Shown: piece by piece, positions 1 to 60,282 of the stretch
Numbering within the stretch: the stretch's first letter is position 1
Layout of the letters: each line of letters opens with the position of its first letter
NCBI GenBank assembly: GCA_964490075.1
Contig: CAZBBK010000035.1
Coordinates: 1 to 60,282 of the forward strand
DNA from: an uncultured Gemmatimonadota bacterium
Lineage (GTDB): Bacteria; GCA-2686955
Reading direction: 5' to 3'
DNA length: 60,282 nt
Program-made: the position numbers and the translations under genes
The notes under the pieces: model-generated
The model's database searches: none
What the model saw: the letters and a program-made list of their open reading frames with translations, nothing else
What the model was told of the DNA's origin: nothing

Positions 1-2
1 TT

Positions 3-383
3 TGTCTCTCATGGGAAATCAGCCTAATCTACCCACTCGATCAGGGGAAGAGCCAATATTTGAAAAGCCTCGGCGTCGAGATCGATCCACACGGCAAGAT
101 GCCGGACGTTGTCATCCACCGCGCCGAACAAAACTGGCTCATTCTCATCGAAGCGGTGACCTCCCATGGCCCGGTCAACGTGCTTCGACACAATCAACTC
201 AAAGATCTTTTCGCGGGATCGACCGCTGGCCTCGTCTTCGTGACCGCCTTTCTGGACCGGAAAGCAATGCGAGAGTACCTGCCCGACATCGCCAGGGAGA
301 CTGAGGTCTGGGTCGCTGACGCGCCTGAGCATCTTATCCACTTCAATGGTGAACGTTTCCTCGGTCCTCACGAAGAGGTGTAG
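3..383 (+). CDS. BsuBI/PstI-family type II restriction endonuclease, C-terminal part (5'-partial or remnant)
   Basis: HGKMPDVV...LIEAVTSHGP...LVFVTAF...ETEVWVADAPEHLIHFNGERFLGP matches the BsuBI/PstI C-terminal motif set; the frame is open to the window edge. Confidence 0.85.
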   Translation, partial: CLSWEISLIYPLDQGKSQYLKSLGVEIDPHGKMPDVVIHRAEQNWLILIEAVTSHGPVNVLRHNQLKDLFAGSTAGLVFVTAFLDRKAMREYLPDIARETEVWVADAPEHLIHFNGERFLGPHEEV

Positions 384-1569
384 TGGTTGCTCGGGTTTTC
401 GAGCGTGGCGTTGCCCCCGCCAACAAGAGCGGAGCCGCACGGCGAGAACGTAGTTCAATAACGCATGGGGCTCTTGGGGGCACAACCACGAGATTACGAG
501 CATGGGTGAGGGGATAGCCGACCGAGATTCGAGGATCGTAGGAATAGCACAGGAGATGCCCACGTTCTCGGCTCACCACGAAAGCGCGGTCGGCGAAGAC
601 CACACCCAATGAGCTCGGGGTGTCGATCGTCTCCCCTTTGCTCTCTTCCAGCACGATCTCCTGATCGGTCTCGGTGACGGCCAGCAGATTCAAGAAATGG
701 CGCTCGGCTGCCACGTTGACGCCTGGTCGCGGCACACCGCCGTAGTAGATCTCGAGCCGCCAGTTGCCGGGCCGATTGTTGCCGTGATCCTGGGCGCAGA
801 GCTCGTCGATGTTGTGGTACAGCTTCCCCCCCAGCATGAAGAGCCCGAGACGACTCTCACGGTTCCGGCGATCGCCTTCCGGACGGCGCACCACGAAACG
901 CATGTCGCTGAGCCCATCGTCTCCGCCCTCGGCCTGACCGAGCATGTCGATCGCGCGGCTGGCGGCGCCCGGAACCAGGGTCTCCACTTCCAAGCGCCCT
1001 CCCCCGACCTCGCGCGACTGAAAGAGGCTCAGGCCGTCGCGAGGAAACTCGGGCATCGTGCCCAATCCGCCGTGCAGGACCCACACCTTCTTGTTACTCG
1101 GATCCACGCTCTTGATGTGATCCACATACTGACTACTCGCCGCATCCAAGAACTCCGCCTGCCAACGCAGATAACGCCCCCGCGGATTGGGGCTGTCCAG
1201 CGAGAGCTCGACGATCTCGACCTGCGGCATCGGTGCGGTGGCGGGCACGCTGAGCGTGTCCATCGGCATCCAGTCCTGGTCGGAGAGGGTGTTCGAGGTC
1301 TGGAAGTAGAAGTGCAGGTCGGAGCTGCCGGTGAGGCTCAGCTCGGTGAGCTTGATCTGGGAAGTGGCGTGGGTGTAGGGCAGTACCTCCCAGACCTCGT
1401 CTTGCGACTGGTCGATGGTGGTGGCGCTGCCGGTGATCTTGATCTCGCTCTGGCCCTGCTCGGACTGTGCGAAGGCAGTCGTCGGCACGGCCAGAGGCAG
1501 GGCGACGAGGATGTGGCGCAATGCGGCGCGGACGGAAAGACCGCGAGCCGCGAATCGGTGACGGCACAT
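343..1569 (-). CDS. Secreted hypothetical protein, possibly chimeric or internally deleted
   Basis: ATG at 1569 follows AAGGGAG; signal-peptide-like N-terminus (..LVALPLAVPTTAFAQ); sequence character changes abruptly along the ORF; the 3' end overlaps the convergent REase gene. Confidence 0.5.
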   Translation of the reverse strand: MCRHRFAARGLSVRAALRHILVALPLAVPTTAFAQSEQGQSEIKITGSATTIDQSQDEVWEVLPYTHATSQIKLTELSLTGSSDLHFYFQTSNTLSDQDWMPMDTLSVPATAPMPQVEIVELSLDSPNPRGRYLRWQAEFLDAASSQYVDHIKSVDPSNKKVWVLHGGLGTMPEFPRDGLSLFQSREVGGGRLEVETLVPGAASRAIDMLGQAEGGDDGLSDMRFVVRRPEGDRRNRESRLGLFMLGGKLYHNIDELCAQDHGNNRPGNWRLEIYYGGVPRPGVNVAAERHFLNLLAVTETDQEIVLEESKGETIDTPSSLGVVFADRAFVVSRERGHLLCYSYDPRISVGYPLTHARNLVVVPPRAPCVIELRSRRAAPLLLAGATPRSKTRATTTPLREDRGNVHH

Positions 1570-1686
1570 GGGGGGCTCCCTTCTCGATGCGGGTTCGGAT
1601 GGTCGCGCTACTGGCATCCCACCGCGATCGCTCTGAAGGTGAACCACTGGAGGGGGGGCGTGCGACCGTGAGGCGGACTCGCCACC

Positions 1687-3858
1687 TCAAACCATCCAGT
1701 ACTCCGCCCGCGGATCCCCCTCGTGGATCTCGATCCGGATGGCGTCGTGCTCGGGGTAGCGCAGCGGGGCATCCTCGCCCTTGCGGTGCAGCAGCAGGCG
1801 CAGCTCCAGCGCCGAGCCAGGGCCCGCCCCGAGCAGCTCCAGCGGGCAACCCAGCTCAAGACAGCTCGCCAGCGCCACTTCGATCCCGGTGCCGGCACGC
1901 CTTCGCCACCGGTCGCCGTCCCCCTCTCCCTCTTCATCTCGCTCTTCGAAAACTGTTACCAGCGGATCTCCCACCCAACCCAACAGAATCACCAATCTGC
2001 GCCGCAGCGGCCGCAGGAACTCGATCGTCAAGCGCGACCCCGGCGGCAGCTTCTCGGTGATGGTTGCGCCGTTGCCGCTGAGCAGCAAATAGAGTGTCGC
2101 TGGATCAAAGCCGAAGCGCAGGTGGCCGAAGGGCGGCTCTTCGCTGCTCTGGTGCATCGCTCCCTGCGCCGAGACGATCTCTGCGACGCCCCCCTCGAGC
2201 CATTCGTAGTAGTGCGAGATCTCACCGTCGATGATCGGCCGCAGATGGGCGCGGGGCATGCGCACCCGCGGCCCCCGCGACACCCGCTCCGCGATCGGCA
2301 GCAAGAGCTCGGGCGGCACCGGCAGGTCGAGGATCTCGTAGACCCTCTGCAAGTGAGCGCGAAAGAGACGGTCGAAGAGGTCGAGATCGGGCGTGTGATG
2401 ATCTGGCCCGTACCACCAGTTCCAGTCCGAGCCTTCGGCGATGTAAATCTGTCGCCAGGCGGCCGCGCGCGCCTCGGAATCCAGGTCGGCTTCGGCTGCG
2501 ACCAGGGCGGATCGAGCCTCGGCGAGCAGATCCCAGGCGCGGTTGTCCTCCTGGTGGCCGATCCAGACCGAGAAGTCGGCCCGAATCCACGATCCGGCGC
2601 GCAGCCGATCGATCCGGGCGCAGGCGCAGTCACGCTCGGCCACCAGCTCGCCGATGGTGCGGCAGCGGATGTCGGGCGCGGCGGCCAGCGACTCGTAGAG
2701 CCGGCGCAAGAAAGGGGCGCCGTCGTCGGGGAAATGTTCCCAGGCGTTTTCGCCGTCGAGGATCAGGGGGATCACGCAGTGTTCGGGATCGGAGCTTTCG
2801 GCGGCGCGCCGGCGGATCAGGGTGAGCAGATCATCGACCGCGGCGGCCGCGGGCCACTGCGAGTAGACGAAGCCGATCCGATCGGAGAGGGCGTGATCGC
2901 GAAAGACGATTGCCACGTCGTCGAAGAAGAATAGCTGTCGTGGGTCGACACTTCCTCCGGGCGAATGCCGCAGCACGTCCTCGTCCGACGCGCACCAGGC
3001 GAAGCCATGCTCGCCGAAGAGACGGATCGCCGCCTCGCTCAGCGACCCCTCGGCGGGCCAGATCCCGGCCGGTGCGGCGCCGAAGAGGCGGGTGTGGAGC
3101 TCGATCGCGGCGGCCACCTGCGCCGCGGCATCCTCGGGATGGGCGAAGGGACGGTCGGGGAGAACGATCTCGGGCAGCGCCTCACGGGCGGCGCGGTGAT
3201 CGATCACCAAGGGCAGGATCGGGTGGTAGAAGGGAGTCGTGCTGAGCTCCAGCCGCCCCTCCGCCTCGAGCCGGCGATAGGTCGGCACCACGCGTCCGAG
3301 CAGCTCGCGATGCAGATCGAGCACCGCCCGCACGTCGGCCATGTCGAAGTCGCGGTCCTTCTCCAGCAGCTCGGCGGCGACGGTGCCGCGGCGCAGCATC
3401 GGATCGATCCAGGCCAGGTTGAAATGGACCGCCAGATCGACGAAGTCGTTCACCGAGAACCGTCTTGCGGCATCGGCCAGAGGCAGGCGGTCGTCGCCGC
3501 GCTGGTGCAACAGCTCGTAGTAGCGCGCTGAGCGCCGGATCATGGTCGGCCCGTGGGCGCTGAAGAAGTGGCGCAGGACCTTCTCGGCCTCGTCGGCGCT
3601 GAGCGAATCGGCGCGCAGCGACCACTGCTCGAAGAGATCGACCGTCCGCCCCTCCACGTAGTCCTCGATCTGTTCCAGCAGCGAGGGCACCAGGTTGAAA
3701 TTCACCGCCACCCCGTCCACCGCGGCCGACACCAGAGGCATGTCGACGTAGTCCTTGGCGGCGTGCAGACGCACCCAGGGCAGCTCCGTAACTCCGCTCC
3801 CGGGATGCCGGTAGTGGGGTTGGTGCATATGCCAGAGGATGACGAGATTGATGGCCAC
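1687..3858 (-). CDS. Glycoside hydrolase family 57 (amylopullulanase/alpha-amylase-like)
   Basis: WHMHQP, ELSTTPFYHPILPL, GIWPAEGS, ILDGENAWEHF and AEGSDWNWW are GH57 conserved regions; GTG start inferred. Confidence 0.93.
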   Translation of the reverse strand: MAINLVILWHMHQPHYRHPGSGVTELPWVRLHAAKDYVDMPLVSAAVDGVAVNFNLVPSLLEQIEDYVEGRTVDLFEQWSLRADSLSADEAEKVLRHFFSAHGPTMIRRSARYYELLHQRGDDRLPLADAARRFSVNDFVDLAVHFNLAWIDPMLRRGTVAAELLEKDRDFDMADVRAVLDLHRELLGRVVPTYRRLEAEGRLELSTTPFYHPILPLVIDHRAAREALPEIVLPDRPFAHPEDAAAQVAAAIELHTRLFGAAPAGIWPAEGSLSEAAIRLFGEHGFAWCASDEDVLRHSPGGSVDPRQLFFFDDVAIVFRDHALSDRIGFVYSQWPAAAAVDDLLTLIRRRAAESSDPEHCVIPLILDGENAWEHFPDDGAPFLRRLYESLAAAPDIRCRTIGELVAERDCACARIDRLRAGSWIRADFSVWIGHQEDNRAWDLLAEARSALVAAEADLDSEARAAAWRQIYIAEGSDWNWWYGPDHHTPDLDLFDRLFRAHLQRVYEILDLPVPPELLLPIAERVSRGPRVRMPRAHLRPIIDGEISHYYEWLEGGVAEIVSAQGAMHQSSEEPPFGHLRFGFDPATLYLLLSGNGATITEKLPPGSRLTIEFLRPLRRRLVILLGWVGDPLVTVFEERDEEGEGDGDRWRRRAGTGIEVALASCLELGCPLELLGAGPGSALELRLLLHRKGEDAPLRYPEHDAIRIEIHEGDPRAEYWMV

Positions 3859-3985
3859 CTCCCTTCGATCGGGCGTTCGCGAGGAAACGCCAGCTCGGCG
3901 GCCGCGGCTCACGCGGCCCGCCCGCGGGGGCAGGGCTCGCTCCGCTTGTAAAGCAGGGCAACACCGAGGGCGTCAGCGGCGCTCC

Positions 3986-4474
3986 TCACAACCAGTCGAT
4001 CAACACTCGAACCAGTCGCCCCAGCGACGGAACCGCATTCATCACCTCGGCCCGTTCGGCGCCACTCGCTCCCTGGGCGGCTCTACCGAAAACCCGGTCT
4101 CGAGCAAGATGCTCTTTCTGATCGATTGCCCGCTCGAGCAGGTCTGCTTCGCCGAGATCCTCTCGACGACGGTCCAAGATCACCCGCCTGCACGATCCTC
4201 GCGGGAGTCCCAACTGCTGCGCCGCCCGGTCGGAATCCAGGACGGCGACCGCCAACGCACCGTTGGCGTTCAAGTTGTCCAGATCCTGCCGGATGGTGGC
4301 AACGACTTTCGTCGCACCTTTGCGAGGGTTGCCGAGCAGGACCTTGCGGATCTCCCAAATGTCTCGACCCGAGCCATCGGCAACCAGGGCGCAGACCAGT
4401 TCGTGTGGGCGAAACTCCTTGGTGCCCCGATCTCTGGAGCTCTCATACAGGATCGTCGCGCGAACTCGGCTCAA
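3986..4474 (-). CDS. Hypothetical partner of AAA_21 ATPase (possibly TOPRIM/RloB-like, may be internally deleted)
   Basis: Start overlaps the ATPase stop (TTGA); contains YE near the N-terminus and VAVLDSD. Confidence 0.45.
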   Translation of the reverse strand: MSRVRATILYESSRDRGTKEFRPHELVCALVADGSGRDIWEIRKVLLGNPRKGATKVVATIRQDLDNLNANGALAVAVLDSDRAAQQLGLPRGSCRRVILDRRREDLGEADLLERAIDQKEHLARDRVFGRAAQGASGAERAEVMNAVPSLGRLVRVLIDWL

Positions 4475-4896
4475 TTCGCGTCATCCGAGTCGTTGCGTGG
4501 ACCAAGAACATGCGGCAGGTAGTCGGCGGCGCGCAGATTCCCAATACCTCGGTAGTCCTTCAACCAGCGCTGCAAGCTCGTGGCATCCAGTCGCCGCAGC
4601 GTTGAGCTGCGGTCTTCCTCGACATCCAGGACCACAGCTGCCTTCTCCGGGCTATCCAGAACATCCAGCAACACATCCGAGTGCGTGGCCACCACCACCG
4701 GAACCGACACGGAAGCGCTCTCCAGAAGCGTCATCACTCGCGCCTGTAGCTCTGGGTGAAGGTGGGTCTCCGGCTCGTCGAAAGCGAGCAAGGTCGCGTT
4801 CGTCTCCAGGCGCAACGACGCCACGAGTGCCAGGTAGGCGAGAGTGCCGTCGGAGAGCATGGTCGCGGGGATGGACTCCCCCGACTCGTACTTCAG
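4471..4896 (-). pseudogene. AAA_21/AbiEii-type ABC ATPase, C-terminal half only
   Basis: MLSDGTL (signature), LLAFDEPETHLHPELQ (Walker B/D-loop) and VVVATHS (H-loop) are present; no Walker A upstream, where yhbY ends about 45 bp away. Confidence 0.8.
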
Positions 4897-4940
4897 CGGG
4901 CCCGGCGACGCACACCCGCGAGATCCGCCGTCCCCACACC

Positions 4941-5240
4941 TCAGGAAGGGTCGCGCTCCAGCGGCGGCCGATAAAGCAACAAAGTCCGCCCGATCTGCCC
5001 AGGACACTCCGACTCGGTCCGAGCGGCAAGCTCCTCGACGACCTGGGGACGCGTCACCGGACACTCCCGCGCCAGCCGCACCTTGATCAAGGCGTTGGCG
5101 GCCAGGCACTCGTCGGCCGACCGGACCACCTCTTCGCTCAGGCCGGCCTTGCCGACGATCACGCTGGCGGCGAGCTTCTGCCCGGCACGGCGCAGCTCGG
5201 CTCGATCGCGGCTCTGCAGCGGCAGCCGGTATCTTCTCAT
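4941..5240 (-). CDS. yhbY: YhbY/CRS1 RNA-binding protein
   Basis: LRRAGQKLAASVIVGKAGLSEEVV...LIKVR...GQIGRTLLLYR. Confidence 0.88.
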   Translation of the reverse strand: MRRYRLPLQSRDRAELRRAGQKLAASVIVGKAGLSEEVVRSADECLAANALIKVRLARECPVTRPQVVEELAARTESECPGQIGRTLLLYRPPLERDPS

Positions 5241-6406
5241 CGGTCCTCTCCTCCGTCGCCCAGCAGGGCCTGGTACTCCTCGGCATAGCGCCGCGCCATG
5301 GCGTCGGCCGCGAACATCTCGCGGGCCCGCTCGCGCCCCGCCGCGGCGAGGCGCGCCGCCTGCTCGGGGTCGTGCAAGAGCCGCAGGATGGCATCGGCCA
5401 GAGGTCGGCCGGCGCGCGCCGGCACCAGCAAGCCGCTGCGCTCGTGCTCGACCACCTCGTTGTTGCCTTCGGTGTCGGCGGCGATCACCGGCACCCCCAG
5501 CGCCATCGCCTCCATCAGCACCAGGCTCGAGCCCTCGCCGAAAAGCGAAGGCAGCACCTTGATGCTCAGCGAGGAGAGTACCTCGGGAATGTCGGATCGG
5601 AAGCCGAGGGTGCGCACCCGCTCTTCCACACCGCGCTCCCGCGCCCGCCTCCGCAGCACCTCCAAGTAGTCCCCGTCCCCAACCCAGTCCCCATGCCCCA
5701 CCAGCACCAGCAGCGCCTCCGGCGCCTTCTCGACCACGTGCGCCATGGCGTCGATCAGGTATTCCGCCCCCTTGCGCGGCCGGAAGCTGGCCACCATCCC
5801 GATCAGCGGCGCATCTTCGGCGATCCCCAGCTCGGCGCGCAGCACCCGGGGGTAAGGAGCCCGCTCCAGCAACACCGGATCGAAGCTGTTGTAGATGACG
5901 CCGATCTTGGCGCCGCGCACGCCGAGTTGTCGCAGGTCGTCGGCCGCCGCCCGGCTCACCGCCACGTAGCGCGTGGTGAGGAACGAGGTCAAGCGCTCCA
6001 CCGTGGCGTTCACGCGGCTCGGCGCCTCGGCGTTGGTATCGCGCGAGATCGGCGCCTGCACGATGGTCAGGATCGGCACCCCACAGAGCAGCCGGGCCAC
6101 GCGCCCGACCAGGTTGGTGCGCGCGGTCTGGGTCACCATCAGGTCGGGCCGGACCCGGTCGGCGATACGCGCCACGGCGAGCGCCACGCCCAGGTCCGCC
6201 TTGCCCTTCATCGGCACCACCTCGACCGGGATGCCGAGCGCTTCCACCCGCGTCCGCAGCAGCCCATCCGCCAGGCAGACCAGGGTCGGCTCGAAGCGGG
6301 TGCGGTCGAGGTACTGGAGCAGCAGGTAAAGCGACTGCTCGCCGCCGCTCCAGTGGGCGCCGTGGATCAGGTGCAGGATCCGTTTGGGTCGACTCGATGG
6401 GGGCAT
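5237..6406 (-). CDS. Glycosyltransferase family 4
   Basis: RILHLI..SGGEQ, VIYNSFD, RKGAEYLI, PSLFGEGSSLVLMEAMALGVPVI; start at the MPPSS ATG. Confidence 0.92.
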   Translation of the reverse strand: MPPSSRPKRILHLIHGAHWSGGEQSLYLLLQYLDRTRFEPTLVCLADGLLRTRVEALGIPVEVVPMKGKADLGVALAVARIADRVRPDLMVTQTARTNLVGRVARLLCGVPILTIVQAPISRDTNAEAPSRVNATVERLTSFLTTRYVAVSRAAADDLRQLGVRGAKIGVIYNSFDPVLLERAPYPRVLRAELGIAEDAPLIGMVASFRPRKGAEYLIDAMAHVVEKAPEALLVLVGHGDWVGDGDYLEVLRRRARERGVEERVRTLGFRSDIPEVLSSLSIKVLPSLFGEGSSLVLMEAMALGVPVIAADTEGNNEVVEHERSGLLVPARAGRPLADAILRLLHDPEQAARLAAAGRERAREMFAADAMARRYAEEYQALLGDGGEDR

Positions 6407-6422
6407 GATGCGCGGGGTGGAC

Positions 6423-8075
6423 TCAGACCGAGAGCGAGGCGGCGCGCAGCTCGTTCTCGCCGATCGGCACGTTGATGACATAGGGAAGGGCGGAGTCCAA
6501 CCCCCGCCGGATCGCCGGAGCCAGCTTCTCGCCCGGCTCGATCGTCTCGCCGGCGCCGCCCAGCGCACGCGCCACCGCGGCGTAGTCGGTCGCCCCCAGG
6601 GCGGTGGCGACGGCGCGCTCCTCGCCATACATCTGCACCTGGCCGCGGCGAATCTGGGTCCAGGCAGCGTCGTTGCCGACCACCGCGAGGAAGGGGATGC
6701 CTTGACGCGCGCAAGCCTCGATCTCGAAGCCGTTGAAGCCGACCGAGCCGTCGCCCCAGACCAGCACCACCGGCGCATCGGGATGCGCGAGGCGGGCCGC
6801 CATGGCGTAGCCCGGGCCGACGCCCAGGGTGCCGAGAGGGCCGGCGTCGAGCCAGCGCCCGGCCGCGCCGGGACGGATCATGCTGGCCACCGAAGCGACG
6901 AAATCGCCGCCGTCCCCGATCACGAAGGCATCGGCCGGCAGGGCGGCGGCGAGCTCGGCGCCGACCCGCAGCGGGTGGATCGGGAAGTCGGCGCCAACCG
7001 CGAGCTGCCGCAGCTTCTCGCGCCGGGCCGCATCGGCGGATCGGACCCGGACCAGCCACGGGTCGTCGTCGGCCAGCCGCGCGGCATTGTCGGGCAGAGC
7101 GGCGGCCAGCCCCGCGAGAGCGAGCCCCACGTCGCCGACGATGCCGGCGTCGGCGGGGCGGTTGCGGTCGATCTCGCGCGCATCGAGATCGACCCGGATC
7201 AGCTTCAGATGGTCCGGCCAGGCGGGCGCCGCGCCGTAGCCGATGCGGAAGTCGAGGGGCGTGCCGATCACCAGCGCCAGGTCGGCTTCCGCGAGCGCTC
7301 GGCCGCGCCCGCCGGTGAGGTACGAGGGGTGGTCGGGGGGCAGGCATCCGCGGCCCTGGCCGTTCAGATAGGCGGGCAGATTGAGCCGCTCGCAGAGTGT
7401 GCGCAGCTCGGCGGCCGCATCACACCAGAACACCTGCGATCCCGCGACCAGCAGCGGGCGCCGCGCCCGCGCCAGCAACGCCGCCGCCTCCTCGACCTTG
7501 ACCGGATCGACCCCGGCCCTCGGCCGCCGCGCCGACCGCCCGGCGACCGGCGCCTCGCTCGGCTCGCTCGGCGTCATCATCAGGTCGAGCGGCACCTCGA
7601 GAAACACCGGCCCGGGAACCCCGGCCAGCGCCTCGCGAAAGGCGGCAGCCACGTACTCCTCGGCGCGCGCGCTCTCCGGCAGCCGCCGCGCCCACTTGGT
7701 CACCGGGGCGACCATCGCCAGGTGGTCGCTCTCCTGCAGCGCCCCGCGGTCGCGCAGCGCGTGCGGCGCCTGGCCGCCGATCACCACCAGCGGCGTGCTC
7801 GAGCGTTGCGCGTTGGCCATGGCGGTGATCGCGTTGGCGACGCCGGGGCCGGCGGTCAGCAGAGCCACGCCGGGCCGTCGAGTGACCCGCGCCCAGCCTT
7901 CGGCGGCGAAGGCGGCGGTCTGCTCGTGACGCACGTCGACCACCCGAATTCCGGTCGCCAGGCAGCCCTCGTAGATGTCCATGATGTGGCCGCCGCAGAG
8001 CGTGAAGACGTGCGAGACCTCTTCGGCGGCGAGGGCGCGGGCGATGGCGTGCCCGGCGGAGCGCTGATCAGTCAT
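6423..8075 (-). CDS. TPP-dependent enzyme (acetolactate synthase / 2-hydroxyacyl-CoA lyase-like)
   Basis: [21 protein letters not shown] and the GDGSVGF...GNDAAW TPP-binding motif. Confidence 0.92.
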
Positions 8076-8093
8076 CTCGATCGATCTCTCGAG

Positions 8094-9800
8094 TCAGGGA
8101 GAGCCGGTGCAGCCCGAGTCGCCGACCGCGTGCCACAGCAGTCCGCCCGGACCCCCGTAGGCGCCGAGGTCGGGGGCGGAGCTGTTGTAGGTGGCGTAGA
8201 TGCTGTCGACTTCGGACCAGGCGATGCCGTCAGGATCGCCCGTTCCGGCGTCGACGCAAGGCGAGAGCGGGTGCAGAACCGACCTGTACTCTCCGAAATC
8301 GATCAGATGCGGCCACGCGTCGAAATTCCCCTCTCCTTCCCAACCGCCGTAGACGCAGCTGTAGACCAGCTCCGGTTGGCCGCCCAGGGTGTCGATCTGG
8401 GCCGGTCCGTTGCCCCAGAGAATGCAGTTTTCGATGAAGGGGCTCGGCGCCCCGATGATGGTGAGGGCGCCGGAGTGGATGTTGTCGGTGACGTTGCCGC
8501 GGATGGTGCAGTGGCGGACGGTCGGCGCGTCCCAGAGCATCTGGCCCGGCTGCGTGGAGTGGAAGGTGATGGCGGCGCCCGCGGTGCGCGAGAAGTTGCC
8601 GTTGACCAGGCAGTTGTTGAGCACCGGGTTGGCATTGAGCGTGAAGAGCGCCCCTCCGCTGCCGCCAAAGTTGCCGATGGCTTCGTTGAACTGGAGCGCA
8701 CAGCCGTCGATCACCGGCCGCGAGATCGAGCAGTAGAGGCCGCCGCCCTTGGTGTCCCAGTCGTCGGCGAGCCGGTTGAAGCTGATCGACGAGCGCACCA
8801 GGATCGGCGACGAGGACAGGGCGTAGATGCCGCCGCCTTGGGTCTCGGCCACATTTCCGTCGATGACGCAGTCGACGAAGCGGGCCTGGGCGGTGTCGGC
8901 GAAGAGCAGGTAGGCGCCGCCGCCGAAGCTGGCGGCGGCGGTGTTGGCGGTCAGCGTCGAACGTTCGAAGCGGGCCGGGGTGATCCCGAGCAGAAAGGCC
9001 CCGCCGCCGGCGTTGGCGCTGTTGCTGTCGATCCGGCACTCGGTGAAGAGTGGAGCGGCGTCGTCGATGTAGATTCCTCCGCCGTCGATCTCCGCCACGT
9101 TGCGACGGATGCGGCAAGCATCGAACCAGATATGCGTGCTGTCGGGCGTGCCGCTGCCATCGCCCAGACCGTAGATCGCCCCGCCGTAGGTCGCCGCGTT
9201 GTCGATGAGGGCGCATCCGTGGAGCCGCGCGGTCGAGCCGGAGTCGAAGTAGAGCGCCCCCCCGAGCCCCCCCTCAGGGGCCGAGTTCCAGCTCAGGAGG
9301 CAGTAGTGGAGCTCGGCCCGCGATTGGTCCACGCAGGCCACGCCGGCGCCAAATCCACCGAAGGACTGCACCGCATTGCCCTTGATGACGCAGCGCCAGA
9401 TCTGCGGAGCAGCGCGTTCCACGTGCACGCCCCCGCCCACCTCCGCCAGCCCTCCGGTGATGGTCAAGCCGAAGAGCACGCCGCCGATGAGAGTGGTGTC
9501 GCTCGACGAGATGGTCACGGTCGATCCGGATCCGGTGCCGTCGATCACCGTCTGATTGACGGTCTGATCGCTCCAGGGATCGAGCGACTGCAAGAAGATG
9601 TTCTTGCCGAGGAAGTCGACCGGCCCCGCGTAGGTGCCGGGGGATACGATGATCCGCTGCCCGTCGCCGGCGGCTTCGATCGCCGGTTGCAGCTCGGGAT
9701 AGTCGGCGGGAACGTGGATCGGTGGTACCGGCCCGGCCAGGGCGGCACCGGTGGTGGAGAGGACGATCCAGATCCGCAGGCCGGTTCTACGATGGCTCAT
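8094..9800 (-). CDS. Secreted right-handed beta-helix (pectin-lyase-like, GGAI-repeat) protein
   Basis: Signal peptide, HVPADYPELQPAI, repeated N-A-x-x-GGGIY motifs, SPCVDAG..DLGAYGG. Confidence 0.85.
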   Translation of the reverse strand: MSHRRTGLRIWIVLSTTGAALAGPVPPIHVPADYPELQPAIEAAGDGQRIIVSPGTYAGPVDFLGKNIFLQSLDPWSDQTVNQTVIDGTGSGSTVTISSSDTTLIGGVLFGLTITGGLAEVGGGVHVERAAPQIWRCVIKGNAVQSFGGFGAGVACVDQSRAELHYCLLSWNSAPEGGLGGALYFDSGSTARLHGCALIDNAATYGGAIYGLGDGSGTPDSTHIWFDACRIRRNVAEIDGGGIYIDDAAPLFTECRIDSNSANAGGGAFLLGITPARFERSTLTANTAAASFGGGAYLLFADTAQARFVDCVIDGNVAETQGGGIYALSSSPILVRSSISFNRLADDWDTKGGGLYCSISRPVIDGCALQFNEAIGNFGGSGGALFTLNANPVLNNCLVNGNFSRTAGAAITFHSTQPGQMLWDAPTVRHCTIRGNVTDNIHSGALTIIGAPSPFIENCILWGNGPAQIDTLGGQPELVYSCVYGGWEGEGNFDAWPHLIDFGEYRSVLHPLSPCVDAGTGDPDGIAWSEVDSIYATYNSSAPDLGAYGGPGGLLWHAVGDSGCTGSP

Positions 9801-9872
9801 GTCTGATCCGCCGACTGGAGGTGAGCGGCGCACGCGGGACAGCGCGCGCCCCAGGAACATACAGAGTTGATT

Positions 9873-10940
9873 CTACTTCGTGTCGTGAAAGGCCTCGGTG
9901 ACGTACCAGTTGGCGGGTTCCTCCAGCAAGCGCCGGCGCACCTTGCGCTCGTCGAAGATCCAGTAGACCAGGGGCTGCTCGCGGCCTTCCCAGTAGAAAC
10001 CGGCCTGCAGCAGGGCAGCGTAGTGCGCCTCGGTCGCCGCCAGCGAGATCTCCAACCACGGCGCCGAACCATCGGCCCAGTGCACCATGCCCAACGCCAT
10101 GCCGAGCAGATCGTCGGGGTCGCAGGAGCCGAAGAGATCGACAATCTGCCAGGTGCCGTCCCCCGGATCGGGGTGCTTGATCAGGGCATAGCGCAGCAGG
10201 CGGTCGTCCTGCTCCAAGACCAGGATGGTGTAGCGGCGCCCGGGGGCGTCGTCGAAGCGCCAGCGTAGCCAGGCCAGAGTGCGCTCCTCCACGCACTGGT
10301 AATGCTCCCTCTCCCGCTCCCAGAGCTCCTCGAAACGCTCGTCGAAAGCCGGCAGCTCCCGCACCCGCGCCCGCCGGGGATGAACCCAACCGACCCTGCG
10401 CCGGCGCAGCCGGGTGCGCAGGCGGCGGCTGCGCGAAGAGAGATCGGCCCGCAGGATCTTCATCGACGCCAGGTCCCGGTAGCCCAGCAGCCGCTTGCCG
10501 ATCTTGTAGGCCGCCGCTGTGGGGGCGCCGATCCCCCAGGGGACCTCCTCCATCGCCGCCCAATCCTGCTGGTGCTGATAAAGGCGCAGCTGCAGGCGCC
10601 CGCCGCGGTAGTCCTCGCGCACCACGTTGTCGACGGGGACGCCCGCCAGCGACACCTGCTTGCCCAGCTGAAAACGTCTGAGCAGGCTGCCGTAGTGCCC
10701 GACCACCCGTCCTTGCGGGTCGACCGCGACACTCGCGCACCGGTCGCCCAGGTGGGCACCGGCGAACTTCCAGTCCCACTCGGCCGCCCACTGCTCTGCG
10801 GGCGCGGATCGGTAGTCCGCGAATGCCGCGGCGGCCAGCTCCGCGATCCCGGGAAGATCTTCGGGCTCGCAAGGCCGGATCGTGAGCTCGCCAAACGACC
10901 AGACCAGACTCGGATCCTCTCGATGTCGCACGATCGTCAA
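9873..10940 (-). CDS. GNAT-family N-acetyltransferase
   Basis: [43 protein letters not shown]. Confidence 0.78.
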
Positions 10941-11044
10941 GACTTCGACTCCTCGCCTCCAAGAGGCTGTTATTCTGCCCTCTTTCTATCGCCATCGACA
11001 GTCTTTCCGACGCGGCGAGCGCCGCGTGCGAGGAGTGTAGACCG

Positions 11045-11686
<642 letters not shown>

Positions 11687-11705
11687 CACGGACCCTTCTG
11701 GCTCG

Positions 11706-12674
11706 TCAGAGCGCGGGCATCTCGCCGTGGTGCAAGAGCCGCAGCGAGACCCGCGCCCAGGCCAGGGGCAGCACGACATAAGGCAGCAGCGCCCCCCATC
11801 CGAGCGCGCCCACCAGCAGCACGGTGACCGCCAGCAGGGTGGGCATCTCGTGGCGGAAGAAGAGCTGCAGGAAGGCGCCGCGGTCTGCCGGCGGTGCCTG
11901 GACCAGGCCGTGGAAGGCGTGCAGCGCCGCGGCTTGGGTGAGCGCCAGGGCCAACGCGGCGGGCACGATTCGCCCGGAAGGCAGCAGCCAGACGCCCACC
12001 GCCGCCGCCACCAGGTGCAGAGCCCGGAGCGCCACGACGTAGCCGCGGAAGCTCGCCGTGGTCAGAACGCAGTCCCCCACCCGGCAGACCCCGAGCCGGA
12101 GCGCGGCGTTGGTGCCCCCCGCGGCCTGGTCCTGCTCCAGGTCTTTGAGGTGAGCCAGGGTGTTTTGCACCAGCAGCTGCACGGTCAGGAGTCCGGCCAC
12201 GATCCAGGCCAGGGGGGCGAGGGCACCGGCGGCCGCGCCGCCCGCCAGCACCAGCAGGCCCATGGTGATCGCCACCGACCAGTCGGCGAAGGCGACGCGC
12301 TTCGAGCAGCGGTTGTAGAGGAAGGCCGCGGCGACCGCGGCCATGGTGATCGCCGCCGCCGCGAGCGAGAGCGCCGCCATCAACGCGAGCGCCAGGGCCC
12401 ACGCCGCCCCGCAGGTCCAGGCCGCGGCCTGGGGCGAGACGCTGCCCGCCACCAGCGGCTTGGCGGCCAGGTCGGGGGCCAGCCGATCGACGTCGCGATC
12501 GCAGAGCTCGTTGTGGACGAAGCCGAAGACGTGGCAGCAGAGCCCGGCGCAGAAGAGCGCCGTGTCGCGACCGGGGGAGAAACCGGCCGACAGACTCGCC
12601 CCCATCACCGGCGCCAGGGCGGTCAGCGGCGCGGTCTGGAACCGCGCCAGTCGCAGGAAGGCGCGTGCCTGCAT
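11706..12674 (-). CDS. UbiA-family prenyltransferase
   Basis: HNELCDRDVDR..KPLVAG and HLKDLEQDQAAG Asp-rich motifs; multiple TM helices. Confidence 0.85.
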   Translation of the reverse strand: MQARAFLRLARFQTAPLTALAPVMGASLSAGFSPGRDTALFCAGLCCHVFGFVHNELCDRDVDRLAPDLAAKPLVAGSVSPQAAAWTCGAAWALALALMAALSLAAAAITMAAVAAAFLYNRCSKRVAFADWSVAITMGLLVLAGGAAAGALAPLAWIVAGLLTVQLLVQNTLAHLKDLEQDQAAGGTNAALRLGVCRVGDCVLTTASFRGYVVALRALHLVAAAVGVWLLPSGRIVPAALALALTQAAALHAFHGLVQAPPADRGAFLQLFFRHEMPTLLAVTVLLVGALGWGALLPYVVLPLAWARVSLRLLHHGEMPAL

Positions 12675-12708
12675 CGCTCACCAAACTCCGTCGCGCGAGG
12701 GCGCCGGG

Positions 12709-13734
12709 TCACTGGGATTCGGCTGGGGTCGGGTCGCACCGAGGGTAGCCGATCGGGTGCCCGTTGCCGGCCGGCTGAGCACCCTCTTCCTCCGCCCGGC
12801 CGCGCGGCGCCTGGTGGGCGCGGACGATTCCTTCGATGCCGCGGAAGTGGACCTGGCCGACCTCGGCGCCGGCCGCGTTCCGGCACAGCACCTGCGCCTG
12901 ATCGGAAGTCGGCAGCTGCACGTCGTAGGTCATCGTGTCGCCCGGGACCACCGGTGCCGACAGCCGCAGATCGACTTTCAAGCCGGCGTCGGCCGAGGGA
13001 TAGTGGAGCGGGAGCTCGAGCAGCAGGCAAACCCCCTGCCAGGCGGCTTCGATCTGCAAGGTACCGGGGTAGATGGCCCGCTCCGGGAAGTGACCGGCGA
13101 GCGCCCCGATTCCGGCCGAAATGCGTTTGCCGGCGAGCAGGCTGCTGCCCCGCTGCCAGCCGCGCACCATGTCGAGCGAGAGGTCGCGCTCGGCGCTCAG
13201 ACCGAGGCGGCGCCGGATGTCGTGGAAGTCGTGGGTGACATGGCGCGGAGCCCAGGGGTCTTCGTCGACCGGGGGCAGGATGAGCTCGCTGGGGAACACC
13301 TCGGTGTTCTCGAGATCGAACATGATCCAGGTGACGCGCAGCTCCAGCAGGGTGCGCTCGGCGCCGACCACGCGCGAGTCGCAGATCCCCCACTCGGGGC
13401 TCATACGTACGCTATGCCCGAACAGATCGATCCGCTCACCGGCCCGCGGCACGCCTCTGCACTTCGCCCGCAAGTGCTTGACCACGAAGGCATGGCGGCG
13501 ATCGAGGGCGAGCGCGCGGCCGAGCAGCAGCCCCTGCAGCGCCGCCTCGACGACCGCGCCCATCGGCAGCACGCGCTGCCCCGATGCGAGCTGCACCAGG
13601 CGCGGATCGCTGCCGGTGAAGTTGGCGACCGCGTGGCTGGTGCGATCCAGCTGGTAATCGAGCACTGCGTCTAGAAAGACGTAGGGCCGCCCCTGAGGCA
13701 ATCGGGCGAGCAGGTCGTTGAGCAGGTGGGTCAT
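12709..13734 (-). CDS. Double hotdog-fold FabA/FabZ-like dehydratase
   Basis: LPQGRPYVFLD, LAGHFPERAIYPGTLQIEAAWQ and PVVPGD in two hotdog-like halves. Confidence 0.7.
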   Translation of the reverse strand: MTHLLNDLLARLPQGRPYVFLDAVLDYQLDRTSHAVANFTGSDPRLVQLASGQRVLPMGAVVEAALQGLLLGRALALDRRHAFVVKHLRAKCRGVPRAGERIDLFGHSVRMSPEWGICDSRVVGAERTLLELRVTWIMFDLENTEVFPSELILPPVDEDPWAPRHVTHDFHDIRRRLGLSAERDLSLDMVRGWQRGSSLLAGKRISAGIGALAGHFPERAIYPGTLQIEAAWQGVCLLLELPLHYPSADAGLKVDLRLSAPVVPGDTMTYDVQLPTSDQAQVLCRNAAGAEVGQVHFRGIEGIVRAHQAPRGRAEEEGAQPAGNGHPIGYPRCDPTPAESQ

Positions 13735-13952
13735 CGAGTGGTGTCCATGGGCCGGACGATTCCCTGCGCCGCATCGGTCACGGACCGGAATGGTGGTTCC
13801 GTGCCCCCCCGGGGGGTGGCCGCCGTTGAGATAGGCGCTCACAGAATGTCATCGGTCGCTATGCTGCCGCACGTCAGGCAATCCACCGATTGTCGAGCGT
13901 GATACACCATTCTGGGCTTAAATCCGTGGACAACAACCAGGCAGCGCGCGTC

Positions 13953-15917
13953 ATGGCGGACTTCGCCTTGCGCCGCGGGGGCATCCGATCCTGGTGGCCG
14001 ACCCTGGTGTGCGCCGTGCTGGGACTCGGCGGTCAGCCGGCCGAAGCCGGGCCTTCGCCGGCGGCGGCGGCCGACATGGCCTTCATCCGCGGCTTCGAGG
14101 CGCTCCGCTACGGCGACCGCGAGGCGGCTCTGGAGCAGCTGCTTCGAGCCTGGTCGGGAGGACTTCGGAGCGCAGCCGCGGCACGCGTGTTGGGCGAAGC
14201 CGCGCTGCTCGACGGCCGCCCCGAGGCGGCGGTCGACCCCGTGCTGCGCGGCCTGGAGCTGAACTCGACCGACCGCGGGCTGGGGGTGGTCGCAGTGCAG
14301 GTCCTGGTGGCCGCGGGGCGGGCGGCCGACGCGGCGGCGATCGGAGCCGAGCTGTTGGGGCGCCCCGGCTGGACGGAGGAACCGGCGCTGGCGTTGGCGG
14401 TCGCCGGAGCAGCGCGGGTCGCGGGCGAGGGCGAAGCGGCCCGACGCCTGCTGGAACAGGCCGCCGCGAGCGAAGGGACCCGAGCACGGGCGTGGCTCGC
14501 CCTTGCGGAGCTGGCGCTCGAAGCAGGCTGCCGGGCGCGGGCGGACAGCCTCGTGGAGCTGGTGCGCGGACTCGATCCCAACGCCGAGATCGGCCGCGGC
14601 CTCGCCGAGCTGGATCGAGCCCTGGGCCACCACGACCGCGCCCGTGCCGAGCTCTCCGCGATTCTGCTGAGCGATCGCGCCGATGGCGCCGCGGCGATCG
14701 CTCTCGCCGCGCTGCTGGCCGACGCTGGACGCCACGATGCAGCGACGGCGGAGCTCGGCGCGACACTCGAAGCGGGTGCCGGGCAGCCGGTCGACCTGCT
14801 GGCGGCGCTGGCCGAGCACTACGCCGCCCGCGGCGCGTCCGAGCTCGCGGCGCAATGGGCCGACGCGGCGTTGACCGAGGCGAGAGGAAGGCCGACGCGG
14901 CGCCTGCGGGCGATTTCGGCACTGATCGAGATCGGACAGATCGAGAGAGCGCACCGCGGTCTGGTCGCCCTGGCGGCCGCCCTTCCCGGTGACCCGCGCC
15001 CCTGGTTGCGCCTGGCCGAAATCGAGCGAGCACTGGGTGGCTCGGGGGCGAGCAGACTCGGCGACGCCCTCCAGCGCCAGCCCGGCTCCGCCGCGATCAC
15101 GCTGCGCTACGCACGGGCGCTGCGCGAGGAAGGGGAGATCGGTGAGGCGCTGCGGCTGCTCGACGACAGGAGCTCCGATCAGGCGGTGCTGGAGCGGGTG
15201 CGCTCTCTGTTGAAGGTCGGATCGGCCGCGGCGGCTCTCGGGGAGCTGGAGGCCCTGCGGGCTTCCGCGGAATGCAACACGCCATGGGAGCCAGATCTGT
15301 GGAGCCTGAGGGCCCGTGCCCTGGCCGAAATCGGGGACGAGGACCAGGCGCGCGCCGCGGCGGGGCGGGCTTTGGCGGCGGCCGGCGATCGCTGGGAGAT
15401 CTTCGAGTCGGTCTCGATCACGATGCGCGTCCTGGGCGACGAAGAGGCGGAGCTGGCGACTCTGAGCGACGCCGCGCAGCGCTGCGGCGATGAGCCCGAT
15501 CTCTATCGTCGCCTCGCTCGGGCCTGGATCCGGCGCGCCGCGCCCGATTCCGCGCGACGTGCGCTCCATGCCGGGCGCGCGGCGCGGCCCGAAGATCTTG
15601 GCCTGGTCTTGATGCAGGCCGAGCTGGCGAAGGCGGAGCTGCGACCGCACCGGGCCGATGTCTATTACCGCAAGGTGGCCGACGCAGCCGAGGTGATGCT
15701 AGATGCCGAACTGGAACGGGCGCGGATTCTGCGTCGCATCGGCATCGCCGAGCTGGCGGCCGAAGCGGCCCGGCGTGCCACCGAGATCGATCCGGGCTGC
15801 CTGCTCTGCTGGGATGAGCTCTGGCAGATCCTGGCAGAGCTCGACCGATCCGGCGAGGCGGTGCGTGCGGCCGCCACCGCCGACTCCTTGCGGCGCGCCT
15901 CCCTCTCGGGTCGCTGA
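13953..15917 (+). CDS. Secreted TPR-repeat protein
   Basis: Signal-peptide-like segment followed by Ala/Leu/Arg-rich helical repeats (LDPNAEI, PGDPRPWLRLAEI, EIDPGC). Confidence 0.72.
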   Translation: MADFALRRGGIRSWWPTLVCAVLGLGGQPAEAGPSPAAAADMAFIRGFEALRYGDREAALEQLLRAWSGGLRSAAAARVLGEAALLDGRPEAAVDPVLRGLELNSTDRGLGVVAVQVLVAAGRAADAAAIGAELLGRPGWTEEPALALAVAGAARVAGEGEAARRLLEQAAASEGTRARAWLALAELALEAGCRARADSLVELVRGLDPNAEIGRGLAELDRALGHHDRARAELSAILLSDRADGAAAIALAALLADAGRHDAATAELGATLEAGAGQPVDLLAALAEHYAARGASELAAQWADAALTEARGRPTRRLRAISALIEIGQIERAHRGLVALAAALPGDPRPWLRLAEIERALGGSGASRLGDALQRQPGSAAITLRYARALREEGEIGEALRLLDDRSSDQAVLERVRSLLKVGSAAAALGELEALRASAECNTPWEPDLWSLRARALAEIGDEDQARAAAGRALAAAGDRWEIFESVSITMRVLGDEEAELATLSDAAQRCGDEPDLYRRLARAWIRRAAPDSARRALHAGRAARPEDLGLVLMQAELAKAELRPHRADVYYRKVADAAEVMLDAELERARILRRIGIAELAAEAARRATEIDPGCLLCWDELWQILAELDRSGEAVRAAATADSLRRASLSGR

Positions 15918-15945
15918 GGACCGCGCGCGCACCCACCGGCGACGC

Positions 15946-15978
15946 AAAAGGCCCCGGAAACCAGGTTCCCGGGGCCTT
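15946..15978 (-). terminator. Rho-independent terminator after groEL
   Basis: AAGGCCCCGG-N11-CCGGGGCCTT stem with a T-run at its 3' end on the minus strand. Confidence 0.8.
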
Positions 15979-16006
15979 CGGCAGAGAAAAGGGACCGCGG
16001 AGGGGA

Positions 16007-18066
<2,060 letters not shown>

Positions 18067-18224
18067 TTCTGTCGATCCTCCCGCCGCTCGCTCGGCGGCG
18101 TTTTGTGCTCGTCTCGCAGGGGTCCGGCGCCGATCTTGGTTGCAATCGGTGCGCACGGAACCCCATGCCAGGGTGTGTCGATCGATGGCCGATCGCCTGG
18201 CAGTCGTTCATTGCGAGGGGCATT

Positions 18225-18240
18225 TGCAAGCCCCGTACCA
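18225..18240 (-). promoter_or_regulatory. Sigma54 (-24/-12) promoter motif upstream of groES-groEL
   Basis: Minus strand TGGTACGGGGCTTGCA is GG-N10-GC and close to the consensus TGGCACG-N4-TTGCW; about 160 bp upstream of groES. Confidence 0.7.
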
Positions 18241-18344
18241 TCGCATTAGCCATTTGTTTTCAACGGGTTTCGCTCAGCATGCCCGGTGCCGTGCTGCCAT
18301 TATGGCAGTCTCGCCCCGGCGGCGGCTGACAACTCGGCGGTCCC

Positions 18345-19715
18345 TCAGGGATGCGAGCGTGGCGCGCGCAGCGCCCCCAAGAGCTCTCCGGCGCCGGCCG
18401 CCAGGTCGATCAGCTCTCGGGGGCGGCGCAGGGCCGAGACCAGGTGGCGGGCCAGCAACGAAGGGCGCAGGTAGAACGAGGCCAGGGCCCGGCGGCGCAC
18501 CCGCCAGCCCGCGCGCGGGTCGGCCGCCGGCATCGCGGATTCGCCTTGCGCGCGCAGCACGGAATCGCCGAGCTTGGTTCCGAGTCGATGCTCGAAGAGA
18601 TTGAAGGAGGCATAGTCGAGCGGCAGCGCTCGCGCCAACCGGATGGTCTCGGAATCGTCGCTCGGGTCGCCCTGCGGCAGAGCGAGCATGAAGTGTCCGA
18701 GCGTCTCGATTCCAAGCGCGCGGCACCGCCGCAACAGCGTTTCCGTACGCTCGGCGGCGTGGCGCTTGCCGTGGCGCGCCATGGCGTCGTCGCCCATCTC
18801 GATGCCGAACTGGATCAGAGAGCAGCCGGCGTCGCGCATCTCTTCCAGCAACACCTCGTCGACCGAATCGAGACGCGCCCAGCAGTTCCATACGAAAGAT
18901 GCGTCGATCTCGCGAAATGCGTCGCAGACGCCCGACGCGTGCGCGCGATCGAGTCCGAAGGTGGCATCCCGCACGAAGACCCGGTGCATTCCCAGACCGC
19001 GGCTCAGCTGGTGCAGCTCGGCACGGAGGTTGTCCAGATCTCTGAGCTTCGCCCCCAGCCGCGTGGCGTGACAGAAGGTGCACGACGCCACGCATCCGTA
19101 GGAGCTCAAGAGCGACGCGAATGGGCGGCGTCCACGGAAGGGCAGTCGATAACGCTGGAGTGGAAAAAGGTCATGGCGCGGCGGCGGATAGCCGAAGCGA
19201 TCCCCGCGATCCTTCGGTCCCGCCTCCAGCGAGCCGTCCGGCCTGCGAACGACGATATTGGGCGGGGGTGGGGCCTGCGGCTCCAGCAAGAACTGCAACA
19301 GGTCGCGAGTCACGAAGTCGCGCATGACGCAGTCCAGCCAGGGAATCGACGTGAATGCCCGCTCGCCGTCGAAGCGCAGGTAGTCGCCCGATCCGACCAT
19401 CAGCGCCCCGGTCTCTGCGGCGATTCGCTCCAGCAGCGGAAGCTCCTCCGCTCGCGACCGACTTCCCGACAAGAAGAGCACGACATTGGGCCGAATGTCG
19501 CGGGTTCGCCGCAACACCTGGTCGGCGTCGAGGTTTTCGGCCGTAGCATCGACCACGCGCACATCGAAGTGCTCGGCGAGGATCCCGCTCTGCAGCAGCA
19601 GATCGAGGGGGTGGGGATAGTAGGCTCGCTTCGCTTCGGTGGAGCAGTAGCAGTCGCGAATCCACGCCTTCTCGCCCGGCGGATTCAGGAGCAGAACAAC
19701 ACCTTCGGCCGGCAT
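18345..19715 (-). CDS. B12-binding radical SAM protein
   Basis: N-terminal LLLNPP cobalamin-binding-like domain; SYGCVASCTFC motif; QFGIEMG. Confidence 0.88.
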   Translation of the reverse strand: MPAEGVVLLLNPPGEKAWIRDCYCSTEAKRAYYPHPLDLLLQSGILAEHFDVRVVDATAENLDADQVLRRTRDIRPNVVLFLSGSRSRAEELPLLERIAAETGALMVGSGDYLRFDGERAFTSIPWLDCVMRDFVTRDLLQFLLEPQAPPPPNIVVRRPDGSLEAGPKDRGDRFGYPPPRHDLFPLQRYRLPFRGRRPFASLLSSYGCVASCTFCHATRLGAKLRDLDNLRAELHQLSRGLGMHRVFVRDATFGLDRAHASGVCDAFREIDASFVWNCWARLDSVDEVLLEEMRDAGCSLIQFGIEMGDDAMARHGKRHAAERTETLLRRCRALGIETLGHFMLALPQGDPSDDSETIRLARALPLDYASFNLFEHRLGTKLGDSVLRAQGESAMPAADPRAGWRVRRRALASFYLRPSLLARHLVSALRRPRELIDLAAGAGELLGALRAPRSHP

Positions 19716-19716
19716 T

Positions 19717-21240
19717 TCAACTGCGCATCCGCCGCCCGAGGATGAGTGTCGTTCCGATCACCTCTCGGAGCGTGTAGCTCTCGCTCAGCGCCACCAACAG
19801 ACCCTCGGCATAGTGGGTCATCCTCTGCTCAGGCGCGCGCCGCTCGTCGAGCATCGAGATCGGCTCATCCAGCAACACCAGCGGCGCGCCCGACGCGACG
19901 ATCCGCCGCGCCAGCTCTTGCTCGGCCTGGGGATCGGGGAGGATCGCGGAGTAGCCCTGGTGCCCGAGGAAGTCAAAAGGGGTGGGATTGCGGCGGTCCG
20001 AGAAGGGGTAGTAGAGGGCCGCCATCGGGAACACGAAGACCGCGTCGCCGTCTTCGGTCGCCGTGTCGATCGACTCCAGAACCGCACCGATCTGGCGCGC
20101 CCGGCCGGGTGTCGCGCGCACCTCTCCCACAGCGGTCTCGACCGGAGCGGTCATGCGGGTCAGATGGAGGGTCGTGGCGCCGGTCGCCAGATCGTCGCAG
20201 ACGCCCAGTTGAAAGACCAGGTAGCCGGCGACCGCCGCCATTGCGGCGAAGCCGGCGAGTCGCTTCGCCCCACCCGCGGCGAAGCCCCGCCCCGCGGTCA
20301 CGATCGTCGCCAGCAGAGCCAGCGGCAGCGCCTGCACCAGGTGGCCGAAGTTGGAGTACCACCACACGACCTGCAGCATGGCCAGCGCGATCAGTGCCAG
20401 CAGCGCGTGCGCCAGGGAGCGACGCAGCAGCGCCCACAGCAACAGTATTCCCGCGACGGCGAATGGCCAGTAGTAGAAGGAACGTTCCAGCGCGGCGCCA
20501 AACCGGCCCGCGGCGATACTCGTCGCGACACCCGCCAGAGCGGGGTAGGGCGTCGCCGCCCGCAGCTCCGGCGGAGCCGAGGTCATTGCCAGCGGAATCT
20601 CCAGAAAGCGCATCGGAGACACGCCGATGAGGGCGTGCACCGCCCCGAAGAGCGCGAGCGAGACCAGCGCCACCAGGCCGACGCGCCCGGCGCGGACCCA
20701 GAGCGTCGCCGGCGCCACCGCCACGACCCCCACCGCCGCCAGCGCCGCCAGCCCGCCGATGTCATGACGCAGCAGGCAGCCGGAGCCGATGATCGCGGCA
20801 AGTGCCACCAGCCGCCGCGTCGTCGGTCGCTCGATCCAGCGCAGCCCGGCCCAGAGAACCGCCAGCGGCACCAGCGCCAGCGACGATTTGTGCCAGTGCC
20901 CGGGCACCAAGATCAGGGGGCCGATGCCGAGCACAGCCAAGGCCGGCGAGACGAAACGCCGCGCCACGCTCCACGCCAGGGCGGCGGCCAGGCAGCGTAG
21001 CGCCAGCCACAGTCCGCGGTAGGCGATCCAGCTCCCCTTGCCGATCGCCAACGCTCCGGCCACCAGGTAGAACTCACCGGGCGGGTAGATCACCGGGAAG
21101 TCGCGGCTCGGCACCTGCCCGGCCAAAATGCGCGTGGCCGCGCCCCAGAGCACGCCGTCGTCGTTCAGTACCGCGCCGCAACGGATCGCCGGCAGCAGCC
21201 AGAGCGCGCAAACCAGTGCGGCGGCGATACCCGCTCTCAT
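19717..21240 (-). CDS. Polytopic membrane protein, GT-C/ArnT-like glycosyltransferase candidate
   Basis: NDDG..RILAGQVPSRDFPVIYPPG in the first loop; many TM helices; ATG overlaps the upstream stop (TGATG). Confidence 0.65.
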   Translation of the reverse strand: MRAGIAAALVCALWLLPAIRCGAVLNDDGVLWGAATRILAGQVPSRDFPVIYPPGEFYLVAGALAIGKGSWIAYRGLWLALRCLAAALAWSVARRFVSPALAVLGIGPLILVPGHWHKSSLALVPLAVLWAGLRWIERPTTRRLVALAAIIGSGCLLRHDIGGLAALAAVGVVAVAPATLWVRAGRVGLVALVSLALFGAVHALIGVSPMRFLEIPLAMTSAPPELRAATPYPALAGVATSIAAGRFGAALERSFYYWPFAVAGILLLWALLRRSLAHALLALIALAMLQVVWWYSNFGHLVQALPLALLATIVTAGRGFAAGGAKRLAGFAAMAAVAGYLVFQLGVCDDLATGATTLHLTRMTAPVETAVGEVRATPGRARQIGAVLESIDTATEDGDAVFVFPMAALYYPFSDRRNPTPFDFLGHQGYSAILPDPQAEQELARRIVASGAPLVLLDEPISMLDERRAPEQRMTHYAEGLLVALSESYTLREVIGTTLILGRRMRS

Positions 21241-22823
21241 CAGGCGTTGTACCAGCCGGGCTTCCAGAGCTTGTTGGCCGCCGCGAATCCCTCGAACTGC
21301 TTCTGACCGCGCATCGACATCGCCAGATCGCGCAGCACCACCCGTCCGATGGCATAGGTGAACCAACGGTGCAGGCGGCGGCGGATCGGGTGTGGGGACA
21401 ACATTCTGGAGAAGTAGCGCAGCGGCCGTTTCGAAACGAAGTTCTGCTGGCACCACTGAGTGTGCCGGGAGATCTCCTCGCGCGACAGGTGCTCGGTCGC
21501 CATGACCGGGTAGAACATGTCGTAGTTCTCGTAGTCCTGCTCTTCGATCCAGCCCTCGGTGCGCGCTTCGGCCCACATCGGCGTGCCGGGGAAGGGCGTG
21601 ATCGGGTGAAAGGCGGCGAAGTCGACGTCACATTCGTGGGCATAGCTCAGCAGCGCCCGAATCGACTCCGCGGTGTCGCGCCTGAGCCCGGTGATGAAGG
21701 TGCCCTGCCGGAAAACCTCCGGATAATGGTCGCGCAGCACGTTGAACGCCTGCTTGACGATGTCGTGCGAGTAGTTGGTCTTCTTCAGGTAGTCGAAGTC
21801 GATGGTCTCGGAGCGCTCCGCCCCCAGCAGCACATGGCGCAGACCGGCGCGGGCCATCAGCTTCAAGACACCTTTTTCGTGCTGGCGCACCAACCCATCG
21901 GCGCGCGTGAAGGCCCACCAGCCGAGTTTGTAGTCGCGGCGGATGATCTCTTCACAGAACTCCGCCAGCCAGCGCTCGTCGACGTTCCAGGTCGCGTCGA
22001 CCCAAAACAGGTAACGGATTCCGTACTTCTCGTAGAGCAGCTCCACCTCTTCGATGGTGCGCTCCACGCTCTTGGTCCGGTAGAACTTGGTGTGGACGAA
22101 CTTGCCGTCTTTGAGCTCGTGCGATCCCTCCTGAACCCACCAGGAGCAGAAGCTGCACTCGTCGATACAGCCCCGCGAACGCTGAATCGTCACCGCCCGT
22201 GGCCACAGGTTGCCGAAGGGGGCGTAGAGGTGCAGGTTCGAGAGATCGTAGGCGGGAATGGGCAGGGTATCGAGATCCTCGATCGTCGGCCGCGCGGGCG
22301 TCACCACGATGCGCTCGCCGTCGCGATAACAGATCCCCTTTACAGCCGAGACGTCGCCGTCCTCGCGCAGGGTCTCGAGCAGCTCGGTGAGCGTGATCTC
22401 GCCTTCGAAGAGACCGATGAAGTCGAGGGCCGAGCACTGCTCCATGGTCCACTCGGGGAGGTTGGAGTACATGTGCCCGCCGCCGATGGTGACCATGTTG
22501 GGGTCGATCGACTTGGCCAGCTCGAAGGCCTTCAGCCCCTCCTTGTAGTAGATCGTCTTCTCGCCCACGCAGAGCACGTCGGGCTTGCGCTCTTCGATCA
22601 CGCTGCGCAGCGACGCCCAGCCGGTGCGCGTCGCGCAGCAGTCGTAGAGCTCGAGCTCGACCCCGGGCAGGTGCACCCGCAGCCAAGCGGCGAGCGCCGG
22701 GTAACCCAGAGGCAGCAGGAAGTTGTCGGACTCGTTCAGAATCGGCCAGAAATGCCGCGGCGGACGCAGGAAGAGCACGCGGATCCGGTCCTTGCCGGCG
22801 AGTGGATTGGAAGCGACTGCCAA
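21240..22823 (-). CDS. B12-binding radical SAM protein (BchE-like)
   Basis: PLGYPALAA, GGGH, EGEIT, SRGCIDECSFC, TPFPGTPMW. Confidence 0.93.
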   Translation of the reverse strand: MAVASNPLAGKDRIRVLFLRPPRHFWPILNESDNFLLPLGYPALAAWLRVHLPGVELELYDCCATRTGWASLRSVIEERKPDVLCVGEKTIYYKEGLKAFELAKSIDPNMVTIGGGHMYSNLPEWTMEQCSALDFIGLFEGEITLTELLETLREDGDVSAVKGICYRDGERIVVTPARPTIEDLDTLPIPAYDLSNLHLYAPFGNLWPRAVTIQRSRGCIDECSFCSWWVQEGSHELKDGKFVHTKFYRTKSVERTIEEVELLYEKYGIRYLFWVDATWNVDERWLAEFCEEIIRRDYKLGWWAFTRADGLVRQHEKGVLKLMARAGLRHVLLGAERSETIDFDYLKKTNYSHDIVKQAFNVLRDHYPEVFRQGTFITGLRRDTAESIRALLSYAHECDVDFAAFHPITPFPGTPMWAEARTEGWIEEQDYENYDMFYPVMATEHLSREEISRHTQWCQQNFVSKRPLRYFSRMLSPHPIRRRLHRWFTYAIGRVVLRDLAMSMRGQKQFEGFAAANKLWKPGWYNA

Positions 22824-23063
22824 GCGATCCTCCTGACGTTGCGCAACGCCCGGTTTCTCAATGGTTTACCACCGAAACCCGGAAGGCGTCAAGGGCGGAG
22901 GCAGCCCCGCTCTCCTGCCATCATAGGGTGGGATGGGGCAGGTGACGAGGGTGGTCCGTCACCCTCCGGGCGCCGAGGAAGTGCGCGGGTCGCCTCGATG
23001 ACAACAGCCCCGCGGCGTGGTGATATCGTGGCCTCCGCCACCCCCCCCCACGGGAAGAACCCC

Positions 23064-25316
23064 ATGCGCGCAATACCCAGGCTCCGCTTCCTGGCCCTGA
23101 TCCTCTTCATCCTGCTGATCGCCGCGGCCGCCGCGACCCCCTACGGCCGCTACCGCGTCCGCCTGGCCCTGCGCCAGGTCACCTCGATCTACGACCGCTG
23201 GACCCGCATCTCGAAACGCCACGATCTGCTCTACGACGACCAGGGACGCTACCAGGGGCACGTGGGCGCCGCGCAGCTCGACACCGCGGGCGTGGGGATC
23301 GCCGCCGACCCGCGGGCGGCGAGCTGGACCGGACGCCGAGTCGTTTTCCTCGAGCTCGGCGGCATCCAGTTCCCGGAGTTCACCCGGGGCGACCTGCTGC
23401 CCCAGCTCTGGAGCGTGCTGGCAGAGGAAGGAACGGTGGTCACGGACTGCCTGAACGGCGGGCGCACCGGCGAGAGCGCCGGAACCCACTGTCTCTTCAC
23501 CGGCGTGCGCGCCAATCTGCACGCCACCGCCGCCCGTCCCGACGTGCCGACCGTCTTCGAGTATCTGCGCGCCGCGCACGATCTGCCGCGCTCGGCCGCC
23601 TGGCATCTCTTCACCTGCCATCAGAACGCCATCGGCAACAACGGCGGCCTGCACCCGGAGTTCGGCCCGCGCTACTGGCCGGCGCGAATCACCAATCTGC
23701 GCACCGACACCCAGGCCATCGAGCAGCTCCTGGAGATCCTCGATCGCTACCAACCCGTGCTGCTCGCCGCATCGCTCAAGGACGCCGATCGGCTCGCGCA
23801 GTACGGGCGCGATGCCGAGCGCGAGTACCACGAAGCGATCCGCTGGATCGACGACCTGGTGCTGCGGGTGTGGCGCGCGATCCAGAGCCACGAGTCGTAC
23901 CGCGACCGAACCACCCTGATCCTGGCCACCAACCACGGGCGCAGCATCGACGACCACGCCCCCGATCGCCCCAAGTTCGACGGCTGCGAGCGCTGCCGCC
24001 GCGTCGGACTGCTGGCCGTGGGCGGCGGGGTGCCGCGCGGTCAAGTGATCGCCCAGCCGGTCGCGGCCCGCGACATCGCCCCGACCATCGCCGCCCTCCT
24101 CGACGCGCCCGCCCCCTACGCGATCGGGCGCCCGATCCGCGCCCTGCTCCCGGACGGCACCGCCACCGCCCCCCGGCCGCCCCATCCCTCGACCGCCCCG
24201 GAGGAGCCCTCCACCGTCCTCTCCGGCTCCGCGCCGATCGCCCGCGACCCCGACCTCTGGGCCGAAGGCGAGCGGCTCTTCATCGCCTGGCGTGAACCCC
24301 AACCGGACCCCTCGCGCCCATCGACGCGCCTGGTCGGACGCAGCTCCGCCGATGGCGGCACCACCTGGAGCGAGCCGACCCCGCTGCTCTCCGACGACAC
24401 CTGGGAAGAGGTCGATCGCCCCATCCTGTTGCCGGCCGAGAGCGGCCCGCCGCAGGTGGCGACCTGGGTGCTGGCCCGATCCCACCCCAACATGCCCGAC
24501 GCCTGGCGCTGGCGGATGGCCATCGGAACCTGGGGCACCGCGGCGCCGGACCAGTTCGTGGGCGACGTCTCCTTCTTCGAGGGCCGGCCAAAGCTGCGCC
24601 GCGCGGGCGCCGAAATCGATCTCTACCAGCTCACCGAGGGCAAGGGTGCCATCCGCCTGCGCGCCGGAGCCGAGCGGGAGTGGGAGATCACCCGCATCGA
24701 AGGCCTGCGCATGGACGAGCGGCGCGTGGTGCCCCAGGGGATCGATCGCCTGCCTCTCGACCCGGCACGGGCGCTGTGGATCGTCAACGAGCGCACGCCG
24801 ACCTCATCCTTCCTGCGCATGGGACTGCACGACGCCGATTCCCTGGGCATCCACCTCGACTCCCGCAGATTCACACCCGAGGGGCGCCACTATGCCCATC
24901 CCCAACTGTTCTCCGTCGCGGACCAGCCCCCGCGCCTGCTCTGTTCCGAGTGGCTGGATGGGGAGGGTTGGCGAATCGTGCGGTCGACCTTCGACGAGAC
25001 CACGGGAAGCTTCGGTCCCTTCGAGGTCTTTGTGGCCCGAGCCTGGCGCCCGGCCGTGGCCGCGCGTGGCGGAACGCTGCTGGTCGCATGGGAGAGCGCA
25101 AGCGGGTTGACGGCCCGCTGGTCGCTGGACGGCGGCGCGAGCTGGTCGCCCGACTCGACGATCTCGGGCGGCGGGCGGGCCACGGCCGCATCGATCGCCC
25201 TCGCCGACCCCCTGAGCGCCCACTTCGTCTGGCAGAGCGACACATGCGGCGAGTGGCGGGTCGCCTGGCGCCGCCTGGAGCTCGGCTCCGGAGCCCAAGG
25301 GTCGGCGAAGAAATAA
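23064..25316 (+). CDS. Membrane-anchored alkaline-phosphatase-superfamily domain plus sialidase/BNR-like propeller protein
   Basis: N-terminal TM; RTTLILATNHGR and DIAPTIAALL; two Asp-box motifs (SADGGTTWS, SLDGGASWS). Confidence 0.7.
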   Translation: MRAIPRLRFLALILFILLIAAAAATPYGRYRVRLALRQVTSIYDRWTRISKRHDLLYDDQGRYQGHVGAAQLDTAGVGIAADPRAASWTGRRVVFLELGGIQFPEFTRGDLLPQLWSVLAEEGTVVTDCLNGGRTGESAGTHCLFTGVRANLHATAARPDVPTVFEYLRAAHDLPRSAAWHLFTCHQNAIGNNGGLHPEFGPRYWPARITNLRTDTQAIEQLLEILDRYQPVLLAASLKDADRLAQYGRDAEREYHEAIRWIDDLVLRVWRAIQSHESYRDRTTLILATNHGRSIDDHAPDRPKFDGCERCRRVGLLAVGGGVPRGQVIAQPVAARDIAPTIAALLDAPAPYAIGRPIRALLPDGTATAPRPPHPSTAPEEPSTVLSGSAPIARDPDLWAEGERLFIAWREPQPDPSRPSTRLVGRSSADGGTTWSEPTPLLSDDTWEEVDRPILLPAESGPPQVATWVLARSHPNMPDAWRWRMAIGTWGTAAPDQFVGDVSFFEGRPKLRRAGAEIDLYQLTEGKGAIRLRAGAEREWEITRIEGLRMDERRVVPQGIDRLPLDPARALWIVNERTPTSSFLRMGLHDADSLGIHLDSRRFTPEGRHYAHPQLFSVADQPPRLLCSEWLDGEGWRIVRSTFDETTGSFGPFEVFVARAWRPAVAARGGTLLVAWESASGLTARWSLDGGASWSPDSTISGGGRATAASIALADPLSAHFVWQSDTCGEWRVAWRRLELGSGAQGSAKK

Positions 25317-25395
25317 CTCCCGTGTTTGCATCCCATCTGCACCGCGTCTCCGGCACATCTGGGCGCAAACCCGGGGAGTTACTTCTTCGCCGACC

Positions 25396-26592
25396 CTAAC
25401 AACCCATCGGCGCGAGCAGCTCGGCCACCAGCTCCCGGTCCTCCGGTCGCAGCCAGGGGCCCAACGGGATGCAGAGCATCCGCTCCGCGAACGCCCGCAG
25501 CCCGCGCAGCTCGCTCCCGCGCCGGGCACCGGAGAAGAGAGCGAAGCGGTCGTTGCGGTCATGCACCCGACTCGCCTCGACGTCGCCTTGGCGCAGGCGC
25601 TCGATCCACCGGTCGCGGTCGTCGAGCAGGATCGTGTAGAGCCAGTAGGCGCTGCTCGCGCCGGCGACGACCGGACAGGGCTCCAGGTGCGGCAGCGCGG
25701 CCAGCGCCTGGTCGTAGAAGCGTGCGTTGTCTCGCCTGCGCGCCAGATTCTCGTCGAGGGAGTCCAATCCGGCCAGGCCGAGCGTCGCCGCGATGTCGTT
25801 CATCTGGAACTTGTAGCCGGCCTCGGCAATGTCGAAGCGCAAGGGATCTCTCGGATCGCGGGCGCGCCGATCGATGCCGTGCCAGCGCAGCCGGCGCGCC
25901 GACAGGTCCATCTCTGGATCACGACAGACCAGCGCTCCGCCATCTCCCGTGGTCAAGGTCTTCACCGCCTGGAAGCTGAAGCAGACGAAGTCGCCATGCC
26001 CGCCGATCGGCCGCCCCTCGTATTCGCTGCCGAGCGCGTGCGCGGCGTCCTCGATGACCACCAGCTCATGCTCGCGGGCAAAGTCCATGATCGCGTCCAT
26101 CGCACACGGCAGCCCACCCCAGTGAACCGCCACCACGGCCCGCGTTCGCGAGCTGAGACAGTCCCGCAAGTGCTGCGGATCGAGGTTGCCGGTGCGCGGA
26201 TCGACATCGGCCCAGCAGATCTCCACGCCGCGGCGCAGCAAGGCGATATTGGTGGCGGCGCAGGTCATGGGCGTGGAGATCACCTCGTCTCCCGGTCCCA
26301 GGCCGGCCAGGTGATAGGCGAGCTCCAAGGCACTGGTTCCGGAGTTGAGGGCCACCACCGAGGGCACCTTCATAACCGACGCCAGGCGGCTCTCGAGCTC
26401 CTCGACCCGCGGCCCCTCGCCGAGCCAACCGCTGCTCAGGGTTCGCGCCACGGCGTCGCCCGCCGCCTCGGGGACCCAGGGCCGCAACAATCGCACCCGG
26501 TAGTCGCTGCTGAGCTGCCACCACGAGTCCCCGTCGGGGGTTGTCGGCGCCACCTCGCGCGCCGCGCCGCGCGCGCCTTCCTCGTCGTGCAT
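25396..26592 (-). CDS. DegT/DnrJ/EryC1/StrS aminotransferase
   Basis: LNSGTSALEL, VIEDAAHALG, FSFQAVKTLTTGDGG; AGGAG upstream of ATG 26592. Confidence 0.95.
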   Translation of the reverse strand: MHDEEGARGAAREVAPTTPDGDSWWQLSSDYRVRLLRPWVPEAAGDAVARTLSSGWLGEGPRVEELESRLASVMKVPSVVALNSGTSALELAYHLAGLGPGDEVISTPMTCAATNIALLRRGVEICWADVDPRTGNLDPQHLRDCLSSRTRAVVAVHWGGLPCAMDAIMDFAREHELVVIEDAAHALGSEYEGRPIGGHGDFVCFSFQAVKTLTTGDGGALVCRDPEMDLSARRLRWHGIDRRARDPRDPLRFDIAEAGYKFQMNDIAATLGLAGLDSLDENLARRRDNARFYDQALAALPHLEPCPVVAGASSAYWLYTILLDDRDRWIERLRQGDVEASRVHDRNDRFALFSGARRGSELRGLRAFAERMLCIPLGPWLRPEDRELVAELLAPMGC

Positions 26593-26988
26593 TGCCTCTC
26601 CTGGACAGACTCCCGGCTCGATCTCCAGCCCACCGCGCTTCACGCGGGCGGTCGATCAGGATACGCGCTCCACGCCTCCCGCGCCCATGTTGCTCACCAT
26701 CACGCGGGTCGGGCCCATCGGTCCCGGGCACCGGTCCTGTGGATCGATGCCAGCCACAGCCTCTCTCCCTTCAATCCGAGCGCGGCGATCGGCGTCTACC
26801 GCGACCAGGGCGACTTCTACTTCGGAGGACGCTGGGCGGTGCAAGCGGAGGACACGGGCGACGCGATCCTCTTCGGCGGGTCCGAGCCTCGCGAGCGCAG
26901 CATGGATCTCGCGCTGCTCGGCGGACTCTGCGGACATGCATCGTTGCAGTAGCGAGTTGGTGAATGAGGTGGGCTGAGTCACTCGCCG

Positions 26989-29900
26989 TCAGAGCCCCCA
27001 AGGATCCGACACAATTCTGGTGTTCCAGGCTCGAACGTAGCTCAGCAGCGAATCGCTCGCGGGCCACGCCTCGCCCTCGGCGAAGGGATAGGAGCTCATC
27101 GCCAGGAAGGGCAAAGGAGCGACGCTTCCGCGGTGGGCGGTCTTCGGATCGCCGTCCTTGTCCCAGCCGACCGAGTAGAAGAGGAAGCTGCGGTGGAAGC
27201 CCGGCTCCAGGGGCGGCAGATCGCTGGCGTCGAAGCGCAGCGCAATCTCCTCGCCGTGCCCCATCACCACCAGCCGATCGTCGGCCGCCAGCAGCAGCGG
27301 GCGCACGTCGCCGAAGCGGGTATAGGCGCCAGTCATGCGCGGGTAGGGGCGGCGCCACGTCGAATCGGCGTAGTCGAAGGCATAGGGAACCGGCGCCCCC
27401 TCGTGCAGCGCAGCCGAGTAGCCGCGGTAGCGAAGTGTCGCTCGATGGGGATCTAGGCGAGTGGTGCGAGGTCGAGGCGGCACGGCGGTGGTATCGACGG
27501 CGATCTGATCCCAGTGCAGGCGGAAGTTGGTCACGATCCGCAGGCGCGGGTCGGCGCGGTCGAGCAGGTCGCCGATCTCGTGCACCACGGTCTTCGGTCG
27601 CCCTCCCGGGAACCCGAAGGGAGCCTTGGCGGTGCGCCAGCCGCCGCGGCCGTCGGGCACCTCGAGACGGGGCGGGACGGCGACGCCGCGGGCTTGGGAG
27701 GCGGCATAGTTGCCGGCCTCGCTCCACCAGTAGCCGCCGTGCAGAACGAGCGCCACGCGCCCGGTGGCGGCGATCGGGCCGAGATCCAGCTCGAGCCAGT
27801 GGGTGCGATCGGCGAGGCCCTGGTAGGCCGCATGATGGGCCAGGTCGGTGCCGGTAAAGCGGTCGTCGCGGGCCCGCAAGCGCTCGCTCTGATCGCGGCC
27901 GCGCTCGTCGATGGCGGCCGCGACCGGGAAGGTCGGCCCGATCAGCGCCAGCGGCTCGGCCGGGAAGGGGGGCGGACGCAAGGCGTTGGCCGAGAGCGCG
28001 CGTGCCCCGCCCGGCAGGTCGACCGCGACCAGCTCGACACGGTCGATGTAGATCGTCTCGCGCAGCTCCTCGGTGAGGCGCAGATCGAGAAAACCCTCGC
28101 GCGGCTCGAGACGATCGAGGGCGACGTGCTCGCGCGGGTTGAAGGGGAAGTAGACGCCCGGGGCCAGGGCCAGGCCGAGGGGTGCGTTGCCGAGGATGTC
28201 GGTCACGAAATCGAAGCGCTCCCCGGTCCAGGCATAGAGGAAGGGACAGGACCCGAGCAGCGCGGGATCCTGCTCGATCTCGGTCCGGCGCGGCGGCCGC
28301 TGCCGGTCCTGCCACACGCCGTTGGGCCAGTGCACCTTGATGCGATCGACGGCGGCTCGGGAGCCGAGCTCGAAGTGCAGGCGCGGGGCGCGGCGGGCGC
28401 CCGATCCGGGGGCGGGGTCGACCCGATCCGACGCGAAGAGGCGCCCGGCACGCAGCTCGGTGCGGGAGCCGATCGCGCTGGTGTTGTCCTTGATGCCCTG
28501 TAGCCGCACCGCCTGGGCGATCCCGGCGCCAAGGCCGGGGAAGGCGCGGGCGCCGCCGCGTCGATCCAGGGTCACGATCCAGGGCCGGCCGGCGCGGAAC
28601 CAGAGCGCCAGCACGTCGCCGCCACCGAGCGGGCGCGCCGGACGCACCCTCAGCGAGGTGGAGTCCGACCGGCTGACCACGAGGGTCCGGCCGGAGGGCG
28701 ACGCCACCAGGAGGTCGGCGAAGCCGTCGCGGTCGGCGTCCCAGGGCAGCATCCTCCAGCTCCCCTCCGCGCCGCCGGGGCCAGGCTCTTCGCCGGCGCC
28801 GATTCCCAGGTCGATCTCGGCGAGCGGAGCCGAACCGGCGGGGTCGACGACCCGCAGCACACCGCCGCCGTCCAGCAGCGCCAGGTCGCGCCTTGGGTCG
28901 GCGCAGAGGTCGACCAGGGCGGCGGCGACCGCCCCCGCCGGCGGCCCCGGCTCGACCCGAAAGCGCCCCTCGCCCACGTAGCGAGCGATCCCCGGTGCCT
29001 GGGGCGCGATCAAGAGCAGGTCGGCGTCGCCGTCGAAATCGACGTCCTGGACCAGGATCGACTCGGGGCTCGGCCGGTCCCTCAATCCGCTCTGCTCGGC
29101 CAGCTCGCTGAAGCTGCCCTCGCCGTTGTTGCGCAGCAGCGCGATCGGCCGCGGATGGCGATCGGCGACCAGGTCCAGGTCGCCGTCGAGGTCGTAGTCG
29201 AGAGCGATCAGGGCCCGCAGGGGTGCCAGGGCGGTGGCCACGGGGGCCTCCGCGGCGGCGAGCTCCAGGGGCCGGTCGGTGCCGGCGCGGATCCAGAGCC
29301 GCCCCTCGCGGTCGGCCACGGCCAGATCGGGCAGGCCGTCGAGCGTGAAGTCCCCCCCGGCCAGCGCCACCGCGCCGGAGGGTCCGCCCAGGGGCCGGGG
29401 ATGATCCGCGTCGTCGGGATCCAGTCCCCACAGGGCGCCGCCCGTGGCCAGCACCAGCAGATCGGCATCGCCCATCGAGAGCAGAACCGCGTCGGCCGCG
29501 ATCCCATCCGGGGCGCCATCAGGTGCGGCCAGCAGTACGACCGGCTCGCCCAGCCAGGGCCCGGGCTGGTCCGGCGCGGGAGTGGCGGGCGGCTCGACGC
29601 GCTCCATCGGTCCGATCAGATCGGAGCGCTCCAGACGTGCGCGCGAACCTCGGAAGGTCTCGCCGCGGCGCTGCAGATTGGCGGCGAAACGGTAGCAGCG
29701 CAGCAGCTCGGGTCCGGCGTCGAGCGCGGCCCCCCGCTCCATCCACGAGCGCGCCTCGGCCGAGAGATCGGGATTGACCGCGGCGGCCGCGGCGTAGATC
29801 GCCCGCCCCTGGTCGACGCGCCCCAGCTCCACCAGGGTCTCGCCGAGGTCGAGCAGGGCGCTCAGGTTGGCGGGATCGGCGGCGACGATGGCGCGCAGGT

Positions 29901-30438
29901 GGGCGACCGCCGCTGCGGGATCGCCGCGGTAGCGCAGGTTCTCGGCCAGCAGATGGTGTACGTGCAGGTCGTTCGGCCGCATCTCGAGCACGCGAGCGTA
30001 GGCGGCCAGAGCCTGGTCCCACTGCCCCGCGGCCAGGGCGGCCTGCGCCAGTAGAAAGCGGGCCTTGGGGTCGCCCGGAGCGCGCCGGACCGCTTCCTGG
30101 TGATGCGGCAGCGCCGCGGCGACCTCGCCCAGCGCGGCCGTCGCGAGGCCCAGCAGAGTCGACCCGGCGGCGGAGGCGGGGGCCAGCTCGGCGATCGCCC
30201 GGGCCTGCTCCACGGCGGTCGAGTCGCCGCGCTCGAAGGCGGACACGGCGACATTCAGCCGCGACTGCAGCTCCTCGGGTCGCTCGGCGGGTCCGCATCC
30301 ACAGAGGATCCCCGCTGCACCTACGGTCGCGAAAACGCTCCGCCACGCGGACAACTCGAAGCAGCACCGGCGCTCCGATTCGACGATAATCGGCGCGTCC
30401 CGCGTGTCGATCCCCTTGCACCTGCTTCTCACGGTCAT
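26989..30438 (-). CDS. TPR + FG-GAP (CRTAC1-like) + ASPIC/UnbV protein
   Basis: TPR block; repeated DxDxDGxxDL motifs; NTSAIGSR, LHFELG, VHWPNG, GSCPFLYAWTG. The start is uncertain. Confidence 0.85.
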   Translation of the reverse strand: MTVRSRCKGIDTRDAPIIVESERRCCFELSAWRSVFATVGAAGILCGCGPAERPEELQSRLNVAVSAFERGDSTAVEQARAIAELAPASAAGSTLLGLATAALGEVAAALPHHQEAVRRAPGDPKARFLLAQAALAAGQWDQALAAYARVLEMRPNDLHVHHLLAENLRYRGDPAAAVAHLRAIVAADPANLSALLDLGETLVELGRVDQGRAIYAAAAAVNPDLSAEARSWMERGAALDAGPELLRCYRFAANLQRRGETFRGSRARLERSDLIGPMERVEPPATPAPDQPGPWLGEPVVLLAAPDGAPDGIAADAVLLSMGDADLLVLATGGALWGLDPDDADHPRPLGGPSGAVALAGGDFTLDGLPDLAVADREGRLWIRAGTDRPLELAAAEAPVATALAPLRALIALDYDLDGDLDLVADRHPRPIALLRNNGEGSFSELAEQSGLRDRPSPESILVQDVDFDGDADLLLIAPQAPGIARYVGEGRFRVEPGPPAGAVAAALVDLCADPRRDLALLDGGGVLRVVDPAGSAPLAEIDLGIGAGEEPGPGGAEGSWRMLPWDADRDGFADLLVASPSGRTLVVSRSDSTSLRVRPARPLGGGDVLALWFRAGRPWIVTLDRRGGARAFPGLGAGIAQAVRLQGIKDNTSAIGSRTELRAGRLFASDRVDPAPGSGARRAPRLHFELGSRAAVDRIKVHWPNGVWQDRQRPPRRTEIEQDPALLGSCPFLYAWTGERFDFVTDILGNAPLGLALAPGVYFPFNPREHVALDRLEPREGFLDLRLTEELRETIYIDRVELVAVDLPGGARALSANALRPPPFPAEPLALIGPTFPVAAAIDERGRDQSERLRARDDRFTGTDLAHHAAYQGLADRTHWLELDLGPIAATGRVALVLHGGYWWSEAGNYAASQARGVAVPPRLEVPDGRGGWRTAKAPFGFPGGRPKTVVHEIGDLLDRADPRLRIVTNFRLHWDQIAVDTTAVPPRPRTTRLDPHRATLRYRGYSAALHEGAPVPYAFDYADSTWRRPYPRMTGAYTRFGDVRPLLLAADDRLVVMGHGEEIALRFDASDLPPLEPGFHRSFLFYSVGWDKDGDPKTAHRGSVAPLPFLAMSSYPFAEGEAWPASDSLLSYVRAWNTRIVSDPWGL

Positions 30439-33400
30439 GCTCTATCCCTCATTATTGAACCCTGGCTCGCGTGCCCGGCTGGTGGTTGCGCTGCTGCTCT
30501 CGATCCCGGCGCTCGCGAGCGCCGCATCCACCGAGGCCGGCGGCGCGCCTGCGCTCCGCTTCGCGATCGAGCCCGACACGCTGCGGGTGCGGAACCTGGC
30601 TCGAACCAGCTCCTTCGTGCTGAGCCTCGACACCCTCGGCAGCGGCGGAGCGATCGACATCGACCTGCCCTGGGCGCTGACCGGTCTCGACCCCGACGCA
30701 CCGCCGCCGCCGCTCGGACCCGACCAGGTCGACCTGTGGATCGGCACGGCGCCGGCCGACCCCGCGCCGCGGATAGAATCCCGCGCCGGGGAGAAGGCCT
30801 TGCGCCTGCGCGTCGTCCACAAGGGTCCCGCACTCTCTCGCCGCGACACCCTGCGGATCGTGCCGCGTTTCGTTCTGACTCCGTCCCGGCCCGGTCCGCA
30901 GGCGGTCGGTCTGAGCTGCACGCCGCTCCCCGGTGCCGCGGCGTGGGCGGGCTCCGCGACGGTCGAGGTGCTGCCGGCGATCGCCCTCGCCGCCCTCACG
31001 ACGGTCGCCCCCGGAGCGGCGCTGCCGGTGCGCGTGCGCGCCGCCGGGCTGAGCGCCGTGGAGCTCGAGCTCGACGGCCGCCGCGCCCGCCTCGAAGGGG
31101 TGGGCCCGCTCTTTCGCGGCAGCATCGTCGCCCCGAGGCGCGCCGGATACTACCGCATCCAGGCATCCGATCCCGAGCACCGCGCGACCCCGGCGAGGGC
31201 GGTGCTGAAGGTCACCCCCAATCCCGCCGCCGAGCGCGTCTGGTGGACCGATCTGCACGGCCACAGCGCCCTTTCCGACGGCTTCGGCTCGCCCCGGCGC
31301 TTCTACGAATATGCCCGCGACCATGCCCTGCTCGACGCCGCCGCCCTCACCGACCACGACCACCTGCTGGACGACGCCGAGTGGGACCGGGTCTGCGCCC
31401 TGGCCGACTCGATGGAGGCGCTGCCCGAGTTCAGCGCCATCCCCGCCTACGAGTGGTCCAGCCGCTTCGGCGACCGCAACGTCTACCTGCCGCGGCGCCA
31501 TGTTCCGATTCCGCGCCGCGGCGACCCCTGGGGCGATCACGTGCGCGAGCTGCAGGCCTGGGCGGGAGAGACCGGCGCGGTTCTCGTCCCCCACCACCCG
31601 GCCAGCGGCTTCCGGTCGGTCGACTGGACGCTGCACAGCCCCGCGGCCGAGCCGGTCTGCGAGGTCTACTCGATCCACGGCTGGGCCTGGTCCGACACCA
31701 CCCGCAACCCGATCACCCCGCGCACCCCCGCGCTCCAGCGCTGCGCCACCCCGCGCCTGGCGATGGCGGTGCCGGGCCGCGGCTACCTGGCCGCCCTGGC
31801 TCTCGACCCGGCGCTCGGGGTCATCGCGTCGGGCGATATCCACTCGGCCCAGCCCGGCAACCTCGGCCTGGCGGCGCTGCGCGCCCCGGAGCTCAGGCGC
31901 GACGAGCTGCTGCGGGCGCTGCGCGAGCGGCGGGTCTACGGCACCACCGGCGCCCGCATCCTGCTCGAGCTGGCGGCTCGAGGTCCGGCGGTCGGGGTCG
32001 ACGGGGAGGGCGGCGGCGGCGCGCTCTTCGGCGCCGCGACGCTGCACCTGCGGGCACTGGCGGCGGGGCCGGGCGAGCTGGCCGAGCTGACCATCCTGCG
32101 CGACGGCGAGCCCTGGATGCGCAGTCGCCGACCCGGATGGCCCGGCGTGATCGAGGCGGCCGACAGCCCGCGGACCACCACCTCCTACCAGGTGGTGGCG
32201 CGACAGACCGACGGCGAACGCGCCTTCTCCTCGCCGATCGTCGCCCATCCCCCGGGCCCTTCGGCCGCGGCGTCCCCGGAATCCTCCCTGGCGGCGCCGC
32301 CCTCCGGCGCCGTCGCGCTGGTCGCCACCGGCGCCGACCTGGTCGAGTTCTCGCTCGATGTTCCGGCCACGGTGCTCCTGGAGATCAGCGCCCGCTGCCG
32401 CTTCGTGGGGGTGCCGGGGCCCGGCCCGGAGCTGGCCGACGACGATCTGTGGGTGGAGCTCGACGGCATTCCCCTCTCGGCTCCGGGGCTCGAGCCGCCG
32501 GCCCTGGCCGGAGACCGGCTGCGGGGCACCCATCTCGACGGGGCCCTCGGCCGGGCCTGGTGGAGCGGCGCCCTCGACCGTGGCCCGCATCGTGTCCGCC
32601 TGGTCTCCGACGGCGCCCCGACCGATTCCCGAATCGTGGTCTCGCGGCTGCCCGGCGCCGCGCCGCGCCGGCCCTCGGCTGCCGATCCGCCGCCCCCCAG
32701 ATGGCGCCCGCTCGGCCCTGATCTGCCGCCCGCGCCGCTCTACACCCTCGAGGACCGCTTCTCGATCACCCGCCATCCCCTCGCCGCCGATGCCGGGCTC
32801 TTGCTGATCACCTGGAGCCGCGACCTTTCGGGCACCTCCGCCTTCGGCGAGGAGTCGCGCTGGGTCGAGCTCGACCTGCGCCTGTGCGGAGGGCGCTACG
32901 CGCTGCGACCGCTGGGTTTCGAAGAGGGGCGCGATTTCGTCGCCGACGACGGCCGCGGCGGGGTGCGCGCGACGGTGCGCGCCGATCGCCCGGCGGCGCT
33001 CGAGGTGCTCTACCGCGGGGAGCGCGTCGACGCCGTGGTGGCGCTGCGCCGCGGAGGGCGCTGGGACCAGGGCTGGTGGGAGGCCGCGGGGCGCCGCCAC
33101 CAGGCCCCGCCTCCGAACGCCGGCCTGCGCCTGCCGTTGAGCGGCCGGCCGCGTGCTCTCGCGCAGGTCGCGCTCGGAGATCCGGCGAGCCGCCCCGACG
33201 CCGCGCCCCTGCTCTCCGCTCCCGTGCTGCGCGCCTTCCCCGACAGCTCCGTATTCGCGGCCCTCGCCCCTCGCTTCCCCCGCGCCCCCGAAATCGCGGC
33301 GCGCATCGATAGCCTGGCCGCCGGCCGTGACGCCCTCTGGCTGCGCCAGGTCGCGACACTTTTCGACGGCGATGAAGCCGCCTCCTGGTGGGAGCGCGCC

Positions 33401-33979
33401 GCCCGGGCCCCCGGTGCGACGGCCCTCGACTGGCGCCAGGCCGCCGCCGCCCGCCGCCGCGCCGGTGCCGCCGAATCTGCCTTGCGGCTGCTCGCCGAGG
33501 CACCGGCTGAGCTCGCGGTCGAGCTGCACGACGAACGCGGCCGTATCTTGCGGGCGCTGCGGCGCTGGGCCGAGGCCGCAGAGGCTTTCGCCGCCGCCCG
33601 CCTCCGGCAGGGGATGCGCACCGACCTGCTGGTCGCCGAGGCCGAGTGCCGGCGCAAGGCGGGCGATTCGAGCGTCGCCCGCGAGCTGGTCGCGGCGGCC
33701 CTCGAACAGCGCCCCGACCACGCTCGCGCGCTCCGCGAATGGGTCCATCTCTTCGCCGGCCACAGCCCCTCGGAGGCGCTGCGGGCTCTCGACCTGCTGG
33801 CGGAGTCGGCCGCCGATCCCTGGGTACACTTTCAGCGTGCCCTCGCCCTGAACGCCCTGGGCCGGGACGCCGCCGCCCGCTCCGCGCTCGCGCGCTGCCT
33901 CGACAACGACCCACCGGCGGCACTGGCGAAGCGCGCCCGGCGCCTGGGCGACGATCTGCGAGAAGCCGAGCAGCCATGA
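30437..33979 (+). CDS. PHP-like (CehA/McbA, DUF3604-type) metallohydrolase with C-terminal TPRs
   Basis: WTDLHGHSALSDG, ALTDHD, AYEWSS..GDRNV, PHHP, ASGDIH, RRVYGTTGARI; TPR-like C-terminus. Confidence 0.8.
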   Translation: MLYPSLLNPGSRARLVVALLLSIPALASAASTEAGGAPALRFAIEPDTLRVRNLARTSSFVLSLDTLGSGGAIDIDLPWALTGLDPDAPPPPLGPDQVDLWIGTAPADPAPRIESRAGEKALRLRVVHKGPALSRRDTLRIVPRFVLTPSRPGPQAVGLSCTPLPGAAAWAGSATVEVLPAIALAALTTVAPGAALPVRVRAAGLSAVELELDGRRARLEGVGPLFRGSIVAPRRAGYYRIQASDPEHRATPARAVLKVTPNPAAERVWWTDLHGHSALSDGFGSPRRFYEYARDHALLDAAALTDHDHLLDDAEWDRVCALADSMEALPEFSAIPAYEWSSRFGDRNVYLPRRHVPIPRRGDPWGDHVRELQAWAGETGAVLVPHHPASGFRSVDWTLHSPAAEPVCEVYSIHGWAWSDTTRNPITPRTPALQRCATPRLAMAVPGRGYLAALALDPALGVIASGDIHSAQPGNLGLAALRAPELRRDELLRALRERRVYGTTGARILLELAARGPAVGVDGEGGGGALFGAATLHLRALAAGPGELAELTILRDGEPWMRSRRPGWPGVIEAADSPRTTTSYQVVARQTDGERAFSSPIVAHPPGPSAAASPESSLAAPPSGAVALVATGADLVEFSLDVPATVLLEISARCRFVGVPGPGPELADDDLWVELDGIPLSAPGLEPPALAGDRLRGTHLDGALGRAWWSGALDRGPHRVRLVSDGAPTDSRIVVSRLPGAAPRRPSAADPPPPRWRPLGPDLPPAPLYTLEDRFSITRHPLAADAGLLLITWSRDLSGTSAFGEESRWVELDLRLCGGRYALRPLGFEEGRDFVADDGRGGVRATVRADRPAALEVLYRGERVDAVVALRRGGRWDQGWWEAAGRRHQAPPPNAGLRLPLSGRPRALAQVALGDPASRPDAAPLLSAPVLRAFPDSSVFAALAPRFPRAPEIAARIDSLAAGRDALWLRQVATLFDGDEAASWWERAARAPGATALDWRQAAAARRRAGAAESALRLLAEAPAELAVELHDERGRILRALRRWAEAAEAFAAARLRQGMRTDLLVAEAECRRKAGDSSVARELVAAALEQRPDHARALREWVHLFAGHSPSEALRALDLLAESAADPWVHFQRALALNALGRDAAARSALARCLDNDPPAALAKRARRLGDDLREAEQP

Positions 33980-34704
33980 TCCGGATCGAAGGACTGACGC
34001 GCCGATTCGCCGAGCGCAAGGCGGTCGACGACCTGTCGCTACGGGTCGAGGCGGGCGAGATCTACGGCCTGCTCGGTCCCAACGGCGCCGGCAAGACCAC
34101 GACGCTGCGCATGTGCGCCGGCATGCTGCGCCCCAGCTCGGGAGCGGTGCGAATCACCGGCGTCGACGTCGAGGCCAGGCCGCTGGAGGCGCGCCGCATC
34201 CTCGGCTACGCGCCCGAGGACGCGCCACTTTTCGAGGCGCTCACCGCCGACGAATACCTGCGCATGGTCGCCGACCTGCGGCACATGGAGGGCACCCTGG
34301 CCGATGACCGGATCGCCGCCTGGACGAGCCGCTTCGAGCTCACCAGAGACACTCGCCACGGCCGTCTCTCCGAGGCATCCAAGGGGACCAAGCAGAAGAT
34401 CGTGCTGATCCAGTCGTTGCTGCATCACCCCAGAGTGTTGCTGCTGGACGAGCCGCTCAGCGGCCTCGATCCCCAGGCGGCCCGCATCCTCAAGGACCTG
34501 CTGGTAGAGCTGGCCGAGGCCGGCACGGCGATCATCTACAGCTCCCATATTCTCGACGTGGTGGAGCGGGTCTGCACGCGGGTCGGAATCCTGCACCACG
34601 GCAAGCTCCTGGCCGACGGGTCGCCGGGCGAGCTGATCGGAGAGCGCGGGGAGCCGTCGCTCGAGGCCTTGTTCCTGCGCTTGACCGGCAACGATCGGGG
34701 TTGA
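33976..34704 (+). CDS. ABC transporter ATP-binding protein
   Basis: GPNGAGKTT, SKGTKQK, LLLDEPLSGLDP, SSHIL; ATGA overlap with the upstream gene. Confidence 0.95.
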   Translation: MIRIEGLTRRFAERKAVDDLSLRVEAGEIYGLLGPNGAGKTTTLRMCAGMLRPSSGAVRITGVDVEARPLEARRILGYAPEDAPLFEALTADEYLRMVADLRHMEGTLADDRIAAWTSRFELTRDTRHGRLSEASKGTKQKIVLIQSLLHHPRVLLLDEPLSGLDPQAARILKDLLVELAEAGTAIIYSSHILDVVERVCTRVGILHHGKLLADGSPGELIGERGEPSLEALFLRLTGNDRG

Positions 34705-34708
34705 GGCG

Positions 34709-36530
34709 CTAATCGCCGGAAAGCCAGGCGCTGTTCCCCGGCCCGCCGTAGGCGCCCATGTCGGAGCGTGCGCCGTTGCGAAAGAACTGTGGCCAGCGGG
34801 GCCACCAGTCGTGGATGGTGTCGCGCAACAGGGGTTTGCCCGCATCGATGCAGGGAGAACCCGGAGCGAGCAGATACTCGAAGCCGCGGCGCTCGGCGAA
34901 GCGGGGATGGGCGGAGATGTTCTCGAAGCCGTCACAACCGTAGGCCACGTCGCAGTAGCTCACGATCGGCTCTCCGCCCCTGATCTGCTGCGGCGTGTTC
35001 CACCATACGATGCAGTTGGTGAGCACTGGTGCGGCGCTTTGTCCGCACGACACGCCGCCGGTGCGGCCGGCCGAGTTGTCGGCGATCGTGCAGTTCACGA
35101 GCTCTGGCGAGCAGTGCTCGCAACGCAGCCCACCGCCGAAGTCACGCGCTCGATTGCGCGCCACGATACAGTTGGTGAGCACCGGCCGGGAGTCGAAGTA
35201 GCAGAAGACGCCGCCACCGTCTCGGTCGACCGCGTTGCTCGTGATCGAGCAGGCATGCATCGTCGGCGATGATGAGATGCAATAGAGGCCGCCGCTTCCG
35301 TAGCTTGCCTGGTTGCCGGCGATTCGGCAGTTGGCGATACGGGGAGAAGAGTAGTTGCAGAATATGCCGCCGCCTCTCTCTCCCAGGTTGGCCACGATCT
35401 GGCAATTCTCGATCAGGGGCGCCGATGCCGAACAGGTGATTCCGGTTCCTCCTCCCTGTACGGTGACACTGAGGAGCGCCGGCCGGATTTCAGGCGGTGT
35501 GGGGGCGAATCGCACCACTTCCAATCCCATTCCATCGATGACGGTCGTCGCCACGATGGCCGAATCGGCGGGGTCCAGGCTCCGGATCACGATGTCGGCC
35601 GCGGGGATCTCGATGCCCGGTTCGTAGTAGGTGCCCGGCTCTATCTCGACAGTATCTCGCTGGCACGCAGCGTCCAGGGCGCGGCGAATCGTCGGGTAGT
35701 CCCGCGGGACGCGGAGCACTGTGGGAATGGCTTGCTGGGGCACGTCGCAGGCAACGGTCCAGGAACCCATGTCGGCGCCGCCGAGGCCACTGCCGAGACA
35801 GGGCGAGTCGGCGGCGATGGACAGGTCGGAGTAGTCTCGGCAAACGACATCGCAGAAACGAGGATCGGCGTCGATGTTCCCTTCCCCGGAACACCCTCCC
35901 TGCACGTCGGCATCGATATTGCCGTCGCCGGGCCACCCCCCCAGCAGGTCGGAGTAGGTCACGAGCGGTGTGCCGGAATCCAGATCGATGGCCTGGGGTG
36001 CGTTGCCCCAGATGATGCAGTCGGTTGCGGTCGGTGTTGCACCGAGATCGCACCAGAGGCCGCCCCCCGCGTGGGCGATATTGGCGACGATAGTGCAGCC
36101 CCTTATGACCGGCTCGCCGCCGAGGCAGTCGACGCCGCCGCCAACGTCACCGGCTTTATTTCGGACGATGGTGCAACCGGTCAGGGCAAGTGATGTTCTG
36201 TAGCAGCAAATTCCCGCGCCGTCTTCGTCCGCCGGACTCCCATCGAAGATACAGCTCGCCGCAATCGACGCCCGAGGCATCCACCACCGTCGCCGCGACG
36301 ATGTTCGAGTCCTCCGGCACGGCGCTGGTGACCAGGATCGCCTTGCCAAGGAAATTCAGGGTCTCGAAGTAGGTGCCGGGCATGACCAGCACCACGTCGC
36401 CGTCGCGCGCCGCTTCGATCGCCTGCTGGATCGCGGGGTACTCCCAGGGGACGTCGAGGGTGCGGGCCTGGGCAGCGCTGGCGGCGACCGCCAGAGCCGA
36501 CCAGATCGTGAGCTTCTTCCTGAGTCGCAT
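34709..36530 (-). pseudogene. Right-handed beta-helix protein split by a frameshift or deletion near 36260-36280
   Basis: The N-terminal frame (MRLRKK.. signal peptide, DVPWEYPAIQQAI) and the C-terminal frame (GAGICC.., SPCIDAG..DMGAYGG) are different reading frames; paralog of 8094-9800. Confidence 0.8.
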
Positions 36531-36612
36531 CTTCGTACCTCGATTCTCGATGCGTGCCTCCTTGCCATCCATGATAAACGCTGGCACTGTGCGGTGGATG
36601 AGTTCCGATCCC

Positions 36613-37314
36613 ATGGACTTCACCCGCTTCACGCACATCAGCTTCGACTGTTACGGCACCCTGATCGACTGGGAAAGCGGAATTCTCGACGCGTTGCGGC
36701 CGATGCTCGAGCGGCACGGTGCTCAGATCGACGAGAGCAGATTGCTGCAGCTCTACGCCCAGCACGAAGCGCGCATCGAGGCCGGTCCCTTCCTGCCCTA
36801 CTCAGAAGTGCTGCGTCGCGTGGTCGCCGGAATCGGCCACGATCTCGGCTTCCAGCCTTCCGAACCCGAGCTCGATGCGCTGCCGCTCTCGGTCGGCGAC
36901 TGGCCGCCCTTCGACGACACGGTCGAGGCGCTGCGGGCCCTCGCGTCGCGCTTCGAACTGGTGGTGATCTCGAACATCGACGACGCGCTCTTCGCCCGGA
37001 CCGAAGCGCGGCTCGGGGTCTCCTTCACCGCCCTCGTCAGCGCCGAGCAGGTCGGTGCCTACAAGCCGAGCCGGCGCAACTTCGAGCGCACCCTGGAGCG
37101 GCTGGGCATCGCGCGGGAGCAGATCCTGCACGTGGCGCAGAGCCTCTACCACGACCACACGCCGGCCAAAGAGCTGGGTTGGACCACGGTCCGAATCGAC
37201 CGCCCGAGCCGCTGCGCGGGCACCGGGGTCGCGCCTCCCGCTCGGGCGACTCCCGATCTGGTGGTGGGCGATCTGCGGTCGCTGGTGGGGGCGGTTGTGG
37301 GCGGGACGCGCTAG
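36613..37314 (+). CDS. Haloacid dehalogenase type II (HAD hydrolase)
   Basis: SFDCYGTLIDWESG, ISNID, YKPS, HVAQSLYHDH. Confidence 0.92.
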   Translation: MDFTRFTHISFDCYGTLIDWESGILDALRPMLERHGAQIDESRLLQLYAQHEARIEAGPFLPYSEVLRRVVAGIGHDLGFQPSEPELDALPLSVGDWPPFDDTVEALRALASRFELVVISNIDDALFARTEARLGVSFTALVSAEQVGAYKPSRRNFERTLERLGIAREQILHVAQSLYHDHTPAKELGWTTVRIDRPSRCAGTGVAPPARATPDLVVGDLRSLVGAVVGGTR

Positions 37315-37430
37315 CCAGCCCGCCCCGCCACTCAGCGCCCCCGACCCGACGCCGCGCGGCGCAACCCACGGCGGCCAAGCCCTCCCTCGAAGAGAATGGC
37401 GCGCTATGCTCCTCGCGAAAGGAAGCGACC

Positions 37431-37934
37431 ATGGCAAAAACGGACCCGGCGAAGCTGAAGAAGGTGTCGGTCAGCCTGCCCTTCGGAATCGGCCGCGCCG
37501 AATGGGAGGCGGATCCGGCCGAGCGTCGTGCGGCCTGGTCGCTCTACGTCGAGCTCGTGACCCGCGTCGCGATCCAGCCGCTGGGGAACGATCAGGGGCT
37601 GGACCGCGAAGCCCTCTCCTCGCTACACACTTTGTTCGCAACGACGCGTGAGATCCTCAAGAGCGCCGGGCCGGATGTCGGCTCCGGACGAGAATCGGTC
37701 GGCGGCATCGCGATCGCCGTGCTCAATCGCGGCCTGCGCCCCTTCCTCGCCCACTGGCATCCTCTGCTCGATGAGTGGGAGGCAGAGCGAGATCCGGGCG
37801 TAGGAAGAAGAGACCACGAACGTGCCTGGCCGCGCCGAGAGGAGTTCCGGACGACGCTCGCCGAGCTGCGGCGGGAGCTGGAGGGGTACGCCGCGGCTCT
37901 GGCGGCGATTTGTGGTGGGGATGCGGGGTTGTGA
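37431..37934 (+). CDS. Conserved hypothetical protein, translationally coupled to DGR target 1
   Basis: 167 aa; AAWSLYVELVTR..REALSSLHTLF..LNRGLRPFLAHWHP; its TGA overlaps a GTG in frame with target 1. Confidence 0.75.
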   Translation: MAKTDPAKLKKVSVSLPFGIGRAEWEADPAERRAAWSLYVELVTRVAIQPLGNDQGLDREALSSLHTLFATTREILKSAGPDVGSGRESVGGIAIAVLNRGLRPFLAHWHPLLDEWEAERDPGVGRRDHERAWPRREEFRTTLAELRRELEGYAAALAAICGGDAGL

Positions 37935-40900
37935 GCAGCACCGGCCGTGCCCCCGGCGAGAGCGCTGATATGAGGGCGGAATCGGACAAGACCCGCATCT
38001 TCATCGCGTGGGACTCGGAGATTCCCAGCATTCGGCACAGCTTCGAGAGACTGCAGAAAAGCCCTCCCCCGGAATTCACGATCGAGGTGCTGGGGGTCGG
38101 TGGATCGGCCTATCACGGTGCCGTGCTCGAAGACACGCTGGAGCCGGCGATCGAGCGCGCCGATCGTGTGTTGGCCCTGGTGGATCGGCCCAATGCAAAC
38201 ATGGGCTTCGAGCTCGGCCTCGCGCTGGGGCGGCGCAAACCCGCGGCGATTGCTCACGCGGGACTGGACCTGCCGAGCTGGCTGGAGCTCGCGCCCTTCA
38301 GCGGTCACCTCGTATGCCCGGGCGGCGAAATCGAGAAGCTCAGGAAGATCATCGTCGATCGAGGCACCGACGAGCGGCCGTGGATCCAGGCGCCCGCCGA
38401 TCCGCCCCCCGGTGACGCGACGATCCTGCTCTGCCCCAGGGCGGGCGACGGCAGCGCGGTCCGTGAGCACCTGGCCGATGTTTTCGGCGACTGGAATCTA
38501 CTGGAGCTGCGGAGCTGGTCGATCCGCGACCTGACGCGGAAGCTCGCCGGCGTCCGCCGCGTGGTCTGGGTCATCACCACGCCGCCGCAGGGCAGCATTC
38601 GCGACGGTGAAGAGAACGCCTGCGCGTCGGTGGTCGCGGGTTTCGCATACGGTCGCGGCATCGAGCTGCATGTCATGCGCAGCGACGAGTCCCGGAGCAT
38701 CCTCGACGTGGCCAATCTCGGAGTGGAGTTCAGCTCGCTGGACGATCTGGTCGAGCAGCTCGCCGAGCGCACCGCGACGACCGCTGAAACCGCTGGAAGG
38801 CTCGAGGGGCAGCCCGCCCTCGTCTCCCGCTGGCGGGCCCACTGCCTGCGTGTCCACCGCGAGATCCCGATCGTGGGCTATCGGGATCACAAGAAGTTCA
38901 TTCTCGACATCGAGAAGATCTACGTGCCGCTCGCGATCTCGTCGATGGAGGCGCTGAGGACACCGCACGGCTCGGTGAATCGAGAAAGCTGGAGCGAAGA
39001 CGAGCTCGTGAGTCAGCGGGCGGACGTTGGCGTCGATGGCGCATTTTGTCATCTCGAGAAGCAGATCGCCGAAGGGCAGCCTCTGCGCGGCCTGTCGATC
39101 GTTGGGGACCCCGGCAGTGGCAAGACAACACTCTTACAGCACATCTTCTGCAAAGTGAGCCGACAAGGCTCGGCAGCGGTCGGGCTTCCCGAAGGGCTGA
39201 CGCCGGTGTTGCTGCGCTTCTCGCGCCTCCGCGCCGACGGATTGGGTGCAAGCAGTCTCGTCGATCTCGCCGAGCAGGAAGCGAAGCTGAATGGGCATGA
39301 GGGGGCCGGCCGCGCGCTATTGGCTGATTCCTCTCGCGCTTTGCTCTTCCTGCTCGACGGACTCGACGAGGTGCGCGACGAAGCGACTCGGATCGAAGTG
39401 GCCGATTGGCTCTGCGACGAAGCTCTGCGCTGGGAGAATTCGCGTTTCGTGGCAACCTGTCGCTACGCGTCCTGGCGTAAGCCTGCCGGTCGACTCGGAG
39501 GCCGTTTCTTCCCCTTCGAAGTGCTGCGTTTCGGACGCGACGACGCCGCGGATTATGTGCGCCAGTGGTTCTCCGCGGTGGTGAGCGCACAGCGAGGCCC
39601 CGAGGAATCGCCCGACGCCGCGCTGTCGCGTGCCACCGAAAAAGCGGAACGCTTGTTGGAGGCGATGAACGACCCCGAGCGCCCCCTGCATTCGTCGCTC
39701 TGGAAGATGACACGCAACCCACTTCTGCTCTCGACGATCTGTCTCGTACACCATGCGCGCGAGGGGCTACCCGACTCCCGTGCGGAGCTTTACGACGAAA
39801 GCCTGGGGCTGCTGATCGAAACCTGGGGGGAGCAGCACCAAAGTGGGCGCGGGCTTCCCTACCGATCCGCCAGTAGAGTGTTGCAGCCCCTGGCGTGGGC
39901 GATGCAGGAATCGCTGGACCGGGCGGACACATCGAAAGAGATCTCGAGAGCGAGGCTCTTGGAGCTGATCGCTCCACCCCTGGAGGGTCGTCCTCGCGGT
40001 TTGGAGGGGATGGAGCCAAGCGAATTCCTGGATCGCATCGCCCGCGAGATCGGGGTGCTCGTGAGCCCGGATTTCGAGCGCTATCAGTTCTTGCATCTGA
40101 CCTTCCAGGAGTACCTGGCGGCCTGCGACGCGCGCACCCGTGGCGACGCCGCGGGGCTCGCCGAGCGCCTGGGCCAAGATCGCTGGCGCGAGCCGATTCT
40201 GCTCTCGATGTCGCTCGACGGCATCTTCGTGCCCTTCATGCGCGCGGCCCTCGCGGGAGCGATCGAGGCCCACCGGGAGATACTCGGTCGTTGCCTGGAC
40301 GAGGCCCGCGCGATCGAAGATTCGCCTTTCGTTGAAGTGCTGGCACGAGAGAGCGAGATTCTGGAGGGGCGAGGTCGGCCGGAAGGCATACGCCTGAGCC
40401 CCGGAGCGCTCGCGGCTCTCTTGAGGCTCTTCGTGGGGCGAGATCGACCAGGGATCGCCGCCGCCGCGAAGCCCCTGATGAACCACCCGGATCGTGAGGT
40501 GGCAGCGCTCGCGGCTCAGCTTACGGGGATCTCGGAAGAGCCGGCGGTGTCGCCGGAAGAGGAGCGCGCTGGAGGAGAGCTGTGGCGGGAACCCACGTCC
40601 GGCATGAGCTTCGTCTGGGTGCGGGCGGGGGAGCTATGGATGGGATCGTCGTGCACCGAGGGTGAAGAGGGCTACGATCCCGAGGCGGCCTCCGTTGAAG
40701 AACCGCGCCACCGGGTCGAGATCTCGCGAGGCTTTTGGCTGGGGCAGTATCCGGTGACGAACGCGGAATACCGGCGCTTCGTCGACTCGACCGATCAACC
40801 GGAGCCGGAGAGCTTTCGGCGGGAGCGCTTCGGAAAGGACCGCCAACCGGTGACGGGGGTCAGTTGGGAGAATGCCCGACGTTTCTGTGAATGGCTGAGC

Positions 40901-41341
40901 GCCGAGCTGCCCTCCGGTCATGGTCCGATCGAGCTGCCGACGGAGGCGGAGTGGGAATGGGCGGCTCGAGGCGAAGATGGACGGAAGTACCCTTGGGGAA
41001 GCAGTCCACCGCCGAGCGTGGAACGGGCCATCTTCGGTCGAGGTGCACCAGACGCGGTCGGCGAGCGTCCACTGGGGGCCGGCCCCTTCGGTGCACAGGA
41101 CCAGGCGGGCAACGTCTGGGAATGGTGCGCGGATCGGTATGGCGCGTATTCGGCCGAGCCTCAGGTCGATCCAACAGGACCGGCCTCGGGCGCTGCCGGC
41201 GTGCTTCGCGGGGGCTCCTGGATCGACGTTCCCAGGAACCTGCGCTGCGCCGGCCGGCTCAGGAGCGCTCCCGGGTACCGGCTCGACGTCATCGGCTTCC
41301 GCGTCGTGTGCCGTGTTCCCCGCCAGCGCGTGTCTTCTTGA
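37931..41341 (+). CDS. DGR target 1: tandem NDT/TIR-like domains + NACHT NTPase + FGE-sulfatase (CLec) domain with VR1
   Basis: IERADRVLALVDRPNANMGFELGLALGRRKP; Walker A GDPGSGKTT; Walker B LLDGLDEV; NPLLL; FLHLTFQEYLAA; YPVTNAEY, LPTEAEWEWAARG, GNVWEWC, RGGSW. Start is GTG 37931 or ATG 37970. Confidence 0.93.
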   Translation: MSSTGRAPGESADMRAESDKTRIFIAWDSEIPSIRHSFERLQKSPPPEFTIEVLGVGGSAYHGAVLEDTLEPAIERADRVLALVDRPNANMGFELGLALGRRKPAAIAHAGLDLPSWLELAPFSGHLVCPGGEIEKLRKIIVDRGTDERPWIQAPADPPPGDATILLCPRAGDGSAVREHLADVFGDWNLLELRSWSIRDLTRKLAGVRRVVWVITTPPQGSIRDGEENACASVVAGFAYGRGIELHVMRSDESRSILDVANLGVEFSSLDDLVEQLAERTATTAETAGRLEGQPALVSRWRAHCLRVHREIPIVGYRDHKKFILDIEKIYVPLAISSMEALRTPHGSVNRESWSEDELVSQRADVGVDGAFCHLEKQIAEGQPLRGLSIVGDPGSGKTTLLQHIFCKVSRQGSAAVGLPEGLTPVLLRFSRLRADGLGASSLVDLAEQEAKLNGHEGAGRALLADSSRALLFLLDGLDEVRDEATRIEVADWLCDEALRWENSRFVATCRYASWRKPAGRLGGRFFPFEVLRFGRDDAADYVRQWFSAVVSAQRGPEESPDAALSRATEKAERLLEAMNDPERPLHSSLWKMTRNPLLLSTICLVHHAREGLPDSRAELYDESLGLLIETWGEQHQSGRGLPYRSASRVLQPLAWAMQESLDRADTSKEISRARLLELIAPPLEGRPRGLEGMEPSEFLDRIAREIGVLVSPDFERYQFLHLTFQEYLAACDARTRGDAAGLAERLGQDRWREPILLSMSLDGIFVPFMRAALAGAIEAHREILGRCLDEARAIEDSPFVEVLARESEILEGRGRPEGIRLSPGALAALLRLFVGRDRPGIAAAAKPLMNHPDREVAALAAQLTGISEEPAVSPEEERAGGELWREPTSGMSFVWVRAGELWMGSSCTEGEEGYDPEAASVEEPRHRVEISRGFWLGQYPVTNAEYRRFVDSTDQPEPESFRRERFGKDRQPVTGVSWENARRFCEWLSAELPSGHGPIELPTEAEWEWAARGEDGRKYPWGSSPPPSVERAIFGRGAPDAVGERPLGAGPFGAQDQAGNVWEWCADRYGAYSAEPQVDPTGPASGAAGVLRGGSWIDVPRNLRCAGRLRSAPGYRLDVIGFRVVCRVPRQRVSS
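41189..41330 (+). repeat. DGR variable repeat VR1
   Basis: 142-bp ungapped match to TR; 16 mismatches, 15 at TR adenines and one C>G near the 5' edge. Confidence 0.96.
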
Positions 41342-41380
41342 CTTGTTGCTTCTTGGCAATTGTCCGGCGCGAAGCGCCGG
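41331..41380 (+). other. IMH-like element and hairpin downstream of VR1
   Basis: TGTCTTCTTGAC and TCTTGGCnnTTGTCC are shared with the VR2 flank but not TR; followed by a CCGGCGC-GAA-GCGCCGG stem-loop (41364-41380). Confidence 0.75.
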
Positions 41381-41438
41381 CGAAATTCGGGCCGCGTCGA
41401 CACGGCACGACAGATTTGTCACCTTGGCGACAGGAGTG

Positions 41439-42422
41439 TCAACCGAACTCCCAGCACGCCCGCAGGGCCGCCAGCGAAGCACGGAGCTTCTCGGGTTCAC
41501 CTGCGCGCCGAGCGATCAGGGCTGGGGCTCGCGCCCGCATTCGAGGCCCGGGCTCGATGCCGCCGGGCGAGACGCGGTAGCCGAGGTAGAGATGTGAGCC
41601 ACTGCATCGCCGCGGCCGCGCGCCGGGGTCTTTGAGCTCGAGACTTCGCTGCTCGCGCAACCAATTGGCGATCCGATCGCGTAACCCGAGCAGGTCGCTC
41701 CGGCCATTGGCGAAGAGCGTGAAGTCGTCCATGTAGCGTTGATAGGACGGCACACGCAGCACGCGCTGAGCGTAGTGATCGAGACCATCGAGATAGAGGT
41801 TGCCCCACCACTGGCTGGTCAGATTGCCGATCGGCAGCCCGCGGCCGGTGGGGTTCGGCTGATCCCAGCCGAGCCAATCGACGACATCGGCGCGATCGTA
41901 GAGCCCCGCGCCGCTCGCGATGATCCGGCCGAGAAGGCCACGCAGCTTCGGTTCCGGGAGCCTGCGGAAGAGCAATGCTCGCAGGATCGCCCGGTCGACC
42001 GAGTAGAAATAGCGCCGGATGTCGAGCGACAACACCCATCGGTAGCGGCGCAGCTCTCCACGGAACCGCAGCACGGCCCGGTGGCTGCCGCGCCCCTCGA
42101 GGCAGGCGTAGCTCTGGTCACTGAAGCTCCGGTTCAGGCGGGGCGCGAGCACGCGATGCAGAGCGTGGTGCACGATCCGATCTCGAACCGGCGCCGCCGC
42201 CACCACGCGCCGCTTCGGGTCCCTGATCTTGATGAGTCGGTAGCTCCCTGGACGGTAATCGCCGAATGCCAGCTCGTTCGCCAGGCGCAGCACATGGCTC
42301 GGTGCATCGATCGCGAGCTCCGCCACGCGCGGCCGTCTCTGCTTGCCGGACGCGAACTCCCGCCAGGCTCGCCACACATTCGCGGGATCGACGATCTCAT
42401 CCCAGACACGAAACGACTTCAC
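41439..42422 (-). CDS. DGR reverse transcriptase
   Basis: KRRVVAAAPVRDRIVHHAL, SYACLEGRGSH, LDIRRYFYSVD, GLPIGNLTSQ (DGR-type SQ), YQRYMDDF, YLGY; about 327 aa, no maturase or endonuclease tail. The GTG start is inferred. Confidence 0.96.
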   Translation of the reverse strand: MKSFRVWDEIVDPANVWRAWREFASGKQRRPRVAELAIDAPSHVLRLANELAFGDYRPGSYRLIKIRDPKRRVVAAAPVRDRIVHHALHRVLAPRLNRSFSDQSYACLEGRGSHRAVLRFRGELRRYRWVLSLDIRRYFYSVDRAILRALLFRRLPEPKLRGLLGRIIASGAGLYDRADVVDWLGWDQPNPTGRGLPIGNLTSQWWGNLYLDGLDHYAQRVLRVPSYQRYMDDFTLFANGRSDLLGLRDRIANWLREQRSLELKDPGARPRRCSGSHLYLGYRVSPGGIEPGPRMRARAPALIARRAGEPEKLRASLAALRACWEFG

Positions 42423-42544
42423 GGCGAAGAGGAGCGCCCGCCCCGGCGGTCGCCGGGGCGGATCCCGGCTACTGGCGGGGGCGGGCTGAGCGCGGACGAA
42501 TCCGCCGGGCCACCTGCACGTGTCCGAGCCACGGCTCGGCGGGG

Positions 42545-42686
42545 CGTGTTGGCGGGGAACACGGCACACGACGCGGAAGCCGATGTTGTCGTTCCGGTTC
42601 CCGGGATCGTTCCTGTTCCGGTTGGCGCAGCGCAGGTTCCTGGGATCGTTGATCCAGGAGCCCCCGCGAAGCACGCGGGCAGCGCC
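42545..42686 (-). repeat. DGR template repeat TR
   Basis: Lies between avd and RT; in the VR frame it reads GAARVLRGGSWINDPRNLRCANRNRNDPGNRNDNIGFRVVCRVPRQH, with 8 AAC codons and 26 adenines. Confidence 0.97.
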
Positions 42687-42714
42687 TTTTCATCGGTGGC
42701 CCGCGGCAACTCTA

Positions 42715-43044
42715 TCACCGCGCAGGAGCTGAGAGGCGGCGCAACCATCCGCCGAGCTGCCGGCCGATCTCGTCGAGCTCGCCCACGATGTAGAGCATCC
42801 GTCTCTCATCGAGCAGCCCCAGGTCGTGGGCCAGGCGAACGTGGACCCGGAGCAAAGCGTTGCACTCGTCGGCCTCTTCGACCCGTTGTTCCCGATCGAA
42901 GTTCTTGAGGGCGAGCACGATGTGATCGAGCAGGTCGAGGGCGCCACGATGAATCCTGTCGCCGATGGGGCTCGAAGCCGGGATGGTATCGAGCATCCAG
43001 CGAGCGGCGGCGTAGGTCTGCACGAAGAGCGGTGCCTCTTTCAC
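42715..43044 (-). CDS. avd: DGR accessory variability determinant Avd (four-helix bundle)
   Basis: 109 aa; LLRVHVRLAHDLGLL..ELDEIGRQLGGWLR is the Avd-like motif; immediately upstream of TR; GTGA overlap with the upstream gene. Confidence 0.9.
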   Translation of the reverse strand: MKEAPLFVQTYAAARWMLDTIPASSPIGDRIHRGALDLLDHIVLALKNFDREQRVEEADECNALLRVHVRLAHDLGLLDERRMLYIVGELDEIGRQLGGWLRRLSAPAR

Positions 43045-43604
43045 CGGCGTTTTCGCCCTTCGCTTCGACGGATCAGGCCCGCGACAGCCGGCAGCAGCTC
43101 GTGCTCGATCAAGTCGGCGACGGCATCGGCCTTCTCGTCTTCGGAGAGCAGAGCGAGCGCGACCGCCCGGGCTGCTTCTTCGCGAGCGTCGCGGTAGGCG
43201 TCTACTTTCTGTCCATCGAGGAAACGGTGGCAGCCTCGGCTGACCGACACCAGGGAGCTCTCGAGAGCCGACGTCGAGCAGTGATCGGCGCCGAGCGCGT
43301 CCCTGCACGCTCTGTATGCCTCGCGCCCCTTCTGAAAGGCGGCCATCTCGCGAACGCTGTAACGGCGCTTGCCGGTCTCGAGACGGGGGCCGAGCGCCGT
43401 CTCGACGACATCGGCAAGCTCGTTGCGCTTGCGCTCGAGTGCGCGGCGCTGGGCCGCCGTGAGCGGTAGATCGTCGCGCTCGATGATCCAACGGCCGCCC
43501 TCCTTCTTGGCGGCCAGTCGCCGCGTGCGGATCAGGTAGCGCACCTGGCGGGGGCTTTTGCCGAGCAGTTGCGCGGCCTGGGCGAGGGAGAGCTGCATGG
43601 GCAT
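43041..43604 (-). CDS. Excisionase-like HTH (HTH_17) fused to a helical-bundle domain
   Basis: LSLAQAAQLLGKSPRQVRYLIRTRRLAAKKEGGRWII followed by YSVREMAAFQKG and a helical region. Confidence 0.75.
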   Translation of the reverse strand: MPMQLSLAQAAQLLGKSPRQVRYLIRTRRLAAKKEGGRWIIERDDLPLTAAQRRALERKRNELADVVETALGPRLETGKRRYSVREMAAFQKGREAYRACRDALGADHCSTSALESSLVSVSRGCHRFLDGQKVDAYRDAREEAARAVALALLSEDEKADAVADLIEHELLPAVAGLIRRSEGRKRR

Positions 43605-43823
43605 ATCGATCGGTGTCAACGGAGTGACGGAAGATGGCGGTGTGTCATCGGTGAGTGTCAAAATGCGGCGTTGTGGTTGCAGGACGTGGTCGCGAGTGGC
43701 CAAATGTGTCGTTTTTGCTGCCGATCGTCAAGGCTCTAGCAGGATAGTGCCAAATATGGTCTTCGTGATCGATCGATTGTCAAGAGGGGAACAAGAGAAG
43801 ACCAAAGGACAACAGCCAAGACG

Positions 43824-46800
43824 TCAAGAAGACACGTGCTGGCGGGGAACACGGCACACGACGCGGAAGCCGATGTCGCCGCTCCGGCGCCCGGGATCGC
43901 CCCCGTACCGGCCGGCGCAGCGCAGGGCCCTGGGAACGCTGACCCAGGAGCCCCCGCGAAGCACGCGGGCAGCGCCCGGCGGTCCGGCGTGGGAGCACTC
44001 GTCGGCATCCTGCCAAGATCGGTCTTCTAGTTCGCGCCACGCGTCATCGCACCATTCCCAGACGTTGCCAGCGAGGTCCACCAGGCGTCCACGCCTACCG
44101 CCGGGAAAAGCCCCGACGGGCGTGACGTGGCCGATCTCTTCGCTGTGGTTCGCCTGGGCCCGATCTCCTTGCTCCGGCTCCTCATTCCCCCACGGAAAGA
44201 GCGATCCCTCGGCCCCCCGCGCCGCGAACTCCCATTCGGTTTCAGAGGGCAGATCGATCTGCCACCCATCCGGCATGCCCCAGATCCTCTTCGCGCTCGC
44301 CCAGCGGCAGAATGCCTTGGCCTCCCACCACGAGACGCCCCAGACCGGCCGCGAGGGGTTGAGCTTCTGCTTCGTCCAATCGCGCGGCTCCGTCCACTCG
44401 CGGGTCTTCTGGATCTCCGGCGTGGCGTCGCCCCACCATTCGTCGCACGAGTAGCCACCCCCATCCACGAAGGGCGCGAAGTCCATCACCGTCACCGGAC
44501 GCCACAGCATTCGGAAGGGCGGCAGCCTCACCCGATGCGCGGGAGCACTCCGGAACGCGTCCGAGTCCCCACCCATCATGAACTCCCCCTCGAGCTCCAC
44601 CCAGGGATCTTCGTCGAAGCGGGGGTCCCCGAGCCGCCCCAAGGCGTCGAGCGCGCGAATGCGGTCCGACACTGACCAATCGCGACCGGTGGCGCGGAAC
44701 TCGGCCAGAAGCTCCGCGGGGAAACGATCGAGCAGCTCGTGGTTCTCGAAGTGCTGGCGGTACTCGGCGAGGCCGGTTGCGATCAGGGTCGGCAGGCGAC
44801 CGGGCGTTGGGTGGCGCTGCACGTCACCGATGCCGAGCGCGTGCTCGCGCAGTCGGGAAAGATAGGCCTGAGCTTTCGCCTGTGAGCCGTACACACCGAC
44901 CAGAAAGCCCAGCACGCGGTCCCATGCGGGATCGTCGACGTACGCTTGCTGCCCGCCTCTTGGTGACACGACGAGACGATCGGTCTCGTTGCTCACCGAA
45001 TCGGCGCTCTGACGGAGCACGCTGGCGGCCAGGTACTCCTGGAAGCTGCGGTGCCACGGCATCAGTACCGGATAGGAGTGCTCCTCTTTGTTCCGCTTCT
45101 CGAAACGGATGAGCCCGGTGTCGTCGGCGAGCTGATCAAGCAGAATCCCTGCCTCGGTGTGATCGGCGGCATGTTTCTTTTCGACGAGCAGCTCGCGCGC
45201 ATCGTGCACCGGCCACTCGGTCCCTCCCGCCGTCTGCGCGCTTGCGAACACCTGCTCGAGAATCTCACGCTTCTTGCTCGCGGGAAGGCCCTCGCGGGGT
45301 TTCGCCGCGCAGAGGATCTCGACGATCTGACCGTAGAGCTCGGCCAGCGAGTCGGGCAGCCGCTCCCCTTCGTTGAAGTAGACGAGCAGCGAGGCGACCA
45401 AGAGCAGAGGATTCTCCCAGATGATCAGTCCGGCTGCTTTCTCTCTGAGAGACGACACGGCGGTGAGGAACCGCGACTCTCGCTCGGTGCCGATGCCGTT
45501 GGCGATACACCAACGGCGGGTCAACGCGGCGGCCGCTTCCTGATCCAGGCGGGCGATGTCGAGCCGGCGCAAGCTCCCACCGAAACCGACCGAGCCGGTC
45601 TGCGCGGTCGGGCGGGTCGTCAGAATCAAGCGGGCCGCTGTGTCACCATCCACCGCTCCGCTCTCCGCCGCCCCGCGGAGGATCTGGACGACCTGGCCAC
45701 GGCGCTGCTCGTCGGGCACCTCGTCGAGAGCATCGACCAGCAGCAAGTAACGGCCGTTGCGCACCCCTTCGCTCAAGTCGGCTTCGTCGAAGCTCTCTCC
45801 CGTGGCCTCACGGATCTCCTTCTCGATCGCGTGGACCAGTGTGTCCATGCCGGGATCGCGGGCCCCGTTCATCTCGTCGCTGATCGCTCTGGCGCGGATC
45901 AGAATCGGGATCGGTAGCGATGAGTTGCCCGCGAAGGCATCGAGGTCGAGCTGGTGCTCGGGCGGGCTCTCGGCCCGGCGGGCGCGCGCCAGCACGTAGG
46001 CCACGTGCTGCAAGAGAACGGATTTGCCCGATCCCGCTTCGCCGACGATCACCAGCCGGCGGGCTCGGGCGTGCGAAAGCACCTGCTCCAGATAGGGCGC
46101 ACCGCGCTTCTCCGCCGCGCCCTCCTCTTTGCCGCCGCGCCGAGCCATCTCTTCGAGCGCGGCCTCTTTCGGCGCGGACTCGCCTTCGGCGGGATCACGC
46201 ACCACCAACCCACCCTTCTCGTCGAGCCAGCACCAGGCCGAATCGGCGCGCAGAGAGATGTACTGCTTGTCGCGCTGCAGGGACTTGTCGCCGGCGCGCG
46301 CCGCTAGGGGAGTGTCGGCCGGGCCGGTCGCCCAGAGGGCGATTCGTGCGCCGAGGTATTTGTCCTCCCACTCGTGCAGCGCGGTCGATTCTGGGAGGAC
46401 GACTCCCGGCGGCGGAGCGTCGCCGCTCACCCGACGAATCGCGCAAGACAGGGGCTCCTCGCGAGTGCTCTCACCGCAGACCAGCTCGCCGTCGGCTCCG
46501 TACTTCGCCTCTCGGGGGGAGCTTTCCAAGGTCAGAGCTCCGTCGGCGTCCCTCGATATCCGGCCCCACGAATAGCCGAACTCGCGCCGCTCATTGCTCG
46601 TAGCGTACCGCTCGAGACCACAAAGCGACGTGCCCTGAAGGTAGCGACGCTCCCGGCCCGAGGGGGCGACGATACGCTGAGTCCGCGTCTTGTGCCGATG
46701 GCCGAAGAGGCAGGCGACGAAGCGGCTCGGCGGGTAGATGTCGCTCTCGAAGAGATTCTCGTGCCGGTCGGTGAGCCACCGCGGCGGATGGTGCATGAGT

Positions 46801-47540
46801 AGGATCGCGGCATCGTGCTCTCCGGCCCAATCGCTGAGAACGATGTCGCCGAATTGCTCCGATTCGACCGCCAGAAGACGATCGTAGCCACGTCCACCAG
46901 GACTGTTCTCATCGTCGGTGAGCTGAAGCCAGGTGGAGTTGAGTCCGCAGACTCCGAGCTTGAAGCCGGCGGGGGCATCGATCGATGCGACAAAGTCGCC
47001 GGGCAGGCGTCCCAGCTCGAAGTCGAGCTCTCGGTTGTCCCAGTCGCGCTTGATCTGTTCCCACCATTGCGCGTACGCCTCGAACGCACGCTCGAGCGGT
47101 TCGAGATAGTCGATCTCGGCGCCAATGAAGCCCTGCCGCACGTCGTCATCGCCGTGATAGTCCCGAAAGGTCTTCACGGCCATCGACTTCGGCCGGGGCC
47201 GCTCGAGATCGTGATTCCCGGGCACCGGAACCACCACCGGATCGCCCCCAACCGCCTCCTTCACCTCTTCCAAGGTCTCGTCGACCAGCCTGTACTCCGC
47301 TTCGATCCCCTTGAACGCCAGATCCCCGGTGAAGACGATCAGGTCTGGCGGGCCGTGCTCCTCCGCCTGCGCCTTCATATCCGCGAGCAGCGTCGCTTTC
47401 GCGTTCCGCCACCGCGCCTCACCCCCCGGCGCCCCCCGGTGCAGATCGGAAAGATGGAGCCAACGGATCTCGCGCGCCTTGGTCCGGCCCCGTTTCCTCG
47501 GTCGGTTCTTCCGCTTGGGTCGATGGCTTCTTTTAGTCAT
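43824..47540 (-). CDS. DGR target 2: calcineurin-like metallophosphoesterase + NACHT NTPase + FGE-sulfatase (CLec) domain with VR2
   Basis: HLSDLH, TGDLA, VPGNHD, MHHP, FGHRH; Walker A GEAGSGKS; Walker B LVDALDEV; NPLLL; HRSFQEYLAA; LPSETEWEFAARG, GNVWEWC, RGGSW. Confidence 0.95.
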   Translation of the reverse strand: MTKRSHRPKRKNRPRKRGRTKAREIRWLHLSDLHRGAPGGEARWRNAKATLLADMKAQAEEHGPPDLIVFTGDLAFKGIEAEYRLVDETLEEVKEAVGGDPVVVPVPGNHDLERPRPKSMAVKTFRDYHGDDDVRQGFIGAEIDYLEPLERAFEAYAQWWEQIKRDWDNRELDFELGRLPGDFVASIDAPAGFKLGVCGLNSTWLQLTDDENSPGGRGYDRLLAVESEQFGDIVLSDWAGEHDAAILLMHHPPRWLTDRHENLFESDIYPPSRFVACLFGHRHKTRTQRIVAPSGRERRYLQGTSLCGLERYATSNERREFGYSWGRISRDADGALTLESSPREAKYGADGELVCGESTREEPLSCAIRRVSGDAPPPGVVLPESTALHEWEDKYLGARIALWATGPADTPLAARAGDKSLQRDKQYISLRADSAWCWLDEKGGLVVRDPAEGESAPKEAALEEMARRGGKEEGAAEKRGAPYLEQVLSHARARRLVIVGEAGSGKSVLLQHVAYVLARARRAESPPEHQLDLDAFAGNSSLPIPILIRARAISDEMNGARDPGMDTLVHAIEKEIREATGESFDEADLSEGVRNGRYLLLVDALDEVPDEQRRGQVVQILRGAAESGAVDGDTAARLILTTRPTAQTGSVGFGGSLRRLDIARLDQEAAAALTRRWCIANGIGTERESRFLTAVSSLREKAAGLIIWENPLLLVASLLVYFNEGERLPDSLAELYGQIVEILCAAKPREGLPASKKREILEQVFASAQTAGGTEWPVHDARELLVEKKHAADHTEAGILLDQLADDTGLIRFEKRNKEEHSYPVLMPWHRSFQEYLAASVLRQSADSVSNETDRLVVSPRGGQQAYVDDPAWDRVLGFLVGVYGSQAKAQAYLSRLREHALGIGDVQRHPTPGRLPTLIATGLAEYRQHFENHELLDRFPAELLAEFRATGRDWSVSDRIRALDALGRLGDPRFDEDPWVELEGEFMMGGDSDAFRSAPAHRVRLPPFRMLWRPVTVMDFAPFVDGGGYSCDEWWGDATPEIQKTREWTEPRDWTKQKLNPSRPVWGVSWWEAKAFCRWASAKRIWGMPDGWQIDLPSETEWEFAARGAEGSLFPWGNEEPEQGDRAQANHSEEIGHVTPVGAFPGGRRGRLVDLAGNVWEWCDDAWRELEDRSWQDADECSHAGPPGAARVLRGGSWVSVPRALRCAGRYGGDPGRRSGDIGFRVVCRVPRQHVSS
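43835..43976 (-). repeat. DGR variable repeat VR2
   Basis: 142-bp ungapped direct match to TR (offset 1290 bp); 17 mismatches, all at TR adenines. Confidence 0.97.
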
Positions 47541-47543
47541 GGA

Positions 47544-47780
47544 TCACCGAAGAAAAACAAATTCGCGCTCTCTTCCCTCAGAATCGCGCACGATCAACAT
47601 GTTGTCGTTGTTGACGACCACTTCCCACAGCTTCTCATATACGGCGAGAGAGTGCCTGATGACTTCGGACAGACTATCGGCGTCCGTCGTGATCTGAAGC
47701 GCATCGAGACGCTCTCTCACCGCGGGGGAGAGCTCTAGATTGAGTCGCACTTTCTTGACCTTGCGATTCGGTCTACTCAT
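47544..47780 (-). CDS. Ribbon-helix-helix (CopG-like) regulator
   Basis: VRLNLELSPAVRERLDALQ..SLSEVIRHSLAVY; stops 3 bp before the target 2 ATG. Confidence 0.75.
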   Translation of the reverse strand: MSRPNRKVKKVRLNLELSPAVRERLDALQITTDADSLSEVIRHSLAVYEKLWEVVVNNDNMLIVRDSEGREREFVFLR

Positions 47781-47850
47781 GGCCTACGCCTTCGGGCTGG
47801 CCCCTGGTCACAGGGTCTTGGTGGGACTCTCGGTGTCACGAGCATTTGCC

Positions 47851-48114
47851 TCAAGGGGGTCTCCCGAGGATCTTGGCGCCGGCGAGGAGAACGCCGATTG
47901 CGCCGACGCATCCCGTTGCCAGAAGCTGCATCTCCGGGTCATTCCCCCAAAGCGCGCAACCGAAGAGAGCGATGATCGCGAGATCCATGCCGTGTTTCTC
48001 GAGCACGGCTTCGATGATCCTCGCAACCCTCGGCCGCTCGTGAATGTCGCGCCAGGCGTCATGGTCCGGGAGGACTTCTCCAGCGGCTCTCGTTTCATCC
48101 AGTGTCCGCGCCAT
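47851..48114 (-). CDS. Small membrane hypothetical protein
   Basis: GAAGGAG upstream of ATG 48114; two hydrophobic segments. Confidence 0.4.
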   Translation of the reverse strand: MARTLDETRAAGEVLPDHDAWRDIHERPRVARIIEAVLEKHGMDLAIIALFGCALWGNDPEMQLLATGCVGAIGVLLAGAKILGRPP

Positions 48115-48272
48115 CGGTTCTCCTTCGATCCCTCGAAGAAGAACGTGGCGCGGGCGCAATCAAGGGAACGACGAGCATGATGCCGTTCCTCTCTTGCGCC
48201 CCACGTTCAATGGACGTCCGGCGCTTCCTTCTGCCCATTCCAGAGGGTCCGATTCGCAGGGGCGGTGGTGCT

Positions 48273-48382
48273 GTGGGTTCCGGCGGGCTCCCAAAGGCTC
48301 TGGTGAAGAGGTGGAGGGGGTGCGATGAGCTCGATCTCGGACTTGGCGAAGGACGAAAACCCGGTTTGAATGGCCTATCCGC
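48273..48382 (+). repeat. 110-bp direct repeat copy 1, IS91/ISCR oriIS-like end
   Basis: 108/110 identical to 59647-59756; ends ..GTTTGAATGGCCTATCCGC. Confidence 0.85.
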
Positions 48383-48438
48383 ACGAGGAACTCACCGCCC
48401 AGCTGCTCGCCAAGACCTCTTGGACTTTCCGTTCGCGG

Positions 48439-50622
48439 TTACGACGCGCCTTGCAGGAAGCCCCTCAGCAACTCCCGGCCGACGCCAGGATAGAACCCGG
48501 GGTCCTGAACCAGGGCGTTGCCGATGGCGCAGCCCCAGTTGCAGTGGCACTTGTCGGTCCCGAGGTGCTTCTCCGCGAATGACGACATCGCTTCGCCCGC
48601 GAGCACCTGCCTCAGGTCATAGCCCTGCTCCCGCAGGTTGCCGACCGATTCCTGCAGAGGCTCACAGGGGAGCACCTCCCCGTAGGGACCGATCACCGCG
48701 ATCTTCTGGCCCGCGCCACAGATGCTCCCCAGGTCTCCACCCTTTTGGATCATCTCGAGTTTGCCGTCCATGGCGCGCTTGATGGCATTGAATAGCCGGT
48801 ACCGGACCCCCCTGTAGCCCCTCTGGTCGGTCAGCCGGTAGATTTCGCGGGCGAGAGCGAGATAGCGTTCCGGGTCGACCGCCATGTTCTTGTCCTTGAA
48901 GTTGCCGTGCAGGGGGTTGAGGCTGACCCGGTCGCATTCCACGTCGCGGACCAGGTGCTCGAGGAAACCCTCCAGTTGGTCGACGTTCTCCGACGAACAG
49001 GTCACGACGAACTTGATGCTCAGATTGTCCCGCCGCCTCGCGAGAGGCAGCACGGCCTGGTGGGTCTCCATCACACGTGCGTAGGTGGCCCGGGAACCGC
49101 GTATCCCGTCGTGCACCTCTGGTGGTCCGTCGAGCGACAGATGAAGGTCGAAGTTGGTCGAGGGATTGCGCCTGGAGAGGACCTCGAAGGTGCGCTCGAC
49201 GCGGTCCGGGAAGGAGCCGTTCGTGGGGATGGAAACATAGACGGGATCGCCCCCGTCGATGAACGCCTGGACCAGATCGCCAACGTCGTCCCTCAGGAAA
49301 GGTTCGCCGCCCGAAAGGGAGAGATAGGTAATGGGAGGGATCGACGCGGCGATCCGCCGGACCTCCTCCGACGAAAGCTCGCCGGACTGTCTTGCGTCGT
49401 TGATCTCGTCGAGATAGAAGCACATCGGGCATCGTGCATTGCATCGAGCCGTGACGAAGTAGATGAGCCACTGCGGGAACCGGCGGGGCCAAAGTCGGAT
49501 GGGCACGATCTGACGCAGCACGGCCCAACGGGGCTGGACGATCTCCTTCCCCACGAAGGTGCCACCACGGTCCCGGTAGCGGAAGCGTCTGTATCTGTGG
49601 GCGGTCGGTTTCCCCAGACGGTAAAAGGGCCCCAGGATCAGCCCGCTCCAGAAGCCGAGCATCGTGGCCCCCACGCACAATGCAAGGCAGATACCGGAGA
49701 CGAGCACGGGTCCCGGCCGTTTCGACGGCGAGACCGAATAGCCGCCCCACGAGACGAGGGCCACCAGGCCCGCCAGGGTCATCCCGGACAGGGTGCCGAT
49801 GAGCACGAGGCGCGTTCCTTCGGAGGTGATCAACCCGAGCAGACAGGCGACCAGGAGGATGACCAGAAGGCCTGCTGCCGCTACCACCCCTACTTGGCGC
49901 AGATAGAGCTCCGGGAACTGCCATGTGGAGAGGCCGCCGTACCATCTCTGGCGAAAATACTGGTGCATGAGCGGCCACAGCAGCGGCCGCTTGTAGTGGG
50001 CCGCCCGAACTTCCGGGTCGTTCCAGAGCTCGAAGCCGATCCGCCAGGCGACATAGAAGAACTCCGCGTCATCCACCCAGTAGTAGGCAACCTCGTTGAA
50101 GCCGCCGACGCTCTCCCATACGCGGCGTTTCATCGCCACGTTGCAGAGGGAAACTTCATAGAAGGGAACTCGCTCCCTGGTCGGGTTGGCGAGGGTCTTC
50201 TTCATGCTGAACAAAGGAGAGCAGACTATCCCGTTGGCAGCCGTTTGCCTGAAATCTTCGGAATAGGGGAGGTCGCTGGGTCCCGTGACGACATCGGCTC
50301 CATCATCGAGCGCATGAAGCACTCGATCGACCCAGTGCGGCTCGAGGCGAACGTCGTCGTCGACGAAGGCGAGGTACTCCGTGGACCCGGCCGCTCCGAC
50401 CCCCACGTTCCTCTTGGCGCTCGGGTGCGGGCTCGTAGAGACCTGGGTCTTGACCGCGATCAGAGACGAGGCGTACCGGACCGGGCTGTCTGTAACCAGA
50501 ATGAGCTCGCAGAGCCCGGGAGCGGTCTGCCCTTCGAGGCTCCGGATCAAGGGACCGATGAACTCCGGGCCCCGGCTGACCGGCACGATGATGCTCAGGC
50601 GGGGCACGCTGGACGGAGTCAT
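48439..50622 (-). CDS. Fusion protein: GT2 glycosyltransferase + TM region + radical SAM/SPASM-like domain
   Basis: LSIIVPV, AFVDDDV, VGGFNE, then VTARCNARCPMC, SGGEPFLR, CGAG..PCE..CHCNWGC; ATGA overlap with the upstream gene. Confidence 0.85.
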   Translation of the reverse strand: MTPSSVPRLSIIVPVSRGPEFIGPLIRSLEGQTAPGLCELILVTDSPVRYASSLIAVKTQVSTSPHPSAKRNVGVGAAGSTEYLAFVDDDVRLEPHWVDRVLHALDDGADVVTGPSDLPYSEDFRQTAANGIVCSPLFSMKKTLANPTRERVPFYEVSLCNVAMKRRVWESVGGFNEVAYYWVDDAEFFYVAWRIGFELWNDPEVRAAHYKRPLLWPLMHQYFRQRWYGGLSTWQFPELYLRQVGVVAAAGLLVILLVACLLGLITSEGTRLVLIGTLSGMTLAGLVALVSWGGYSVSPSKRPGPVLVSGICLALCVGATMLGFWSGLILGPFYRLGKPTAHRYRRFRYRDRGGTFVGKEIVQPRWAVLRQIVPIRLWPRRFPQWLIYFVTARCNARCPMCFYLDEINDARQSGELSSEEVRRIAASIPPITYLSLSGGEPFLRDDVGDLVQAFIDGGDPVYVSIPTNGSFPDRVERTFEVLSRRNPSTNFDLHLSLDGPPEVHDGIRGSRATYARVMETHQAVLPLARRRDNLSIKFVVTCSSENVDQLEGFLEHLVRDVECDRVSLNPLHGNFKDKNMAVDPERYLALAREIYRLTDQRGYRGVRYRLFNAIKRAMDGKLEMIQKGGDLGSICGAGQKIAVIGPYGEVLPCEPLQESVGNLREQGYDLRQVLAGEAMSSFAEKHLGTDKCHCNWGCAIGNALVQDPGFYPGVGRELLRGFLQGAS

Positions 50623-52100
50623 GGCATGCTGGCAGGGAAGAAACCCCCACCGCTCAGCAAGCGCTGAGTGAGCAGAGACAGGAGCTTCGCGTCCCAGGTC
50701 ATCGTCAGCGCGTGAGCCTCCCAGCGGGAACGGTATCGGTGGCTGAAGAACCGGAGGACTCCGGTTGCGAGCCGGGGCGCTCCGAGCCCGGTCAGAAGCC
50801 TCCTTCCATCGATCAGCTTCGAGGTGACCATCAGAAACTCCATGTGAGACTTGTCCTGAATCCACGGCGCCGAGATGTTGTGCCGGTTGAATCGGCTCCA
50901 CCCTTCCAGACTCTCCGGTGGCTGGAAACCGTTCTCCAGAGCCAGGTCGTACAGGGCCGACCCGGGATAGGGGACGAACACGTAGAAGCCGGCCACGTGT
51001 GCGTTCGGGTTGGAGGCCGTCAGGTCGAGGATAAGATTCACGGTGGACTTCAGCTCTTCCTCCGTCTCCGTCGGAAAACCCATCATGAAGTTGTAGGTCG
51101 CCTGGATGCCTGTGCTCGCGAGGGCCGCGTTGGCGGCGCGGTACTGCTCCACCGTCTCTTGTTTCTTGACCAGCTCGAGGATCCTGTTGGAGCCGCTCTC
51201 GAGCCCCAGCTGGAGGGAACGCATACCGTTTCTCTCGAGCATCGGGAGGTCGAGATGGAGCAGGTCGTCCATGCGGGTCTGGGCGTACCAGTCGAAAGCG
51301 CCGCCGATCCTTTCGGCGATCCGGGCGCCGCGCTTCCGGTCTACGAAGAACTCTTCGTCATGGAATTCTATGGCATCCAAGCCGTAGCGGTCCTTCAACG
51401 CGATCGTGCGCTCGGCAACCATGTCGGGATCCATGCGCCGCCACCTCCTGTTGGACAGGACCGGCTGGCAGCAGAAGGTACAGGCGTACGGACACCCGGA
51501 GGATGTGATGAACGGCATACTCCGCACCTTGCGCCCGAAGAACAGGTTTCCCGAGACGTAGTTCTCGACGTCAACGAGATCGTACGGGATCTCTGGCGCG
51601 GTCGTGGGATCGACGAAGTCGTATCCCGACCCCTGGACCGTGACCGAGTCTTCCGTCTTGAAGGCGATGTTGGAGATCGCCCTCCAATCGCGCCGGGCTC
51701 TGAAGGCGTCCACCAGGCGCCGGAAGGTGGCCTCTCCCTCGCCCATCACCACGATGTCGACCAGGGGGTGGCGGGCCGTCTGCTCGGGAAGGAGTGTCGG
51801 GTGGTTCCCCCCCCAAACAATGGGCACTTCCGGGGCAATCTGCCGGGTCCACGCGGCGGCCCTCAGCCCGTAGTGGATCTGCGTGCCGGTCATCGAGGAA
51901 ATGCCGACGCACAGAGTGTCCCCCGTCAAGTGCTTGCGGATCGACTCCCGCCAGTGGGGATCGGTCCGCTGGTCGACGATCGCCACCTCGTAGTCGTCGG
52001 TCAGCGTAGACGCGACGGTGAGGACCGACAAAGGCAGCCACACCGTGACCCCCCTGACGTCCAAGCCGGTGACGGGATAGACGAGGATGACGTCCGCCAC
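50619..52100 (-). CDS. B12-binding radical SAM protein
   Basis: WGGNHPT, GEGEAT, SSGCPYACTFC, GLESGS, FMMGFPTET, PYPGS. Confidence 0.93.
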   Translation of the reverse strand: MADVILVYPVTGLDVRGVTVWLPLSVLTVASTLTDDYEVAIVDQRTDPHWRESIRKHLTGDTLCVGISSMTGTQIHYGLRAAAWTRQIAPEVPIVWGGNHPTLLPEQTARHPLVDIVVMGEGEATFRRLVDAFRARRDWRAISNIAFKTEDSVTVQGSGYDFVDPTTAPEIPYDLVDVENYVSGNLFFGRKVRSMPFITSSGCPYACTFCCQPVLSNRRWRRMDPDMVAERTIALKDRYGLDAIEFHDEEFFVDRKRGARIAERIGGAFDWYAQTRMDDLLHLDLPMLERNGMRSLQLGLESGSNRILELVKKQETVEQYRAANAALASTGIQATYNFMMGFPTETEEELKSTVNLILDLTASNPNAHVAGFYVFVPYPGSALYDLALENGFQPPESLEGWSRFNRHNISAPWIQDKSHMEFLMVTSKLIDGRRLLTGLGAPRLATGVLRFFSHRYRSRWEAHALTMTWDAKLLSLLTQRLLSGGGFFPASMP

Positions 52101-52839
52101 AGAATCTCCAGTTCCGGGTCGATCGAGCACGGTCCCGGGGGATCAGGATCCCCGAACGCTCCGCGGGATAGCCTTCGAGAGGATCTAGCGGAGGAACCGC
52201 GGTTACTCGTCAACTTTCTCCGCTAGCGCGCGGTCTTTGAGCTCGAGGGCCTCCGCCTCCCTCCGGCAGTCGGCGCAGACCGAGCCCAGGCAGACGTCCG
52301 CCGGCGGCCCTCCCTGTTCCAGCGGATGGCGCTCTGGATGACCGTCCCGGCGCAGCCGTTCTTGTCTTCGCAGAGCGCGTTGTCTCAATGATACCACTCC
52401 TTCATGCCCATCTACCACCGAGTCGGCTTCCGAAGGATTCCGGAGCACCCACCGGTTCTTGCCCAGATTCTGGTATCGGAGGGCCGCACGCCGCCGAGCG
52501 ATCCCCGGGAGAGGTCTCCGCTCGGGACGACGTAGGTGGCCCCGCTGGGACAGGCCCGCCTCGTCCGGAGCACGCAGTTCTTCCGTATTCCGCCAGTCAT
52601 CCCCCGCGCCCTGGAGAAGCCTCGCCCCCCGCAGCACCTCCCGGTACCGAAGCTCCGTCGTCGGACTCATCTCCAATAGTCTGCCCACTTCTCGGCAGCA
52701 TTCGCCCAGGCGCCGAGCCACGAGGCCCGCGTGCTGGACATCCACATCCTCCGCCGAGCCCCCGGGGACGAGCGCAGCCGGAACCAAGCCGTCCCGCTCG
52801 ACATCGGGCGGGACACCCCGGAAGTTCCGAGGACAGCTT

Positions 52840-54687
52840 CTATTCGGACATCGCTGGGAACACACCGCCGCAGAGCATGGAATCGAATGCTCCAAGATCG
52901 GAGTCACTCTCGATGAAGTCACTGACCTCACACAGCACCCGGTCGGCCACGTCAGCCAGTTGCGCGTTGACCGGACCCCACTCCTCCGGCTCCAGGCTGG
53001 CGAGGAGCGAGAACCCCAGAAAGACGCCCAGCTCGTAAAAGAGACCTACGTCCTGCCAACGCAACTCCGAGAAGCTGTGGGCTTCGGAACTCGCCACGTA
53101 CTCCAGCTCCTGCGGCATACAACACAGTAGTCTCCGTTCCTTCCGGTTCAGGGCATCTTCCGCAATACCCAGCGGGCCGCGCCCCAAGACTCGATTGCCA
53201 GGCAGGGAGAGCACGGGATCGACTTGGTAGCCATCGAACGGCACTCCCATGCCTCGAACGAGCGCTTCGACCTGGATTCGGTCGAGTCCCATTCCATCCA
53301 CGTGCCAAACCACGGACCTCAACGGAGCCTGGTGCGCATGCCTCATGCCCAGCAGACCGAGGCGAACCATGAGCGAGGTATCCAGAGACCAGCCCTGGGA
53401 CCACGTTGCTCGACCACCCAACCATCGGGCATCCTGGACGCGGCTCAGCGACAACACGAGGGCGAGCACTCCCAGAATCGGCCGCGACCAGCGCGAAACC
53501 GCTGGCCCGAATCTCTCGAGGGCCCTCGGGATGAGCTCACCCAACACGATCCCTTGCGTCGTGAGCGTCAGGAGGACCGCGCTGACCACGAATCGGGGCC
53601 CGAACGCCTGGGCTCGCCAGACGAGCGAGTAGAGCAGGACCGTGAAGCCGATGAAGGAGAGCACCGCTGCGCGCAGGCGCAGCGATCGATCCCGCAGCGC
53701 CAGCAGTGCGGCCAACGCGAGCCACAGGGGCGAGGTGGCCGCTGCCAGATGGAACCTGCCCCCTGGCCACGTCGGCGCCACGAAGGGCCCGACCGTTTCG
53801 GCCCAGTACGCGGAAAGCCCCTCCGTCCCGCCGTCCACCGCCCACGCTCCCGATACGGCCTCTCTCGGGTCCATTTCGTAGGGGAAGACGAGAAAGAACA
53901 TCTGGTCCGGCCAGTACGCGACGAGAGCCAGGCACGCCCCAGGCAGGAGTCCCAGAAGAGCCCACGGCAGCAAACGAAGCAATCCGCCCATACCCAGCTT
54001 CTTCACCCACACGGCCGCGGGCACGATGGCGCAGACCGCGATCCAGACCATCATCGACTGGCAGTAGTACTGCCCAATGCCCAGAACAACGCCTGAAGCG
54101 CAGATCATGGCGCGCGCCGTCCAACGGGACCCGGCCACCTGGGCCTCGAGCGCGCCCATTGTCAGGCCCAGGCTGGCGACCGCGAAGAGGGCCATTTCGC
54201 TGTGATTGCCCATGAAGTACAGCGCCATGATTATGCTGCGCGCTGGTAGCAGGGCGTGAAAGACCCCAACGAGCAATACGGTCAGAGCACCGAGCTCGTC
54301 CCGGAGAACCCAAACGAGCACGACGAAGACCGCAACGGACGTCAGAGTTGCCAGCAGTCGCGCCAGAGCGGCGTGGGGGAGGCCCAGCGGATGTAGAAGA
54401 GCGCAGATGAAAGCGTTGATTCGGTGGCCGCCGACGTAGCCCCTGTAGTCGGAGTCCACGACCATGCGCAGCTGGTCTGCCAACGACAAGTCACGGACGT
54501 CGCTCACCAACGCCTCCATCCAGAGTGTATCCTCCATCGATATGGCCGCCTCCCCCGTGAAGGCCGCACGAAGCTGAACGAACGCAATGAGGCTGCTGGA
54601 AAACAGCACCGCCACCAGCTGCAAACGTCGGTTTCGAATCCCGGGGCTGGGGTGATTCATCACACGAAACGCCCCCCCCCATCCCAT
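52840..54687 (-). CDS. Polytopic membrane protein (GT-C-like candidate)
   Basis: 615-aa ORF with many hydrophobic helices; FMGNHSE loop. Confidence 0.6.
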   Translation of the reverse strand: MGWGGAFRVMNHPSPGIRNRRLQLVAVLFSSSLIAFVQLRAAFTGEAAISMEDTLWMEALVSDVRDLSLADQLRMVVDSDYRGYVGGHRINAFICALLHPLGLPHAALARLLATLTSVAVFVVLVWVLRDELGALTVLLVGVFHALLPARSIIMALYFMGNHSEMALFAVASLGLTMGALEAQVAGSRWTARAMICASGVVLGIGQYYCQSMMVWIAVCAIVPAAVWVKKLGMGGLLRLLPWALLGLLPGACLALVAYWPDQMFFLVFPYEMDPREAVSGAWAVDGGTEGLSAYWAETVGPFVAPTWPGGRFHLAAATSPLWLALAALLALRDRSLRLRAAVLSFIGFTVLLYSLVWRAQAFGPRFVVSAVLLTLTTQGIVLGELIPRALERFGPAVSRWSRPILGVLALVLSLSRVQDARWLGGRATWSQGWSLDTSLMVRLGLLGMRHAHQAPLRSVVWHVDGMGLDRIQVEALVRGMGVPFDGYQVDPVLSLPGNRVLGRGPLGIAEDALNRKERRLLCCMPQELEYVASSEAHSFSELRWQDVGLFYELGVFLGFSLLASLEPEEWGPVNAQLADVADRVLCEVSDFIESDSDLGAFDSMLCGGVFPAMSE

Positions 54688-55117
54688 GGAGTACGCCCCT
54701 CGCCGATCGCGCAGTCTGGCTCGCCGAGCGACCTGCGGTCGAGGGTCACGATCGCGCGACGATGATCCCGTGGGCTGGTGTCAGCCGTCGCGAGCGGTTT
54801 CGGGCGGACAGTGGCGCTGGCTCTGTGGCTCCCGGGTTGGCGGAGACCGGTGCGGCCCTGGATTCCGCGCGTCATGCAGACCATGGACTGATCCTATCCT
54901 CGATCGAGTCGCCCCAATACCGAGAAACGAGCGAACGGCCGTGCTACGTGCGACCGAGAGTATGGCCTCTACGCCGGAACTGAGGCGCTCGCGCCGCCGA
55001 CAGGTTTCCATCGCGCAGATCGGCTCCTGCGCATCCCTGCTCAGGGCTTCGCGTGCAGCCACGGGAACCTGGACGATCCCGACCGGAGCGCTCCCATCGG
55101 TCACCCAGCACGGCCCG

Positions 55118-57397
55118 CTAGCGCCCCTCCACACCGCCGAAGATGATCTCCAGCTCGCATCCGCTCGGCTCCTCGACCCCCCGCAGGAGCAGATTCAGCC
55201 TGTCGATGGAGCCCGCGAGTGCCCACTCCATGGAGCTGCGCACCGCCAGCCGATATATTTGCTGCCCGCCGTCGGCCAGCAAGTCGAATCGGATGCGCGG
55301 CACGGGAGCGTCCCAGTCGGGCGCCCGGTTCCACCAAAGCTCGCCAACCCATTGGTGCTCCGCCCCACAACGGGATCCGTCCTCGCGAATCGGAGTCGCG
55401 GCCAGCTCCACCCACAATGTGTCGCTCGTCCAGATCGCGTGGCCCGACTGGGGGTCCAGCTCAGGGCCTCGCAGATAGGTACGCCAGCTCGTGGAGGCGT
55501 GCCCGTCGGGGCCCGGTGTGCCCAGCAGGACCTCGCTCTCCGACTCCCGGATCGACCAGCGGCCCGGCTCCAGGGTGACCGGCACAGACCGCTCCGTCGG
55601 TATGCGCGCCTCGAGGGCCTCCGCCAGCTGCTCGGTCAGGTCCGTCAGCTGGCGCTCCGCCGCATCCCACCGATAGACGAAGTCCGACTCCCCGAGAGAC
55701 AACTCCTCCGGGGGTGTGACGGGGGCCTCTCCGTCCGGCGTCATGACCATCAAATTGCGCTCGGCCTTCGCCATGCGATAGTAGTCCGCGTCGCCGCTGA
55801 TGGTCTGGTAGTGCTCGCGAACTCGCCACAGGAACTCGTAGTTGGTGTCGACCGTGCCGTGGAGCATCGATCCAGGGGGCGGGGTGCGTTCCAGCGCCTG
55901 GAACCGTTCGATGTAGTCGCGTGAATTGCGACCCGTCTCGATCCATGGCTGGGAGTATTGGTGTCCCCAGCGGGTCTGGAAGGCCACCGCGAGTGCCAGA
56001 ACGACGATTCGAAAGGGCATCAGCCAACGCCATGCGAAGTCGCCGACCAGGACGTAGGCCAGCATCGGTGCGTAGATGACGCCGCTCAGGTAGAAGCGTT
56101 TGGCCGTTGCCTCGCGCAAGTTGTCCTCGGAAGGGAAGTACGAGATTACCGGGATCACGATGAGGAAGATTGCGGCGATGAAGAAGAGAATGAGCCGTCG
56201 GTCGAGCCAACGTCGGAGGAGAAGACAGAAGATAATGATCGCAGCGGCGGCGGCGAAGCCGAGACGCAGCCGGTCATCTGCCACACCTTGGTGCAGTGGT
56301 GCGAGAAAGAGGACCTTGGGATAGGACACGAACAACGAGTGGATCATCTCACGACTCGGCATCAAGTAGCCGGTGAGCGTGTAGCTCGTGGCCGTTTCGC
56401 CCTCGTTCGACGATAGCGGCACCAGTCCGCCCATGATCTCGCCGAGGCAGTACAGTCTCATTCCCGCGTTGAACAGGAGGAGCCCCCAGAATGGCGCGAG
56501 TCGAATGACGCGCTTTCGAATGGTGCTAGTCGTCAGCACGAGATCGTAGAGCGTGATCATAGCCGGCAATGTCACGGCGATCTCTTTGCTGAAGAGGGCC
56601 AGAAAGGTGGAGACGAACGCGGCGGCGTACCAACCTCGCGTGGCGCCGACTTGGCTACCGGCATCCTCTCGAAGTCCACGGAATCGGACGTATGCCATGA
56701 GTGCACATGCGTAGAAGAGGATGGTGGCAGTTTCCTCCCGAAGAGCCACGTATGTCACGGGTTCCGCGCCGAATGGAAAAGACGCGAAAAGGGCGCCGGC
56801 CCCGCATGCGAAGATCAGGCTTCGAAGCAGGCTCCACGCGAAGAGGGCGACGCATACGCTCGCCAGTGCGTGGGCGAAGAGAGTCGTGAAATGCCAGCCC
56901 GCGGGCTCCAGCCGCCAGATGGCGTAGTCGATGGCGCTCATGTAGACTGGGATCTGGCGGAACATGCGCGGGCCGGTGTGCTGGAAGAAGTATGCGCCGA
57001 TCGTCTGCGGCGATCGCGACTCGACCATGATCTTGGCGGGTTGGATGTGGTTCATGTGGTCGTCCCAGAAGAACCCACTCTGCAACACGACCCGGAAGTG
57101 ATAGACGACTGCGGCGGCGAGGATGACGAGGAAGAGAACGAGCGCGATCCGGACGGCGCGACCCGGACTCCGACCGGGTCGGGGGACGGCGGGCGCGAGC
57201 TGGGGTAGCACCAACCAGTGCGCGATGACCCACACGATCAAGGCAATGAAGCAGGCTTCGGCCGAGAGCTGGACCGGCACCAACGACGCCAACGGATTGA
57301 TCTCCACCCGGACGGAAGCGATGGAGAGGAAGGCGAGGGTTCCCGCAACGAGCCCGGATGCGACTCTCCACACGATCGCGGCGCGCCTGTCCATCAA
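55118..57397 (-). CDS. Polytopic membrane GT-C (PMT/TMTC-like) glycosyltransferase candidate
   Basis: GFFWDD, MFRQI, GWHFTTLFAH, EPVTYVALR, ALFSKEIAVTLP, KRFYL. Confidence 0.72.
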   Translation of the reverse strand: MMDRRAAIVWRVASGLVAGTLAFLSIASVRVEINPLASLVPVQLSAEACFIALIVWVIAHWLVLPQLAPAVPRPGRSPGRAVRIALVLFLVILAAAVVYHFRVVLQSGFFWDDHMNHIQPAKIMVESRSPQTIGAYFFQHTGPRMFRQIPVYMSAIDYAIWRLEPAGWHFTTLFAHALASVCVALFAWSLLRSLIFACGAGALFASFPFGAEPVTYVALREETATILFYACALMAYVRFRGLREDAGSQVGATRGWYAAAFVSTFLALFSKEIAVTLPAMITLYDLVLTTSTIRKRVIRLAPFWGLLLFNAGMRLYCLGEIMGGLVPLSSNEGETATSYTLTGYLMPSREMIHSLFVSYPKVLFLAPLHQGVADDRLRLGFAAAAAIIIFCLLLRRWLDRRLILFFIAAIFLIVIPVISYFPSEDNLREATAKRFYLSGVIYAPMLAYVLVGDFAWRWLMPFRIVVLALAVAFQTRWGHQYSQPWIETGRNSRDYIERFQALERTPPPGSMLHGTVDTNYEFLWRVREHYQTISGDADYYRMAKAERNLMVMTPDGEAPVTPPEELSLGESDFVYRWDAAERQLTDLTEQLAEALEARIPTERSVPVTLEPGRWSIRESESEVLLGTPGPDGHASTSWRTYLRGPELDPQSGHAIWTSDTLWVELAATPIREDGSRCGAEHQWVGELWWNRAPDWDAPVPRIRFDLLADGGQQIYRLAVRSSMEWALAGSIDRLNLLLRGVEEPSGCELEIIFGGVEGR

Positions 57398-58305
57398 GAC
57401 GAGGGTCCCCGCACGACTCCACGGCTCGAGACCGATTCGCGACCGTCATCGTGGCGGGGGTTACGGTGCTTTGCGCTCATGGTCCTGGCGTGGCCCGCTG
57501 CCCGGCGCCCCTGGGAGATCGAGGACGGAGTCGTGACACGGGGCGTGCCCTCGGCATTGTAGCGATGCAGACCTGCGGTGACGAGGGATCGGTCGAGGGC
57601 AACGTGCTCGCGGCGGACTGGACGTCGACGGGACCCACCGTATCACCGGCGCTCCGGCGTCGGGCATGCGCGGGTCTCGAGCCCCCGGGGAACGAGCCCA
57701 GGCAGGGAAGCGGGCGGCGCGGCGCGCGTCGTCGAATCGAAGCGACGGCCTGGCCGGCGGCAGGGGGAGGGTGGGCGAACCGATCCCGTTCGGGCCGCCA
57801 TTGGGGCTCCACGCGGCGCCCCAGTCGATCGCGGTGCTGCGCGCCCGATCTCCTGCCCCGCGCTGAGCGACGCCCGTCCAAGATCTCGTGAACCTCACCG
57901 GCGTGACGATCGTCCGCTCATTCCCGGGGCACACTCCGAGAATCTACACCCCCGCACGCACCCGGCCCGACCGCCCCTCCTCACCGCGCACGACCGCCCG
58001 CCACCGCAGCTGAAACGCAAACGCATCGAGCCAACGGTGGTCGAGGGGAGAGCCGTCGTTGTAGACGAAGTGGATCGGGATCTCGACGGGGAAGCGCGCA
58101 GCCAGGCGGGACGCGGGTTCGCTGCTAGGCTCTCGACGCTCGCGGCGAGTCGACGGAGGACGGATCTCGGGGGCCCCGAAGAAGGCGAGACGCGCATACC
58201 AGCACCTGACGCCAGAAGAACGCGCTCCGGTGTTGCGGGAGCCGCTGGAGCGGGTCGTCGGTAAGGCTGCCGCCAAGGAGCGCCGCGGGCGGAGGTAGGA
58301 ATCGG

Positions 58306-58850
58306 ATGGACGAGGCCAGGCTCATCGAGAAACTGCGCTTGATCGAGGCGCTCTTCTCCGGTGCGACCACGGAGGGGGAGAAGGTCGCCGCCGAGCGGGC
58401 CAGGGTCCGCATGCTCGAGCGATTGAGGCGCCAGGAGGCGGAGGATTCGCCGGTCGAGTACCGATTCTCCATGGCGGACATGTGGTCCCGCAAGGTCTTC
58501 GTCGCCCTCCTGAGGCGCTACGGCATCCGGCCCTACCGATACAGCGTGGCCGGAGTTCCGAGAGATCTCGGAAACCCTCCGAAGCTACCTCTCCGAGGTG
58601 ACCGATCGAATCGTGGGGCAGGTGATCCACCAGGACGGCTCCGAGACCGAGGTCGTCGAGAAGCCGCGGCAGCTGTCGCTCGACCTCGAGGATCCGACGA
58701 GTACGGCGACGACGTCGACGACGCCACCAGCGACACAGGACGCCGGGCAGAAGACGGGCTCCGAGGATCGTCCGCGCGGTGTCGGTGTGGCGAATCGAGG
58801 CAAGACCAAGCGCAAGAGAGGAAGAAGCGCACGCGGCGCTGATGGAGTGC
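58306..58850 (+). pseudogene. Conserved hypothetical gene with an internal deletion or frameshift near 58546
   Basis: MDEARLIEKLRLIEALFSGATTEGE..RRYGIRPYRY continues in a shifted frame as WPEFREISETLRSYLSEVTDRIV; the 3' end is approximate. Confidence 0.6.
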
Positions 58851-58866
58851 CTCCTTGGAGGCAGGG

Positions 58867-59205
58867 ATGCCGACGAAGAAGCGACCAAACCAGAAGATGC
58901 AGGCGTGGATCGACGCAGGCAAGCGTCATCGGCTCTCCCACGCCCACCTCCAGATGGCGCGCGAGCTGGGGATGAACCCCCGGAAGCTGGGCAAGAGCGA
59001 CAACCGCGACCAGGAACCGTGGAAGGTCCCGCTGCGCGAGTACATCGAGCAGCTCTACCTCGAGCGATTCGGCGAGGAGCGTCCCGACATCGTGCTCTCG
59101 ATCGAGGAGAAGATCCAGATCGACGAGGCGAAGAAGGCCCGTAGACGAGAGGCGAAGAGGAGGGGGCGCCAGGACCTTGCCAATCGAGTGCGTCGTGGAT
59201 CCTGA
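58867..59205 (+). CDS. Conserved hypothetical protein
   Basis: GGAGG RBS; WIDAGKRHRLSHAHLQMARELGMNPRKLGK..QEPWKVPLREYIEQLYLERFG. Confidence 0.7.
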   Translation: MPTKKRPNQKMQAWIDAGKRHRLSHAHLQMARELGMNPRKLGKSDNRDQEPWKVPLREYIEQLYLERFGEERPDIVLSIEEKIQIDEAKKARRREAKRRGRQDLANRVRRGS

Positions 59206-59308
59206 CCGGGCCCGCGCGCGAGAGAAGCAACTCGAGCCACGAATAGCGCTCCCAACCGCCGTTTTCGGGCAACTCCTCGAGTCTCTGGGGCTGCTCGTCT
59301 ACCACGGT

Positions 59309-59380
59309 GTGCTCGGGATCGACGCCCTGGCCTGCCCGGATTGCGCGGGTGGCCGGCTCAAGCTCATCTGCGCATTCTGA
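59309..59380 (+). pseudogene. IS91/ISCR-type transposase C-terminal remnant
   Basis: VLGIDALACPDCAGGRLKLI resembles the V-x-x-ID-x-L-x-CP-x-CGG-x-M/L-x-I C-terminal zinc knuckle; same strand as, and about 270 bp before, the oriIS-like repeat. Confidence 0.5.
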
Positions 59381-59646
59381 GCTCGGTCGGCCTGCCGACC
59401 CGTGCGCCCCCGATCGAACCAGCGCGACCGCTCGATGAGCTCGAGCTCGACTTCGCCTGACGCCAGCCAGCCGATCGTCTCACGACTCGCGCGACCGTCC
59501 TCGTCCTCGGAAATACGCATGGCATGGCGCTCAAACCGCGCAAGGGGCGGAGCTTGCCCTGCCTGGCGACTCTCGGGAGCAGACCGGCTCACAAGCAAGC
59601 GCTATCGATCCGATGAGCTGCCGGAGAGCCACAGATGAGCTGCTCG

Positions 59647-59756
59647 GTGGGTTCCGGCGGGCTCCCAAAGGCTCTGGTGAAGAGGTGGAGGGGGCGCGAT
59701 GAGCTCGATCTCGGACCTGGCGAAGGACGAAAACCCGGTTTGAATGGCCTATCCGC
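59647..59756 (+). repeat. 110-bp direct repeat copy 2, IS91/ISCR oriIS-like end
   Basis: Two T/C differences from copy 1. Confidence 0.85.
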
Positions 59757-60196
59757 TGCTGGATCTGGCGCGCGGCCTGGTGCACGATCCGAGCGACTAC
59801 TACCTGGTCGACTTGCGCACCCCCGCCGCACCGCTCGAGGAGCGAATCCCCGGTGCCATGACCCTCCCCGACGACGACCCCGAGGCCCACTTCCTGGCCG
59901 ATCTGCCCCCCACCCGCACCCTGGTGCTCTACGGCGCGGCCGACCTGGAACGCCTTCCCGCCAGTGCCCAGAGCTACGCCGGCAAGGCGGCGACACTGCT
60001 GGGCGGCTTCAACGAATTCCAGGCGCGGGTGCTCACCGAGCCCGCCACGCCGACCAGAGCCACCCCCGCTGCGCTGTCCCATCACGCCCTGCGCTCCGCG
60101 CTGCACGCCCACTTCACCGGCACCGCCCCCGCCGCTCCGGTCGAGATCAAGCCGGTGAAGGTGAAGCGGGCGCGGAAGAAGGAGGGGGGGTGTTGA
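59757..60196 (+). pseudogene. Rhodanese-like C-terminal fragment (ending KKEGGC), 5'-truncated at the repeat end
   Basis: YYLVDLR..ERIPGAM..LVLYG..LLGGFNEF; the only in-frame ATG (59744) lies inside the repeat. Confidence 0.6.
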
Positions 60197-60223
60197 GGCA
60201 GGGGCTCGAATCCCGCCGGCTCA

Positions 60224-60282
60224 AGGGTCCTTCTTCGCGACCCCCAATCCATCGCGCAGCTTGCGGATGTCGAGCGCGACCT
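60224..60282 (-). CDS. 3' end of an unidentified gene (partial)
   Basis: Minus-strand ..VALDIRKLRDGLGVAKKDP* runs in from the window edge. Confidence 0.3.

Follow-up and report, generated by a model that had tools for sequence, protein, structure and literature searches.

The gene that lies between VR2 and avd in the diversity-generating retroelement (DGR) described here, a bacterial cassette for targeted hypermutation, is designated hth-4HB and is best explained as encoding a lineage-specific third protein component of this DGR. It is a real and conserved gene, translationally coupled to avd, and among the loci found its family is confined to DGRs. The cassette occupies part of a 60,282-nt stretch of DNA, the whole of which was analysed and is called the window, and consists of the following features.

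37775..41341 (start codon approximate), plus strand: target 1, a NACHT NTPase with a C-terminal FGE-sulfatase (CLec) domain
41189..41330, plus strand: VR1, at the 3' end of target 1
41364..41380, plus strand: GC hairpin (CCGGCGC-GAA-GCGCCGG) downstream of VR1
41396..41443, plus strand: array B, with five GACA/TGTC half-sites, in the interval from the VR1 hairpin to the RT stop
41439..42404 (start approximate), minus strand: DGR RT (RVT_1, 4.5e-14)
42545..42686, minus strand: TR, 142 nt, its coding strand containing 26 adenines, downstream of avd
42715..43044, minus strand: avd, encoding a 109-aa Avd (Pfam bAvd, 2.1e-12, 47.9 bits against a cut-off of 40)
43041..43604, minus strand: hth-4HB, a stop-free frame encoding a 187-aa protein
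43605..43823, minus strand: array A, intergenic, from the target-2 stop to the hth-4HB start
43835..43976, minus strand: VR2, at the 3' end of target 2 and upstream of hth-4HB
43824..47540, minus strand: target 2, Metallophos and NACHT/STAND NTPase with a C-terminal FGE-sulfatase (CLec) domain

This is a complete DGR, with an RT, adenine-specific differences between TR and the VRs, and CLec targets. VR2 differs from TR at 17 positions, all 17 of them TR adenines, and VR1 at 16, of which 15 are TR adenines; the FGE-sulfatase domains of the two targets match Pfam with E 7.9e-49 and 2.2e-45. The open frame of the RT extends upstream across TR to 42674, the N-terminal third of target 1 has no Pfam match, and no remote VRs were found in the window's own genome. 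A second VR2 allele shows that the DGR is at work in natural populations: a contig assembled for a different sample, spanning 43083-43978, carries 16 differences, all of them within VR2 and 16 of 16 at TR adenines. Four sequencing runs matched the window, all as contigs and from a single study, and none of the runs listed holds RNA.

The placement of hth-4HB between VR2 and avd, with a GTGA overlap with the latter, was proposed in an earlier sequence-only reading and is borne out by the frames and coordinates. On the minus strand, the TGA stop of hth-4HB (43043-43041) overlaps the GTG start of avd (43044-42), and the same 4-nt stop/start overlap was found in 12 of the 17 distinct loci measured. 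An ORF finder puts the start of hth-4HB upstream, at TTG 43703, giving 220 aa; we place it at ATG 43604 or 43598, because the homologues begin at residue 3 of the protein (MxLSL). The protein is basic, with a computed pI of 9.9. Its gene is present in a single copy in its own genome, and is absent from all four other genomes (83-95% complete) of the window's phylum, which comprises five genomes in total.

Homologues of hth-4HB are numerous and nearly all full length, and thus it is not a chance ORF: the family comprises 609 representative clusters at E<=1e-3, nearly all of about 185 aa, or 324 cluster representatives at the stricter E<=1e-10, and another search returned 25 homologues. Linkage was tallied over 38 distinct loci, 29 near-full-length and nine truncated. 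Left out of the tallies were matches to the HTH alone (L007, L030, L031, L042), loci near-identical to L006 and L011 (L009, L012), the same places as L001-L006 found again (L034-L038), and the window itself (L032, L033, L052-L054). Of the 19 full-length loci for which 500 nt or more were available, 18 have a CLec target upstream of hth-4HB; avd follows downstream in 23 of 26 loci and RT in 20 of 21. In L005, counted as lacking avd, an N-masked avd is discernible as an ORF. Of the 18 family matches in five host genomes, 17 directly follow a CLec target. The homologues thus hold the same cassette position, in agreement with the early description of the gene as an additional DGR accessory that is coupled to avd. 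One candidate stretch and no relatives were found in the viral contigs searched. Degenerate loci without avd, TR and RT retain the upstream region and an hth-4HB stub between two targets, and in the core-deleted loci L047, L048 and L051 the end of the deletion falls within the hth-4HB gene, not at the arrays.

A structure model of the whole protein (mean pLDDT 91.9) predicts a winged HTH joined to a four-helix bundle.

Residues 1-46: predicted winged HTH, followed by a long helix at 50-71
Between the long helix and the bundle: linker with conserved Y82-S83
Residues 88-183: predicted four-helix bundle, helices 88-104, 109-126, 130-153 and 157-183

An excisionase/MerR-type winged HTH is supported for the N-terminal domain. 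Pfam HTH_17 (PF12728) matches residues 5-46 with E 6.3e-10 and 39.6 bits, well above the cut-off of 27, and matches 143 of 144 family members, so that the HTH_17/excisionase-type N-terminus of the sequence-only reading stands. The NCBIfam excisionase domain TIGR01764 scores 20.8 bits, under its cut-off of 28.8, and the MerR profiles are likewise under cut-off on this protein (P0001; MerR_1 E 0.13, MerR E 0.34); across the family, 86 of 144 members have MerR matches at E<=1, the best at 1.4e-5. The only match in a PDB profile search was mycobacteriophage Pukovnik Xis (gp37, 4j2n; E 4e-4), which Foldseek aligns to the N-domain with 40% identity and TMt 0.72; Streptomyces BldC (6ama) also matches the N-domain. 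Both of these proteins bind cooperatively to repeated sites, and repeated, phased DNA sites are found near hth-4HB as well. Unlike them, hth-4HB carries an additional 105-aa helical bundle, and its gene lies inside a retroelement operon. Residues R19, Q20, R22 and Y23 of the recognition helix are at least 90% conserved.

The C-terminal domain matched nothing in Pfam, NCBIfam, PADLOC or PHROGs, where the N-terminal HTH alone was matched; its conserved residues in the family are the G124-C125-H126 motif, K133, R141 and E167. Among 48,161 PDB chains its top structural match is the 23S rRNA-intervening-sequence (S23) protein Xcc0516 (2gsc), with Z 14.4 and rmsd 1.7 A over 98 of 113 residues at 11% identity. 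This Z exceeds that of the next unrelated structure by 2.4, the generic background of helical bundles being 12.0. Foldseek assigns 2gsc a probability of 1.00 and TMt 0.73, while no match of hth-4HB in PDB reaches E<=0.001. The true Avd of the window, used as a control, also has 2gsc as its top match (Z 16.3), followed by BT_0352 (2rld, 15.7) and by two structures at 14.6, over a background of 11.9. Xcc0516 and BT_0352 are, unlike hth-4HB, stand-alone proteins with no HTH, no assigned function and no known DGR link.

The likeness of the C-terminus to Avd/23S-IVP proteins, proposed from the sequence, is partly supported: the domain is a predicted four-helix bundle with 2gsc as its top match. When the bundle is compared with bAvd directly, it does align to 8ub7_B, but with Z 11.1 and rmsd 4.3 A over 103 residues, within the bundle background of about 12, as is 2rld (Z 11.1). 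Profile comparisons by hhalign gave probabilities of 0.4% with the 17 linked Avds and 0.3% with a set of 121. No match to Pfam bAvd (PF22296; the NCBIfam model of Avd is NF033474) was found in P0001 at E<=1, bAvd and IVP are missing from the list of the 25 Pfam families found most often in the 144 family members, and the Avd hallmark IGRQLGGW is not present. In a language-model search the 23S_rRNA_IVP/bAvd clusters lie near hth-4HB at 0.82-0.83, a score that a third of shuffled proteins reach likewise. A fusion check of long family members yielded a single case, the HTH-RT deletion fusion P0159, and no fusion with Avd. The term "Avd paralog" thus has support at most at the level of fold, 2gsc being the top match of both proteins, and none at the level of sequence.

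The Avd of Bordetella phage BPP-1 (bAvd; 4dwl, 8ub7 chain B) is an up-down four-helix bundle of about 110 aa, as the C-domain of hth-4HB is predicted to be, and both proteins are DGR accessories, hth-4HB being encoded directly beside avd. In contrast to Avd, hth-4HB has an N-terminal winged HTH and the conserved GCH motif, shows no sequence or profile similarity detectable against bAvd, and is found alongside Avd rather than in place of it. The accessory classes given by Wu et al. (2018, PMC5758913) are Avd, HRDC, MSL and CH1, and in the text of that paper considered here none is described as an HTH protein. Like MSL and CH1, hth-4HB is a small conserved gene of DGR cassettes in one lineage; unlike it, CH1 is acidic and occurs without avd, and MSL is MutS-like (PMC5758913). 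HTH and excisionase terms are absent from the main text of that paper, whose supplementary PAG1-4 and inter-component genes might include a member of the family; another candidate is the 'helix-turn-helix domain gene' at DGR 8 of Doré et al. (2024, SI Fig. S11). A full-text search of DGR literature, within the text it covered, found no description of the family.

The Avd clade linked to hth-4HB is acidic or neutral, unlike the basic canonical Avds. The pI of Avds in general is 9.5 +/- 0.7 in the account of Wu et al. (2018, PMC5758913). The Avd of the window, in contrast, is non-basic, with a computed pI of 6.08; 14 of 17 Avds linked to hth-4HB have a pI below 7.1, and the median over 120 Avd homologues is 6.06, with 92 of 120 below 7.5.

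Arrays of YGACAM half-sites, phased with the DNA helix, adjoin both VRs. Array A has TTGAC(A/G) sites at 43614-19, 43656-61, 43727-32 and 43778-83 (plus-strand coordinates) and no predicted GC hairpin, and since VR2 thus lacks a hairpin, the hairpin-array arrangement is not universal. The TTGACA of array B at 41437-41442 sits in TTGACACTC, a 9-mer that is found in array A too, and TTGACA/TGTCAA occurs four times in the whole window, with three copies in array A and the fourth in array B. Arrays A and B of the same locus share 8.9 8-mers, against a comparison value of 2.3, duplicated hairpin flanks accounting for part of this. The half-site and spacing statistics that follow are post hoc, since the motif and the spacing classes were picked after viewing the sequences: 24 regions flanking VRs contain 64 copies of TGACA/TGTCA and 16 of TGTYRACA, where 500 dinucleotide shuffles give 12.7 +/- 3.3 (at most 23) and 0.5 +/- 0.7, respectively; half-sites number 15.6 per kb there and 1.0 per kb in the remainder of the loci; and the spacing of neighbouring half-sites peaks at 4, 8, 10-13 and 20-22 nt, with 86 of 130 pairs in the peak classes against a fraction of 0.35 +/- 0.04 under random placement. 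The control 5-mer pairs TCAGA/TCTGA and ACAGT/ACTGT are not enriched in the same 24 regions. Past the RT stop, the seven loci followed by a reversed target have 3, 6, 2, 2, 8, 9 and 2 sites, and the two available loci without one have 0 and 1. The conserved recognition helix (R19, Q20, R22, Y23) agrees with the conserved core of the half-site. Because TTGACA doubles as the sigma-70 -35 consensus and array A occupies the expected place of the operon promoter, the array signal could partly consist of promoter elements; a simple promoter scan found no sigma-70-type promoters in 41300-44000.

These observations suggest a mechanism that we hold about as readily as we doubt it, in which hth-4HB keeps the retrohoming machinery at the VR ends by means of YGACAM arrays, with feedback on its own operon. 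In this reading hth-4HB is the first cistron of an hth-avd-TR-RT operon. Its winged HTH would bind arrays of YGACAM half-sites in phase with the DNA helix, the putative bound arrays lying past the 3' end of each VR, beyond a spacer and, where present, the GC hairpin. The Avd-like bundle may then oligomerise along the array, dock on the acidic Avd-RT-RNA complex, or both, with the net effect that the retrohoming machinery would be kept at the VR ends, while the same binding at array A, just upstream of the operon, would feed back on its transcription. The sequence-only reading had suggested either regulation of the cassette by the protein or tethering of the complex to its DNA target, and the arrays beside both VRs fit such an inferred role. 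Binding of the arrays, contact of hth-4HB with Avd or RT, and a role in targeting rather than in regulation alone are all putative parts of the proposal. A bolder version, in which hth-4HB is a target-DNA recognition factor that coats the YGACAM arrays, uses its Avd-like bundle to hold the acidic Avd-RT-cDNA complex and so picks the genes that receive mutagenised cDNA, can be advanced only tentatively.

One-component transcription regulators as a rule pair an HTH with a helical, sensor-like domain, and the architecture of hth-4HB recalls them, as do the weak MerR matches in 86 of 144 members. The protein might accordingly be a plain autoregulator that binds operators in array A and represses or activates hth-avd-TR-RT, with no part in retrohoming; its helical domain would perhaps sense a signal, for which the conserved patch of Y82, S83, G124, C125, H126 and K133 could be a ligand or redox site, and the sites past RT would modulate convergent transcription or termination. 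The position of hth-4HB at the head of the operon, with the -35-like TTGACA of array A directly upstream of its start, is what such a regulator would have. We nevertheless consider it rather unlikely that this is the whole function, since arrays also occur where RT and a target gene converge, a place in which one would not look for the operon promoter, and their presence there follows that of a reversed target; the overlap with avd and the non-basic linked Avds fit a stoichiometric partner better; and degenerate loci that have lost avd, TR and RT retain the upstream region and the gene stub.

The shared top match to 2gsc could also mean that hth-4HB is a true Avd paralogue, whose C-domain replaces one or more Avd protomers in mixed pentamers, with the HTH as an appended nucleic-acid-binding arm restoring the charge lost by the acidic Avd, and with the arrays incidental. 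The size of the C-domain (about 105 aa) equals that of Avd, IVP and bAvd clusters are among its language-model neighbours, and the charge swap (pI 9.9 against 6.08) and the translational coupling fit. We regard this as improbable, given hhalign probabilities below 1% against both the 17 and the 121 Avds, bAvd (Z 11.1, rmsd 4.3) and 2rld (Z 11.1) not above the background of 12.0, language-model scores matched by a third of shuffled proteins, and the missing IGRQLGGW. Still more remote, and in our opinion very improbable, is descent from a mobile element, with hth-4HB acting as an Xis-like recombination directionality factor whose binding sites, the arrays, mark either end of a DGR core that could move or be deleted. 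The excisionase families matched by the N-domain, the arrays at both ends of the core, and the core-deleted loci L047, L048 and L051 point in this direction, but the deletions terminate inside the hth-4HB gene and not at the arrays, no integrase or transposase domain was found at E<=1e-5 in the 14 large ORFs of 26989-57397, the C-domain is conserved in the same synteny over 38 loci, and the viral contigs hold no relatives.

We know of no settled account of how the cDNA of a DGR finds and replaces the VR. In the DGR papers, as far as their text was available here, Avd, HRDC, MSL and CH1 are not described as sequence-specific DNA binders. In this lineage a conserved, putatively DNA-binding partner, a non-basic Avd and arrays beside every VR provide a concrete model of target marking or control. 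If hth-4HB is indeed a recognition factor, it would be the first protein-DNA handle on cDNA integration in mutagenic retrohoming and would offer engineered DGRs a portable "address label", and the arrays together with hth-4HB could form a targeting module in synthetic DGR mutagenesis. NACHT/STAND sensor-like proteins are discussed as putative antigen sensors in the part of Doré et al. (2024) considered here, and as this lineage diversifies such proteins, its control is relevant to bacterial immunity. Overall, hth-4HB may help to explain how DGR cassettes find or control the genes that they rewrite.

The canonical BPP-1 cassette is ordered mtd-avd-TR-brt; by comparison, the DGR in the window adds a gene, hth, between VR2 and avd. 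This placement, proposed from the sequence alone, is confirmed by ORF and repeat coordinates, as is the stop/start overlap on the minus strand, where the hth TGA (43043-43041) overlaps the avd GTG (43044-43042). The features, with the variable repeats VR1 and VR2 at the 3' ends of targets 1 and 2, are as follows.

43041-43604 (-), hth gene, 187-residue translation
42715-43044 (-), avd, Pfam bAvd 2.1e-12 (47.9 bits, cut-off 40)
42545-42686 (-), template repeat (TR), from repeat finding
43835-43976 (-), VR2, 88% identity to TR, from repeat finding
41189-41330 (+), VR1, inverted relative to TR, 89% identity, from repeat finding
41439 to about 42404 (-), RT, last in the order target 2, hth, avd, TR, RT
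43824-47540 (-), target 2, with Metallophos, NACHT and FGE-sulfatase/CLec
37775-41341 (+), target 1, with NACHT and CLec, converging on the minus-strand cassette

The window Avd reaches 52.6 bits with NCBIfam DivGenRetAVD, under the model cut-off of 80. The RT frame is open upstream through TR (41439-42674 (-), a 411-aa ORF), and thus yields a false FGE-sulfatase hit over residues 2-36. Both targets are NACHT/STAND NTPases ending in CLec domains (C-terminal FGE-sulfatase domains); target 2 begins with a calcineurin-like phosphoesterase (PADLOC PDC-S60 match at 2.2e-14), and the N-terminal ~430 aa of target 1 have no Pfam match. A 78-aa ORF (47544-47780 (-)) directly precedes target 2 in the same orientation, and Pfam gives nothing for it at E<=1e-5; nearby, an 820-aa ORF fuses a GT2 glycosyltransferase to radical-SAM/SPASM, and a B12-binding radical-SAM enzyme adjoins it (48439-50901 (-) and 50619-52130 (-), respectively).

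The DGR is genuine and active. Of the positions at which VR2 departs from TR, 17/17 are TR adenines; for VR1 the figure is 15/16. The region is also present as contigs in four marine-metagenome runs of one study; a contig from one run, spanning 43083-43978, carries 16 differences, again 16/16 at TR adenines. All fall within 43876-43943, so that VR2 changes from sample to sample and the neighbouring hth gene and spacer show no difference. A GC hairpin (41364-41380 (+), 7 bp, GAA loop) comes after VR1. No comparable hairpin accompanies VR2, where the fold z is -1.0 and only a ATCGATCGAT palindrome is found (43740-43835 (-)); this hairpin-less repeat is the one seen varying between samples.

The excisionase-type N-terminus recognized in the sequence-only reading is borne out by a Pfam HTH_17 match at residues 5-46 (6.3e-10), and matches in NCBIfam, PADLOC and PHROGs are of the same type and confined to this N-terminal HTH; the C-terminal 140 residues have no Pfam match. 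An AlphaFold2 model built on a 25-sequence alignment (mean pLDDT 91.9) begins with a winged HTH made of helices 7-14 and 18-26 and of strands 33-35 and 38-42, followed by a long helix (50-71), a linker of lower confidence, and four C-terminal helices (88-104, 109-126, 130-153 and 157-183). In a 144-sequence alignment, residues A11, R19, Q20, R22, Y23, A32, K34, W39 and L46 of the N-part and G124, H126, K133, A140, R141, E167 and L177 of the C-part are at least 90% conserved; Y82 and S83 are also conserved in the closer 25-sequence set. The conserved residues Y82, S83, G124, C125, H126 and K133 are expected to cluster at the end of the bundle that is close to the linker, and could form a ligand, metal or partner site.

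The hth protein is basic (pI 9.9 for the whole, with 11.4 in the N-part and 8.6 in the C-part), as is the family, in which 145 proteins of the usual length have a median pI of 9.9. The window Avd has a pI of 6.08, linked Avds are below 7.1 in 14/17 cases, and the clade of 120 Avd homologues (P0175-P0294) has a median of 6.06; 92 of these fall below 7.5 and just 5 exceed 9. In the main text of Wu et al. 2018 (PMC5758913), Avds in general have a pI of 9.5 +/- 0.7, the basic charge being tied to nucleic-acid binding; the hth-linked clade, in contrast to these, is acidic or neutral. In the hth-bearing lineage the basic charge is carried by the HTH partner, not by Avd.

The C-terminus had also been proposed to resemble Avd/23S-IVP bundles, and here the predicted fold is compatible with this but sequence methods are negative. 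When the hth C-domain was compared with 48,161 PDB representatives in an all-against-all structural search, its best match was the 23S-IVP-family bundle 2gsc (Xcc0516; Z 14.4 over 98 residues, rmsd 1.7 A); apart from 2gsc, Avd/IVP superfamily members scored no higher than generic helical bundles (2rld Z 11.1; bAvd 8ub7_B Z 11.1, rmsd 4.3; first unrelated structure Z 12.0), and 4dwl was not among the best 50 matches. The window Avd (model pLDDT 96.1), used as a control, gave 2gsc Z 16.3, 2rld 15.7, 8ub7_B 14.6 and 4dwl 14.6, with the first unrelated structure at 11.9. Foldseek ranked 2gsc and 2rld first with probability 1.00, yet with E of 0.03-0.14. Language-model neighbours of residues 78-187 included clusters with 23S_rRNA_IVP (10-14% of members) and one bAvd cluster, at scores of 0.82-0.83, a range reached by a third of shuffled proteins. 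Both bAvd and IVP are missing from the 25 commonest Pfam families listed for 144 hth family members, and hhalign of the C-domain against Avds gave a probability of 0.4% (17 linked Avds) or 0.3% (121 Avds). We read the C-domain as a four-helix bundle whose fold is consistent with that of Avd/IVP; homology is unproven, and we consider it about evenly balanced.

A word-index search returned 25 hth homologues. Searching 1.84 billion cluster representatives exhaustively yielded 609 at E<=1e-3, of which 324 also pass E<=1e-10 and 30 pass E<=1e-30; among the 150 best of the 609, almost every one is ~185 aa and matches end to end. Contig scans gave 7 genome and 24 metagenome loci, and five host genomes 18 hits; with HTH-only matches, near-duplicates and re-fetched places removed, there are 38 distinct loci, 29 near-full-length and 9 truncated. 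Among near-full-length loci with enough DNA, a CLec target ends just upstream of hth in 18/19 (exception L013), avd follows in 23/26 (missed at L005, where it is N-masked but visible, L040 and L044), and RT follows hth/avd in 20/21 (missed at L040). The linkage of homologues to DGR RTs, raised in the sequence-only reading, thus holds. The 4-nt hth-avd overlap recurs at 12/17 distinct loci, with starts picked by script, and truncated copies with enough upstream DNA follow a CLec target in 7/7 cases. Several of these truncated copies belong to degenerate DGR loci, which occur in three large MAG genomes: at L047, L048 and L051 avd-TR-RT is deleted, leaving an hth stub between two converging CLec targets. 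At L041, L044 and L050 and in the protein P0159, hth is fused to an RT remnant. L013 carries in 1-1309 part of an avd gene and a repeat that resembles TR, with adenine-rich AAC codons, directly upstream of hairpin, arrays and hth, at the expected VR place; the arrangement suggests a TR/VR recombinant or cassettes in tandem.

The 60,282 nt of the window contain just four copies of TTGACA/TGTCAA. Three of them (43614, 43656 and 43778) lie in array A (43605-43823), the 219-nt spacer that separates target 2 from the hth start, and the fourth (41437) just past the VR1 GC hairpin, at the RT stop (array B, 41396-41443). Equivalent regions of other loci are rich in GACA/TGTC half-sites whose form differs by locus: TGTCGACA in L008 and L023, TGTTAACA in L014, L015, L016, L018 and L020, and TGACA-N4-TGTCA in L025 and L026, with the flank consensus R-N-Y-GACA-M. 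In statistics that are post hoc, the motif and spacing classes having been chosen after inspection, 24 regions (4,034 nt) hold 64 TGACA/TGTCA against 12.7 +/- 3.3 expected (maximum 23, 500 dinucleotide shuffles) and 16 TGTYRACA against 0.5 +/- 0.7; the control pairs TCAGA/TCTGA and ACAGT/ACTGT show no enrichment there. TGACA/TGTCA density is 15.6 per kb in array regions versus 1.0 per kb in the remaining locus DNA. Similarity of arrays A and B within a locus comes in part from duplicated hairpin flanks. Half-sites next to one another favour spacings of 4, 8, 10-13 and 20-22 nt (86/130 pairs, versus a fraction of 0.35 +/- 0.04, maximum 0.47, under random placement), which suggests putative binding on a single face of the DNA helix.

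Our preferred model, which we rate about as probable as its negation, makes the hth protein a DNA-binding partner that is present in stoichiometric amounts with the DGR core. Its wHTH would read the YGACAM arrays adjoining each VR, and its bundle would oligomerise and/or dock onto the acidic Avd-RT-RNA complex, concentrating the DGR machinery at VR ends; binding to array A would feed back on operon transcription. The main rival, somewhat unlikely, is that the protein is a plain autoregulator. Array A adjoins its own start, and TTGACA is also a -35 consensus. Against this rival, sites lie past the RT stop as well where a reversed target is next (L002 3, L004 6, L006 2, L011 2, L023 8, L025 9, L029 2), and are nearly absent where none is (L001 0, L005 1).

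A narrower variant of the preferred model, a true Avd paralogue in mixed pentamers with Avd, appears improbable; 2gsc tops both structural rankings, and hence the C-domain and Avd have their best match in common, with the hhalign probabilities on the other side. Still less credible, indeed very improbable, is an Xis remnant of a mobile element, to which the excisionase-type HTH would conform: the 14 large ORFs neighbouring hth contain no integrase or phage domain, and the family was not found in viral contigs. The gene has one copy in its own genome and is absent from the 4 other genomes of its small phylum.

The main text of Wu et al. 2018 (PMC5758913) names Avd, HRDC, MSL and CH1 as four accessory classes, with PAG1-4 as tentative additions, and does not mention HTH, helix-turn-helix or excisionase. 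The main text of Roux et al. 2021 does not mention accessory genes, Avd, helix or DNA-binding. The family is not described in the available portions of Sharifi and Ye 2021, a 2022 Mobile DNA review and Kaur et al. 2020, and a full-text literature search gave no further description. For a single locus, DGR 8, the available text of Doré et al. [quoted passage not shown] What is new here, in an otherwise known kind of system, is a DGR lineage with a third, putative DNA-binding component.
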